Shown here piece after piece: positions 1 to 64,000 of a stretch of 64,000 nucleotides of DNA; the stretch's first letter is position 1, and the number at the start of each line of letters is the position of its first letter. The stretch is from Microbotryum violaceum (Eukaryota). The DNA lies in contig CDLV01000012.1 of the NCBI GenBank assembly GCA_001244265.2, positions 558,001 to 622,000 of the forward strand, read 5' to 3'. The notes under the pieces were generated by a model. The model searched no databases. It saw only the letters and a list, made by a program, of their open reading frames with translations, and was not told the origin of the DNA. The position numbers and the translations under genes are program-made.

Positions 1-236
1 GACTGTAAGTGGCCTCATTAGATGTACGTTTCAGATTTCCGTTCGAACCTCAGGTCTCGGCGCTCACACCCGTCCAACTTTCCCTAGACACGAGCCGTCA
101 GCCACTTGCCTCGTAGGTTCGAGCGTGTCGATTTTTTTCTTCTCGTTCTCAGGGCTCTTGCTGATATGTCACGGTATTTAACATCTGTTCGTGGTGTAGA
201 TCTTCTTCGACTGTTCGCCCCCTTCCCCACAAACGA

Positions 237-3200
237 GTGCCTCCTCGCCGCGCTGCCCGAAGTTATGCCCTGAATACCTGGCTGGCGAACGCGAATTGGA
301 GATGTGTGGTGCGCAAGCTGGTGGATGAATTCCTCAGAGCAATAGCGGATGATCAAGAGTATATTCCGCTGCGAAGTGTGCCTCCGTGCTCGAACAAGGC
401 AATGGAGGTTAATCTGATCGACTACTCGGGTGAGCTCACTTGATCGGGTTCCGCACCAATGAATCCCTCGGAAAGGTCTACGTTTTGCTAAACGACGCCG
501 CTGTCTTGACGTACCTAACAGCACAACAAAGAAAGATCTCATTTGTGCCAAGCAAAAAAGGTGCGATCTCCGATCTCCTGGCAGCTGGATACATGCCTGC
601 AACGCCGGCCGCACCACGATATGCTTTCTTCATTCCGTTTATTAAGAGCCACATGGCTTCTTACTACGTCACCAAGGCGACACCGCCTGCTGAAGCGAAT
701 CTCCCAGATCCAAATTCCACGGTGAGCACCATCACTCTGCATAGGGGATCGCAACATGAACACTTTCGAGGACGCTGACACGCGCCACGACCCTCGCTTC
801 CTGCAGACGCGCATGTCGCCCCACTTGTCAAAGCACTTTTCGGACGCATTGGCTGCCTTCCGACTCTTTGCGGCTTACGTCGACAGCGCGATCCCTCCAG
901 CCAGGCAGCTTACAATGACGTGTTCTGCATGCCAGCACAAGGTGAGCGACCTGGTGCGATGCTTGGCTTCCACCTCACTCATGTGCTTTGCCGGACTCTC
1001 TACACTTTAGATCCAAGAGGAGCCTCCACTGCAGTACACCGCCCAAGTCGCGATTGACGGCAATACTTCGCAAAAGCGTCTGAAAACCAGATACTCTAAA
1101 GTTGGACAGCATATCCACCCCGACCAGCACACCTTTCCGTCAAAGCTGTTCATCCCGCCGGAGATTGTCGACGAAAGCGAGATCATCGCTGTAAGTCGCT
1201 CGAATACTGAGCTCAAAAGTATTTTCAATTTATTGTCTGAAATGTCCTCATATGCCTTCTTCTATCCGGTAACATCCTCAGCGCTTGGCCTTCGCAGACT
1301 CGTAATGGTAAAGGTCGTCGTATCGTTGCAATTAAGAAGAGGGCCGAAGGAGACAAAGGCGCTTGCGCATCAGCCTCGCGGTCTGAGCAGGTGCGTTGGT
1401 TCTACGTGACGGTGCTCCTGTTTTTTGGCGAAGCAAATTGACTTTGACGTGTATCCAGAGTGGTGGGGCCTCCTCAGGCTGGGACGAGACCGGAATCGTT
1501 GCTGCCGTTTGTCGCCATGGGGTCGTATTGGCGGCATGCGACATGATCCAAAGCGGAGAGAGGTGAGCTCGGTGCGAGGCTGAAAGCCCCCGCTCGGCTG
1601 TCCAATTGACCGCAATGCTTGGCTCGCTGGTGCAGTTCGAAATACCCGCTTGCCCTGATCAAACAAGTGCGCGAAGCATTCTCACCGGGCGATCGCCTGT
1701 TAATAGGCTATGATATTGGCTGTGTCCTCGCCAAGACGTTCGAGACAGCGGAGTCGATCGGGAAACGCCAACGTGACCCCGACGCACCAAGCTTTTCGGG
1801 ACAAGCGGCTGCCAAACCGGCCGTGACTTTTTGCTGCGGAATCGGGCAAGGATGTACTCATAGCCACCCCTGCCAGGTAAGTTTCCGGCTCTATGAAATT
1901 TGCGCACCATAATTCCGCCGGACTAACGCGAGTCGATCACTTCATTACTGTGCTTTCACAGCTACAATCACACCCACGCCTCATGGACGCCGCGGGACTA
2001 GAAGACTTTGAAGGCTGTGAACAGGTCTGGTCATTCCTCGACGATTTTGCTGGGTCAACCCGCCTAGCAACGAAGTACAATCGAAAAAGCACGCTTCATC
2101 ACGCCATCATGTACTCAAATCATCGGGTCCTGATGGGTCTAGGTTAGTTAGTCGTTGTTCACTGCTGAGCCGCGCAAATTAAATGGCATGCGCGCCTTTG
2201 CCTTCAGATACTTGGCTATTAGATCGATGGAACTCCGCTTCGGCGGAATCAATCGCCAGTCTTGAGACGATCCGCTTGCTGGCTGAACAGTTTACCTCGG
2301 AAGACGCTTGTGTGGACGCGGGACATATGTGGCTTGAGCAAGAGTGGCAATACTTCATGCACAATGCTACGACTCCATCAAGCAAGCTCACTGCGAGAGA
2401 TTTGCGGGAGAAAAAGCTTTTGGAAGCGCTAGAGAACCGTGACAAGATGTTTGGAGAGCAGGATTCCGGGTGAGTCGACCCGGTCGAGCCTCTGAGTGAT
2501 TTTTGACTGGGTCTGATTCTCCATTAACAACTCGACAGCATCCCTCGCTCCCGCGGGGGCATGGTTGCTTCAAGCATCGCCAACTACACGAGCGTGATCG
2601 CCGAGCTGATAAAGGACGAGGTTCTGCAACTCACCGAAGAGGATCGCGAGAATATAAAACGGTTGGGCCTAGGTTGGCGTGGAGTCGAAGAGATCAGGGC
2701 GCGAGGAGTCGTCCAAAGGATCGAAGGACTGTTGGCCAAGCTCGCGCGTGACTTCATGGCAATAGATCTCGAAGCTGAAGCTGTGAAGAATCGCAGTCAT
2801 GGCATCGGAACGAGTGAGTCGCTGGCTTGGCTCTGGCAGCAGCTCTCCCATCCAATCCATGCTGACCGACTCCACCGACTTTGATCCGGTTGTGCAGATT
2901 ATGATACGCGCAGCATTGGCAGCGTTCGAAAGCGCTACAACCGCGTTGCCACGTCTCTCGCCGAGTACAACAAGCTTGCCGAGACCTGCAATCGTAGATT
3001 GTATACCTTTGAAGAAGTACGTTATGCACACGAATGTTTACTCATCGGCACGCTCATCCTTTTTTTATTCATCTGCAGATGAAACAACTCACCAAAGACG
3101 GCAAGCTTCGAACTGGCTCGAACCTCGGTTGGGCGTCCTCCATCGCCAGAAGTGTGACAGCGGCGGTGTCGCGACGCGAGAGAGCTCTGGAAGAACAGGC

Positions 3201-3832
3201 TCGATTACAGCTTGAGTACCAGTACGTGACGTCATTGTTACCAATCAGACTTATTGACTGACTACTATTGATTCTTCCGATGCGGTAGACGAGTATGGGA
3301 GTGGGCCCGCGAAAATCTCCAGTACTGGGGGAACTTGGCTTCGACCTCGGCTGAAAATCAACACCTCGATTCACCTGATGAGGATGATCAGCGGCCCGCC
3401 TGGAAGAAGAGTGCTCTTTCCGCGATTGCAGTCCAAAAGTGCCAGGAGATCGGTCAACTTGTTCAGAGCTTGGATCGCCTGCGAATGTCGAAGCAAACGA
3501 AAGGATTGTGCCATTTAGGAGACCTGTCCAAAATCAGTGCTCGGGGACCCATTCCCGCTCTCGGCTCCTACCTCGCGACGACGAGTTTGGCATCCGACGA
3601 CAATCCGGCCGACGACGAGACTGCCGACCCTGAGGGGATTATACGAACACTTTACGAGCAAGCGGATTTGATGCAGGGGCAAGCCGAGCTCGACGCGGAT
3701 CCCGATGCCCATCTCAACGGAGCTGCCGGTATTGACGACGACGACCTGGAGCTTGAGAACGACGAAGAAGGCGAAGACGAAGAATACTCATTCGAAGATG
3801 AGCTTGAAGCGCGTTGGTGCGAGGACGACTAA
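237..3832 (+). mobile_element. KDZ-superfamily transposase (CxC-type N-terminus), multi-exon, probably decayed; element ends not identified
   Basis: Ordered KDZ motifs across exons: LLAAGYMPATPAAPRYAF, CSAC, VAIDGNTSQKRL, WDETGIVAAVCRHGVVLAACDMIQSGE (~1480-1560), KYPLA...IGYDIGC, HSHPCQ, HPRLMDAAGLEDFEGCEQVWS, then an acidic tail. The usual FH.Y.H motif reads GQGCTH, and a TAA interrupts the acidic tail. Confidence 0.85.
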
Positions 3833-5364
3833 GAAGAGGGCGACCAAGAGAATGAGGAAGAAAAGGAAGATAATGATGCTAGTAGAGTGGAGATGAGAAC
3901 CAGGGGCGATCGCGCAAGGAGTGCGAATTTAGGAATGTACCATCTGGATTGACCTACTTCATACGAATCGCATTTTGTAATTGAATACATGAGTATGTAT
4001 TGCACCAGCTGAACACCGTGCTCTTCAATGTTGTAGGCATCTGAAACAGCCGATCCAAGCTGTTGGGTCAGAGAAAATAATCTTACAGAAACGCGTCCGA
4101 GTGACGTTAGGTTGTGAAGTTAGCCCTGGGATTGCAAGGTTCGGTGGATTTGGAGACGCATTTGAGTCTGACATGAATGACCTCAAACTCCGTCCACAGA
4201 AAAATCCTGCGCAGCACTCGTCCTTGGATGGCTCTTTTCAACAAAGTGCAATGTCAATTTGCGCGGCCAACCGCGTGCCTCTGACATGGTTTCCCTGTCT
4301 CTATCGGGTCTTCCGTGACGGTGCCTCCCAAAACCGGTGAGGTAGGAATCTAAGAAAATTAAAATGCAGACATCTCGGGAAGACCTAAGCACAGAGTACC
4401 ACAAACAGAAACTGGAGGGGGTCAGTATCTCCTCCGATTGCTCCCGGCCACTCGTCAATTCGATTCATCTTTCTCGAGTCTCAACTCGACCTTATGGGCC
4501 TACAACAGAAAAGCGCCACCGAGCAAGTTCAGCAGATCGATCTTTCCCGCGAACAGGTCCCACACTTTTATTTTCGCTACCGCCCACCCTCCCACCCGGT
4601 TCCCCGGTTCTGCCCGGCTCATCTTTCGGGCGACTGTGCAGGCCGGCCGCTGGCCGTCGGCCGTCGGCCGCTTGACTGATCACGGGATCACCGGTGTGTT
4701 TTCGTCCCGAAATTACGCTAGTGGTCGCTACTAGTAGTAGCCCGCCGATGGTGCTGGCGTGCACGTGGTCGAGCTCCCAAACTGGGTTCAGACTTCTTCA
4801 CCGCTTGATGGGGTCTGTTGCAAAATGTTACCCTCGCGGTCAGTTCAAATGGGGAATTGTGGCGGATCCCGACCCGCCTTTACGGCATGCCCCGTCGGCG
4901 TCCAGCCTCGAACTTGAAGGAGCGCATCGTCGGCGGCGGCACCGCGAGCGGCTTCCGGGCCGAATCCGTCGGGCCAAACTCACATGTCGTCAAGCAAGTG
5001 GCAAGCATGTGCACGCGCGAGCTTTTAGGTTAGACTACCTAGCTTCATCTGGGCACTCGATCTTTATCGATGGGGTTACCTATGTCGGCATGGCTCACAG
5101 TTTCGATGGGAAGATCCTCCGCTGCGCATCGACGTTGCCGGGCTGGCCGGCGGCGCTGTAACCGTTGCCGCGTTGACGCGTTGACGTCCGACTTGAGACT
5201 CTGAACTCCCTTCCTTTTGTTTCCCCACAACATCCTCACGAGGAGCCCCACGAACGCACTCGGTAGTCCCTCATCTACCTACCTACCTCCTCTATCTCCT
5301 CATCTTGGGCCTCGCCCATCGCCGCCTCCAGAGTACTCGAGCCGAATCTCACACTCGGCGCAAA

Positions 5365-7732
5365 ATGGTTTCCGTTCCCAACCCGATCGGCCAGGGGCCA
5401 AAGCCGGGCAAGATGGGCCTCGCCATGTAGGCTCATTCGATCACTCGCTGAATTCAGGCGACTCACTGAGGGCGAGTCATCATAACACCACAGGACTGTC
5501 TTTGCCGCTTTCGGTGGGTTTCTGTTTGGTTACGACACCGGCTACATTTCGGGCGTGAAGGAGATGCCTATCTTCGCCAAACTCCTCGGCGTCGTTAACA
5601 CGAACCCCGCGACCATGGCCAAGGCGCCCTACGTTCTCACTTCCGGCACCAACGCCCTCATCACTTCGATCTTGTCGGCTGGGTAGGATTCTGTTGATAG
5701 GACTACTGTTTCAACGAGTTCGATGCTCAATCTCTCCCCTCTTACATGTAGTACTTTCGTCGGAGCTTTGCTCGCGTACCCCGCTGGTGAGTTCGTGCTC
5801 GGCGCTGCATGACGCACCGTCGGCGCGTCATCTGTCCCGATTCACTCAACGTTCGCTACTTCTTCAGGCGACTTTTTGGGACGTCGCTTCGGTATCGTGG
5901 TCTTCCTCGGACTGTACGTCACCTCTTCTCGTGCTCTACACGGGAGCGAGGATTGACAAAAGCTTGTTGATGTCATCTAGGTTCTGCATTGGTGTCGCTC
6001 TGCAGACCGCTGCCACCAGTGTCGGACCTTTCACTGTCGGGCGTGTCTTCGCCGTGAGTACTACTTCTGTTTCTCCATTGGCTCTAACCCTCTGCGCTGA
6101 CATGACACACTTGGCCCTCGTCTTTGATCGCACAGGGGATTGGAGTGGTAGGTCGCCGAATAGACCCTGCTTTTGACGCAACACTCGCTCTAACGAGAGA
6201 CGTTAATTATCATCTTGCAGGGCGGCACTTCTTGCCTTGTTCCTCTGTATCAATCCGAATGCGCGCCCAAATCAATTCGAGGTGGTATTGTCTGCTGCTA
6301 CCAATGGATGATCACGATCGGTCTCCTAATTGTGGGTCAGCTGTGCGCTCAGTATAGGCGTTTGTTGGAGAAATGCGGTGCTGATCCAGATGAGTGCCCA
6401 CAATCTCCCCAGGCCAGTATCGTAGTTGAACGTACCAAGAGCATTAACAGCGAAGCCGCCTACCGTATCCCAATCGGCCTGCAGTTCATCTGGGCCGCCA
6501 TCCTAGGTGGTGGCTTGTTGGTCTTGCCCGAATCGCCTCGATGGCTCCTCATGAGGGGTAGGGAGGAAGAGGCGCAACGCGCCCTGGCGCGTGTGATGGG
6601 TACCGATATCGATTCCCTGGCCGTCAACGAAGAATTCGTCGAGATCGCGGCATCGCTCCACCATGAGCGATCCCTCGGTGGGTCGTCTTACATCGACTGC
6701 TTCCGCAACGGCGAGGGCAAGAACGGATTACGGACCTGGACCGGCATCGCTCTCCAGGCCCTCCAGCAGCTCACTGGCATCAACTTCATCTTCTACTACG
6801 GCACGGCTTTCTTCCAGAACTCCGGCATCAATAATCCCTTCATTGTTACGATCGCGACCAACGTTGTAAACGTCGGCATGACGATTCCGGGTATCTTGCT
6901 GGTTGACCGGGTGGGACGTCGCAGCATGCTCCTCTACGGCGCCTTCGGCATGTGCGTGTGCCAGCTCATCGTCGCTGCCGTTGGTCTCGCCGTCTCCAAG
7001 GACAATTTGGCTGGTCAACGCGTCCTCATCGCTTTCGTCTGCATCAACATTGGCCACTTCGCCGCTACTTGGGGTCCTATCGCCTGGGGTGCGTTGCTTT
7101 CTTGCACTCTTGGCAGGGACTGTGAGCCTGCCTCAGCTGGCTCGCGCTGACTGATCGTTCGCCCCTTCCGCAAATTTTTACAGTTGTCACGAGTGAACTG
7201 TACGCACAACGAATTCGCGGCAAATGCATGTCCATGTCGACCGCTTCCAACTGGCTTTTGAACTTTGCCATCGTGAGTACAATGCTGACCAAAATCATCG
7301 AGAGTGACTGACCGCCGCTTAATCCAACGTAGGGCTATGCAACGCCCTACTTGGTCGACACGGGCCCTGGCTCGGCTGGTCTCGGGTCCAACGTCTTTTG
7401 GATCTGGGGCGGATGCTGCGTCTTTTGCATCATTTTCACCTACTTCTGCATTCCCGAAATCAGGGTAAGCCTACCGGCATTTGTTGATTTCGTCGAGCCA
7501 ATCCCTTTTTGAACTCCGGTGCTGACACTCGATTACATCCACACAGGGCCTCTCGCTCGAGCAAATCGACATCTTGTATTGCAACTCGACGCCCGTCAAG
7601 TCGAACGCATTCAGGAAGCGCATCATCGCGGAGAACATGCACCATGACACCAAGGACGCTTACGCCATTACCAAGGACACGGGCCCGGTCGAGCACAAGG
7701 AAGTCGAAGCCGGGATCATGAACGAGGTTTAG
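5365..7732 (+). CDS. MFS sugar porter (hexose transporter), paralog A, many introns
   Basis: MVSVPNP start; FAAFGGFLFGYDTG, VPLYQSECAPKSIRG, PESPRW, QQLTGINFIFYYG, VDRVGRR, CIPE and GLSLEQID motifs; TAG at 7730-7732. Confidence 0.93.
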
Positions 7733-8356
7733 AGACGAAGCCTGCCCTGGAGCTCGGTGTTGGCCTCCAGCGGGCTCAGCAAGTTTGCTCGTGTGTTATC
7801 TATCTCCCTCTTGGACTTAGACGGGTTTACTAGATAGGTTTGACGGGCTTGTATTTGCAGTCTAGTCTATCTTGAAGTATCGAATGGCGCCAATGGTTCT
7901 GACACTGCCGATGTGAGCAGCAACATGCACGCGTTGAAAGTTGTGATTGGTACTTTTCGTTTGCCCCATTATCTAAAGTAAGGGAGGGCCATGTTGGCGG
8001 CGCCCCAAGTCTCCAAAACCGAGGCTCCTTTGAAACCGATCACCGAAGCGGCTTTCGAAGATCTCCGGGCGTCTTTACATGCGTCCAAGGGTCGTCTCGT
8101 ATATTTAATACAACATCCAAAGGGGGTTCAGTGGGTATGGTCGATCATATTGTAAAGTCGACGAGTTCTACACTTCTGGCATGCCCAGTGTGCTTAAATC
8201 CATGTTTCGACTTTTCCGGAAGATTTCTAGCTAGGCCTGCTTAAACTCTGTGCACTTCTAATGGGCGGGCCAAGAAAAGGAAATTAAACTTGCGCCCGCT
8301 CGTTTTATAAGAAAGATTAAGTGCGTGTTCGGCTGCAGCCATTCTGAAAGCCTCCT

Positions 8357-8465
8357 TAAAAGTGCTTAAAAGTGCCTAAAAGTGGCGTGTACGGTTGCGT
8401 CGCTAAAAGTCCCTAAAAGTCACTTTTAGGGACCATTCCTTAAAAGTGGTCCGAGGGCACTTTTA
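8357..8465. repeat. Left subterminal TAAAAGT(G) array of the Harbinger element
   Basis: Six direct copies (8357, 8367, 8377, 8404, 8414, 8441) and two inverted copies (8421, 8458). Confidence 0.9.
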
Positions 8466-8678
8466 GCACCTTTAGGGACGCACTCCGAGCTTCGGCCCCC
8501 TTAGGCTGGCAGGTTGCCGGGACGCGCTCGGACCGCTCAGGCCGCCTCGGTGGCAGCATTGGCTCACGTGCGTAGATAACCGGATATGTGAAATCTAATC
8601 AGGCTTGATACAAAAAAAAAACTCACGGACGCGTCGGTTGGCCTTCGTCGCGTCACGTCGTGCAGTGCGCTGTCCACC

Positions 8679-9010
8679 ATGATGGCCAAGAAATCCACCT
8701 TATCACACTCAGCAAGCGACGACGACAGCAAGAACGACTCTGAGCACTCCGCTCACTCGAACACTTTGCGCAAAAAGAACAAAAGTAACACAGGCAAGGG
8801 CAAGAGCAAAAGCAAGTCGAGAGGGGCCGGGACGCGAGCGGAGAACTGGTCCGTTGCGCAGACCACCTTTTTGGTCCATCTCTATGGCAACAACATGCTG
8901 TCGCCCGAGCTTCCTCTGAAGCTTCCAGCCTGGAACATCATTGTTGCTGCGATGGTGAAGCGACACCCCGAGCGCAAAGAGAGCTGGAGCCGACGCCAAG
9001 TGAAAGCTCT
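8679..9010 (+). pseudogene. Myb/SANT-like DNA-binding protein of the Harbinger element, 3'-truncated
   Basis: Lys-rich N-terminus followed by ENWSVAQTTFLVHLY...WNIIVAAMVKRHP...WSRRQVK, the Trp spacing of Myb/SANT domains. The frame then runs into antisense transposase sequence. Confidence 0.75.
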
Positions 9011-10193
9011 CTGGCTCATGGAGCACGCTCCCGTACCTTTGTCCATGGTCGGACCATTGGCATCGCGAGTGTACAAGGTACAAAACCCATGTCCTACAAC
9101 AGTGACTTGCGTTTTTTTACACAGTAGCCATTCTTTGAGGTGGTACCGAACGTTTCTGTACGGTGCCATGCACTCCTCGCTGGTTGCAAAGCCTGCATCA
9201 CCAAGAAACCACTCTAGTATTTGCCTTCGGGGATGAGGAGGTCCCGTTCGCGGGCCCAATCCCACGCTTGCTGATCGTGAGCAGAACCTTCGCAGCGGGT
9301 CTGAAGATAGCAGGAGCGAAGTTCGAAAGTCATAGCCGCGAGTATGTCTTGTGTCTTGTCTCCTTTTCGATCGATCGATCGTTTGGCATCGTTGGCCGCT
9401 GAGTACAGGGGGCGTGCGTTCCGTCGATGGCGCCGATGCAATTGCCGAAGTATCGTGCAAACCGAGGTTTGTCGGTGATAACGCTCGATGTGGGCGTGTC
9501 TGCCGTGGGCTGAAAAACGTACAGCTTTCTGAGGTCGCTGTGCACAAGTAATCCAAGTGTTTCTGGCAAATGACTGCGACGCAAATAGGAAGGTGCATGA
9601 GTACTAGCGCTCAGGCTTGGAGTTAGGAGGAAAGCTGCGGACCTGTTTTGTCATGAAGTAGGACATGAGAGCAAGAATTACTAACCGAGCGATGGTATCC
9701 AACGACCTTTGAAAAAGCTCGTCGATTTTGCGGTAAGACTCAGCGCCCCGCTGCCAGTACAGCAACATAGCAAGTTTCTCCTCGACGGTCACGTGATTCG
9801 AGGGACGATCTCGGTGTGAAGAAGCACTTTTTTCACGAAGATGGAGAAGCAGGACGGTGTCATGCCAAGAGTATTACTCTTAGGAACAGGATCCTTGTTG
9901 TCGAAGAGCTCCATAACGAAGATGAGGCCGGTTCGGACCGAAGTATGCTGAAGCAAGGGCGGATTTCATCTTCGTTTGGCCGTTTCGTCCAGGAGACGGC
10001 GTTGCTGCAGACGCCTTTCAATATACTTCTGCAGTATGTATATCCCCGCTGCGATGGCAGAATCTATCTGCTCGTCGGATAGATCCTGGGGGAGTGTATC
10101 CATGACTTCGAGATGTCTTCATGCAGCGATGCGCATTGCAGAAGCAAGACACGCATCTCCTCGTGCCGGATGTTGCGATTCGAGTTTCGACAT
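9010..10193 (-). pseudogene. Harbinger DDE transposase (DDE_Tnp_4-like) with stops and frameshifts, C-terminus missing
   Basis: HTSVRTGLIFVMELF, VTVEEKLAMLLYW, FGNCIGAIDGTH, RKGDKTQDILAA, EGSAHD, IPEGKY / WFLGDAGF and PYRNVRYHLKEW, spread over several frames. Confidence 0.9.
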
Positions 10194-10312
10194 GCCGGGT
10201 TCAAACACGTGACCTGAACTCGTCCGGTGAGATCTCTCATCCGTCATATATCAGATCGCTCCCGGCCGTTCGCGCCTTGAAAGTGGTTCCTACACGTGAA
10301 GTGTTCAGCTGC

Positions 10313-10376
10313 TAAAAGTGGACCTTAACCGCGGCGCGCGCCGCTTTCAGCTAAAAGTGAAAAGGTCCTAAAAGTG
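10313..10376. repeat. Right subterminal TAAAAGTG array of the Harbinger element
   Basis: Copies at 10313, 10352 and 10369. Confidence 0.85.
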
Positions 10377-10794
10377 CTTTTCCAGCCGAACACGCCCTAA
10401 GTGGATGTGTGGGAAGAGGGTTTTTTAAATAACAAACAATGGCCTCGGGCGAGATCGCTTCTCTCAACAAGCTTAAGGTCCCGCGCGTCGTCAATGGAGC
10501 GAACAGGAGAGGCCCCTTCACGCCTTCATCGCGCCGGCGCCGCCCCCGCGCGGGAACACGTGAATCGCCAATCTGACCGCCTGAAATCCTCGGCTGGGAG
10601 GTCGACCTTCACTTCATCATCAAATCCGTACGCCAACGACCGGATTACTGCGTGATGGAGGCCCACCTGATCTGCTGCTGCATAAGAAGGAAGCTTGTGA
10701 TCCCATCACTCTTCTCCTTCTTCTGCATCACAACCTCGAGCAAACCCTCTTGAGCATTTCAAACTTTCTTCACTCACTACACTCCAACATCGAG

Positions 10795-11289
10795 ATGGCT
10801 CACTTCTCCCCCGTCGGCTCCATCCACTTTGCCCACCCCTCGGCCATGCCCGGCTTGATCCCTTCGACGAGCTCGCTCAGCCACAAGCTTCGCAAGAGCG
10901 CAACTTCGGCTCTCACTTCCATCCGATCCAAGTCTTCCTGCAACAATGAGACCAAGTCTATCAAAAAGAACTCCATCTCGAAACCTACATTGGTCTACTC
11001 TTCGCAAGACCATCAACTTGTCGATGCCCACTCCCGACCCCTGAGCACGAGCTCGTTCGAATCGAACACGTCATCACTCCAACCTTTTTACCACCAATCG
11101 TGGATGTCCTGCTCAAGCGATGACTCTACCCTCTTTCAAGCCCAAGACGCCCCAAGCACCAGTGAAAAAACCGCTTTCGTCGTGAGGCAGATCGAATTGT
11201 TCGAAGAGGAGAGGAGGCAGGCAAAAGTCACCCAGGTGGTGCGAAAGGACGCGTTGATGGACCAGGAATTGCGAAGGATGGGATTTTGA
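10795..11289 (+). CDS. Small intronless Ser-rich protein of unknown function, paralog 1 (164 aa)
   Basis: ATG at 10795. Shares FAHPSAMP.LIPST.SL...LRK, ISKPTLV.SS.D, QSW.S and KD..MDQE.RR.G with the ORF at 12042. Confidence 0.8.
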   Translation: MAHFSPVGSIHFAHPSAMPGLIPSTSSLSHKLRKSATSALTSIRSKSSCNNETKSIKKNSISKPTLVYSSQDHQLVDAHSRPLSTSSFESNTSSLQPFYHQSWMSCSSDDSTLFQAQDAPSTSEKTAFVVRQIELFEEERRQAKVTQVVRKDALMDQELRRMGF

Positions 11290-12041
11290 GGGAAACAAGG
11301 GTTACTTTGTTGTAAATAGCTTTGAATTGTTGTGCATTAACCAAGTTGTTCAAACCCCGGATCCCAAAGTGCACCTCACTAAGATTGTTCGCGAGGGAAT
11401 GCGGAAGACTCTTTTCGCTTCGGCACTTTCGACACATCCTCAATCATCGAGTACAACTTCCCAAGTGTATCTGTGTAAATAGCCATTTAGCTGCTGGTTT
11501 CACTGGTGAAGAGGCGCTATGTGGGGATGGGCCGGTTGAGGCGCCGAGCAACCCCACGGGCCATGGGCCGATGTGAAGGATCAGATTCTGAGATCTTCCA
11601 TACCACGTCGCTCCTTCTTTATGATCGAAGACTTGGCTGCAGTTTAGCTTTACCATAGACCGTAAATCAAGGCAAGTACTCTTACTCGAAGTTGCGGGTC
11701 GCTGATAGCCTGATAAGCGGCCCGCCCTTTGTTCCAGCGCATGGACAGGGGGCCAAAGCGTCAGCCGAGACCCCGGACCCGGGACACCTTCAGGTCCTCA
11801 TCAACCCCCTTAACCCTCGGGCCCTTCACACGCGGTTCCTAAGTCTCCTGAAACGAAGATGATCATAGCGCAACCTTCACTTCCTCATCAAATCGTGTGC
11901 AGTGCTCTGATCACTACCTGAAGGATCTGTACCGAAGTTTTCACCTTGCAGGATGTGCCCTCCCGTTCTTTTCTTCACAACTATCACTAGGGTCACTGAA
12001 ATACTCAGGAACCTTATCCTCCAACTCTTCTCCACTGTCTC

Positions 12042-12533
12042 ATGGCGCAATACACTCCGGTTCTCTTCGGGCCCATCCAATTCGCCCACCCCTCCGCTAT
12101 GCCTAGCCTGATTCCTTCGACGGGGTCGCTCGGCAATGTTCTCCGCAAACGTGCGGGCTCGTTCATCGGCTTCATCAAGTCCAACGCGCATTCCCCCAAA
12201 AATGTTGCCAAAGGGCGTCCCATCTCGAAACCGACCTTGGTCCAGTCCTCTCACGACCTCTTGGTCGCAATGCGATCGCCACCTGCCGCCGGCGCCCCCT
12301 CGGAACTTCCCCCTTCGTACCGCCAATCCTGGATATCCTTCTCAAGGGACGAGTCCGTTTCCTCCCGCGCATCACAAGACACTCGTCTACCCCAAGAGAC
12401 GGACGCCGATGACGACATCCTCTACATCACCCGAGTCGAGATAGGCGAGCAGCTCATCGCCGAGCGCAAAATTGTCGACCTGCTGGAGAAGGACCGCGTG
12501 ATGGACCAAGAGTTCCGCCGACTTGGACTTTGA
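12042..12533 (+). CDS. Small intronless protein of unknown function, paralog 2 (163 aa)
   Basis: Block-wise protein similarity to 10795-11289, near-identical length, same orientation. Confidence 0.8.
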   Translation: MAQYTPVLFGPIQFAHPSAMPSLIPSTGSLGNVLRKRAGSFIGFIKSNAHSPKNVAKGRPISKPTLVQSSHDLLVAMRSPPAAGAPSELPPSYRQSWISFSRDESVSSRASQDTRLPQETDADDDILYITRVEIGEQLIAERKIVDLLEKDRVMDQEFRRLGL

Positions 12534-13514
12534 ATCAAACATGAGCTGTACGAAGTTTTACTGGGGAGAGATTATAGACCCAGTCAGACTTTGGACGTGT
12601 TTTAGAGTCAGTTTGCTTTTCGGTAGGCTCGGCGTGTTCCGACAGCGACAGGATGATGTCTCGGGTTTCGTGAAGTTGGCGCTATGAATAGAGTTTCTTT
12701 GTGTAATGGGTTCATTTGTGTTATGTTACAAATAAGGTGATGGCAGATCTGATTTGATTCTCAAGAGGTGCATTCAAGTCCTAGCTTGAGTCTAGCAACG
12801 CACCGCGCCGTCATGAATTTCGAGCAGGCGGTCGACGTCATCAGACCCAGCTGCAGCCCCTAGCCAGCAAGAGCGGCAAAGCAAGCATCGGAGCTCGTCT
12901 AGTCTCTCCTCCGCTTTTGACACTCGACGTGGTCGAGTCGAGCTATACGGAATTGCTCCCGATCAAGTGGCTGCGCTCGTTTGGCACGGGCAGAACAGGC
13001 GATTGAAGCAGGAGGCAGCGCCAAGCTAAGTTCGTGCGACGCCGTTGTGCCCCCCGTCGCCCCCCCCCCCCCCCCGTCGTCTACAAATATATCTTCCGTC
13101 AACAAGATCAAGCCTACAAGTGCAAGCTGAACCTCCATTATGCACTCCGGAATGAACTGTTCGATGGTCCCCGACCTATGAATCCCCATTAATCAAGTAT
13201 GATGTCGAAGCGCAGAGGCTCACGGTCACGGGCACGTACGGCAAGAGCAACTGCGAGTGATGCCCAGAAAAAGTTCCAGCATGTGATACTATTGAATAGA
13301 CTTCTTTAAACAGCCCTTTCTGTGCTCCCATAGAGCTTGTGGTCCGTAACTCGTTTGGAAGGTGTGCTGCCTTCGAAGTGTGCTGTCGTCAAAAAGTCTG
13401 CGACTTTTGCCTCTAGGTCTTCCAAGTGAACGATAATATGGGATTGCAACGGTACAAGCGAGGAAAACCTGGATTCGGTTAGACTCAATGAAGCGAGTGT
13501 AGACGAGAGTAGCG

Positions 13515-16073
13515 TCAGGCGTAGAGCTGGTGGTGAAAGCGGCAAAAAGAAGTTCAGCACGAAAACTCATTGCCGCAGCCTCATTGGCAAGCAACTTACC
13601 ACATCCATGTCTGCAAGAGGCAAAGCCATCAACAATCGGAAAGCGTCAAAAGCCATCCCCAGAGTTTAGATTTGAAGAGTTATCAACCACTCACATCGAC
13701 TGGCCATCTCCTCAACGAGTCCAGGTCCAATCGCGCTTGACGATCCCAAGCCATCTGTGGTATAACGGAGAGCCACCCACCGTCAGCAAGGTATTGCGGC
13801 ATCGTGAATCTCCAATTGTCCACTCACAAAGCATGACCATCGAGCCCTCGCCGGGTTTATCTTGCGACTTGACCTCCTCCACCGCCTCCCTCAAGTCCGT
13901 CAACAGCTCATCCACGACTGGGACCGTCAACCTCGTACAAGCGATATGCAGCGCCGGTGGGCTCTGCAGAGCGTTCAAATGCCACCCCTTCTTGCTCATC
14001 ACATCTCCGACTTCGTAAATCGACACCGTCTTGGACGAAAAGGCGACGACCGAGACCAAAGGGTCACCGAGGACGTAGAGGTCGTCCATCTCCGAGACGC
14101 CTTGGACGATGCGCTTGGCCGCGCCGACGATCTCGCGGCACGATTCGGTGTATCCGTCGATACCCATCTTCATCATCGACGCCCACGCACCGGCGATGAT
14201 GGCTCCCGGTCGAGAGCCGGCCATGGAAGGCGATGCGTCTAAGCAGCTCCGCCAGAAATACGTTAGAACATCAGAACATTATCCCTTGTGTCTTTACGCG
14301 AGCAGAGAGTACTCACACGTTCCTCCGGCCCAGGCTCCCATGACGGAGTACTGATACCGTCTTAGCGCCTTGGATCGATACATGATGACCTGCGAAGTCA
14401 TAGCTCTTCATGAGCCTCCAAACCCGTACGTTCTCCGAAACAGCGTAACTCACGGAGCTGCCCTTTGGTGCAAAGCCGTCTGCAGAACGAACACGGAACG
14501 AAACGATTAGCAAACGTTTCAAACTAGGGATTGTTCTGCGAAAATCTCACACTTGTGGGTGTCGCACGAAATGGACGTCACACCAGGTACACGGAAGTCG
14601 AAGGGTTCGGCGGGGTAGCCGGCTCGTTCGAGGAAAGGTACGAGGAAAGAACCGAGGCAGCAGTCGACGTGGAGACCGAGATGGTGCTTGATCGCGAGCT
14701 TCGAAAGGGCGGAGATGTCGTCGATGATGCCGTCGGGAAAGTTTGGCTGCAAAAGCAAATTCGGCCCATCAGAAGCTAGCCGGGAGTCTCGGCTCGGACA
14801 CCACATGAACGCACCGCCGACCCGACCAACATGATCGTGTTGGGGTTGATGGCGCGCTTGACCATCTTGATGTTGACTTTCCGCGTTTCCGTGTCGACGG
14901 GGATGTGGTGAATCTTGATCTTGAAGTAGCTTGCGGCTTTGTCGAATGCGGCGTGAGCAGAAGCAGGCACGATCCTGTAGGCGCCGTGCGGTACAACCAT
15001 CGAATCAGTCCAGAAGGGTCATCGATGGGCTTTAGTATACGCGCGGTGCCTTACATCTCGGGGCGGGTGATGCCGCGCTCAGCAGCGGCACGGTCACGAT
15101 AAGCCTTGCACGCCATGAGGATACTCTCAGTCCCTCCCGACGTAGTCGTTCCTGCGCCGCCGTTCTGATCGACGGCCGAGGTCGGCAGCGGCGAGTTGAA
15201 CAGCGATAGGCACATCGCGACGACCTCGGCGTCCATCTTGCGCACGCCTGGAATTTCAAGGACGGCCGAGTAAGCGAACTGACGTGTCCATCCCCCTGGA
15301 AAGCAGTTTCAACGAGGACTTGCCAGGGAAGACATCGGCATGCAGCGGGTTCGAGACCTCGAACCTGCCGAATGCTTCTCTCCAAATATCGCCCATTTCG
15401 ACCGTGCCATTGTACACCGCTCCCGAAACCCTGCCGTTCTCCCACTTGGTATTTGGAAGACTGCCATGCACTTCGAGGGTCTTGATGACCTCTTCTTTGC
15501 TCAGCCCAGTTGAGGGCAGCGCATGCTGAGGGGGTAGGTTGTCGTATTTGGGAGCGAGCTTCTTCTCGAGGTCGATCGTGACCGAGTCAAGTTCGCCTTG
15601 GACCTTGCGTCGGACCGAGGGGATCAGGTAGATCATGAGCTTGAAGCCGCGCTGTTGGGAGAGCACAACCGGGTCAAGGTCCATGTGGTGTTACTTGTGA
15701 GATCGTGGGCTGCCACTGACCTTGACTGTGGCCACGTAGGTTTCATGCACCGCCGTGGCGACGCCGGTCGCTCGCAAGTGTCGCACCAAGCGAAGCACGT
15801 ACAGCTGTACCACATACCTGTAGCACGAGTCATGCGAAGCGATATCAACACCATCCTCTTCTGAGACGATCCGCTGTACTGTGGTGCTCACCAAAACACG
15901 ACCTGCACACATGATTCGCATCGTGTCATCCCCCACATGTCAGCGAGCCAGCACACGAAGATCGACTGCTGGCGTACACAACAACTGACCTGTTTGCTAT
16001 TCTCGAGCGTGACCAGGCTCCGGATCAACGAGATGTAAGGGCTCAGATAGGGTGCTACGCCGCGGGTCGACAT
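13515..16073 (-). CDS. DPL1: Sphingosine-1-phosphate lyase (PLP-dependent)
   Basis: [64 protein letters not shown] (PLP lysine), [13 protein letters not shown]. Last exons spell ...SRYMDV|LYA*. Confidence 0.95.
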
Positions 16074-16301
16074 CGGTTTTGGCGGTGGTCGATGACGGTG
16101 GTCGGTGGCGAAGAGATCAAAGGCGGAAAGGCGAGCGCAGCCCTCCCTCTCCGGGTCCACGCAGCCCGAGCCGACAAGCGCCGAGCTCGGGAAGAGTCTG
16201 CTTCCCGCGAAGGTCTCGAGAAGACGATGCACGCCGATCCCCATGAGGAAACAAAATCATAAGCCGACCAGAAAGTTTGGACAACAATCAAAGTTCCACG
16301 C

Positions 16302-19300
16302 TCATGGGGTATATTCTACAACCTCGATACCGATACCCGCCAGAACGATTTCCCAAGCTTCCTCGCCAGTGGCGATGGCGCTCGGACCCTTCACCCGCCG
16401 AACATCCATCGTCGAGCAGTCCGAGATACCCAAACAGAGTCCGCTTTGGAAGCGCAATTCGTCCGTTGATATCTCCCATATACTGAGTCGTTGATCAACA
16501 GCAGACGACGCCAAGAGCGTTGGCGATAGGAAGCAGATGCCTGAGTTTGAATGTGTCAATTTTAGTTAGTCAAGTCGCGTTGTCGCCACGAACAAATGGT
16601 GGGATCGGACGTACCTTGTATAGTCGAAGCATGAGCATTCTCTTTCGACATTCTGTCCTCTGATCGGTGGGAAATTTGACCCTCCGCGGACACCTCGAAA
16701 CGATGTACATGCACAGCACCGTCGTCTCCACCCGTGGCGACGCGAATCGTTCGCGATTCGGCTGGATCACCAAAGGCTCTTTCAATAAGCGCAAGCGAGC
16801 AAACAAGGTCTCACAACCGCATCGTAGTAAGACTCACCATCGTATGAGGTATCAAGTCCGTTAATCCCTGACTGATGGGCGTGGAACGAGTAGAGGGGCG
16901 ATTCGAGCATTGATCCTCGGCCTGATGCATCCCTTTCAAACACCAAAACCGTCTGTATCAGTTTCTTGAGATGTGGATCAGGTCTAACGACCTCCACTCA
17001 CCCTGCAATCGATCGAGCAATATCCCATACAGACAGTCTTGGAAAATACAAAAGCGGATCAGCACTGAGTCTCTCATCGTCTCCTCCCGACGTGAATCCT
17101 CAAAGTGATGAACTCACAGCCCATCCGATCGTCCCGTGAGAAGCAGCTGCTGACCATCCACCTCAATAACCTTGGTCGTCAGCACGCATTTTCCCTTTTC
17201 CCGACTCTCGCAGATCTTCGCGAAGCGTTTCGTTCGAGTATCAAAGTGATGGACCTGATCAAAATAGCCATGCCATACGTCAGCTTCCCCGTCCTTGTCT
17301 AACCCCTAGACCCACCTTCACCGCAACGTAAAGTACCTTCACCGACCCATCCGAATAGCCCCCAATCACAGCAAAGACCTCCTCCTCCCGTCCAACCGCA
17401 ACCCAACAATGATCCATGATCCTCGTCTCACACTGATCCTCACCCCCCTCAAGCTCCGCCTCACCCCACGCCAAGACCCTCATTTCCTCCTTTTTTCCCC
17501 TCCCTTCAAAGCAGATCTTCCAAGCCCTCAAAAGTTCTTGTGAACCACTAGCGAGGAGGAAAAGCTCTCCTTTCGGAGTGGGGAGGAAGGTAACTGTTTT
17601 GACGGACGTAGGGAGAGACGTATCGGTGAAGACGGGGGAGATGGAACGGTTCCTTTTCGGATCGGTCGTAAGCAGCGAAAGAGTCAACGTCGAGTTTTCG
17701 GCTCCTGTAGCGAGTAAGGTCATGCCTTGCTGGTTTGGATGTTGGTAAAAAGCGACCGAACGGATCTCACGTCCATGATGCCCTCGAAAGACGATAGGCA
17801 GTGGTAATCGAGAGGATTTGCGAGGTGAGTTTTGGTAAAAGATCTATGAAGATGGGGTCCAACCATTAGCCACCGGGGTCGGAACGCAAGGTGACGGACG
17901 ATGTCTGGCTTCCGACCTCACCTTTCCTCGATCTATTCGGTAGTAACTCGATTGTCCCGCATGGTTCAAAAGCGTTCCACTACTCCTACTCCTCGTAGCC
18001 GGGAATGTCTCGAGCTGCACAAGCGCGAAGATAGGGGTCAGCTAGGGGTCAGCAGTCCGTCCACACCACGAAAAGTCGTCTTCTACGTACCTTGAACCCA
18101 TTCACATCCACGATAACGACATCATTCTTCACAGCCGTCAAATACCTGCCCGCTTCCAAGATCCCAACCACCGCACCCTTGACGATCATCGTTTCACTCA
18201 AAGCGAGTATATTCCACCCCTCCGTCCCACCGCCCAGGACCAACCGATGCAAGCTCCTTGAACCACCCCTCGAAACGGTCTCGACGTCCCATTCGTCACT
18301 CCCTTTGAGGCGAATGAGTTTGATTCCGTTGATGGCATCCGAGTGAAGTTGATTCCGAAAAAGGATTTGACCTTCTTCGCCTTTCCTCATTCGAACGAGC
18401 ACGAGCTCACCGGCCCTCGTGCCGAGGACGATGAGCTTCTCCGACATGAAAGCGGCGGAAGCGATCCTTGATCTAGCGGATCCGATTGAGGTACCCTGAA
18501 GAAGACTGGTAGGCATCGTTGAGAGTTGTTGTGGGGTTTTCGAGTTGCCAAGGGACCAGATTTGAATCGTGTTGGACACTTGCTCAGCCACGAGGAATTT
18601 CGACGGTGAGGTCGACGAGAGGTGAAGGAACGTAGGCGGGTGCAGAGGGAAAGTGACGGAAGCAGTTGGCATTAACTCATGGGAGAGGGTGATAATGGTA
18701 CATTTACCAGAGTTGGAAAAGATCCACACGTTCGTCGAAGTCGAAGAGGAGGTGATCCGAATTGATGCGATCGACGCCTCGGTGTGGATGAGCTGTGGCG
18801 GCGAGGAAGGAGGTAGCGCTGTCGAGTAGACCAACCTGGAGGCAGATAGGCACAAAGCGTCAGTCGATCTCGAATTGATCATGGGAGAACACGGACTCAC
18901 CCGTTTCCCGTAAAGAACACCCCCACACACCCGAGCACCTCCGACACGACGCCAGAGAAAGCCTTGATCACCCCCTTCACAGACTCGAACTCGAGTTCTG
19001 CTCGGATGGCCAAACATCAGTTCCTTCCCTCCCAAATTGTTGACATCAAACTCTCGAAGCTCACCCTTTTCCTTCCTCTTCTCCCCCTCTTCGTCGCGAG
19101 CGACGGGCCAGCACCTGACAGCGCCATCCGCTCCTCCCGATAAGACGACAGTCGCACCAAGATCCTGTCCCGCCGGCTCGATCGTACAACTCGTGACGGC
19201 CCACAAGCTACGTCCATCATGACCATCCAAATGAACTTGTCTACATCGATACGTCCTCTTGACATAATCAAGAGACCATACTCTAACCGAAGCGTCCTAT

Positions 19301-20527
19301 GAACAAGAATGTCGCCGCTATATCAGCTCTGATCGATGACCACGCATACGTGATAGACGGTATCCCGACCCACCTCGGCGATGCTCATCAGGGTGTGCTC
19401 GTCGATCCATCGGGCCCTCCATATCCGACCTAGATGACCCCAGAGGACCTGTGAGGGCCGACTTTCTTCAGGTGCTTCGGCATTCCATATGCGCAATGTT
19501 CGATCGTCAGAACCGGTGAGGAGATATCGACCCGATGGTGAAAAGGCGATGGTAAAGATGGAGCCCTGATGGAAACGAGATGATGAGATGAAGCCATCAA
19601 CGACCGGGCGCACTGTGAGGGGCATACTCTGATACGAACGCGCACGAACCTGGTGTCCGACGAATCTCTTGATTGCTGCATTGTCCAAGGTAATATCTTG
19701 TCCTTGAGATGCGTCGTCGTCAATGACCACATCTTTCAGCCCCCACACCAAGACATCACCCAGAATACTACCACTCGCTATCCGTACGTCGGTCAAGGAG
19801 GTATAGGTCGAGCGGGACAATTCCGAGGACCAGAGCAGAGGTCGAAGTGGGGCGTGATAGGTTCGGATTCGATGGGGTGGAGGAACAGTAACGGATGTCG
19901 ATGCACTCTGGGTAGATGTGGTAACCGAGAATACTTGAAATGAGTTGTGCGCCGTCACAAAGAGAACGTGATCGTCCTGTGGCGAGAACTGGTAAAGGTG
20001 AGCTTGGGGCGGAAGCAGTTAGGGGAGTGTGGGGGTAAGGGGGTCGAGGACGTACCCGAAGGAAAGCACAGCTGAGGATCCAGTCATCAAGCTTGAAGTG
20101 GTGTCTGACATTCACTTGAATTGTTTGCTGTGAATTCAATCTGTGCGTAATTTTCCCCCAAGAGGTGAGCTCGTGTACCCTAACCCGCTCCTCATCCGGC
20201 CCGGACTGACCGAGTGCTCTGCTCCCCGTCTCGGGCTTCGCAAGAGGGCGGCGTAACGACGATCGAGACCCAAGCCGCCTCTTTACCGCCCGCCACGAGC
20301 ACGTTCCAAGTATACGACTCATCAGATACTTCCCTGACAACGATATGGTGTATCCTTTCCCTCTGGAGTACGCAGCATCTATAGACCGGGCTGGAAGAAG
20401 CTCGAGGTCCCAAGAGGTTGACGAGCAAGTCGGTGTGGCTGCCGGCGAGCAGAGTCGGATGGGGAACCGTCGCCAAGGTTGCGAGTGCGGTGATGGGGGC
20501 TGTGATGTGTCGCGATACAAGCGACAT
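16302..20527 (-). CDS. RTT10: WD40-repeat protein of the WDR6/Rtt10 (Trm734) family
   Basis: GHQGSIF...TGSDDRTLRIW, GHLGRIW, GHDGRSLW, HGREIR, HQSGIN, DQRLSIW and C-terminal AGIGIEV, the motif order typical of WDR6. Confidence 0.8.
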
Positions 20528-20668
20528 GGTTGGGGGGGCCGCCCAAGAATTTGAAAAATGAGGGCCTGATCCGAACCAGCGTGGTGTGGTTGAATGCGCG
20601 AGGCACGGAGGAATGAGCCGGCGGATGAGCTGCGAGCGTGTGAAATGACGTGAAGTCCCAAGAGCGAG

Positions 20669-20805
20669 CACCTATGCGGGTCAAAATAAGCCTAACAAAT
20701 ATACTACCCCGCGCGGCGAGTTTAGGGAGCTTTTTGAAGATTTGGCCCAGGAAAACGTTGGTGCGGGCTAGGTGCACCATTGCCCTGCCAACCCCCAGCC
20801 CCCGG
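20669..20805 (+). repeat. Left imperfect TIR of the KDZ element
   Basis: ...CCCCGCGCGG-CGAGTTTAGGGAGCTTTTT...TTTGGCCC...GTTGGTGCGGGCTAGGTGCACCATTGCCCT...CCCCGG aligns with the reverse complement of 30134-30272. Confidence 0.88.
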
Positions 20806-20907
20806 AGGCAAAAGTGGTCACTAATCCGGGCACTTGCTACTTATCCCCGCTAATGGTCCATCTGCCTCAGCACCACGAGTTCCCCCCACTTCCCTCCAAC
20901 CAAGGCC

Positions 20908-23900
20908 TTGCAGGCTCACACCCATCGCTTCAAGCATGGACATCCTACCACACACACCACCACCTCTACAACCTCGCTCAGCATCGCCAGTCGGAACAGA
21001 GAAGGGAAAACGCCTGACAAGACCAAGCGCAAGAAGAGCACGACCGTGAGGAGGAGGAGGAGGAAGAAGGTGACCAGCAGCAACAAGGACACGTTCGAGA
21101 ATGGGGCCACGACGTCGGTCGGAATGGAGGAGGAGGCGAAGACGAAGAATAAGAAGAGGAGGAGATTATGGACCAGGCGAGTACGGAAAAGGGGGCCATC
21201 GTTGTCCCCGGATAGCGAGCTGTTCGACAAGACGTTCGGCTTCAACTTCGGCATTTTCCGCTCTGCAACGAAGAGGCGTCCGAAACGTCAGCCGGGCCCT
21301 CCCCTATCACCATCAGTCCAGAGGTCAACGCGTCGTCGGAAGGAGCATTCGGAGAAATCCATTGCCGGCCTCCACAAATCATCGTCCGAGCCTTGGACTG
21401 ACATTGCCGATGGCGCAACGGCGTGGCCTCTAGACACCGAGACCGGCGGCTTCGAGCACAACTTCAAGCCTAACAGCGCGCCCGACTTTGAGCTCGACTA
21501 CGACTTCGGTCGCGATTTCGGCGGTGGATACTCATCTGGGCCGGAGCATTCGCCATTCCACCCAGACGGTGCTTCTCAAGACCAAGCGCCCTCTTCCCTT
21601 AAGCGATCGCAGATCGAGAGGAACGCCAAGAAGCAGCGCAATCGTCGCCGGAATGCGAGGGCCGAAGCTAAGACTAGGGCGTCAAAACGAGCTGAACTTC
21701 TCCAGGCGTACCTATTGATGAAGAAAAAGGCCAAAGAAGTGCTTCGACAGAGCGGGTTTGTCCCTTCCCCGGACGACGAGGGGTGGTGCAACGCATGTCA
21801 TGAACGCCGAGTCACCAGAAAGGTCCGGGTTGTCGACCTGTTCTTTGCAGGTAGGTGCTTCTGTTGCACATATTTTGTCAATCACCCCTACGCTATCGTC
21901 TTGGACTGATTTGGTATTCCCCAAACATGAGCAGGCATGCGAGAACTACGATACTGTCCATGCTATTCCGAGATCCAAACCCTGGCAGCTCACGGTCTTC
22001 TCCCGACGTCGTCATCTTCAATCCGAAAAAGAGAAGGCATCACCGCATTCACCTTTCGCACGATCGAATATCTCGACACCTACTGGGGGTAGATCCTTTT
22101 GGTATATATGGCATGTCCGAAGCGCTCATTCTCTTTTGGTCCTCTGAATCATCCTCGGAGGATCCTTTTAACAAGGTGGGCTCTTGGACAGGGACAGGCC
22201 GGAAACATTCACTGTTTCTTACAGAAAATATTGGAAGCTTCCCAGGGTCCAACCGTGCGTCAGCATCTTCAAGCCGCAATGGATGAATATCGATTTATGC
22301 AACAGCTGCAGGCTACCTTGACCGCCGAAATTCTCGGCCTCTCCCGCGCGAGCGTCTGGCCGACGTTTGTCCGGCATGTTTTGGGCCTCGGATCGATGAA
22401 GCCGGCAAGAGCGAGAATGACCTCGATGTCATCATTGCTGTCGACGGCAATTTTCAGCATCGACGACTCGCGCGGGCAACTGCTGATCCTCTCAAGTCAC
22501 GTCCAGCGTTATTCCTGCCACCAGACAAGATTCGAAACGAGCAAGCTTTGATCGACGGATCGACTGAAGCGGGCGAGAAGGTACCTTGGTGCTGCTGATG
22601 TTGGGTCACCCGAACCCAATAATGCCTTGACCCGACTGTCTGTGATTGCTAAACGGGCTATTCTATCATACAGGACGAATGCACAGCCAACTGGAAGGCC
22701 GCAGATGGTGGTGTGACCTCCGCTTCGTCAAATGTAGTGGCCGACACAGGCCTCGTTGCTGCAGTGTGCCGTCATGATCATTGCCTGCGACTTTGCAACC
22801 TTCATCAATCAGGTGAAAAGTATGTGTGGACCGGCCATCTGTGACTCCAGGCAAGGACACTACTAAGCGAAGTTGGTCTGCCGCAGGTTAGTATATCCCG
22901 TGTCGCTGTTGAAATGGATTCTCGAAGAAGTTGAAGTCGGAGAAACGGATTGTACTACGGGGCCTGCGCGTACCAGTGACGCTACAAACGTCGGATCCAG
23001 CTCGGGATCGGGCTCCCACCAAAGTTCGAGTCAGGATCGAAGTCGCGTTGGAGTCGCGTATGATATCGCCTGCAACTTATCGTCGCACTTACGCCGTGTG
23101 AGTTTGTTCGTGACACTCAGCCTGACGTTGGCTTAGTTCGTAGCTGAGCAACTCATCTCTCCCCGGTATGCGCAGCGCAATCTTCTGGCAGATCACTTAC
23201 CGCGTCTAGAATTTGCTCTCTCGTCGATGCATGCCTATGCGCACAAGTGGTCCTGCCAGATTGACTTTGATCCGCGCTTTCTACCCAATTTTGGTTTGAC
23301 TGATGGCGAAGGAACCGAGCGCTTGTGGTCGCAGCTTCGAGGCATGATACCCATGAATCGATCGTCGAGTTCCTCCCATCGGCTGGAGAACATCAATCGT
23401 CGAGCATCTGCTTATAACAAGCAGCATCTGGCCGAACTTGGTTCGCTTAAGCGTCCAGTCTTTCATGCACTACCTTACCATGTCGCTGATCTTTGGCGTA
23501 TCGATCATGCCCAGTGACCAAACTTAATTCTCGACTCAAAAACGCAATCAAGCTCAAGGCCGAAGCCGACAGAGTCATTGCTGAGGTCGTTAATCGCTCC
23601 GAATGGACGGTCGCTACCTTCCTTGAACAATGGCACGCGCAACGTGCAGCGTCCAAGCAGATCCCTCTGAAAGAGCAGCGCAAAGAGGTAGCCGAGATGC
23701 GCAACGTCATGTTCAAGCTTGAGCTGGTTAACAGAGACATCGCAGCATGCCGATGGGTCTGAGCTATCGTCGTCGTTTGGGAGTGAGACACGAACCGGTA
23801 ACCTAGCTTCGGTATTCATTTTTCGATTGACACAGGGAAGACCTAGCCTGCGTGAACACCATAGATACGAACAAGCTTATAGAACAGTCGACTAAACTTC

Positions 23901-25103
23901 AACAGCTGGTCAAACAACGGCAGGTTCTTGATGATCGACTGAACTCCTTACGCACATCGGACATAAACATCAGTGTCCTGGACCCTGGTACGTCACTTCC
24001 TTCTTCCATTCTGACCCTTCGGTGTGATCCCCGTTGTCCCCGCTTAGATATTTCAATACCTTTGATTGGCACAGACTATGAACCAGCCTGCACGTTGATG
24101 GTCGCATCTCGCTCGCTGTGGGACGTGGTCGTACAATATCGACAGGGAGCTGAGAGGCTGCGGCTCCCGCGCCTAGGCGGTAAAGCCCTCGGTAGGAAAT
24201 CCATGGTACGAGTCTTCTGCGCCGGCAGAAGGAACGCTGATGTGTAGCAATGCCTGCTCATAGGTACGAAAGCGGCTGGTCTCCTGGTCAAGAATCTTAA
24301 TTCTTTGCGTCCAAGACTCATGAAGGCAGTGGCGATGTATAACGACGAGGTGAAAAAGTATGCTGCCATCCTCGTCAATTCTCAGGATTCCCATCCGATC
24401 TTGAGAACCGAAGGGTACCGCCATCAGCCCCAGAGGATCTCAACGAACTGCTCAAACTCGACATCTTGGCGCCGCTCTGGAACAACGGATTATATAGTCA
24501 TCCCACTGAGCCGTAGGCCTACGATGATGATGTTCGTGTCGGCATTCCAGCAGTATTGTCTCGCGCAAGATGCCAGCAAGAAATCAAGCGACTTGGATGG
24601 GAAGTGCGTCGCATTGGACGGTGGCTGATAAGCCGTCGTAAGAGGTGTCAGCAAGTTCGCCAGCAATTACTCCAACGAGATGAGCAGGATTACTTTGCGA
24701 TGATGATGCTCGAGCAAGAAGAAGAGCGTCTTAGAAATATTGCGCGCCGATGGTTTTCGAAGGGCGGCCTAGATCACCTGTGGGAATGCACCCGGCAAAC
24801 CAGCGAACCGCAAATGGAGGAGTGGGTCGAGCTTCGAATGTGGTGCACCGACGACGCTGATGTTTTTCAACGAACCACAACGGGTGGCTTGCCGGATCAC
24901 ACATGGCCAGACTGCATCAATGATGGGATGGTCGGAGAGTCGGACGACATCACCACGAATCATGACACCCTTCTTGACATCAGTGATCTTCGAGCGATGA
25001 TCTGAGTCATCATTCCGTCGACACTATCGATTACGGCGCCTTCAGTGACGAGATCATCGAGAATTTTGACGAAGACGATGGCGATATTTTTTGGGGGATT
25101 TGA
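20908..25103 (+). pseudogene. KDZ transposase with CxC1-like N-terminal cysteine cluster, disrupted
   Basis: WCNACH...VRVVDL, VCPACFG, IIAVDGNFQHRRL, CTANWKAA, DTGLVAAVCRHDH, SGEK, VAYDIAC, MHAYAHKWSCQ..FDPR...FGLTDGEGTERLWS, HPTEP*AYDDDVRVGI. Lesions: TAG at 24514-24516 and frameshifts near 22345, 24395 and 24990. Start codon uncertain. Confidence 0.92.
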
Positions 25104-27416
25104 TATTGATCATATATAGTTGCAGTCTTTCGCCCAGTTGCTACTTGCAATAGTAAAGAGATCAATGATGCGTTCATTTCGCTAGTAGTTCTACACGTTA
25201 TACGACGCTTTGCCAGGAAGCCGCAACAAGAGCGATCAGACATCCAAGACCCGGCATCGCTAAATCGCTCGATCTTGCGGTGGCTCGCCTAATGTTGCTC
25301 GAGTAAAGCTGGCAGCCGGAGCCCAACACGACCGGTAAGATTTAGAGGAAGAGCGCGCTACACTGAGGGAGTGAACACAAGCGTCCATTGCATCTTTGCT
25401 GCGCTGACTGCGCTGAGATCTCCAACATGTAGACCGCGCTCCCTGCCAGTCAGTCACATGCGCAGTCCGTGTCGTGCGTTGGGTTACACTTCCCAAGCAG
25501 GGATTGCAAAAGTACTTATTATACTCCAACACTGCCGACTACATTTTGATGTTTACTTGAACGAAGTCCTGATCCGGCTCACAGTCCCAACGTCGTACAC
25601 AGGTCTTCTGTTGTGTTGCCACGGCCACTCCGAGCCTCACACTCGACCAGGTCCGTTGAGTGTTTGCCTCGGCACTTGGTTGATGACTTTTCAGACGCGA
25701 GGAACAGAAGTTGATCACCCCTAACATAACAGTCTTTTTCGGTATGATAATATGAATTATCCCTTTCGGCCCTAAAGCAGGGGGCTGGAGAAGCGTCCCA
25801 TCTGGTAAGGTGAGGGATTTTCGTTGGGAGGTGAGGACCGATAATAGGGAGAGAGGGTTACGAATCCCTTGAGTGGTTATTGGTGGCGCGTTAATAAACT
25901 CTTTGCTAAGTTGCTAAGAGCCAGCGTACTGCTTTGTCACAATTCCTTCCTGCGCAGTTCACACACTCACTGTAATCTCGACGCGAAGTACGTCGTCACG
26001 GGCGCTTGCGTTTCAACAGTCGAACTGCAGCAAGTCATAGTCACCCATGCCCAAAGTAATGCGCTGTATATGACTGAACGAAGCCACGAGCGAGTCAGAC
26101 TCACCTTGATACACCCCTTTCTCTGTCGTTGCTCTACGTTTTCTCATCGCATTGCGGCTCGAGAGTTCTGCACGCTATTGTGGCCTGGGCCTCCTTCTAG
26201 TATCGACCGACCGACTGCCCCGCCGTGGTTTTCGGCGATGGCAGGTCATATAGTCTTTTGTGACACCAATCAAGGTTCAAACCCAAGGCGGACAACACGT
26301 CATGTTGGAGTCAGACTGAAAGTACCCAAACCGGGAGGGCGTTTTCAAAGTTCTTTTCGACGGGACATACCGTCTTGTCATCATTGTGATGGTCATCTTC
26401 TTGGTCTTCAGTTGGGGTCTTCAGCTGGGTCTTATAGTTACGACGATGGGTGAATTCAGGATGGGACATGGAAGGAGAGGTCGAGCTGTCGTCTGACCCC
26501 TGTATTGCAGTCCCACCGAATGACCTCACAGTCATCCACCGTCCGATTTTGCGGCGCGCAGGCAGTTAAGGGTTATGCAGTGGCAACCGGTCCGACCTGA
26601 AGGTGAAGTCAGATTGTATCTAAGGGAAGAAGACAATGGTAGGCCAAAAAGTCAAACAGACTTATGCAACGAGACACGGTCAATGGTACGGCGCCTTCAG
26701 ACGAAGCATGGATACAAGGATATGAGGAATGATTAGGAGGGATCGGTTCCAAAGTGTGTTTGAAACGAGAGGAGCAAGAAACGGCGATGAGGTTGAAGTT
26801 GGAAAAGGTGTATGGCCATTTGGTTGTACATCACAACTTCAGAAGAAGAAGAAGGAGAAAGAGGAGATGCGTCGGCCCGAGAGCCATTCTAATTTCGTTG
26901 ACCCAAAGGTAAATAGATGCGCAGAGATGTCGCCTTGCCTGGATGCGAGCGCCACACCGTTGTGCTGCGACCCATGCGGTGCGCCCCGATTCCCTGTAGG
27001 ACAAAGGGGCGGAACGATTGGTTGTGAAGGAAGACTCCAGCGTAATCTCTGGAGGGGGGCCGTAGATGAACGGGATGCCGGCGCCCGGAGCACACAGGGG
27101 CCCCGGGCGCTGGGAGGGGGGAGGGTGGGCGGGGGGGGGGGGTCGAGTATGCCCAGTGATCTTGGCTGAGCCTGACAGAATGAGCATTTTGATCATATCC
27201 TGTTAAGATTAATTGCCACAATCAAGATGGCAGCTGAGACGCTGTATGCGTGCATGACAATCATCTGAAACTAAACTCAAGGATCTACACTGAAAGACGC
27301 GTCACAAACCACAGAGACATAACAAATATCGGTCATCTTGCAGCCGATTCAGAGCATAATATGCCCAAAGAAAGACACAAGAACGGTCTCAATCCATCAA
27401 CGATGTTTTGCTTCAT

Positions 27417-29445
27417 TCATCCTCCGGTCTCCTCCGCCACCCCCTCGGTATTTCTTTCTCTATCTTCTTCTCCGCTTTTTTCTCTGCCGCGTACCTCTCC
27501 GCCTTCGTCCCCGGCTCCACCAAATCTTGGGCTCAGGGGTCCTTCTCCGCCATTCGAGTCATCGTCGCTTGCCTCTGCCTCCGTGTTGTCGTTCGGGTCC
27601 ACCGAGGGTACGATAGCGAGGTGGCCGTGACGGAGGTCGTCAATGATAGCCTTGAGCTGAGCAACGGTTTGCTTGGGCGATGTCTCTGCACTATGATGCA
27701 GAGCCATTTCGTATCTACTCTTCGTTCCGGGCTTGATCCGCAATTTGACACCCAGTGCCTTCAAGCCCTGGGTAGACCATATCATCTTCTTCTGAGGTGT
27801 GAAATCGCCTGTCGATGATCCCGTGTCGGAACGGCGATGTATAGTCTCGAGAGCAGAGTCTGTAAAGACGGAAATGATTAGCACGGAGTCGAGCCCGATC
27901 AGATGCAGACTACTTACTGAGTTGGGCGCGGAACAGAGTGCCGTGCCATTTGCCAAGAACGCCACGAGTAGCACTGTCCATCGAGCGAGTTTTTGCTGAT
28001 AGATGAGACGAAAACATATGTCACATAATTGGTAACGGTAACTTGGTCTCATGCACGTATAACTTGCGATGAAAGGCTCACCCTCTTTCAGATCTGCCGC
28101 TTCATTGGCCTTGAGTGTCTCATCCCAGCTCATCTTGGAAGCAAAATTAGACAACAAGGAATTGCCAGATGGATCCTTGAAGTCGTTGCAGTGAGCCGCA
28201 AATCTGAGCCCACCTATCGAATGCACGGTCGCCTTCGTCGCTGGCGACACGTCGTCTTGATAACGAGGGACAATAAAGGCCAGGGTTTCCACTCCGTACA
28301 GCTTGGACATGCGTTGCGCCAGGTCTTGCAATTCTGCAATGTACTTTTTGCATTGCTCCATCCGAGTTGGGGAAGGAACGTCGGATGGCGACCGTGTGAT
28401 GATGGTGGGTGGTACGATCGAAGTGAAAGTCGTATTATTTCCCGCCTCTGCCACTGCAAAAGCCGCGCGAACAAGCTCTTCATCGTCCTCGCCAATTTGG
28501 GCAGATCCGAGGTCCCCCTGGTCTCTCAGGAAGTTCCAGAGTTGAGCGGCAAGTTTGGTGATGGATTGCGCTTTCGACTGATCCAATTCTGAGCACGTTT
28601 GACACACCCAGGGTATGTAAGAACAGACATTGCGGACGCAGCGGTAAGCATAAGCGAGAGCGTAGGAGAGTGGAGTGGGCATGACCGGAAGCGCCCGGAG
28701 GACCGACTCACCCTTGCTTGCTCGCTGGTGTAAAACCTTGATTACAGGGTCCGAGAGAAATCTAGACCACGCATTGCCCTTCGAAGCGAGCCTGTTGAAC
28801 TTTTTGACGGCCTGAACGAGCCTTGCATGGGATATGCCGAGTTTCGCGGCCATCTTGAGCTCCGAGTAATATCTTCGAGCGGCCCAGCGCTTCAGCGAGG
28901 TCCACTTTCTTTGACTCATACGACCGGTCGCGTTCCGATGCGAGCCATGTATGGCCGTCCAGAGCCTGATAGCTCTTCGATGGTCGATCGCGATATCTTC
29001 AAACTCGCTCTCACTGTGACTGTGACTGTCACTTTCACTGTCACTGTCGTCAGCCGAGGATTGACTGGAATCGCCCAAATTGGGCTCGTCAGAGTCGGAG
29101 TCGGACGAAGGGGTTTGGGGCACGGGCATGCGCCGCTTTCTCTTCCGAGTCGGGCGTCGAGGCGGTTCATCCAGAACTGTACTGGCTTGTGTGGAGGCTC
29201 GACGGCTTTGATCGTCCCTCCGACCTGCAAGAGGTGTGAGAGAACTGAGAATTCTTCAGCTGTCCGTCAGGATTGAGTAGATAGAAGGATGAGGTTGATG
29301 ACTGGCACTCTGCTCTCAGCCCTGCTACAAGGGATCTCAGTTGGCACACCAGACAAGAGCACTCACTCGGATGAGCGCCAAAGGAAATAGACTCTGCTGG
29401 AGAACCTTCCCTAGATCCCACGCGTATGTCTGACGGTCGCGTCAT
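27417..29445 (-). CDS. Transposon cargo protein: basic NLS-like segment, acidic tract and HMG-box-like helical region
   Basis: Open 570-codon frame 27417-29129 with in-frame introns (e.g. GT..AG 28711-28589). The frame extends upstream through RKRKRR, with a probable first exon from ATG 29445. Spliced segment NAWSRFL...SITKLAAQLWNFL resembles an HMG box. Confidence 0.65.
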
Positions 29446-30133
29446 GGTGGAGCAACACAATTAGGCCCATGAGGAGGGAGATGTGAGGCGGGGAAACGCG
29501 TCCACATACCTCCAGACGGCAATAGCATCGATATTTGTTCAACAGGCGCGGGGAGGTTTCAATGTATGGAGATGCGGGGCGTGGCGTGGGTCAAGGGTGC
29601 GCGTTGTCGCGTTGACGTGAGTGCGCAGAGGTCAAAGTGTTAACGCAGAGCGCTCGCCAATCTGAGCTCCGCGTGCGGCCGCACAGCCCCGCCTCAATTT
29701 TGCCTCTTCAATGACTCTCTAGGCATTGATGCAGGACTGATTGGCGCTGGACCCAAGTCGATCGTCCGAAGGGGCTTCACTAGATATCCGTTTTATATAA
29801 AAAGGTGCACACCGTTCAGAATAAGCGTTTGTCTGCTCGAGGACCGATCCAGGATTTCAGGGACCACGACCGATCCCTCCCTCGGGCCCAATAGACGCGG
29901 TGTATACTCCCTCCGTCGAATATGAGAAAAGGTCTACACAGGATCTGTTGTACACATATCCGTTGATGGTATACCGAACTACACGAACTGAATGGATGGA
30001 CTGAGTACGACAAGCTGTATGACATTTATGACATAATTCGAACTTGCGACGGAGTCTTCGGAAAGTGTTATTCGTGATGATGGTGAGTCTTACACGAACT
30101 AGTGGCCCCTTATTACTTATGAGGTGCACTGCG

Positions 30134-30272
30134 CCGGGGTGGGATGGGGAGGGGAGGGCATTGGTGCACCCGACCTGTACCAACCTCCAACCGGGCCAAA
30201 AAACAAAAAAGCTGCCTTAACTCGCCCGCGCGGGGAAGCTCATTTGGCTGGGTTAACGGACCTGCCGATCTG
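30134..30272 (-). repeat. Right imperfect TIR of the KDZ element
   Basis: Reverse complement reads CAGATCGGCAGGTC...CCCCGCGCGGGCGAGTTAAGGCAGCTTTTTT...TTTGGCCC...GTTGGTACAGGTCGGGTGCACCAATGCCCT...CCCCGG. Confidence 0.88.
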
Positions 30273-30406
30273 AGAGCGAGACAGGCCAAAGACAGGCGCG
30301 TCGCCGCTCAGCTCAATCAGGCCTCAGCATCCTCCCACCGCCTACTCGTCACCGAACCACTTCATCTTCATCGTCCCCTCCCCTCCCCTCTCCTCGCCTC
30401 CCGATC

Positions 30407-31418
30407 ATGCCACCCGAAAAGCCCGCACCCGCACCAGCTGCCGAGGCCTCGACGTCGTCCAATGGCCCGCGAATTCCCGCCGGCACGACCATGTTGCCCA
30501 TCTCCAAAGTCCACAAGATCATCAAAGCAGAGTCAGTAATAGAGCGTTCTGAACTGTTCTCTGTGCTCGCAATGGGATGACTGATGGAACGAATTTCTCT
30601 CCTTGAAAACCCATCTTCTACCGCTTCCGGCGCGTCAATGTGACCTGTTCGTCTATGCGACGCGTCGAGCATCCTTCATGAACCGCTACCATGTCGCTTG
30701 GCTCATCAAAAATGTATTCGAATTGGACTCGTGCATTACTTTGTGGCCCTCAACAGCAAGGACGTACGACTTTGCTCCAAAGAGGCCATATTCCTCATTT
30801 CCAAAACGACCGTCAGTCAAAGTACTCATCGCTAGGAAGGGAAAAACCTACACCAGGACCACTCCAGCCAAACATTCTTCACCCTTTGCTCTCTTAGGAA
30901 TACATGCTGGGTAAAGTCACACAGCAATCGTACGCCCAAGCGAGGTCGCAGAAACGCGCCAAGACGGTCAAATACCAAGATCTCGGTTCGTTCCTTTCCC
31001 CATCAAATTCGTAACTTCCTCTATCCTCCGGACCACATTCCCAACTCATTTTTTTTTCTTATGTTCCTTCCGGCTTCTACTCCTACTTCCCTTCATCGTA
31101 TAATCAACCCGGGCTTCGACAGCGACCGTAGCCCAACGTCCCGAATTCTTCTACCTCTCCGACGTCGTGCCCCACACTTTACCCCTCAACAAAGCCTTGG
31201 CGATCCGACAAAAGATGCAAGAGGCTGCCGAAGGGGAAGGCGAGGAGGAAATTGACCCTGATACCGTATTGGGAGGGGAGAAGGCTGAGGATGATGGGGG
31301 AGAACACGTTCCGGAGGATGGAGAGGGGGAAAATGGAGCGGCGAGTAGTCCGAATGTGGTTGAGGAGGAGGAGGAAGAAGGGTCAGAAGATGGCGCGGGT
31401 ATGGATGTGGATCGATGA
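30407..31418 (+). CDS. Histone-fold protein (Dpb3/POLE4/CHRAC1-like) with acidic tail
   Basis: LPISKVHKIIKA, CSKEAIFLISKTT, EYMLGKVTQQSYAQA...KTVKYQDL and PEFFYLSDVVP across GT-AG introns. Confidence 0.85.
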
Positions 31419-31668
31419 TTTAATGTTTGTAAACGTATGTTGAACTACCGCTTAAAGGAACAGAAAGACAGGCATAGGTTCTTGGTCGGGGGAAGCACCA
31501 GTAAGGAGCAACCGCCAGGAGCGATGTCCCACTCTCGTGGCACTCTCACTGCTCCTACATCCATTGATGGATTCAATCCAATTCTCAATTGCAGGTGTAC
31601 ATAGAAGGGTCAATCAGGTCATCGCAAAGCAGAGTGACTCCGAACCGAGCCCCCCACCTTGGGCTCTT

Positions 31669-33675
31669 TTACTTGGCACGTTGACCGTAAGCCTTGGTCT
31701 GGTATTGTCCATCGGCAACGATCACGTCCGAAGGGGTCTGCGCCTTGCCCGTTCGCCAGTTTTCCAAGATCTTCTTCGTTCCCGAAGCGTACCTAGACGA
31801 CGAGGATCAGGAAACGGGTGGACAGGTCAATGATCCGGACGAGATGTGGAGATGGTTTGCGCAGCACTCACCTCTCCTGGGCATCGAGCGTTGTTCCGGA
31901 GTAATGAGCGACCCTGTGAGGGCAACATTTCTACTAATCAGTTTCCAATCCCTAATTTACCACTCGAGTCGTACACGCGTCCTCGCGCTTACATTCCATT
32001 CCCGTTCCCACTGGGACCCTTCATCGTGCGCCAGGGGTGATCCTTGGGCGCGGGTTGTTGGTTCCACACGTCACCAGCGTAGCCGGCGATGTGACCACTC
32101 TCGAGCGCCTCGGCAATGTCTTCGGCTACGCAGAGAGCTCCACGGGCCTATGAGAGTAGCTCAATAGGAGATGATGTGTGAGCGGTTGTAGTCGTGGTGC
32201 GTCAGTTGGAAGACGAGAAGCCATCGACTCACAGTGTTGACGATCCATGCGCCCTTCTTGAGGTAGGACAAAGTCTCCTTGCTGTGGGAGGTATATGGAA
32301 ATCAGCTCATGAAAGGCGAGAAAGTGTGTGCTACACGTCGACGATGACCCACTTGATGATCCCACGCGTCGATTCGTGCAAGGGGCAGTTGACGGTCAAG
32401 ATGTCGACCTGGCCCAAGAACTCCTTGAGGTCCTCGACGCGACGAGCGTTGACCTTCTTGGCCGCATCCTCGGGCAAGGCCTGGTAATCGTAGTAAATCA
32501 ATTCCTTGGGGTCGAAAGCGACGAGACGTTCCAAGACGCGGTAACCGATACGACCTGCGCCCAGGGTACCGATGACCTTGTTCTCGAGATCGTAGGCGTT
32601 CTTGGCGATGGCGGCGACGTTCCAATCACCGGCCATGATTTGTTCGTGCGCGGGGACAAAGTTGCGCACGAGCAAGAGGATGGACATGACCACGTGTTCG
32701 GCGACCGAGACGACGTTGGAACCGGTCACTTCGAGCACAGAGATTTTGCGCTCGTTGGCGGCGTTGAGGTCGATGTGGTCCGAACCGACACCAGCAGTCA
32801 CGCAGAGCTGTGCGTATCATCAGATGATAACCCCATAAGAATCAGATTTCCATCCCTCGAGCTTCATGGATCGCTGTATCACACACACCTTGAGGTTCTT
32901 GGCCGTCTTGATGAGATCGGCGGTGAGGTATCCCGGGTGGAAAGGGGTCGTGCTGTCCGAAAATGATGGAAGATCAGCCCCTGTCACGCTTCGAACTGAT
33001 GCATGAAGCAACTCGGGGTCTTACATCAGGACATCGGCATCCTTGAGATGCTTTTGGAAATCACTGTCGGCTCCCTCCTGTTAACATCCGAAACGAAACA
33101 CGACCGACAGATGGTCAGCCAAGCTAGCCCGAAGAAAGAAGATCGCCTCCTCCCCCATCTTCGCTAGAAGCGCGTCAAATGATGACCCCCACGAAACGAC
33201 GGAAATGAACAGCAGGTACCTTGGAAGAAGAGATAACGTATTCCCACCCTTGTTCCTTGCAGTAGTCTCGAAGTCCGAGGGCGTTCTCGGTCGTGCCGAG
33301 AAGTCGGGGTTGTTCCCTGGATCAGGCGAGGGTAGGTAGGGACGCGATTCGCGGCAAAAGAGTCGATCCGATGTAGGGAAGCGGGATCGGGAGTGTGGCG
33401 TAGCGTGGTTCGGAGTAGGGGGTTATGTCATGTCAGGGACTGCATCTCAAGGATGCAAAGACAGACAGTACTTGTGAAGACTCACCTGGCGTGCTCGCCA
33501 CCGTCGTAGAGGATTGCCAAGACCTGTTACAGCGAGCATTGGTGAGAGGAAGGAAAAAGTTGCAACGTGGTCATATGGGGCGATCGAATGCGAGCGAGCG
33601 AGGTGGGGCGGCGGCAGTCAGCGGATTCAGCCACAGACGGGATGGGTAGTAAGCACTGTATCGTACCTTGACCAT
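31669..33675 (-). CDS. FDH1: NAD-dependent formate dehydrogenase
   Basis: [64 protein letters not shown] and C-terminus TKAYGQRAK*. Confidence 0.96.
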
Positions 33676-34152
33676 TGTGTTGAGATGATTCGAAATTGAA
33701 GTATGACTCGAAAGACGAGATCAGATGTAGAACAGGAGAAGCAGAAGAGAACAGGCTGAGCTGACGACCCAGTAGTCGGGAGGTGACGACATCTAGCTCG
33801 GGTTCGGTACTTTCTCGGGCAGCACCGAGCCCGCAGTTTAGGGCGCCGACGGTTGGCCTTCCTCTCTTCGGTGCGTCATAGACCAGCACCGAGAGGTGGG
33901 GTAAATCCCTCTCTCCGGCTTACCACGACTCAAAACACCTCGCAGATTACACGCTATTTTTGCCCTTGACGAAAGCCCCTTTCTCTCTCTCTTAATCACG
34001 GCGGCGCCCCGCAAAAATGAGGTTCGGACGAGTTGGCCCGAGAAAAGTTCCCCACCCTCCAACAGGATCCGGCTATTACTGAAGCCCCGACTAGCCCCGA
34101 CTAGCCCCTAAATGCCGAGATCTCGGGGGGCACCTTCGTCAAAGATGCCTAA

Positions 34153-34274
34153 AGCCGCGGATGGTCCGTGCGCGCAGCCGCGGGTGGTCCGTGCGCGCAG
34201 CCGCGGGTGGTCCGTGCGCGCAGCCGCGGGTGGTCCGTGCGCGCAGCCGCGGGTGGTCCGTGCGCGCAGCCGCG
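34153..34274. repeat. GC-rich minisatellite, 23-bp unit AGCCGCGGGTGGTCCGTGCGCGC, about 5.3 copies
   Basis: Read directly; only the first copy carries a G>A substitution. Confidence 0.97.
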
Positions 34275-34798
34275 CGGAGGAGTTCAGGAGACACCACTGT
34301 TTGAGAGCATCGATCTGTTGACCCTTCAAACATTAAGTCAAATCTAACAACAGGCTTCATGTAAGACTACTGGGGCATCCACTGCCATGACTCGGTCACC
34401 TTGAAACAGTCAGGAATTTATTGAGGCCGAGGGATCCGAACAGGGCTTCTTCGGGGATCCGCCTTTACAAAGTCTTCTCGTCGATCCGATGACGATAACT
34501 TGAGAGGCTTAAGACAAAGAATGAATCAAAGCGAATCTTGTCCCTGACGAATCAACCTAGAGTAACATTTTCCCCGACCCCATACGGGGACTCGCAGCAC
34601 CACCGACTCGCAGCACCTCCAAACTTAGGCTTTGTGACCGAAACTCACTCGGTGCGCAGTCCGGCCTGCGCAGTCACGTGACTCGGTCTTCCACCTCTCC
34701 TTCTCACCATGCCCTCACATGTCTCAGCCGCAGTCTCATAGGTACAAGTTTTCTGGATTTTCACGTACAAGCCCTTTTTCGACCACCCGGTGATTCCA

Positions 34799-36034
34799 TC
34801 AATGCCTCCTCGACCCACCTCGAGGTGGTGATCTCCCATAATCATCTCCGTCACCTCCTCCCCCGCCTGCGCCTCCGAACATCTCCATCTCCTTACGCCT
34901 CTCTTCCTCCTTGGGGTCCGGGTTCTCGATCCGTTCTTGCCTTTGCTCCCGTTGGAGTTCCCGTAAGAGTGATTTGGAAGGGTGTCGCAAATGCATAAAG
35001 TTGCAAAAACCGCCTGGGGAGAGGTGAGAAGGAAATGAGGTCAGCACTCGAGCCGCCCAAACGTGGCTCGGGGTCTTCTCTTTGCGCCGTATTTCTCACC
35101 TCGATCACAGTTGCCCAGATCGTTCTGCCGGCAACACGCCTCCCTAAAGTCGGTGACGGGACTGAGTTCGGCGACGAGTGGTCTACCGGCGTACCACCTC
35201 GTGTTGAGCGCCTCGACGGCGGCTTGGGCCTCATCCTCCCAGTCGAAGCGGGCGTAAACGTTTCCGATCAGGTGGTCGCCGACGTTGTCGCAGACGTGCA
35301 TCTCGAGCAGGTTGCCGTACTTGACGAACTCGCAGTAAACGTCCTCGTCTGGGGGAAGGCAGTGGATTGCGAAGGGAGGGGGATCGCGGACGATTCAGCA
35401 TACGTGCTCGCCTGCATGCAAGACGCCATCCAGGCCCAAGATGAACAATCGTCTGTACTCACAAAACTTGTCAAAGAAGTCCTGGAGCTGCTCCTCGCTC
35501 AGGTCGGATTTAGGGTTGGGGTCGAGGGGTGCTGAACCCGGGGGCCTGAGATGCGGGTTGCTCGACGAGCCTTGCGCGATGGCCGGGTTCTGATACATGT
35601 TGTAGACGACCATGGTCTGGGAGAATTGGGGCTTGATGTGTTTGCGCGAGCATCGTTCGCCGTGGCGGCATGCACCAATTTTGAGGTAGCTGGAAAGAGA
35701 GAGAGAGAGAGAGGTTGCGCACGAGTCAGCACATGACGGTGAGGAAGGGGAGCATAACCTCGTGGCTGTAGCTCACAATGAACAGTTTACTTTGTCCTGC
35801 TCTGATCCGTCTGTAGTGGCAAATGCGATGAGTCGGGGTCAAGCTTGGTCAGCGCGTGGACAAGGTGGTGGGTGGTGCAGAGAGCGGAGTGGCAGCACAA
35901 GGGGTGCTTGCTTACAGATGGATGCGAGATGGGAAGCACCTCCTCCTCGGTAGCTGACAAGATGAAACGAGAGACACAAGATCAGTGTCGATTCGTGATG
36001 GAAGCCGACAGATGGGCCTGAGGACGTACGACAT
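34799..36034 (-). CDS. U2AF1: Splicing factor U2AF small subunit
   Basis: ASHLASI, EQDKVNCS, KIGACRHGERCSRKH, VCDNVGDHLIGNVY, ELSPVTDFREACCRQ, GGFCNFMH and an Arg/Gly-rich tail. Confidence 0.96.
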
Positions 36035-36271
36035 GGTTGTCGAGCGAGTGGTTGAGGGTCGAAAGGACGTGTGGACGGGCAGCAGCAAGCGTTTCGTTTA
36101 CTGATTCGCGTAGTGGCGTTGCGGTCGAGCAGTCAAGTCGCTGTTCCTTTTCTGTGCGAATGTGGCCGGAGGAGAGGTGGTCGTTCGCGGTCAAGAGTCG
36201 AGGGCGTGCGAGGCGCCCGAGTCGACCTGACCCTGAATTGTGCTGACTTTGTGCGGCGACCGGGAACTAAT

Positions 36272-36301
36272 ATACCGCGAAATACCGCGAAATACCGCGA
36301 A
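36272..36301. promoter_or_regulatory. ATACCGCGAA x3 in the U2AF1/USE1 divergent promoter (contains SCB-like CGCGAAA)
   Basis: Perfect 10-bp tandem repeat between divergent start codons at 36034 and 36448; the regulatory role is inferred. Confidence 0.45.
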
Positions 36302-36447
36302 TTACAATTCGCGCGGGCGAGTCTAATAGCTCCCTTACCGCGCCGGCCAGCTCTCGGCTCCCGTTCGTTCCACCCCATTCCATCTCACCTCTTCGCGCGA
36401 GAATCCAGTTCACACCCGGATCATATACGCTGCTCGGTTACAGCACG

Positions 36448-38209
36448 ATGGCGTTCACGAGGCAACGGATCGACGCACTGAGCCTGCTCAAGCAGCTCGA
36501 GCACGAGCAAGAACTGGCCTCGATCCGTTCCAGCTCGACCCCACTGCAGGACCACCTCGCCTGGACCAAGGCCAATGCGGTCAGTCCACACATCCCCGAC
36601 TTGTCGAGATCCTCATCGACTCACTGAAACATCACGGCGCTCTCTTAGACGGTCAAGCATCTGCGACAGCTGCTGCAATCGCTGGCCGGTGACGAGCACG
36701 CCGACACCGACACCGACACGTGAGCACACTTCATTCTGCGACCCCCAGCCACCGGGGATGCCGTTCACTGACGCACACCTTCTGCCCCACCACCATGATC
36801 AGACGAGACCTTGAACACCGACTAAAGCTCGTGCAAAAAAGGCTCGCGTCAGATGCCAAGAGGGTCAGTAACCCCGTCCCCCTCTCCCCCGTCCCCCCTC
36901 CCCCCTCCCCCCCAGCGCCTGCTTCCCGTGTCGGCGAGCTCATCGGGACGACGACAACTTTGTGCAGACTTCGAGGCCATCGACGCCGATCCCTCATCTT
37001 GACTTTTTGGCGCCTTCGGTACCCTTACCGCCGCCACTCCCTTCAACTTCGATCGTACTGCCCCATCTGTCCAGTCAGGACCGTAGAGCCTCGATCGCCA
37101 TCTCGTCGGCCAGTATCGCCGCCAATCCTCGTCAGGCAACCCCGGCCTTCCGTGACCCCTCCCCCATCAACCCACCACCACAGCAGCAGCACCTCTCCCC
37201 TTCCCTACCCACCCCAGCATCATTCTCACCACCCGCCCCTCCAGGCCTCACACCACCCGCGCCTGCCTCCGCGCATCGGAGAAGAAGTTCCTCGATCGAC
37301 GATTATTCACCCGACGATTATTCGGTCCAGAAACCGAGAACTTACTCTGAATCGAGCGAGCGCTACAACGGAGCCCAGGACGAGCAACCACGATCCTACT
37401 CGCCGTACCAGCCACACCTCACGGCGGAACAACGACCGACTTACGTCGAGTCCTCGTTCGACACACCGCCCATCTCACTCGCCCCACCTCGAGGTCACCT
37501 GTCGACCGCTTCGTTCGATTCACCCGTCGTACCACTACCCCGACCTACGATCCGCATCCAAAGCGAGGGCCCCAACGAAGAGGACGAGGATGGCGAATCG
37601 CGGTTTGAAGCATCGCATCACCGGTACCCTACACCACCGCCCGGTGAAGACGAGGACGAGATTGACGAGGAGAGTGGGATCGGGGCCCCGGCACCGGCAC
37701 CGGTCAAGGGCAAGAACGGTTTCGCACCCCCACTCAAGAAACCCATGACTTCGACAGCACCTCCAGCTTCCATCTCAGCCGCCTCGTCTACCGTACGCCA
37801 TCGATCGATCATCCCTTCAATGGCGCGCAAAAAGACGCCGGCCCAAGAACTCGGCCTCACTTCCGCATCGTCGATCAACGGCTCGAGCTTGGGAGCCTCG
37901 ACGACCTCTTCGGATCTCTTATCACATCACCACGATCTCCAATCCGAACTCGTGAACGAACTGACCTCGCTCTCCTCGCGACTCAAGTCTTCAACGCAAA
38001 CCTTTTCCGAGAACTTGGAGAAAGATAAAGAGGTGATGGAGACGGCGAAGGATCATTTGGAGAAGAACGCGGACAAGATGAGTAAGGAGAGGGGGAGGTT
38101 GGCCGCGGTCAAGAAAAAAACGAGGGGGACGACGTGTTGGACGATTGGGGTCGTCGCGGCTGTCGCGGCGGCTTGGGCGACCATGTTCTTTTTGATCAAG
38201 CTGACTTGA
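36448..38209 (+). CDS. USE1: ER SNARE Use1-like protein
   Basis: C-terminal HHDLQSELVNELTSLSSRLK...F...LEKDK coiled coil followed by a tail-anchor TM segment (TTCWTIGVV...MFFLIKLT). Confidence 0.8.
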
Positions 38210-38558
38210 TCAGCTAGGAGGACGACAAGTGGGGGGGAAGGGGGAAGAGACGAGTCTAGGCGGCGCGAGTTATCCTTTAGTGTAGAATTTGCTTTGCAGT
38301 GCGACAATGATGCAAAACTTTGAATAACTTCTTCCAGCCCCAGAAGGACCAATGCTCGAGCCATCGTCGACTCACCAACTTGTCGCGATGCCGAACCGTG
38401 CCAAATCGGAAGTCGACAATGGTGTCGTATTTGCGAGCGCGGGGGGTTTGGCCACCGTCCATCGATCTGCTGCTCGGCCCTTCGCACCCACGAACAGGCA
38501 AAAGAGACGAACACCACAACAGCAAATTTTGTGTTCAGTGGATCAACAGTCACCCATC

Positions 38559-39838
38559 ATGTCCAAGACTGGAGCGTATGGTAGCAGTACGGTCAAGGTT
38601 CGTCATCGTAGCTCCAGCCTTACTCTCGAAGGGGTATCAATGGATGAGCTGACCATTCTGGTTCATATAGGATACGGCATTCCGAGTACGTTCTATGATT
38701 TGCCCCATGACTCTCGTATAGCTCGACTTGCATATGATACACGCTGGCTTCGACAGGCGCCTCTCGTCCAGCCGTTTGCGATGGGTAGCACCTACTGATC
38801 CCGCTCGTCCTGGTCGGTCGTCTCACTCTGCAGAAAGAATGGAACGACGAGGAATATACCAACAAGGCGAAAGAAAAGGTAGGGCACGAGCCACAGCCGG
38901 TCATTGAAGGGGGGAAAGAGAGGGGTGCTTTCCTACCCCGGAAACGAGGGGGCCACTGACTTGCTATGTGCTTTGATCTATAGGACAAGGAGTTGCATGA
39001 TCGAGCGGTCGAGAATGAAGAGTATCTGAAGCAGGGTAGGTCATTCCACTATCTCGGCTTATAAAGTAACCTTCCGTCTATGATGCCGAATCGCTGACTC
39101 TCAATGCTTCGTCCTACTGCAAAACAGGCAAGAAACCACCCCGACGAGCCAAAGAAGACCTCCCCAAACCGAACCAATTGATGCAAGCCCGCGACGCACC
39201 TTTGGAGCTGGACAAGAACCTCAACAAAACGATCATCATCAACGCCGGCGCGGGCCAAGGGGCGGGACAACCGGGATTTCATTGCGATGTCTGTCGCCGC
39301 ACGTTGAAGGATAGTGTTGCGTATTTGGATCATATCAACGGAAGGAGCCGTAAGTTCACAAGACGGATTATCGTTTCGTTGTTTCTTTGGTCGCATAGCG
39401 AACAACTGATCCCTACGTTCTGGCGATCTCTCTTACGCGGATGTCGTAAAACTCGATAGATCTTCGAAGGCTAGGCCAAACGACCAAAGTCAAGAAATCG
39501 ACGCTCAACGACGTACGACAAAAAATCGCCGAGTTGCGCGCTAAGACGGCGCAAAGTGCCAAAAGCAAAAAGTATGACTTTGACCAACGGCTGAAAGAGA
39601 TTCGCGAGTTGGAGAAGCAAAGCAAGGTCGAGGCCGCGGAGAAGAAGAGGCTGATGAAGCTCGAGGTCGAAAAAGAGAGGGAGAAGGAGAGGATGCAAGG
39701 TGTGGATCAGAATATGATGGCTGCCATGGGGTTTGCTGGATTTGGGTCAGTGCCGCTGAGATGAGTCGAGATGGCATGCATGTGGACACGTCTGACTTTT
39801 TCGTGGAGAAATGGTTTGACAGGACAACGGCCAAGTGA
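38559..39838 (+). CDS. SNU23: U4/U6.U5 tri-snRNP zinc-finger protein Snu23/ZMAT2
   Basis: RKEWNDEEY, GFHCDVCRRTLKDSVAYLDHINGR, YDFDQRL and MMAAMGFAGFG; last exon inferred to end TTAK*. Confidence 0.9.
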
Positions 39839-42494
39839 CCCGGTCCTACCCATGTTGCGTTTCGTTACCTTCTCTTTCAGTCTCTTTCGATACGTGTTGT
39901 AACAATGACCTACCTCCTTGCATGACAAGGCGATTTCCGCAAGCTTCGTTTCGAAAATAGCCTTCTTGACTCCGGCCTGAGCGCTGAGCTCCACCTCTTT
40001 ACGGCATTACGCGCGCCCACATCCACTGAACCCTTTCAACTGGTGTAGATATAATTCACGTCGTGGCAAATATCTTCCTAGCTCAGCGCCTTCGTGCAGC
40101 TTGTTTGGCACACAGAAATCTCTCCCGGGTCTCATCAAAGATGTCATTTCTCCCACCAAAAGAGAACTACGTAGCCAAACCGCTCTGACGGGAAGGAGGA
40201 TCGCCTTGGCCCGCTGAAGGCAAATTGTGCCTCGGGTGGATTTTCCGATATCGATTTGTGCACGGAGGAGGTGCGTAGGGTAGCAAAATTAAGGAGCAAT
40301 GAATCGAGAGCTGTTCCGTGGGTACTCACCTGCACGGAACGGTCGACTGATTAACGGCTGGAGAAGCCAGCTTAAAAGGAGCGCTAGCCTCGGAAGAAGG
40401 ACAGGAGTGATCGAGCTTCGTTCCGCAAATGGGAGCCGCACCAGACTTTCTGACTTGGCATGCATCCACAAAGGTTGGGGTATGAGAACCTGGGGAGACG
40501 GGGGAGCCTGGGGCAACGGATGTAGCTCTGAAGGGAAGTTAACCGAGCAAAATGTTTGATCGATCAGCGAACGCCTTCGAGCCCATGGGCATCTGATGGG
40601 ATCCATGGTGTTTTAATATTGTCCAAAAGCTTACCATTTATCGTTCGGTCAGGCCGCCAACTGCTCTCTAATCAAAACCTTTCACTTGATCGTTCAATTT
40701 GGCAAATTGATGAACAAGCATAGATGGGCGGACGCGCTTTCAAAAGCACGCCAATCAGATTGATCGGAGCCTCGCGAGTCGCGAAAGATCGATTCTCCTC
40801 GGTCTCGAGCTTAACCAAAGCCCTCCGTGGGGGCTGGTTCATTATTCACGCTTTATAGGCAGGTTTGCCCATCCAAATTTCCGGGAAAAAAACAGTGAGT
40901 TGGTCTTTCCTACAGCGGCCGGTATGAGATTTTCACACCCATGATACAGATATGTGCGCGGGATGCTCGATGATTCGATGATTCGCAGGCCACTTCGGAG
41001 GAGGGGCCGAGCTTCGTCCCGACTCTCCCGAGGTCGCCCGCGTTAATCGATTTGGGTCCTACAGGCACTGAAAGCGAACCGAAGCACGCGGCATGGCTGG
41101 TCTTTGGCCGAGACCACCCGAGGTGTACCAAGACCAGGACAACGGTCCGGTAGTTGCCGGTCGGTGACTGGCCCCGGGGCCCAGCACCAGCAGCTGCATC
41201 AAAACAATATTTGGAAGCCGACGGTTTCGACGCCGCAAAAGTAGGCACCGAGAAGGTTCAAGAAAAAGGCGTCATCTACCTATCTACATGTCCTCTGATC
41301 GGGTGTCTTGGAAATAAATCCAGCAGGTCATCGCCTGGAGAAAGCCAGAGGGGATGTTGCCGCCACCGCGACCTACCTACCGTAGCTTTAGGGGCCAGTA
41401 ACCGATTTGCCGGGGCAATCGAAGGCGCCAATGACTGAAGCCAAGTAAGCACCCCTGACTGATCGCGCGTCGGAAAATTTCTAGGCTTCAGTAGTTATGC
41501 TGTTGACGAAGTCCGTTAAAAATTAGAGAAGAAGAAGAAAAGAACAAAGAAAGGGAGAAAGGAGAAGGAGATAAAAATGTAGGGGGCGCGCAGAGTCAGA
41601 GGGGTGGAGAAGGACTCAAAAGCATGCCGGACTGCGAGAAAATGCTGGTCAAAACGGTCTCCGTGGGCATTTGACGATGTGATGCGGGAGCACCGCCTCC
41701 ACCCTCTGGATCTTTTCGCCCTTTATCCAGCCGCAAGAGGCGAGGGTCTTCCGCCTTTCGCGGCGGCCGATTCGGGGGTCTTTGGCTGCCTCCCTCGAGT
41801 AGTGCCTCGCTCGGTTGCGCGGGCGCGGTCGAGATCCGAACACGGTATGGTTTCGACCGCACTGTAATAATAAGCACCAGGTTGGAATTTGGAAAAGGTT
41901 TTTTAAACAAGTCGGGCGGTTAAAACCAGTACTACTAGGTACGGCACCCAGGTAGGACTCCTTTTCGTGTTTTCAGGGAAGTTCGACCTTCGCGGGTTTC
42001 GGACAAGCCCCAAAACAGACAGATAAATGACATCACTCGGGCAGTCACATGACCCAGCTTGGCGTGCCCAGCCCACCCGCGCAGCGCTTGCGTTCAATTT
42101 AACGCGCGCTGGCCGTTTTATAAACTCGATGCTCGCGATCTCTCGATCCCAAAAAGGGATTTGTCGGCGGACCGGAAGCGCTGCGCCTCGAGGCTCGCGC
42201 GCATTGCGAGCCATCGATCAGAAATCAGGAAAAAGGCTCGTCGATGTCGATCTGGGTTCTGGACTCGCATGTTTTTCGCCGGCCAATTGAATTTTGGACG
42301 GGGATCAACACCGCGCATCAAGCGTGCTCCACATTTCCCTTGACCGAGCGGAAACTGACTTTCCCCCGCCAGCTTCTTCCGCATTCTCCTCTCTTACCCT
42401 CCGTCTCCACAACCAGTCCTGTCTGGAGAACTTCTTCGTCCGTTCCTTCCTTCAACCACACGTACCCTTTATAAGTCGACCAGCTTAGCCCACG

Positions 42495-44976
42495 ATGGTT
42501 GCTGTTTCCATGCCCGTCGCCGAAGGCCCGAGGCCTGCTGGCAAAATCGCCGTCGCAATGTGGGTTCCCCCCCCCCCCCCCCCCCCCGAAGCGGACTGCG
42601 AGGCCCTCGCCTCGGAGTTCGCCTCGTGACCCTGCGAGATCTTGCTCGGCCCACTGCGGGCCACATCAAGAGAGATATACTGACCCATACATGACCATGC
42701 CCCGCCCGGTAGGACCGTCTTCGCCGCCTTTGGTGGTTTCCTGTACGGTTACGATACCGGATACATCTCTGGTGTCAAGGAGATGCCGGTTTTCGCTCGC
42801 CTCATGGGTGTGCCAAACACGGACCCCGCCACCATCGCGACCGCCCCCTACGTTCTCACTTCGGCGACGAACGCCCTTATCACTTCCATCTTGTCGGCTG
42901 GGTAAGTTCCAATTTGGCTGTAAGATAATGCGATGACTACTGCTCATGCGACGCCAAATCCTTGTTTGAACAGTACCTTCTTCGGTGCTTTGAGTGCCTA
43001 CCCGGCCGGTAAGTCTTGCGAAAGAGAGGAAAAGAGGAGGCGTCCTTGCTCGTGCATGTCCTCTGACAGCGCTCACTCGCTACAGGTGACTTGCTCGGGC
43101 GTCGCTTCGGTATCATCGCTTTCCTTGGCTTGTACGTTGACCGAAATGACGTGTTTGATACATGGATACCGATCTGAATGATTCGTTGCGTCGTTATCCA
43201 GGTTCTGCATTGGTGTCGCCTTGCAAACGGCTGCTACGACCATCGGCCCCTTCACCGCCGGCCGTGTTTTCGCTGTGAGTGAAGTGAAACACCTTTTTTT
43301 AGCTTTCATTCGGTCATGTCAGCTGATGTTTGGACGATTTGTCACTGTCGTCTCATAGGGTCTTGGTGTCGTAAGTCATGCTTGCACTCTTAATGCCTCA
43401 CGGCAGCTTTTCCTGACTAGCGACTTTCGGCCGTCTCACAGGGTGGAACTTCGTGCTTGGTTCCCCTTTACCAATCCGAGTGCGCCCCCAAGTCTATCCG
43501 AGGTGGTATCGTCAGTTGCTACCAGTGGATGATCACCATCGGTCTCTTGATCGTGAGTAGGCTCTTGCTTCTTCTATTCTGCGCAGCGACCTCCACTCCG
43601 GGAAAAGATCGGTGCGTTAATCGCATGAATTTGCGCAACGTTGACCCAACAGGCCAGTATCGTCGTTGAGCGCACCAAGAACATCAACAGCGAGGCCTCG
43701 TACCGCATTCCGATCGGGCTTCAATTCATCTGGGCCTTCATCCTCGGTGGTGGCTTGTTGATCTTGCCCGAGTCGCCCCGATGGCTCTTGATGAGGAACC
43801 GAGAGGAGGATGCCCAGCGCTCGCTCGCCCGCGTTCTCGGTACCGACGTCGACTCAGCCGCCGTCAACGAGGAGTTTGCCGAAATCGCCGCCGCTCTGCA
43901 CCACGAGCGATCGCTCGGTGGCTCGTCCTACCTCGACTGCTTCCGCAACGGCGAGGGCAAGAACGGCTTGCGCACCTGGACCGGTATCGCTATCCAGGCA
44001 CTCCAGCAGCTCACCGGCATCAACTTCATCTTCTACTACGGGACGGCCTTCTTCCAGAACTCCGGTATCGAGAACCCCTTCACCATTACGATCGCCACCA
44101 ACGTCGTCAACGTCGGCATGACCGTTCCCGGTATCTTGTTGGTTGACCGAGCCGGTCGCCGCAACATGCTTCTCTATGGTGCCATCGGCATGTTCGTCTG
44201 TCAATTCATCGTCGCCGCCGTCGGTATCTCGGTCTCCCAGGACAACTTGGCTGGTCAACGCGTCCTCATCGCTTTCGTCTGCATCTACATCGCCCATTTC
44301 GCCGCCACCTGGGGCCCTCTCGCCTGGGGTAGGTTTCTCCCTCCTGCTTCTTCTTCCTCGGGTGTCTTGAAAGGCCATTCTGACTCTCGTCCTCTTCGTA
44401 TTTCCCCCCCAGTTGTTACGGGTGAAATCTACCCTCAACAAATCCGCGGCAAGTGCATGTCCATGTCGACCGCTTCCAACTGGCTCTTGAACTTCGCCAT
44501 CGTGAGTCCTGGTTCTTTCCCTCAGGGCAAGTCAAAGCCGGATATTTCTTGCTGACCCTGCTTGCATCTTTCATCGTCAGGGATACTCTACGCCCTACTT
44601 GGTTGACAAGCGTCCCGGATCCGCTGGTCTCGGCTCGAACGTCTTCTGGATCTGGGGTGGATGCTGCGTTTTGTGCACAATCTTCACCTTCCTCTGCATT
44701 CCCGAAACCAGGGTAAGTGGCCCATCTCATGGTCGGAAATCCACGTCCGGCAATCGAAATCTGACTCTTTCTGTTTCGCTCATATAACAGGGTCTGTCGC
44801 TCGAGCAAGTCGACATCTTGTACCGCAACTCGACCCCTGTCAGGTCGAACGCGTTCAGGAAGCGCATCATCGCCGAGAACATCCATGACGACGACAAGGA
44901 GGCCTACGCCGCCCCCAAGAACACGGGCACCGTCGAGCACAAGGAGGAGGAGGCCGCCGGCATGCGCCAGCTTTAA
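42495..44976 (+). CDS. MFS sugar porter (hexose transporter), paralog B
   Basis: Same motifs and intron positions as 5365-7732; TAA at 44974-44976. Confidence 0.94.
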
Positions 44977-46142
44977 AGCGAGGTGTGTTTACGGTTTTCA
45001 TTCCCCGACACCCTTCGCTTCCTCTCTTCGCTTCCTCTTTGGTGTCTTAGAAAAACCCAAACCAGAATCTTGTCGTCTAGTGAACTTTGTCTCCCTAATG
45101 TAGCCTCGTTATTTACATTTTCGAGTGGGTGTGCAATCGCACCTTTCCTTTCTTGGTTTCTCTCTCACATCGTTCTGCTCCGACCACGAACACAAGCTCT
45201 AGTTGCGTCCAAGCCGAGGTACCAGATCTTCATCGGCAGAGCAGACCTCGGGGACAGCCGAAACATTGAACTAGTCTCTTAGGGCTGTGTAATGCAGTGC
45301 CTTGAAGGCCCTCCTGAAGTCCTCACTTGCCATCCGCCGGGTGATTGGCATCACTAGAACTCATGGTGGTTTTTGGGAGGTTGAATCTCGATTCTCGGTA
45401 ACGAGGTCTAAAACCGGGACAAAATCAGGCTTTGAGCGGATCGCCTCGCCAAGCCGACGATCAGGCCAGATCGTTCAGTGTTGCCTCTAAGCCATCGCCC
45501 CTGTCCCCGCTGTGAGCGTTCTGTTGCGCTATCTCGAGGATGACGGTAATCATGGATCCCGAGTCGAATTCCAGTCCTCAACAATGTTCCTTGGCTTACT
45601 CTAGGCGACACCCTCTTGCACCTCCGGTGGCTGTGACTCGGGAGACGCGCACCAGTTGTCGTCCTTACCTCCTAGACGGTCAAGGATCTCACGCGCGCCA
45701 TCGTAAGCACTATCACAAATTAGCCTCGGACTCGGTACATCGCTCCGTTCGTTTGACCTCGTTCCTGATTAAGATCACACGATGATGGCCTGAGTCGAAA
45801 ACAGTTCGAAGCTGGTAGAAACTGAGCCAGAACGTCGTCAGTCAATTGCAAAGGCAGAGCCTGGGAGCTAGCTCCTCGGCCCACGGCCAACAATCGCTGG
45901 CAATCCAATTGCACTCAAGAGGCTTGAGCGTGCCCGAGGCCTGCTAAGCGCAAGAGTGCATGCAGCTTGCCGCGCCACTTTGGTGCTTGGGCTGACTTCA
46001 AGCTTCAGGCCTTCAGGTTCCGGCTCAGCGTTCGACTGCCCGACCTCCTTACCCCGCCCCATCGGCAGTCTGGACAACCTTACGAGACGATTCGTACGAG
46101 CCATACCCCTTGTAGCGGCTACGCCCGCTTTCCCCATGAACG

Positions 46143-49100
46143 ATGGCGCCATCGGCGGCCCCACCGTCGACGCAGCGACCTCACGCCGACGGCAGCAGCA
46201 GCAGTCGACGCCGTCAGTCAGCAGCGCGGCAGCAGCAGCAGCACCAACACGACGACGACGACGATCGGATAGGGCCCTACTTGATAGGCGAGGAGATCGG
46301 ACGGGGCTCGTTTGCGACTGTGTTTAAGGGCGAGCGCTATGTGAGTCGTTGTGCTCGTGCTCGAGTGCTCGCTGACTCGGGGTTCGTGGATCGTCGCGTC
46401 GTTGTCGTCGTCGTGTGTCGGCTCCGGGGCACGCACATGACTTGACTCGCGATCGGAACGAGGCGACCGACCGGACGACGGCCAGTCCGGGACCCGCCAC
46501 GGATGATGCCATCGCCCCCACCCCTGTTGCCCTTCACGGAATACACTGCTGACACTCTAGTGATGAATCGTGTTGGCTTCCATCGTCACGTAGGACAATC
46601 GAGCAGAAGTCGCCATCAAGTCCGTCATCCGGAGTAAACTCACCATCAAGCTGCTCGAGAACCTCGAGTCCGAGATCTCGATCCTCAAGGAGATCACCCA
46701 TCGCAATGTCGTCGAGCTCAAGGATTGTCTCGTCAGTACAGCCCGCAACATCTCACATGATAGAAGCGTGGGCTGAAAAGCGTTCTATTTTCTGCCTACA
46801 GAAAACCGAGACACACATCTATCTCATCATGGCCTTTTGCTCCGCGGGCGACCTCTCGGTCTACATCCGGAAGCGCGGCGAGGTCGTAGCCCTGAGCGCG
46901 TCCAACCAAGGTTTGCTCCCGGCGCAGTCCCGGAGTCTCAAGGACTCGGAGCTACACCGCGTCTTGTACCCTCACCCTAAAGAGGGCGGCCTCAATGAGA
47001 CGATCGTGCGGTGCTTTCTCAGTCAGCTAGGTGGGAAAGGCTTTCGTTCGTTCTAGGTCGGCATCTTTTAGTCTTGCTGATTGCATGGTACACTACAGTC
47101 GACGCACTACGATTCCTACGGTCAAAGAATGTCATTCATCGAGACATCAAACCTCAGGTGGGTAATCAGACGAGCTCCCAATGCGTCTCTGATTCGTCGG
47201 GCTGAGACTCTCGATCTCCGATCGCCCCATAGAATCTTCTACTCAAACCCGCCGATGCCGAAGATCTCGCCATGGGGCATCCGCCTGGGATTCCGGTGCT
47301 CAAAGTCGCCGACTTCGGCTTTGCCCGGTGGCTGCCCCAGCAAAGCTTGGCTGAAACGCTGTGCGGATCCCCGTGAGTTATTTTCGGTTTCGTCGTTCCT
47401 GCCAGCATAAAGATGGAATGCTGAAACAACGCAACGGTCTCTCTCTACGATAGTCTCTACATGGCACCCGAGATCTTGAGATATGAAAAATACGATGCGA
47501 AAGCGGACTTGTGGTCGGTCGGGGCCGTTCTGTACGAAATGTGTGTTGGCCGTCCCCCTTTCCGCGCTCAGAACCACGTCGACCTGCTCCGCAAGATCGA
47601 GCGCGGCGAGGACAAGATCAAATTCCCCGATGAGCAGCGCGTCGAAGAAGGTAGCAACAAGACGCCGACGCAGGTTGCTCCCGATCTTAAGGCGTTGATC
47701 CGGCGACTACTCAAACGGAACCCACCTGAGCGCATGAGCTTTGAGGACTTTTTCCGAGAAGCGGCGAGCGTAGGCACGAGCGGAACTGCGAGCGGCCTAA
47801 CGACCTACTCGACCGATCCTTCCGCACGGCGAGGCGTGGTCCCTGAGGTTCCGTCAGCAAATTTGGCTGCACAGTCTTCGACGGTGGCTCAGAGCGCGGT
47901 ACCCGTGCCGCCTGCAACTTCACCTTCACCGCCTCCGGCACGGAACCCTGCTTATGCCGATACGGAACCGCCACCCTTTGCTCGACGCCCAAGCTCGGCG
48001 ACGCCACCCTTACGCCCAAGCACTCCCGGCACGATGGGTTCGGGACAACACAAGCGAGTGCCCTCGAGTTTTGTGGCAAAATATGTCGTTGGAGGACCGA
48101 GCCAAGCCAATTCGGGGGCCACGACAGCGGTGGGTGATGACAACAGCAAGCCATCATCAACGATGACGAAGGTACAGGAAGCCTCGCCCGTCTTTGTACC
48201 GTCGGCCATCCAGCGGTCTTCGGCAAAGAATGAAGCGAGCTCGACGAATGCGTCCATGACCGATTCAAACGATTCCATCGTCGGGCGCGACTTTGTCGTC
48301 GTAGACAAGCGCACGGTCGAGATCAACGCGCTCGCTGACGAACTTGCGACGCAACCGAAGCGGGAAGGCACCGTCGCTCGCCGACCATCTCGTGGATTTT
48401 TGTCGAGGCCACTCAGCTCTCTTGGCAACAACATCTCGCCATCCCCTCCTTCCCCCGTCGCTCCTTATCCTCCAACTGCTCCGCCATCGACCGATCATAT
48501 TGCGACAGCGTATCCCAACGCGGCGACCCCCTTCGCCGTTCCGCAGCAACGTCCTGGCCCCACGCCCCATCCTTATTCGTTGTCGTCGTCACCCCGACCT
48601 CTCTCCTTCCTCTCGAGCTCGCCGCGCTCGCTGAGCCACCCTATTGAGCGCTTCCCCGGATCCCCCCTCGCCCTCGTTGGAAGCCCCACGGCTGCCATCG
48701 CCAAGGCCCTCAACATGGCCAGTTTAAAGCTCTTTGGATCGCCGACCGATGGTATCCTAGTACGACGAAGCTCGGCTCGGAAGCCTCTGCACCGCACAGC
48801 GCAGATAAGCGACCCCGAGGAAGAGCGTATCTTGGGAGTCCTTGAGGATATCGCACAAAAGGCGCTTGTGCTCTTCGACTTTGCCGACAGCAAGATCTTG
48901 CAGCTCCTTCCACCGACGCCTCAGACGTCGTCCTCGACCTCACTTGGTACCCCGAGTTATTTCAGCCATGTCGCAGCTCGAGAGCAACAAACTGCGGCGT
49001 CCAACTCGGCCATGAACCCATTCTCCGCGATTCCGACTCCGACCTCACTTCCGATGCGACGCACCTCGTCTTCGTCTTCGTCGGAGCCACGACCGATGGG

Positions 49101-49680
49101 GTTGGCGTCGTCGGCAAAGGCCGACGTGGTAGCAGCAGAGGCTTTGATGCTTTACCTCAAGTCGTTGGCTTTCCTTCACAAAGGGATCGAGCGCGCTCGG
49201 CTGTACTGGACGGTCCGATCTCCCGACCAAGCGCCAAGCAGTGACTTCAATGATGGTGAGCTTGATGCGGATCCTCGTTTCTGTCCGAATGATCGGTGCT
49301 TACTTCGTATCCCAACCGTGATCTTCACAGCCGTGCAATGGTTCCGCCAGCGCTTCAACGAGTGCTTCGACAAGGCGGACTTTGCAAAGTCCCGTTGTCA
49401 AGATGAGATCCCCGAGTCGGCGACCTACGCCGAGAAGCTCGTCTACGATCGTGCGCTCGAGATCTCTCGTGCGGCTGCGGTGCACGAACTCAAAGGCGAG
49501 AGCCCGACCGACTGTGAGACGGCGTACGAAACCGCTCTATGGATGCTTTACGCGATCCTTGACGAGACCATGTCGGGGAGCGCTCAGAGTGCGGTCGAGG
49601 ACGAGGACCGCGCCGTCGTCAACAAGTTCGTGGCGAGCATCACGGCTCGGCTCCAAGCCTTGCGTCGCAAAACCGGCTGA
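46143..49680 (+). CDS. ATG1: Autophagy Ser/Thr kinase Atg1
   Basis: [76 protein letters not shown], and C-terminal MIT-like region ([14 protein letters not shown]). Confidence 0.96.
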
Positions 49681-50167
49681 ACGATGGAGAACAAACCTTG
49701 GCCGCAAATGCTCTTTTCTCTTGTATCTTTGCTAGCTCTTTATATTGGACTCCTTTTCGGAAGCAGGATCGCAGGCCCATTTCCAACCCCTTTCGTCCTG
49801 TCGCTCCTCGTTCTTCACTTATAGCTTTCAAGCCCTCTGGAGCGTCTTTCTTCCCCGTCCACACTAGTTTTACTGTGCCCTCTTTGCTCTCTCTCTATCG
49901 TCGAACTTCACCTTTTCCCCCATCGTTCATGCCATTCACCATTCCAACAGACGGTTCCCCCTTCCCCCATCCTCGCTCTTGTACCCATGCTCTCCTTCAG
50001 TGATGTCTCTCCCCACTTGTTCTGATTGTGCAAACTTCGTTTTAGTCTTTTCTCTCTTCCTTTGCACGCTCGGTTCGATCGCAATTCTATTATCACTTCG
50101 CTTGTTCAACATGGGTTTGCTAACAGGGAGTCTAGAATCTTAAAAGTGGAACTAACGGCAGGCGGGA

Positions 50168-51681
50168 CTACTCGGCTCCATTGGCCCGCTTTGCCAATCT
50201 GACACACTCAACTTCTTCATTCGTCTCGACGACCCAGGCCTCAATTTTGCTCCCTTCTAGTGTCAACTTCCTTCTGCCCTGCTCTTTTTCATTCCTTTCC
50301 CGATCCACTCCCCCTCTGGTGTTGCCAAGCTTCTCGATCCACTCGAAATGGTGCAACACGTCGGCGCGCAATCTCGCCGAACGCTCTCCTATCCCACCAG
50401 AAAATACGAGGGCGTCCATACCCTCGGAGGAAGCGAGCAAGGTGACGATGTAGGAACTGAGGAAGCCCAACAATCGATCGAGGTAGAGGTCGTACGTCAA
50501 TCTGGCCTTCTTTTGCTCCTCCTCATCACCGGAAATTTTGCCACCGGAAGCTTCGTCCGAAGGGAATGCCCGCGAAATGATAAGACCGAAATCCGACGTC
50601 CCCGCCAAGGCCTTGAAGCCCGAGTCTTTGTTGAGGACGTATTCGGCTTTGGAGATGTCGCGGCCGGACCATTGGACCGTGTTGGAGCAGTCTGGGGTGT
50701 GGTGGAAGACGAGGGACGGGTCGAGGGAACCGGCACGAGTGCCACCGGGTAAGCCTGTGTGTGGGAGGTATGTATCAGCTACAAAGTTTGGGGGACATGA
50801 AGATTGAACTCAAAATACTAACCTTCGAGCGGGGTCAATCCCATGGTCGTATCCCGACTCTTGCCGCCTTGGATCATGCAACAACTCGCTCCACTCCCGA
50901 GATGAGCCACGACGAGGTTGAGCTTCTGGACAGGCTTGTTGAGCGTTTTGCTCATTTGATCGACGATGTTAGCGTAACTCAGACCGTGGAAGCCGTAACG
51001 TTTGAGAGGTACAGGAGTCTTGTGCTTGGGTTCCGAGATGGCGTAGCGGGTGCGGTAGTCCGGGATCGAGGTGTGGAAGAGCGTGTCGAAGCAGAGCACC
51101 GAAGTGGCCGAGGGGAGTTTTTCGAGGCATGTCTTGACGATCAACATTGCATGATGATTCTGATCGGGAAGAGATGGAAATCGTCAGCTGGCTCTGCCCG
51201 CCGTGGGACCCTGATCGAGGTTCAGTCTCTGGCGCCCCACATGAAGAGGTGCGAAGCTGGACACGGCGTCCATGCGATCGAGCGTTGCTTGTTCCTCCTT
51301 GGATCCGTGACGAATGACGATCGGTTCGGTAGCTGTCCCTCCATGCACGATCCGATGCGCGATCACACCAATCTTATTCCCTTCGCTCTTGTTCGACTCC
51401 AAGTCTGATGATGGCCCCTCCCCCTCCGCGAGGACACGTGTGACTTCGCTCAGGATCGCTTCGAAAGTCGCCTCGTACGAAGTCGCCTCATCAAGCTTCT
51501 TCTCGAATGGGTTCCCCTTCCCTGAATCGTCGTTGTTCTTGTAGTGCCTGAATGAGAACGAGGGCGGACTGTCACCTTGGACGTCCTTGGCCGAACCGGA
51601 GAGGATGATGCGCTCCGAAGCTGCGAACACCTTGAACTTGATCGAGGACGAGCCGCAGTTGACTGCGAGGGAGAGTGACAT
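50168..51681 (-). CDS. ACK1: Acetate kinase
   Basis: AVNCGSSSIKF, HRIVHGG, FAPLH, FDTLFH, YGFHGLSY, AHLGSGAS, TMGLTPLEG, GTRAGSLDP, FSGGIGE and TNEE. Confidence 0.95.
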
Positions 51682-52097
51682 GATTGCGATTGTCGGTGCT
51701 GAGAGAAGAGGAGGACAGGGCTCAAGAGATTGGCGATTTCGGACCGAGCGCGAAGGACTTTGGTGCAGTGAGCGGGCAGAGATGCGTCGACGTCATTCTT
51801 CTCTTCTCCGCGAGCGCGTCGGAGCATCAATTGTTAGCACTCTGTTTTTGTGCCCAATCCAGCCAGCACTTTCTTTTTTTGAGATGGTTCCATTTCAGCA
51901 GAAGCGAGAATAGCAAGATCAGGGTCAGTATAGGAAGTTTGGGGGGAGGGGCAGGTTTTTGACTGGTTCAACGAGGAGCGAGAGGACTACAAATCGGCCG
52001 GCGGGCAACGGGCAACGGAACCGCGAAAGCCTTGATCCAACAATTTGTGTTTTTGGGTGGGTACCATGAAAAAGAAAGTAGCGGAAGAAAAACACTA

Positions 52098-54565
52098 TCA
52101 ACCCCGAGGTGGGTAGTGGGGTTGGCCGTGCTGTTGTTGTTGGTATTGGGGAGTACCTTGGTCGTACGACTGCTGCTGGGGCGGCGGTGGGGGAGGAGGC
52201 GGCTGCTGCGGCTGCTGCGGCTGCTGAGGATATCCACCACCATCTGTGAAAAGAAACACCCGTTTGGTCTCTCTGCTTAGCCCTTCCATACATTTTTTTA
52301 AACATTGGCATGATGTCAATGCGGCTCACATTGCTGTTGCTGCGGAGGCCCACCTGGTCCACCTCCGTACCCACCACCAGGAGGACCGTATCCTCCTCGG
52401 GGACCATAACCCTGGTTCATCGCAGGACCATTACCAGGGGGGCCAGGTGGTCCACCACCACCAAAGCGAGGTCCAGAGCTAGGAGGATGCCTTTATAATG
52501 CGGGCTCGTGGTTAGCGTTCGTGTCACCTACCGTGGGTCAAGGCAAGGCGCTTGAGCAAACGTACCAGTTAGCAGGGATACGCCAAGGCGGAATCTTTTT
52601 CCCATTCTCGTCGCGAGGAATGCCATCATCGAAAGGAACCGCCGCCGGTCCTCCGGGTTGAACGCCAGGTGCACCACCAGCGAGTGGCGGAGCAGCGGAC
52701 GTCTCGCCAAGTTCGGCCATGAGAGATGCGTATTCGGAATCGAATTGCTGAGCTCGGCCGGCATCAGGTCCAAAGCTCGGTGCAGGGCCTCCCGGTCCTC
52801 CCGGTCCAGGGGGGCCACCAAAGCCGTTCCGTCGTTGGGTACAGTCTCTGTATAGGGTGAACGACGCCCAGAGTCAGCGCTGATCTCGAGTTCAGATCGA
52901 CAGTTGCCGGAACTCACCTGGCCATGTGTCCGGCTGATGATTGAAACGGCGTTCGTGACAAGAGACGCAGCAGCGAGCACAATATGAAAGTGAAGCGTCA
53001 GTTATGGCGTGCTCCGAGAATAATTATTTGCGCGCGAAAGTGGCAAACGCTGCAGATCGCCAACTAGCACAACCAGGTCGGCAAGTTGAACGTACCTCCA
53101 CCACACACTCGGCAGATGATGCCAGCAGTCCAGTTCTTTTGTTCGGGACAATCATACTTGCGATGTCCAAGGCCTCCGCAGTTCCTGTAGCAAAGGTGCA
53201 ACAGCCATGTCAGTGCATGGTGAGTAAGTCGATACAGGACTACTCACTGGCAAACTTGGTTCTCGTCGTCACGAAGGGTACCGTTCAAAGACGCCAGTTC
53301 ACGCAGTTGGTTCCTCTTGTGGTCGTTCTGACCTTCCGGAATGGAAGCAGCCTGTGGTGTACCAAGACAGCGGATAAAGGTCAGCTGGTCCGACACGAGC
53401 ATGGCCACACGTTGCCGACCGAGGACTCACAGTTTCGATAACGGTGTTGATAAGCTTCACGCAAGCCTGGACCTTCTCCTCCGAGTCGGCCTGGATCAAA
53501 CAATGTAACTCTTCATTCTCATCATCATCCCGACCGCCCCCAGGACGACCCTTTCCATCCTTGACCGATCCTTTGCCTCGGATACTGATCTTGGCCCCAC
53601 TCTCCCTTTCCATCTTTTTAAGCGAATTACCGCGCGGACCGACGAGCAAGCCGAAAAAGTTGATCTCGGGGAAGGTCTTTACGGGGATGTAGACCTTTTC
53701 CTGGGGTCGACCGGCGTTTTGTCGTTTCGCGACGAGGTACTCGGTCGGCGGCTTGAACGCGGGGTCGAGCTTCATCTGGCGGTCGACGAGGCGCATGCGT
53801 TCGTCCTCGAGCTTGCGTCGGTAGCGCACCTCTCGCGTGTTGGTACGACGTCCATGGCCGTCGTAGGTCGGCGGGGGTGATGGTGAACGCGCTCCGTCGG
53901 GGGGCACGACGTCGCCTGACCGCAGCTTGCGAGCGATTTCGTCGAGTCGGAGTTGGGCTGTGCGAGACGCGGGCGGGAGTCAGTCAGTGACAGTACGGAC
54001 TAAGCTGCGCGGTCCGTGACGCACCTGCATAGCGTTCAAGTTCCTTCTCATTAACCGCACCGGCGATCGCAGTCGGCATCGGCCCTTCGACCTTGTCGGA
54101 ACCCCAACGACTCTTGCGTTTCCTCTCGCCCGGAGTACCATCGGCAGGAGGAGGAGGAGGTGGGGGAGGTGCATCCGAGCCTGTTGGTGGACCCCAAGCG
54201 GATTGTCGGTCCGAAGGTGCAGGCATAGGGGGAGGAGGGACCGGTCGTCCACCACTGTAGTCTGCACCACCTCCACCGCCACCCCGGTGATCGAATCCAG
54301 CGCCTCCACCACCATTGGTCCATCCACCTCGATCGTTGGGGCCTCTATCATCCCGTCCAGAATCACCTCCTCCCCCTCCACCTCCTCCGTACCCGTACCC
54401 GTTCCCTCCTCCGTTGCCATATCCTCCTCCTGCCCCTGGAGGCCCAGCCTGCTGACCCTGACTAGCCTGAGGAGGGGAGCCACCTGCTCCTCCACCCCAT
54501 CTTCGTGGACCAGCAAGAGGTGCGTCGTTGGCACCCGTCTGGCGAGCGTTGGTGCGTTGCCACAT
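52098..54565 (-). CDS. MSL5: Branchpoint-bridging protein (BBP/Msl5/SF1)
   Basis: [26 protein letters not shown] domain ([16 protein letters not shown]), zinc knuckles and a Pro/Gln-rich tail. Confidence 0.95.
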
Positions 54566-54981
54566 GTTGATGATATAAGCCGGTCTTGCTATGCGAGAGC
54601 CTGGCTTGGGTTGTGTGCAGGACGCGTCGAGTAAAGTCAGGGTCTCGAGGGAGTCTGGACTACGAAGCAAACAGTGCGTCAGTCGGGCTATGAGTCAACT
54701 GATGTGGGTCGAGGTGACAGCCTGTTGAGGCGAGACAGTCGGCGGTCGTCAAGGAGCAGGGGACAGACTGGCGCGGATGTGACTTGGGGCACGAAGACCA
54801 AAATTGGGTCGGCGCCGCTCGCTTCCCCACCGTGGCTTCGGCGCCTGAGACTCTGACTCGGACATCCTAGGTGGAGAGGCTTCTCTGATTCTGAACGTAA
54901 TCCTAAGATACATTGCCATTACCATGCCTGCTCATCCCCTCTCCCCCGAGTTACACGCAGCCACAGCCCTCTGCCCAAGAG

Positions 54982-56167
54982 TCAAATCTTATAATCTCCA
55001 CCAAAGTGGATCTCGCCCCCTCTCCAAGGTTCGATCGTCACACCAACTACTCCCTTCGCTTTCCTCAACACGTATCGCTCCAAGTCATAGTTCGCGTACA
55101 TGGCCTAATATTTCGCACGTGTACGTACGTCAGCGTCATCGAGTATTTCTGATCTGCTCAAGCGTCGGAACGCCCTCGATTGTGATAAGTTACCTCGGCC
55201 AATCTCATCGCTTCGACGTGTTTCGGTCCCGCAATCGCTCTCACAGCATGCGCCCTCGACATCCAAATACACGTCGCGAGGTTACTTCCGCGGGAATTGG
55301 GGACGCCGAACCAATAGGCCAATAAGCCGCCAGCCTGCAGAAGTGGATAGGGGTGATCAGAGTATGGTTAGTCTCGGAATGGTCTGCATGTGCTCACAAG
55401 TGTATCAAGACTCACCGTCACTGCTTCTTCGTGGGCTTGACGATCGGCTTCGTACAAGTTTCTGGAGGGTGAATCCTTGGCTCGAGTCGATCTGAAAGCG
55501 ACAATGTACCTGCGCGAGCGAAAATTCCTCAGCTTTGGCCTTGCTTTGAGCTACCTCCTATCGTCGCTATCGACCGCCGAGCGCAAGAGGCTCGAACCTA
55601 CCATTCCCTCTCCAAGTGTACAGGCAGCTTGATTTCATCGAAATTGAACGCCTCATCATACGGCTCGTAAGCGTACTGATCTGTCTTGGGCTGGAATGCA
55701 TGCAGCGCATGGTGAAGGGCGATTGATGCCTCATCGATAGAAGGGAGGTGCGAGCGCGTGTAGTACCCCACCCTGGTATTGGTGATGTCTTTCAGAGCGT
55801 TCTTCTCAGTCGTTGGAGGAAGAAGGGAAAGCAATGGAGGTAAGTAGAGCAGTTTGGCTGAAGGCGTTCGACGAAGATCCGGGAACCCGGTTGGAGCACG
55901 TGACCTTGAGGTCGAGGTCGAGCCACCTAGTTTCAAGGCGCTCGTGCGAGCTGGAGTACCCGAGATGGGGCAGCGAAGATCGGCGAAAGCCGATTTGGGC
56001 TCGGATTCGGTGTTTAAAGAGAAAGGGCAGCCTGTGGCTTCGATCCTGCGAGCTGGCGGGATGGTGCTCGAGGCGAAGGGGCCAAAGTTGGTCGAGGTGT
56101 TTCCAGATTCGCCGACGGGGAAGGAAGCCGAGGCCGCGGGGCATTGTTGTAGTGTAGGGCCAGGCAT
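54982..56167 (-). CDS. Conserved fungal protein, UPF0643-like
   Basis: Spliced core EREW|YIVAFRS...LYEADRQAHEEA|GGLLAYWFGVP...NLATCIW.SR..A..A..GPKH; ends GDYKI*. Confidence 0.7.
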
Positions 56168-57189
56168 CGGAGAGTAGGATGAGTAGTGGGGAGAGTAAAG
56201 TCCAAGAAGCACTGGTCAAGTCAAGAGAGTGGTACTGGGTGACTCACAAGGTCGGCCAGCCTGTCCGGTTTCATTCTGCTCGGGCCGCCAGAATCGTCGC
56301 TGTCGCATGATCTCGCCATACCATTGCGCGATTTCTGGGTCAGCGATCCCGCGGCTGACGGGGTAAGAACGGGATGTCTCAGGGGTTCGTAGAGCGAGAT
56401 ATGGTAAGACAAGCTTGAAGCCGAGTTCTAGATGTTGCTGTAGTCGAATATTCTCCCTACGTGTAGGGGACGGAGTCTTGGTGGCGTGCCACTGGGCACA
56501 TGCCTGAAGCCCCTGCCGAGCCCAAATCACGTGACTTGATTCAGAAAATTCTGGCATCTTTCGTCGGACGCGTCGGACTCACGCGAGGTGCAGGCGAGGA
56601 ATGTGATTGTCTTCGCTGTTCATTCAGTCAATGTCATCGCGACACTTGATCCCTTGACTCGAAGCAACCGTTTCCGTCACGATAAGGTGGTCAAGAAGAG
56701 ACGGTACCGCTCCGAGTTCAACGTCCGGCAGCTCCGGCTACCCAAAGTGAAACCGTCGGTCGGACTACCCCGACCATCCCGACTTTGCCACGGAGCAGGA
56801 TGCCTATGTACCTTGACAATGGCGACCTCCTTTGGGACCTTCAGCGACAGAGGGGGATTCAGGGGAGTTCTTGTGGACTCGAGCTCAACAACACTATCAG
56901 TGGATGAGGCACTATCAGCGCAGGCTTCCACTGCACTTCAAGTTGGAGCATGCCCCGGCGGTCGCGTCGCGCCCTGTCGACTGCAGCCTGCCTGTCGAGC
57001 CGGCGTGTGCCACCTCACCCCCACTTGGGACTCGCACGCGCACTCGACCGGCAATTGGCAGTCGTCCTCCCCTCATCCTCATCCCTACCACTCCGCCGAC
57101 CCCAAGTATTTCCGCTATCCTCCAGCATTTCTCGAGTATCTCGCTTATATCCGCCCTCTCCCTCACCCTTCCGCCTCATACGTTTCACA

Positions 57190-58696
57190 ATGGCTCCCTC
57201 TTCTCCACAGCCGACGAGCTTCACCTCCGCAACCGACCTCCTCTCGTCGTTCCATTTCGAGCGGATCCTCTCTGAAGGTCAGCCCCACAAGTCACTCTAG
57301 ACTGGGGACAGATCTACATCTCTGAGCTTTCACCGGACTCGACCATAGATCCCAAAGCCCATGTCGCCTACCTGCTGGGTACGGCTATCCCTGAGAACAC
57401 CGATGTCCGTCAACCGACGATCGTCAAGGTGGAGAAGACGGCATTCGCACCTGACGAACTCCAACGGCTCGTGAACTCTTCAGCATGGGACAGGACAGAC
57501 ACTGTGGGTCAAGTTGGGCTGCTGACTGCCATTGGGGTCTGAACCCTTCACTGACAGTCTGCAGATCAAACTTGACCAACAGGTCACGTGCAACAGCATT
57601 TACGGCACCTTTTCGAGTTGGTTCGCACCTGGCCGAGCAAGTCCTGATGCCCAAATCACGTCGATCTGTCCTGCGTCCGACAAGGTGAGACAGATTGGCG
57701 AATCAGTGCGACAAAATTACGGCTGAAGCAGGCATACCGCGCCCTTCTCCGCAGCACATCCGCAAGTACAGCCAACAGATGACCCGGATCGTGCGCGAAA
57801 CACCCGAGCTGTACGAAGCCGTCGTGAAGCCCTACATCAACTCCTTGGATCCGAACCAGATTAGCTGGGTCTATAACATCCTCAATGGCACTTCCGAAGC
57901 CGAGCACGTGATCCTGTGCGACGAGGATCCGGAAACCGGCTTCGTCTTGACCCCTGATCTGTATGTTGTGAGGGCCCATTCGTCTGACGACCAAAAACTC
58001 TAGCGACTGACGCCCGTGTCGCATGAGCGCAGGAAATGGGACAAAAAGATGAGCACGTCGCTGTACCTGCTCGTACTCGTCCAGACAAGAGCGATCCGGT
58101 CGCTGCGTGACCTGAGACCCCACCATCTCCCACTCCTGACCAAGATCCGGCGCGAATGCGAAAGAGTTGCCATGGAGAGGTACGGCATCGACGAGGGTGA
58201 ACTGCGATTCTTTGTCCACTATCAACCGACTTATTGTGAGTGGAACGTACCGATCGATGCATTCTATGTTGAAACTGATCGATCACTTGGCCCACAGATC
58301 ATTTCCACATCCACGTTGTATGTCGGGGCAAAAATTCGCCAAGCAGTCGGGAGCACAAAGCTCATCTTTTCTCTCTCCCTCTCCGTCCTACAGACCCACG
58401 TCAGCTACGTTGGGTTCTCCGGCATCACTGTTGGCCAAGCCCACCTCTTGGACGACGTCATTGACCTGCTCACACTTGAGGCCTCGCTCCCCACACCACC
58501 GAGGAATAGCCACTACGCCTCGCGCACCTTCACTTACGCTCTCGGGACCGAACACGCTCTTTACTCGCAATTGAGGGGCGCGATCGCTGCTCCTCCTGTT
58601 CAGGCTGCTGATGGCCAACGTCCTCAACTTGAACGGGGGACGTCGAACTTGCAAGCTGTGCAGTTCGCCTCCGCGGCGGCAGGCGTCGTTTCGTGA
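57190..58696 (+). CDS. DCS1: Scavenger mRNA decapping enzyme (DcpS, HIT family)
   Basis: FERILSE, VRETPELY..VVKPYI, WVYNIL, GFVLTPDL|KWD, IRSLRDL, FVHYQPTY|YHFHIH and VGQAHLL. Confidence 0.93.
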
Positions 58697-58830
58697 TTGA
58701 TCTTGTCATACGTTCAGCGACGTATTTAAGCAATGTAGAATTAGTTACTCACACTCGATGGCAAGGGTGAATCATATGATAGAATATGAGTGATTAGAAA
58801 ACGCGTAACCGAGAACCGCTATGGAACAAT

Positions 58831-59012
58831 TTTTTGGAGGAATGAATGATATCTGTCTTCGTCTTTACACGAGGACTGAAGTGGAGACGCCCAAGTAAAC
58901 GTGCGACGAGGCAGTGTCCATGCGTCTTTTGTTTTTTTGAGGAATGAATAATATTTGTCGTCGTCGTTACACGAGGGATGAAGAGGAGACGCCCAAAACA
59001 ACGTGCGACGAG
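58831..59012. repeat. Diverged tandem duplication with ~102-bp period
   Basis: GAGGAATGAAT.ATAT.TGTC.TCGTC.TTACACGAGG..TGAAG.GGAGACGCCCAA...AACGTGCGACGAG occurs twice (58837, 58939). Confidence 0.9.
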
Positions 59013-59106
59013 ATGTATATAGCAGATGAGGAACGAAAACGAACGATGACGGAACCCAGCACAAGGAAACCAGCGGAAGACGAAGACTACATCGAGAACC
59101 CCAAAA

Positions 59107-60073
59107 TCAAGCCAACTCGTGCGTCTCGCGCTTCTCGAACGAATCATGACGATCCGTCGCTGTTGCCGTCGTCTCAGTCTCGTGCACGTGCCCGATTAGA
59201 GGCCCGTCACGACCGTGTTTGAGGACGTAGCGCGCTTCAGCGAGGACGAGCGCGGTCGTGATCAAGGTAGCGCCGAAGGCGATCCAGCCAACGATAACTT
59301 GCGCCTTCAATGGCTTGCTGGACTTGTCTGAGAGCGGAGAAAAAAGGGTGGGCGCAGGGAGTGAGCAAAAAGGCTTCGGGAAAGATAGGGCCGTCGCTGA
59401 GCAAAGCTTACAGCGAAGATCAATTTTGCCGAGAGCGACAATTTGGGCGAGGACGGCAGCGGGAACACCGGTCTTCGTGATGACACCAGATTTGGTTTGC
59501 CAGATGTACTAGTAGCGAAGCGGCAAAGAAAAAACTTTAGTCCCGTGATTCTAAGGATGCCATTCGGCTCGCCGTTCTGGAAAAACAAAGTCTTCGTTCA
59601 CTCACAGTGGCGGGGATGAGGGTACCGATCCAGCAGAGGCACGAAAAGCCAAAGAGCACCTCCTTCAGTCGGACACTCGAGAGCGTTTCAGGCTTGTTGC
59701 GCCTGAACAGGGCCATGGCGAGAACGAAGGTGCATAACAAAGAGGCCAGACCCTGTGTGCGAGACGGACAAGAGTCGATAATGGTCAGTCGCTGGTGCTG
59801 CTCCCGCGCGCGCCCCTGTTTCGGAGATGCTAGCTCAACTCACGGATGCCTGGGATCGGAAAATCGTCATTTCGGACGACCAAATAAGGAAATGGAATCA
59901 CATGATGTCAGTGCACAGACTCGTGGGAATCCTCGGCCAAGCTGCTACCCCGCGACTGCGACGGGGTGGGGAGCCGGGGGGAGGGGGCGGCCAACTCACG
60001 GCGGATACGGATCCACCGGCGGCGAACGCATCTTTGATGTGCAAAGTTGCACCATTAAGCTTTTCATGGACAT
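59107..60073 (-). CDS. Small multi-pass membrane protein of unknown function
   Basis: Intron-separated hydrophobic segments GLASLLCTFVLAMALF, LKEVLFGFSCLCWIGTLIPAT and VIVGWIAFGATLITTALVLA; charged C-tail. Confidence 0.65.
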
Positions 60074-62689
60074 CATGCTTCTGTTGATAACCTCTATTGA
60101 CGTGTAGAAGAATGAAAGGAGAGTTAGGGAGGTGCCGTGCACACGGGAGAAGCATTTTGGGGGGACCACGGGCAGGCAGACCGAGCGAGTGACGCGCTGC
60201 TCCACCGGCCCTAGAGGTCGCCGCCGCCACTTCTTGCACTCGCTCCTCGATTCCTCGGTGTACCAAGAGAAATTCGACGTACGTGACAAGACCCCAAATC
60301 GCTGCCAGATACAATGACGACGGTTGAACATGAGAGGGAGCGCCGTTAATAAAATTGCGAAGGACAGCCCGCGCCCTGACGCGCCCTCTGCCCAATTCAG
60401 ATGAATGAAACTAAACTCACCCAGAGCAGCCGTAGCGGTGCAAAGCGCCGAGGTGATGTTGAAGAAGATAATTCTACAGGGGGCGAGTATGATTCATTCC
60501 AGAAGAGTGATGGCGAGATGGGATACGGGTCGTCGATATGGGTGTGATGCGAAGCGTTTGGGCCACAGGAGGTTCAATCAAATCGTTAGTCGCCCGATTC
60601 GACACCGTGCGTTTGGCTCGGCGAAACATCGCCAAGCTGAAGCGATTCAGCACTGCTAGAGGTGACATCTAAACTTACCGTTGCCAGCGGAGGTAAGTCA
60701 TGGGGAAAGTTGACTTGGAATAAAGTAGGAGTATGTAGAGGTGAGGTTTGTAGGTGTGTAGAAACGAAAGACGGGCGAGGGACAAGATTGAGTAGTGAGA
60801 CAGAGGGGGGGAAAAGCGGAGGAGAGGAGATAACCTTGTCGATCGAAAGTGGGGGGGAGCGCTGGGGGGAAGCGGTGGTGAGCGAATCCAAGCGCGTGTG
60901 GTGACGTCCCAGCGTGGCGTTAGGCCGAGCTTGCGTGCCTGAGCGCCTCGGCGTGCTCGCCGCCCGGCCGTCGACGCGGCGAGCACCAGGCTGATTGGCT
61001 CGGCCAAGCGAAGCGGAGCGTTTTGGCGGCGGCAGAAGAGGAATTCCAAGACACCCACCAGCAAGGAAAAAACCCTCATGAGTCCTTGCCTACGGGGTCC
61101 AGCTGGCTCCTTTCCTCGGTCTCTGCCACCGCGTGTCAGTGCCACTGCCGATTCGGCCGCGAGCACGGTTCGTTCGAACTCCTCTCGCGGTTCTGCGCCG
61201 CTCTTTCCGCCTTTCCTCGGGAAGGTGGTCCTTTCTCATCTTCCGGGAAATTTTCCCGCGGCAACGACTGAGCTGAAGACACTCCTGCGGCTCCCTCGTC
61301 CGACCGGGTCTATTTGCAAGATCGACGATCCGCGCTATATCGACGTCGGTGGCGGTCGAGCGGGGCGCGGCCGCGTCCGTGCAGATCGGCCAACGCCTGG
61401 AACCTTTTCGCTCACTCGCAAGGTGTGGCTTTCGAGTCGGCTCTAGGCAACCAACTGCTGCCGAGACCGAAGGGGCCAAACTGTTTCACATGCAAAGGCA
61501 AAGCTTGGCTCACCTCAAAAGTATGGGGCTTACGATTGGTCGGGGCAATCGTCTAGGTACCAAGACTGCTGATTATCTCCGCACGGCCCGGGGGAAGTGC
61601 TTCGACACGACCTGGTCGTATTGCCCGATCCGATGTGCTATCCGCCTTGGCCTCTGGCGGTCTGCGGCGCCCCGCGGCAGTGGAGCCCGAGCAGCCCCGG
61701 CCCCCCATACTTGAACAGGGGGGTGCACTGTAAGTTTGGGTCTTCGGAGACTTAACGACTAGTTCCGAGACCAGGCTTTAGGTCGCCGCTCCGAATCACT
61801 GCCAGAACGATTCCAGGTTGACGATTTGACGACTCGTCCTATTCACTGCAGTGGCAGCTGCCGCATGCTAAGGACTGCTGTAGGTAGGCCCAGCACAAGG
61901 TGGACTTGCTCGCCTAATCGAAAAGTCCCATCTCCGCCTTTTTGCAAGACCTTCACGCTAATTCGTTGATCAATGACACGAAAGTTCCGTTGTTCTTCGT
62001 CACCAAGTATAATCCAATCTGGGACCAGGTAGATGCATCCGTTGTACTCAATACCATGGTCCAAGATTGGGACCCAGCTACTCGAGCTGAGGTCACGCAC
62101 AATCCAAAACTGCGTATTATGCGAAGTCGTAGCCGAGCTCCGAACCTCGGCGACATCGTTAATGCACTTAACAAGAAGGTTCTCCATGGACCCAGCATAT
62201 CCCCAATCATGCTTTTCAGTTCCTAGCCGAGCGCTACTTAGCTCGCATGCATTTGTTGTTCGCGCGCAGACGAACAAATGCCGATCACGTCGTCGTCACC
62301 GATCGCGTCGGATTGTGAAACGCTAGACTGGGTTGCGACTCGCCTCTGTAGATACCTAAAATGATACAGTGTGGGTGCCCGGATACCGATTTGCACTAAT
62401 TAGTGGGTGTCCGGATACCGAACAAGCCGTGGGGCCCCAGCTACCTTTTTATGAACGCGGCGAGAGGTCGGCTAGCCCTTCTTGGCCGTTCTCTGAGAGC
62501 TGCCGAGCCCTTGTGCCGGTAGGAGGATCAGACTAGGCGGTCTGCCTCCACGAGCCGATCGCTGCCTCGACTCTCAGCTCGGAAGCCAGCTCCTTCATCA
62601 ACCGAGCAATTGCATATAGGCAATAGGCATAATCTTGAATTCCATCAAGGTCTTCTCTGTGGTATGGTAGCACCCTTGCATGTACCCAA

Positions 62690-63847
62690 TCAAGCCACGA
62701 CCGTGTCCTCCACTGCAGCTGCGACATCCCCCTTCACGTCAGCGGAGGTCATCGTCGCGCCAACTCCGAGACTGGCCAACGCGTCCAGTTCGCCCTTCTT
62801 AATGATCTTGGGAGTCTTTACGATGGTGTCGATGGTCGTGTACCCGACGCGTGGCGGGGAAGTCTTGTCGATGACCTCGGTCGTGACGGGGAGTTTGGCT
62901 GCGGCGAGCTTCATGACTGCGTTAGGCGAAAAGAGATCGGTAGTCAGTTTTGCGGAAGCAGGTTGACCGATCCCTATCCTTTTCAACGCACCAGCATGTG
63001 CAATCTCGGGCCTGAGGTTGGGCCCACCGACTTCAAAGATGACACGCCCGACGCCAGCTCTAGTTGTACCGGACCGAGAAGGAAATTTGAGCACCGAGTT
63101 GAAGAGCAAGTCTTTTAAAGGAATGAAATGCTCAACTAACCTGCATGCCCAAAACTCGAACGTTCCTTTACCTTTCCCCATACGTGTTTCGTTACCCTGT
63201 CAAATGGAGAGTTGCATATACGGTGTCAGCACGCCTGCAGCGCTACTCGTCGAACCCCTAAGTATGTTCGCAATACGCTTGGACACTGACCTTGATGCAA
63301 ACGGGGATATCCGGGAAAACCCTCAAGTATCTAAAGAGACGAAAAAAACCCCGTGTCAATTTCTCTATGCGTAGTAAGTCCCCCGTTCGGGCGTCATCGG
63401 CGCCGAAACTTACACCTTGCTCCCCCTCACGGTCTTGAGCCCCCTCTTCAACGCGGCCTCGGCGCTCTCGAGGTGCTTGGCACTCAGTCGACAAGGTTCG
63501 TTGACGCGCAGACCAAAGTCGCCCCATTCGAGTGTGGTCGCCTTAGTCGAGCCACCGAGGGCGATGGGCAGTCGTCCCTTGTGCGCCTTGCGGTACTTTG
63601 TCCGTCGGGGCATGAGCGCCTTGTGACGTGCTTGCATGCGTGGTTGGAAGAGGGGAAGTGGGTGGGCATAGGAGGATGAGGAGGGGGAGGGAGACAGAGA
63701 CGATGATGAGGTGAGGGACAGCGATGAGCTGGACAAGAGCATCATTGCTCGTGAAGTCGACGAGGATGAGGACGATGTCGCAGCGGGGCCGAGTGTCATC
63801 CTCGACAGGTTCGCCAAGAATGTTGTAGGGCGAAGGAAGGACGCCAT
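62690..63847 (-). CDS. MRPL16: Mitochondrial ribosomal protein uL16m
   Basis: Ser/Arg-rich presequence; PRRTKYRKAHKG, YLRVFPDIPVCIK|GNETRMGKGKGTFEFWA, GRVIFEVGG and AAKLP across four introns. Confidence 0.94.
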
Positions 63848-64000
63848 CCCGTGGAGTGGATCGAATGGGTGGAAACGTTAGGCGGTGGGTGTAGGGAGGA
63901 CGCGAGCGGAGCTGTGAGCGAGACGGAGGTAAATCCAGGCGAGCCTGAGCCAAAGCTGAGCCAGTGGTGAGCCTCACGTCAACGCGCGCGGGTCGCGCAC

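What the first reader, a model, noticed from the sequence alone, without database searches (positions are those of the whole stretch)
20661..30280. Fully delimited 9.6-kb KDZ transposon with CA..TG ends, ~137-bp imperfect TIRs and an exact 8-bp TSD
Seen: AGAGCGAG flanks both ends. The first and last ~137 bp align as diverged inverted repeats with conserved blocks (GGTC, CAAAT, CCCCGCGCGG, AGCTTTTT, TTTGGCCC, GTTGGT, GGTGCACCA.TGCCCT). Known: Zisupton elements make 8-bp TSDs, and fungal KDZ relatives are usually recognised from the transposase gene alone. Inference: this copy defines the termini and full cargo of a fungal KDZ family, and the conserved TIR blocks are candidate transposase-binding sites.
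Basis: partly seen in the sequence, partly recalled or inferred. Interest (0 to 1): 0.85.

Follow-up and report, generated by a model that had tools for sequence, protein, structure and literature searches.

The report
Delimited but broken KDZ transposon copy
This is one complete-length but transposase-dead copy of a roughly ten-copy KDZ "cut-and-paste" DNA transposon of anther-smut fungi (Microbotryum), with the same size, inverted ends and 8-bp target duplication already described for KDZ elements of Cryptococcus, so it is a new family member rather than a new kind of element.

Summary
AGAGCGAG flanks a 9,604-bp insertion (20669-30272) that starts CA and ends TG. Its ends are imperfect inverted repeats of about 133 nt (68% identical, far above shuffles). 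Contigs from four public runs show the interior at roughly 5-14 times the depth of the flanks. Other copies diverge into unrelated flanks exactly at 20669 and 30272.

The element carries two genes:
- **Transposase (+ strand):** a CxC1+KDZ gene of about 1,200 aa with about 7 short introns.
- **Accessory gene (- strand):** a 481-aa, 4-exon gene found only in Microbotryum and always beside the transposase.

In this copy the transposase is broken by about five frame changes and a TAG stop. The accessory gene is intact. The copy could therefore move only with transposase supplied by other copies.

No empty site was found, and target duplications of other copies could not be tabulated because no genome is held.

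The novelty claim is outdated. Cryptococcus KDZ1-3 (9-11 kb, 139-241-bp inverted ends, 8-bp duplications, CxC1+KDZ, extra unknown genes) and the rust element Zisupton-1_PGr are already delimited. The architecture is Dileera-like, not canonical Zisupton.

Verdict: a real, ordinary new member of a known kind. The accessory gene is the only open question.

The parts
20661..20668 (.). Left copy of the 8-bp target-site duplication AGAGCGAG
   Evidence: Read directly; exact match to 30273-30280, neighbouring bases differ.
20669..30272 (+). Whole KDZ-class transposon copy, 9,604 bp, CA...TG
   Evidence: Boundaries from the duplication and inverted ends. Also from the repeat-depth step and from loose ends at exactly 20669 and 30272 in public-run contigs.
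20669..20801 (+). Left terminal inverted repeat, about 133 nt, imperfect
   Evidence: 92 of 135 aligned columns identical to the reverse complement of the right end; score 48 against 9.5 +/- 1.5 in shuffles.
20707..20716 (.). Conserved box CCCCGCGCGG (palindromic core CCGCGCGG) in the left inverted repeat; partner at 30226-30235
   Evidence: Shared 10-mer at 39 and 38 nt from the two tips. Not conserved in a subfamily seen.
20771..20779 (.). Conserved box GGTGCACCA (palindromic core GGTGCACC) in the left inverted repeat; partner at 30162-30170
   Evidence: Shared 9-mer at 103 nt from both tips.
20902..25116 (+). CxC1+KDZ transposase gene, about 1,200 aa in intact relatives, about 7 short GT..AG introns. 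A pseudogene in this copy.
   Evidence: tblastn of P0002 (1195 aa) and P0008 (1227 aa) covers 20905-25116 in changing frames. Frame changes lie near 22084, 22185, 22342, 24407 and 24988, with TAG at 24514-24516 where both relatives have W. At 22084, 22342, 24407 and 24988 the laid contigs carry one more base than the window. The start codon is uncertain: P0002's ATG is AAG here, and P0008's ATG at 20936 is in another frame.
21781..22135 (+). Region corresponding to the CxC1 cysteine cluster (PF18802) of P0008 residues 280-370
   Evidence: Pfam on P0008 gives 28.8 bits against a cut-off of 26.9. Coordinates were transferred through the tblastn alignment and are approximate.
22425..23412 (+). 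KDZ transposase catalytic domain (PF18758), split by introns
   Evidence: Pfam on window ORFs: 23137-23517 at E 2.6e-19 (profile 139-215) and 22287-22598 at E 0.0071 (profile 2-41). Full domain in P0008 at E 4.9e-48.
25117..27416 (.). Variable spacer between the two convergent genes; no gene recognised
   Evidence: No Pfam hit for 6 ORFs tried here (25293-25724, 25848-26453, 26726-27169 and three minus-strand ORFs). No Atlas hit for ORF 25848-26450. No Rfam match. Copies differ here by a 347-bp indel, 120-152-bp replacements and a 13-bp indel. The TTG/TCG ratio of 1.36 is the highest in the element.
27417..29129 (-). Accessory gene, intact: 4 exons (29129-28712, 28588-28082, 27995-27918, 27859-27417), 481 aa
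   Evidence: Spliced reading has no internal stop and is identical to P0021 at 457 of 481 columns and to P0018 at 469 of 485. GT..AG at all three introns. All 18 homologues are from Microbotryum.
30140..30272 (-). Right terminal inverted repeat
   Evidence: As for the left repeat. Loose ends of 3, 7 and 4 contigs at 30272.
30273..30280 (.). Right copy of the 8-bp target-site duplication AGAGCGAG
   Evidence: Read directly.

Best explanation
The interval 20669-30272 is one full-length copy of a multi-copy, two-gene DNA transposon of the KDZ (Kyakuja-Dileera-Zisupton) class. It is resident in Microbotryum anther-smut fungi.

Inferred mechanism, by analogy with KDZ elements seen to move in Cryptococcus:
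- The CxC1+KDZ transposase recognises the ~133-bp imperfect inverted ends.
- It excises the element at the CA...TG tips and inserts it into a target cut with an 8-bp stagger.
- Repair of the stagger gave the AGAGCGAG duplication.

This copy landed in the short spacer between a WD40-repeat gene (minus strand) and a plus-strand gene whose ATG is 128 bp from the right duplication. Its transposase gene has since decayed, with about five frame changes and one TAG stop. It is non-autonomous and could move only with transposase from other copies.

The second gene is a 481-aa protein restricted to Microbotryum. It is convergent with the transposase and intact here. It has stayed open and linked to the transposase in a subfamily where both proteins have diverged. 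I take it to be an element-serving factor, most plausibly a DNA-binding helper. Its function is not shown.
For: **Shown directly**
- Exact 8-bp direct repeat at the tips, and significant inverted ends.
- KDZ domain on window ORFs (E 2.6e-19).
- Intact relatives P0002 and P0008 carry CxC1+KDZ and map colinearly onto 20905-25116.

**Multi-copy status and shared termini**
- Element contigs against flank contigs have depths of 187-290 vs 20-23 (X1), 205-339 vs 24-26 (X12), 57-68 vs 3.5-7 (X14) and 22-28 vs 3.4-4.1 (X15).
- Contigs diverge at exactly 30272 (3, 7 and 4 contigs) and at 20669 (2 contigs), with low agreement among their flanks. These are different insertion sites.

**Decay of this copy**
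- Frame changes near 22084, 22185, 22342, 24407 and 24988, plus TAG at 24514-16.
- At four of these sites the laid contigs carry one more base than the window.

**Accessory gene**
- Intact in this copy.
- All 18 of 18 homologues are from Microbotryum.
- An exhaustive profile search of 1.84 billion representatives found 6 hits: 5 from Microbotryum and 1 spurious jellyfish PAN-domain protein.
- Locus tags pair the accessory gene with the transposase gene within 1-3 gene numbers in 5 cases: C010g05986/87, C001g00911/13, C045g12203/05, Chr6-3g09011/13 and C008g05269/72.
- The most diverged pair keeps both genes: 72% identity for the transposases and 61% for the accessory proteins.

**Same architecture in elements seen to transpose**
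- C. neoformans KDZ1-3 are 9.2-10.9 kb, with inverted ends of 139-241 bp, 8-bp duplications, CxC1+KDZ and extra ORFs of unknown function (passages read).
Against: - Only this one copy's target duplication could be read. No genome is held, so an 8-bp duplication as a family rule is untested.
- No empty site was seen. 0 of 4 runs gave a joint across 20668/30273.
- The flank contigs of X1 and X12 reach only 23-27 letters into the element. That is under the tool's 31-letter rule for a bridge.
- Four of the indels sit in or next to short homopolymer runs. Short-read contigs drop rare variants, so assembly error in the window copy cannot be excluded for them.
- At 22084 only part of the X1 depth (190 of 832) carries the extra base.
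- Whether any single copy in the genome has a fully open transposase gene is not shown.
- For the accessory protein there is no family hit above threshold. HTH_50 scored E 0.0046, below its cut-off, and a DnaA domain IV match scored E 0.55. The fold model is useless (pLDDT 35.5).
- No transcription data are available.
Confidence: 0.85

Rival explanations
1. The copy is autonomous. The apparent frameshifts are consensus errors of the window's assembly inside a repeat, and the transposase gene is really open.
For: Several indels lie at short runs: GGGGG after 22084, CCC after 22342, CC after 24407. The short-read contigs cannot show the state of this particular copy, because rare variants are dropped.
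Against: - The unique flanks of the window agree with X1 contigs at 0 differences over about 9.5 kb, so the assembly is accurate.
- The copy also differs from the laid contigs by 357 listed-plus-unlisted substitutions over the laid stretch, mostly transitions.
- It carries a TAG for W substitution at 24514-16, which is not a homopolymer error.
- Neither annotated start codon is usable in frame.
Confidence: 0.08
2. The accessory gene is passive cargo: a captured or de novo ORF carried along with no role in transposition, like the passenger genes of larger mobile elements.
For: There is no detectable domain and no homologue outside the genus. The Cryptococcus papers treat the extra ORFs of KDZ1-3 as unknown cargo-like sequences. 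KDZ lineages in other fungi have repeatedly captured TET/JBP genes.
Against: - The gene is present beside the transposase in all 5 pairs that locus tags allow one to check.
- It stays open, with 61% identity, in the most diverged subfamily.
- It is intact here although the neighbouring transposase has decayed.
- A 2,013-bp deletion derivative that removes part of it exists in X12. This shows only that it is dispensable in cis.
Confidence: 0.4
3. The 8-bp flanking repeat is a coincidence and the insertion arose by another route: recombination between repeats, or a nested composite of two elements.
For: AGAGCGAG-like purine-rich words are commoner than random in this window, at 8 occurrences in 128 kb of both strands.
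Against: - The boundaries were fixed independently by the divergence points of the contigs. An exact 8-mer abutting both is expected about once in 65,000 trials.
- Depth is even across the whole element in all four runs. Both genes are linked in two other species' annotations.
- The architecture matches mobile Cryptococcus KDZ elements.
Confidence: 0.02

Closest known systems
Cryptococcus neoformans KDZ1, KDZ2, KDZ3 (Huang et al. 2024 bioRxiv 10.1101/2024.08.15.608186; Gusa lab 2025 bioRxiv 10.1101/2025.05.19.654958; passages read)
   Same: Size class (9.2-10.9 kb against 9.6 kb). Long inverted ends (139, 169 and 236-241 bp against about 133 bp). 8-bp target duplication. Transposase with CxC1 plus KDZ domains. 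Additional ORFs of unknown function. A few to about ten copies per genome.
   Different: - The Cryptococcus elements were caught transposing into FRR1. Here mobility is only inferred.
- The transposases are distant: the best Cryptococcus hit, from C. floricola, is 29% identical.
- The Microbotryum accessory protein has no detectable homologue outside the genus.
- The inverted ends here are only 68% identical.
Zisupton-1_PGr of Puccinia graminis, reassigned to the Dileera lineage (Kojima 2025, PMC12730594; passages read)
   Same: Host in the Pucciniomycotina. 8-bp target duplication. KDZ transposase. Rust CxC1+KDZ proteins are among the nearest non-Microbotryomycete relatives of this transposase, at 27-33% identity.
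   Different: That family carries a TET/JBP dioxygenase gene. No TET/JBP domain was found in any ORF tried here. Its terminal sequences are in a figure and supplements that I could not see.
Zisupton proper (fish and other eukaryotes; described as 8-bp target duplication, inverted ends, and CxC4 + SWIM + KDZ transposase)
   Same: 8-bp duplication, inverted ends, KDZ catalytic domain.
   Different: No SWIM or CxC4 domain in 3 of 3 family transposases scanned. CxC1 is present instead.
Kyakuja-1_LB / Kyakuja-2_LB of Laccaria bicolor (Kojima 2025)
   Same: CA...TG tips; KDZ transposase.
   Different: Kyakuja makes 7-bp duplications, has no inverted ends and carries TET/JBP.
PIF/Harbinger two-gene transposons (recalled; mentioned as encoding a transposase plus a Myb/SANT DNA-binding protein)
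   Same: Two-gene layout, in which a second, non-catalytic protein may be needed for transposition. This is an analogy for the novel reading only.
   Different: Unrelated transposase, 3-bp or TA duplications, and a recognisable Myb/SANT domain in the helper protein. None is recognisable here.

Membership tests
KDZ class of DNA transposons | Transposase with the KDZ catalytic domain (Pfam PF18758) | tested here: met
   Window ORF 23137-23517 scored E 2.6e-19 and 70.2 bits against a cut-off of 26.6. Full domain in P0008 at E 4.9e-48 and in P0002 at E 5.7e-48.
KDZ class of DNA transposons | N-terminal CxCn cysteine cluster before the KDZ domain | tested here: met
   CxC1 PF18802 in P0008 scored 28.8 bits against a cut-off of 26.9. 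P0005 (26.8) and P0002 (22.9) fall just below. The region is present in the window copy but was not detected on its fragmented ORFs.
KDZ class of DNA transposons | Terminal inverted repeats | tested here: met
   About 133 nt, 92 of 135 columns identical, score 48 against a maximum of 15 in 500 shuffles.
KDZ class of DNA transposons | 8-bp target-site duplication (Zisupton/Dileera type) | tested here: met
   Met for this single copy. Other copies could not be tabulated: no genome is held and read laying gives only mixed consensus flanks.
KDZ class of DNA transposons | Several copies sharing the same termini at different sites | tested here: met
   Depth step of about 5-14x. Loose ends at exactly 30272 (3, 7 and 4 contigs) and at 20669 (2 contigs), with flank agreement of 0.48-0.59.
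Zisupton sensu stricto | Transposase with CxC4 and SWIM zinc-finger domains besides KDZ (as stated) | tested here: not met
   Pfam at E<=0.01 finds only KDZ and CxC1 in P0008, P0002 and P0005.
Dileera lineage | Placement inside the Dileera clade in a transposase tree with labelled references | not tested
   No labelled Dileera, Kyakuja or Zisupton reference proteins could be fetched. Indirect evidence only: CxC1+KDZ as in C. neoformans KDZ1-3, which were placed in Dileera, and nearest outside relatives in Pucciniales and Microbotryomycetes.
Kyakuja lineage | 7-bp target duplication, CA..TG tips, no inverted ends | tested here: not met
   The duplication is 8 bp and inverted ends are present. 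Only the CA..TG tips agree.
CACTA/EnSpm-Mirage-Chapaev group | 2-5-bp target duplication and a CMC-type transposase | tested here: not met
   8-bp duplication. The transposase matches KDZ and no other Pfam transposase family.
TET/JBP-carrying KDZ elements | A TET/JBP dioxygenase gene inside the element | tested here: not met
   No TET/JBP hit in 20 element ORFs of >=100 aa, nor in the accessory proteins P0016 and P0033.

The most novel reading that the evidence does not exclude
The Microbotryum-restricted 481-aa protein is an obligatory second transposition factor of this KDZ family. On this reading it is a helix-turn-helix-like DNA-binding protein that recognises the position-conserved palindromic boxes in the terminal repeats (CCGCGCGG at about 40 nt and GGTGCACC at 103 nt from each tip) and recruits the CxC1-KDZ transposase. 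KDZ elements with 'extra ORFs', including those of Cryptococcus, would then be two-component systems like PIF/Harbinger, each lineage with its own fast-evolving helper.
Probability: 0.2. Interest if true: 0.55.

Novelty: new member of a known kind. Interest (0 to 1): 0.3.

Why it matters
The finding supplies exact termini, a target duplication and a two-gene map for a KDZ family in Microbotryum. [quoted passage not shown] My searches found no paper describing a Microbotryum KDZ element.

That is useful for repeat annotation, and for studies of transposon load on the non-recombining mating-type chromosomes of these fungi.

It adds little to the biology of KDZ elements. The same architecture is already documented, with observed transposition, in Cryptococcus. 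The one question with wider reach is whether the conserved accessory ORFs of KDZ elements take part in transposition.

Tried and rejected
- **Empty site:** 0 of 4 laid runs show a joint across the element. In X14 and X15 the flank contigs stop short of the junctions, at 20034/30407 and 20225/31415, so these runs say nothing either way. In X1 and X12 the flank contigs enter the element by only 23-27 letters, below the tool's 31-letter bridging rule.
- **RNA:** no RNA holder was listed among 24 runs. X15 is only guessed to be RNA and shows no joints at the introns. There is no evidence on expression.
- **Metagenome scans:** the right tip (23 nt) and the left tip (24 nt) gave 0 matches each.
- **Other copies in the window:** none by blastn of the element or of the terminal repeats.
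- **Fold of the accessory protein:** mean pLDDT 35.5 from a 14-sequence alignment. It was too poor for any fold search, so none was run.
- **Atlas look-alikes:** only unnamed Basidiomycota clusters.
- **PDB profile search:** best E 0.059, for a phage Psu protein, so nothing usable.
- **Spacer:**
  - ORF 25848-26450 has no Atlas hit.
  - The element region has no Rfam family.
  - The 347-bp indel segment 25574-25920 has no inverted ends or duplication of its own.
- **RIP-like TCG-to-TTG hypermutation as the cause of decay:**
  - The element's TTG+CAA/TCG+CGA ratio is 0.87 against 0.64-0.72 in the flanks, and its CpG observed/expected is 1.01.
  - Differences from other copies run equally in both directions.
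  - Only 2 of the 40 listed differences are of the TCG type in the window.
  - The idea was rejected as a major factor.
- **Supplements:** not opened (stated closed). Table S1, Data S1 and Figure 1 of PMC12730594, and the SI datasets of the Cryptococcus papers, hold terminal sequences that could bear on similarity of the termini.
Full report
**1. The observation**

AGAGCGAG stands at 20661-20668 and again at 30273-30280. The bases before and after the two copies differ, so the direct repeat is exactly 8 bp. Between them lie 9,604 bp that begin CA and end TG.

The first 160 nt, aligned with the reverse complement of the last 160 nt, give a local score of 48. Five hundred shuffles gave 9.5 +/- 1.5, with a maximum of 15. 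Over the first 133 nt, 92 of 135 columns are identical (68%). Beyond that, identity falls to 87 of 181 (48%). The repeat finder reports the same arms.

Two of them have palindromic cores and sit at the same distance from both tips: CCCCGCGCGG at 39 and 38 nt, and GGTGCACCA at 103 nt. The outermost 30 nt are poorly matched, at 17 of 31 columns.

**2. Independent test of the boundaries and of copy number**

No genome is held for this window. I therefore searched public runs with window:15669-25668. Twenty of the 24 listed runs hold part of it, in 8 studies, and none is on record as RNA. I then laid the contigs of four runs under different organism codes on window:15000-34000.

- **Depth.** In all four runs the contigs between about 20700 and 30220 are much deeper than the flanks. 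The figures are 187-290 against 20-23 (X1), 205-339 against 24-26 (X12), 57-68 against 3.5-7 (X14) and 22-28 against 3.4-4.1 (X15). The tool warns that summed depth is not a copy number, so 'about ten copies' is rough.
- **Shared termini.** Contigs run on into unlike sequence exactly at 30272 (3, 7 and 4 contigs in X1, X12, X14; agreement among their continuations is 0.48-0.59). They do the same exactly at 20669 (2 contigs in X14).
- **Empty site.** The other test failed to yield data. No joint across the element was seen in any of the 4 runs. The flank contigs of X1 and X12 enter the element by 23-27 letters, which is suggestive of occupancy but below the tool's 31-letter rule. Those of X14 and X15 stop short.

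Scans of metagenome contigs with either tip found nothing. The window holds no second copy.

**3. The genes**

Pfam on 20 ORFs of at least 100 aa inside the element finds the KDZ transposase domain on two plus-strand pieces: 23137-23517 at E 2.6e-19, and 22287-22598 at E 0.0071. Nothing else is credible.

*Transposase.* A search with the stronger piece returned 14 proteins. Eleven are from Microbotryum silenes-dioicae or M. saponariae, at 55-99% identity. Two long ones, P0002 (1195 aa) and P0008 (1227 aa), carry CxC1 (PF18802) followed by KDZ (PF18758) and a C-terminal extension of about 500 aa without a family. They map colinearly on 20905-25116 of the plus strand. About seven short gaps in the alignment have GT..AG borders.

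*Accessory gene.* On the minus strand, a 612-codon open frame (27417-29255) matches 18 proteins, all from Microbotryum. Comparison with the majority gene model shows a 4-exon gene: 29129-28712, 28588-28082, 27995-27918 and 27859-27417. All three introns are GT..AG. The spliced product is 481 aa, has no internal stop, and is identical to P0021 at 457 of 481 columns.

*Spacer.* The 2.3 kb between the two convergent genes shows no gene. It is the part where copies differ structurally.

**4. State of this copy**

Relative to P0002 and P0008 the reading frame of the transposase changes near 22084, 22185, 22342, 24407 and 24988. A TAG stands at 24514-24516 where both relatives have W.

At 22084, 22342, 24407 and 24988 the laid contigs carry one more base than the window. 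At 22342, 24407 and 24988 this holds for all depth in all four runs. At 22084 it holds for all depth in X12, X14 and X15 but for only 190 of 832 in X1.

Neither annotated start codon is usable in frame: P0002's ATG reads AAG here, and P0008's lies in another frame.

The copy also differs from the laid contigs at several hundred substitutions, mostly transitions in both directions. It shows no marked TCG-to-TTG bias. I conclude that the transposase gene of this copy is dead while its termini and accessory gene are whole.

One caveat applies. Several indels lie at short homopolymer runs, and short-read contigs cannot show this copy's own state, so assembly error is not excluded for them. The TAG and the flawless agreement of the unique flanks with X1 (0 differences) argue against that.

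**5. The accessory protein**

It has no Pfam family. The best match is HTH_50 at residues 83-112, with E 0.0046, which is below the cut-off.

A profile of 14 members, searched against 1.84 billion representative proteins without a word index, found 6 proteins. Five are from Microbotryum. The sixth is a jellyfish protein with PAN domains, which I regard as chance. Atlas neighbours are unnamed Basidiomycota clusters. The PDB profile search gave nothing below E 0.059. The AlphaFold model is unusable (pLDDT 35.5).

What can be said is genetic:
- Locus tags place the gene one to three gene numbers from the transposase gene in five cases, across two other species.
- In the most diverged pair both proteins have drifted together and both frames are open: 72% identity for the transposases and 61% for the accessory proteins.

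That pattern fits a gene that serves the element. Whether it does so as a DNA-binding helper, as the weak helix-turn-helix hints suggest, or otherwise, is inference.

**6. Mechanism**

Established for the class, from passages of the two Cryptococcus preprints and of Kojima 2025: KDZ elements are cut-and-paste transposons. Zisupton and Dileera types make 8-bp duplications. Kyakuja makes 7-bp duplications and lacks inverted ends.

Shown here:
- the product of one such insertion;
- shared termini among copies;
- deletion and indel derivatives, namely a 2,013-bp internal deletion in X12 and a 347-bp indel in all four runs.

Inferred:
- that the CxC1-KDZ protein of intact copies acts on the ~133-bp ends;
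- that this dead copy can be moved only in trans;
- that the position-conserved boxes are binding sites. Against a strict need for the CCCCGCGCGG box, 2-3 contigs per DNA run share the last ~33 bp of the right end but have a different sequence where that box lies (loose ends at 30240).

**7. Comparison and novelty**

The closest documented elements are C. neoformans KDZ1 (10,944 bp, inverted ends of 236-241 bp), KDZ2 and KDZ3. The two preprints give 10,053 and 9,218 bp or about 9.2 and about 10 kb for these two, with inverted ends of 139 and 169 bp. All have 8-bp duplications, CxC1+KDZ transposases and extra ORFs of unknown function, and all were observed to insert into FRR1.

The element here has the same plan in another subphylum. 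Its nearest transposase relatives outside the genus are in other Microbotryomycetes (Rhodosporidiobolus, Phenoliferia) and in rust fungi, at 27-39% identity.

It lacks the SWIM and CxC4 domains given as canonical for Zisupton. It does not fit Kyakuja. I did not test the Dileera assignment with a labelled tree.

Microbotryum repeat surveys pool elements with inverted ends and do not name KDZ in the passages I read. Searches for Microbotryum together with KDZ or Zisupton returned no paper on such an element.

The finding is therefore a new member of a known kind.

**8. Verdict**

Interest is modest, at 0.3. The copy is a clean, datable insertion and a good seed for annotating the family. It is a dead copy of an already understood type of element. 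The only thread with wider reach is the role of the lineage-specific second gene.

Noticed in passing
window 434-2144, + strand: A second, only distantly related KDZ gene lies at the left edge of the window. ORF 434-778 matches CxC1 (E 4e-4, below cut-off) and ORF 1610-1912 matches KDZ (E 2.1e-9, 37.9 bits). Rust and Microbotryum intermedium KDZ proteins match 1408-2144 at about 20-51% identity in three frames. It has no terminal repeat of the main family nearby. Its own ends were not sought and may lie beyond the window.
   Followed up: partly
window 25574-25920: About a third to three-quarters of one copy-pile's depth in all four runs skips this 347-bp segment (joint 25573>25921, depths 120, 148, 37 and 21). 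Some copies replace 25727-25878 with 4-31 other letters. The segment has no inverted ends or duplication of its own.
   Followed up: partly
window 26061-28073: One X12 contig (depth 83.5, about three flank-depths) joins 26060 to 28074. This is an internal 2,013-bp deletion derivative lacking the 3' half of the accessory gene.
   Followed up: no
window 30240-30272 and 30219: Contigs in X1, X12 and X14 (2-3 each) match only the last ~33 bp of the right end and differ upstream, where the CCCCGCGCGG box lies. One X15 contig diverges after 30219 into a related but different terminal sequence. This suggests subfamilies with diverged terminal repeats.
   Followed up: no
window 30280 (X12) and 20665 (X15): Two X12 contigs match through the 8-bp duplication and diverge only after 30280. 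One X15 contig with a foreign left flank matches from 20665. This could be chance extension of alignments, a target preference, or duplicated junctions. It is unexplained.
   Followed up: no
window 19323-20018 (-) and 30408 onward (+): The insertion sits between divergently placed genes. ORFs to the left carry WD40 repeats. The ORF to the right starts with an ATG 128 bp from the duplication and reads like a histone-fold protein by eye, but no Pfam family was found on its first exon.
   Followed up: partly
window 29011-29048 and 26403-26433: There are small tandem repeats inside the element. (TCACTG)x6.3 encodes the acidic/serine-rich N-terminus of the accessory protein. A 13-nt unit x2.5 lies where other copies have a 13-bp indel.
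   Followed up: no
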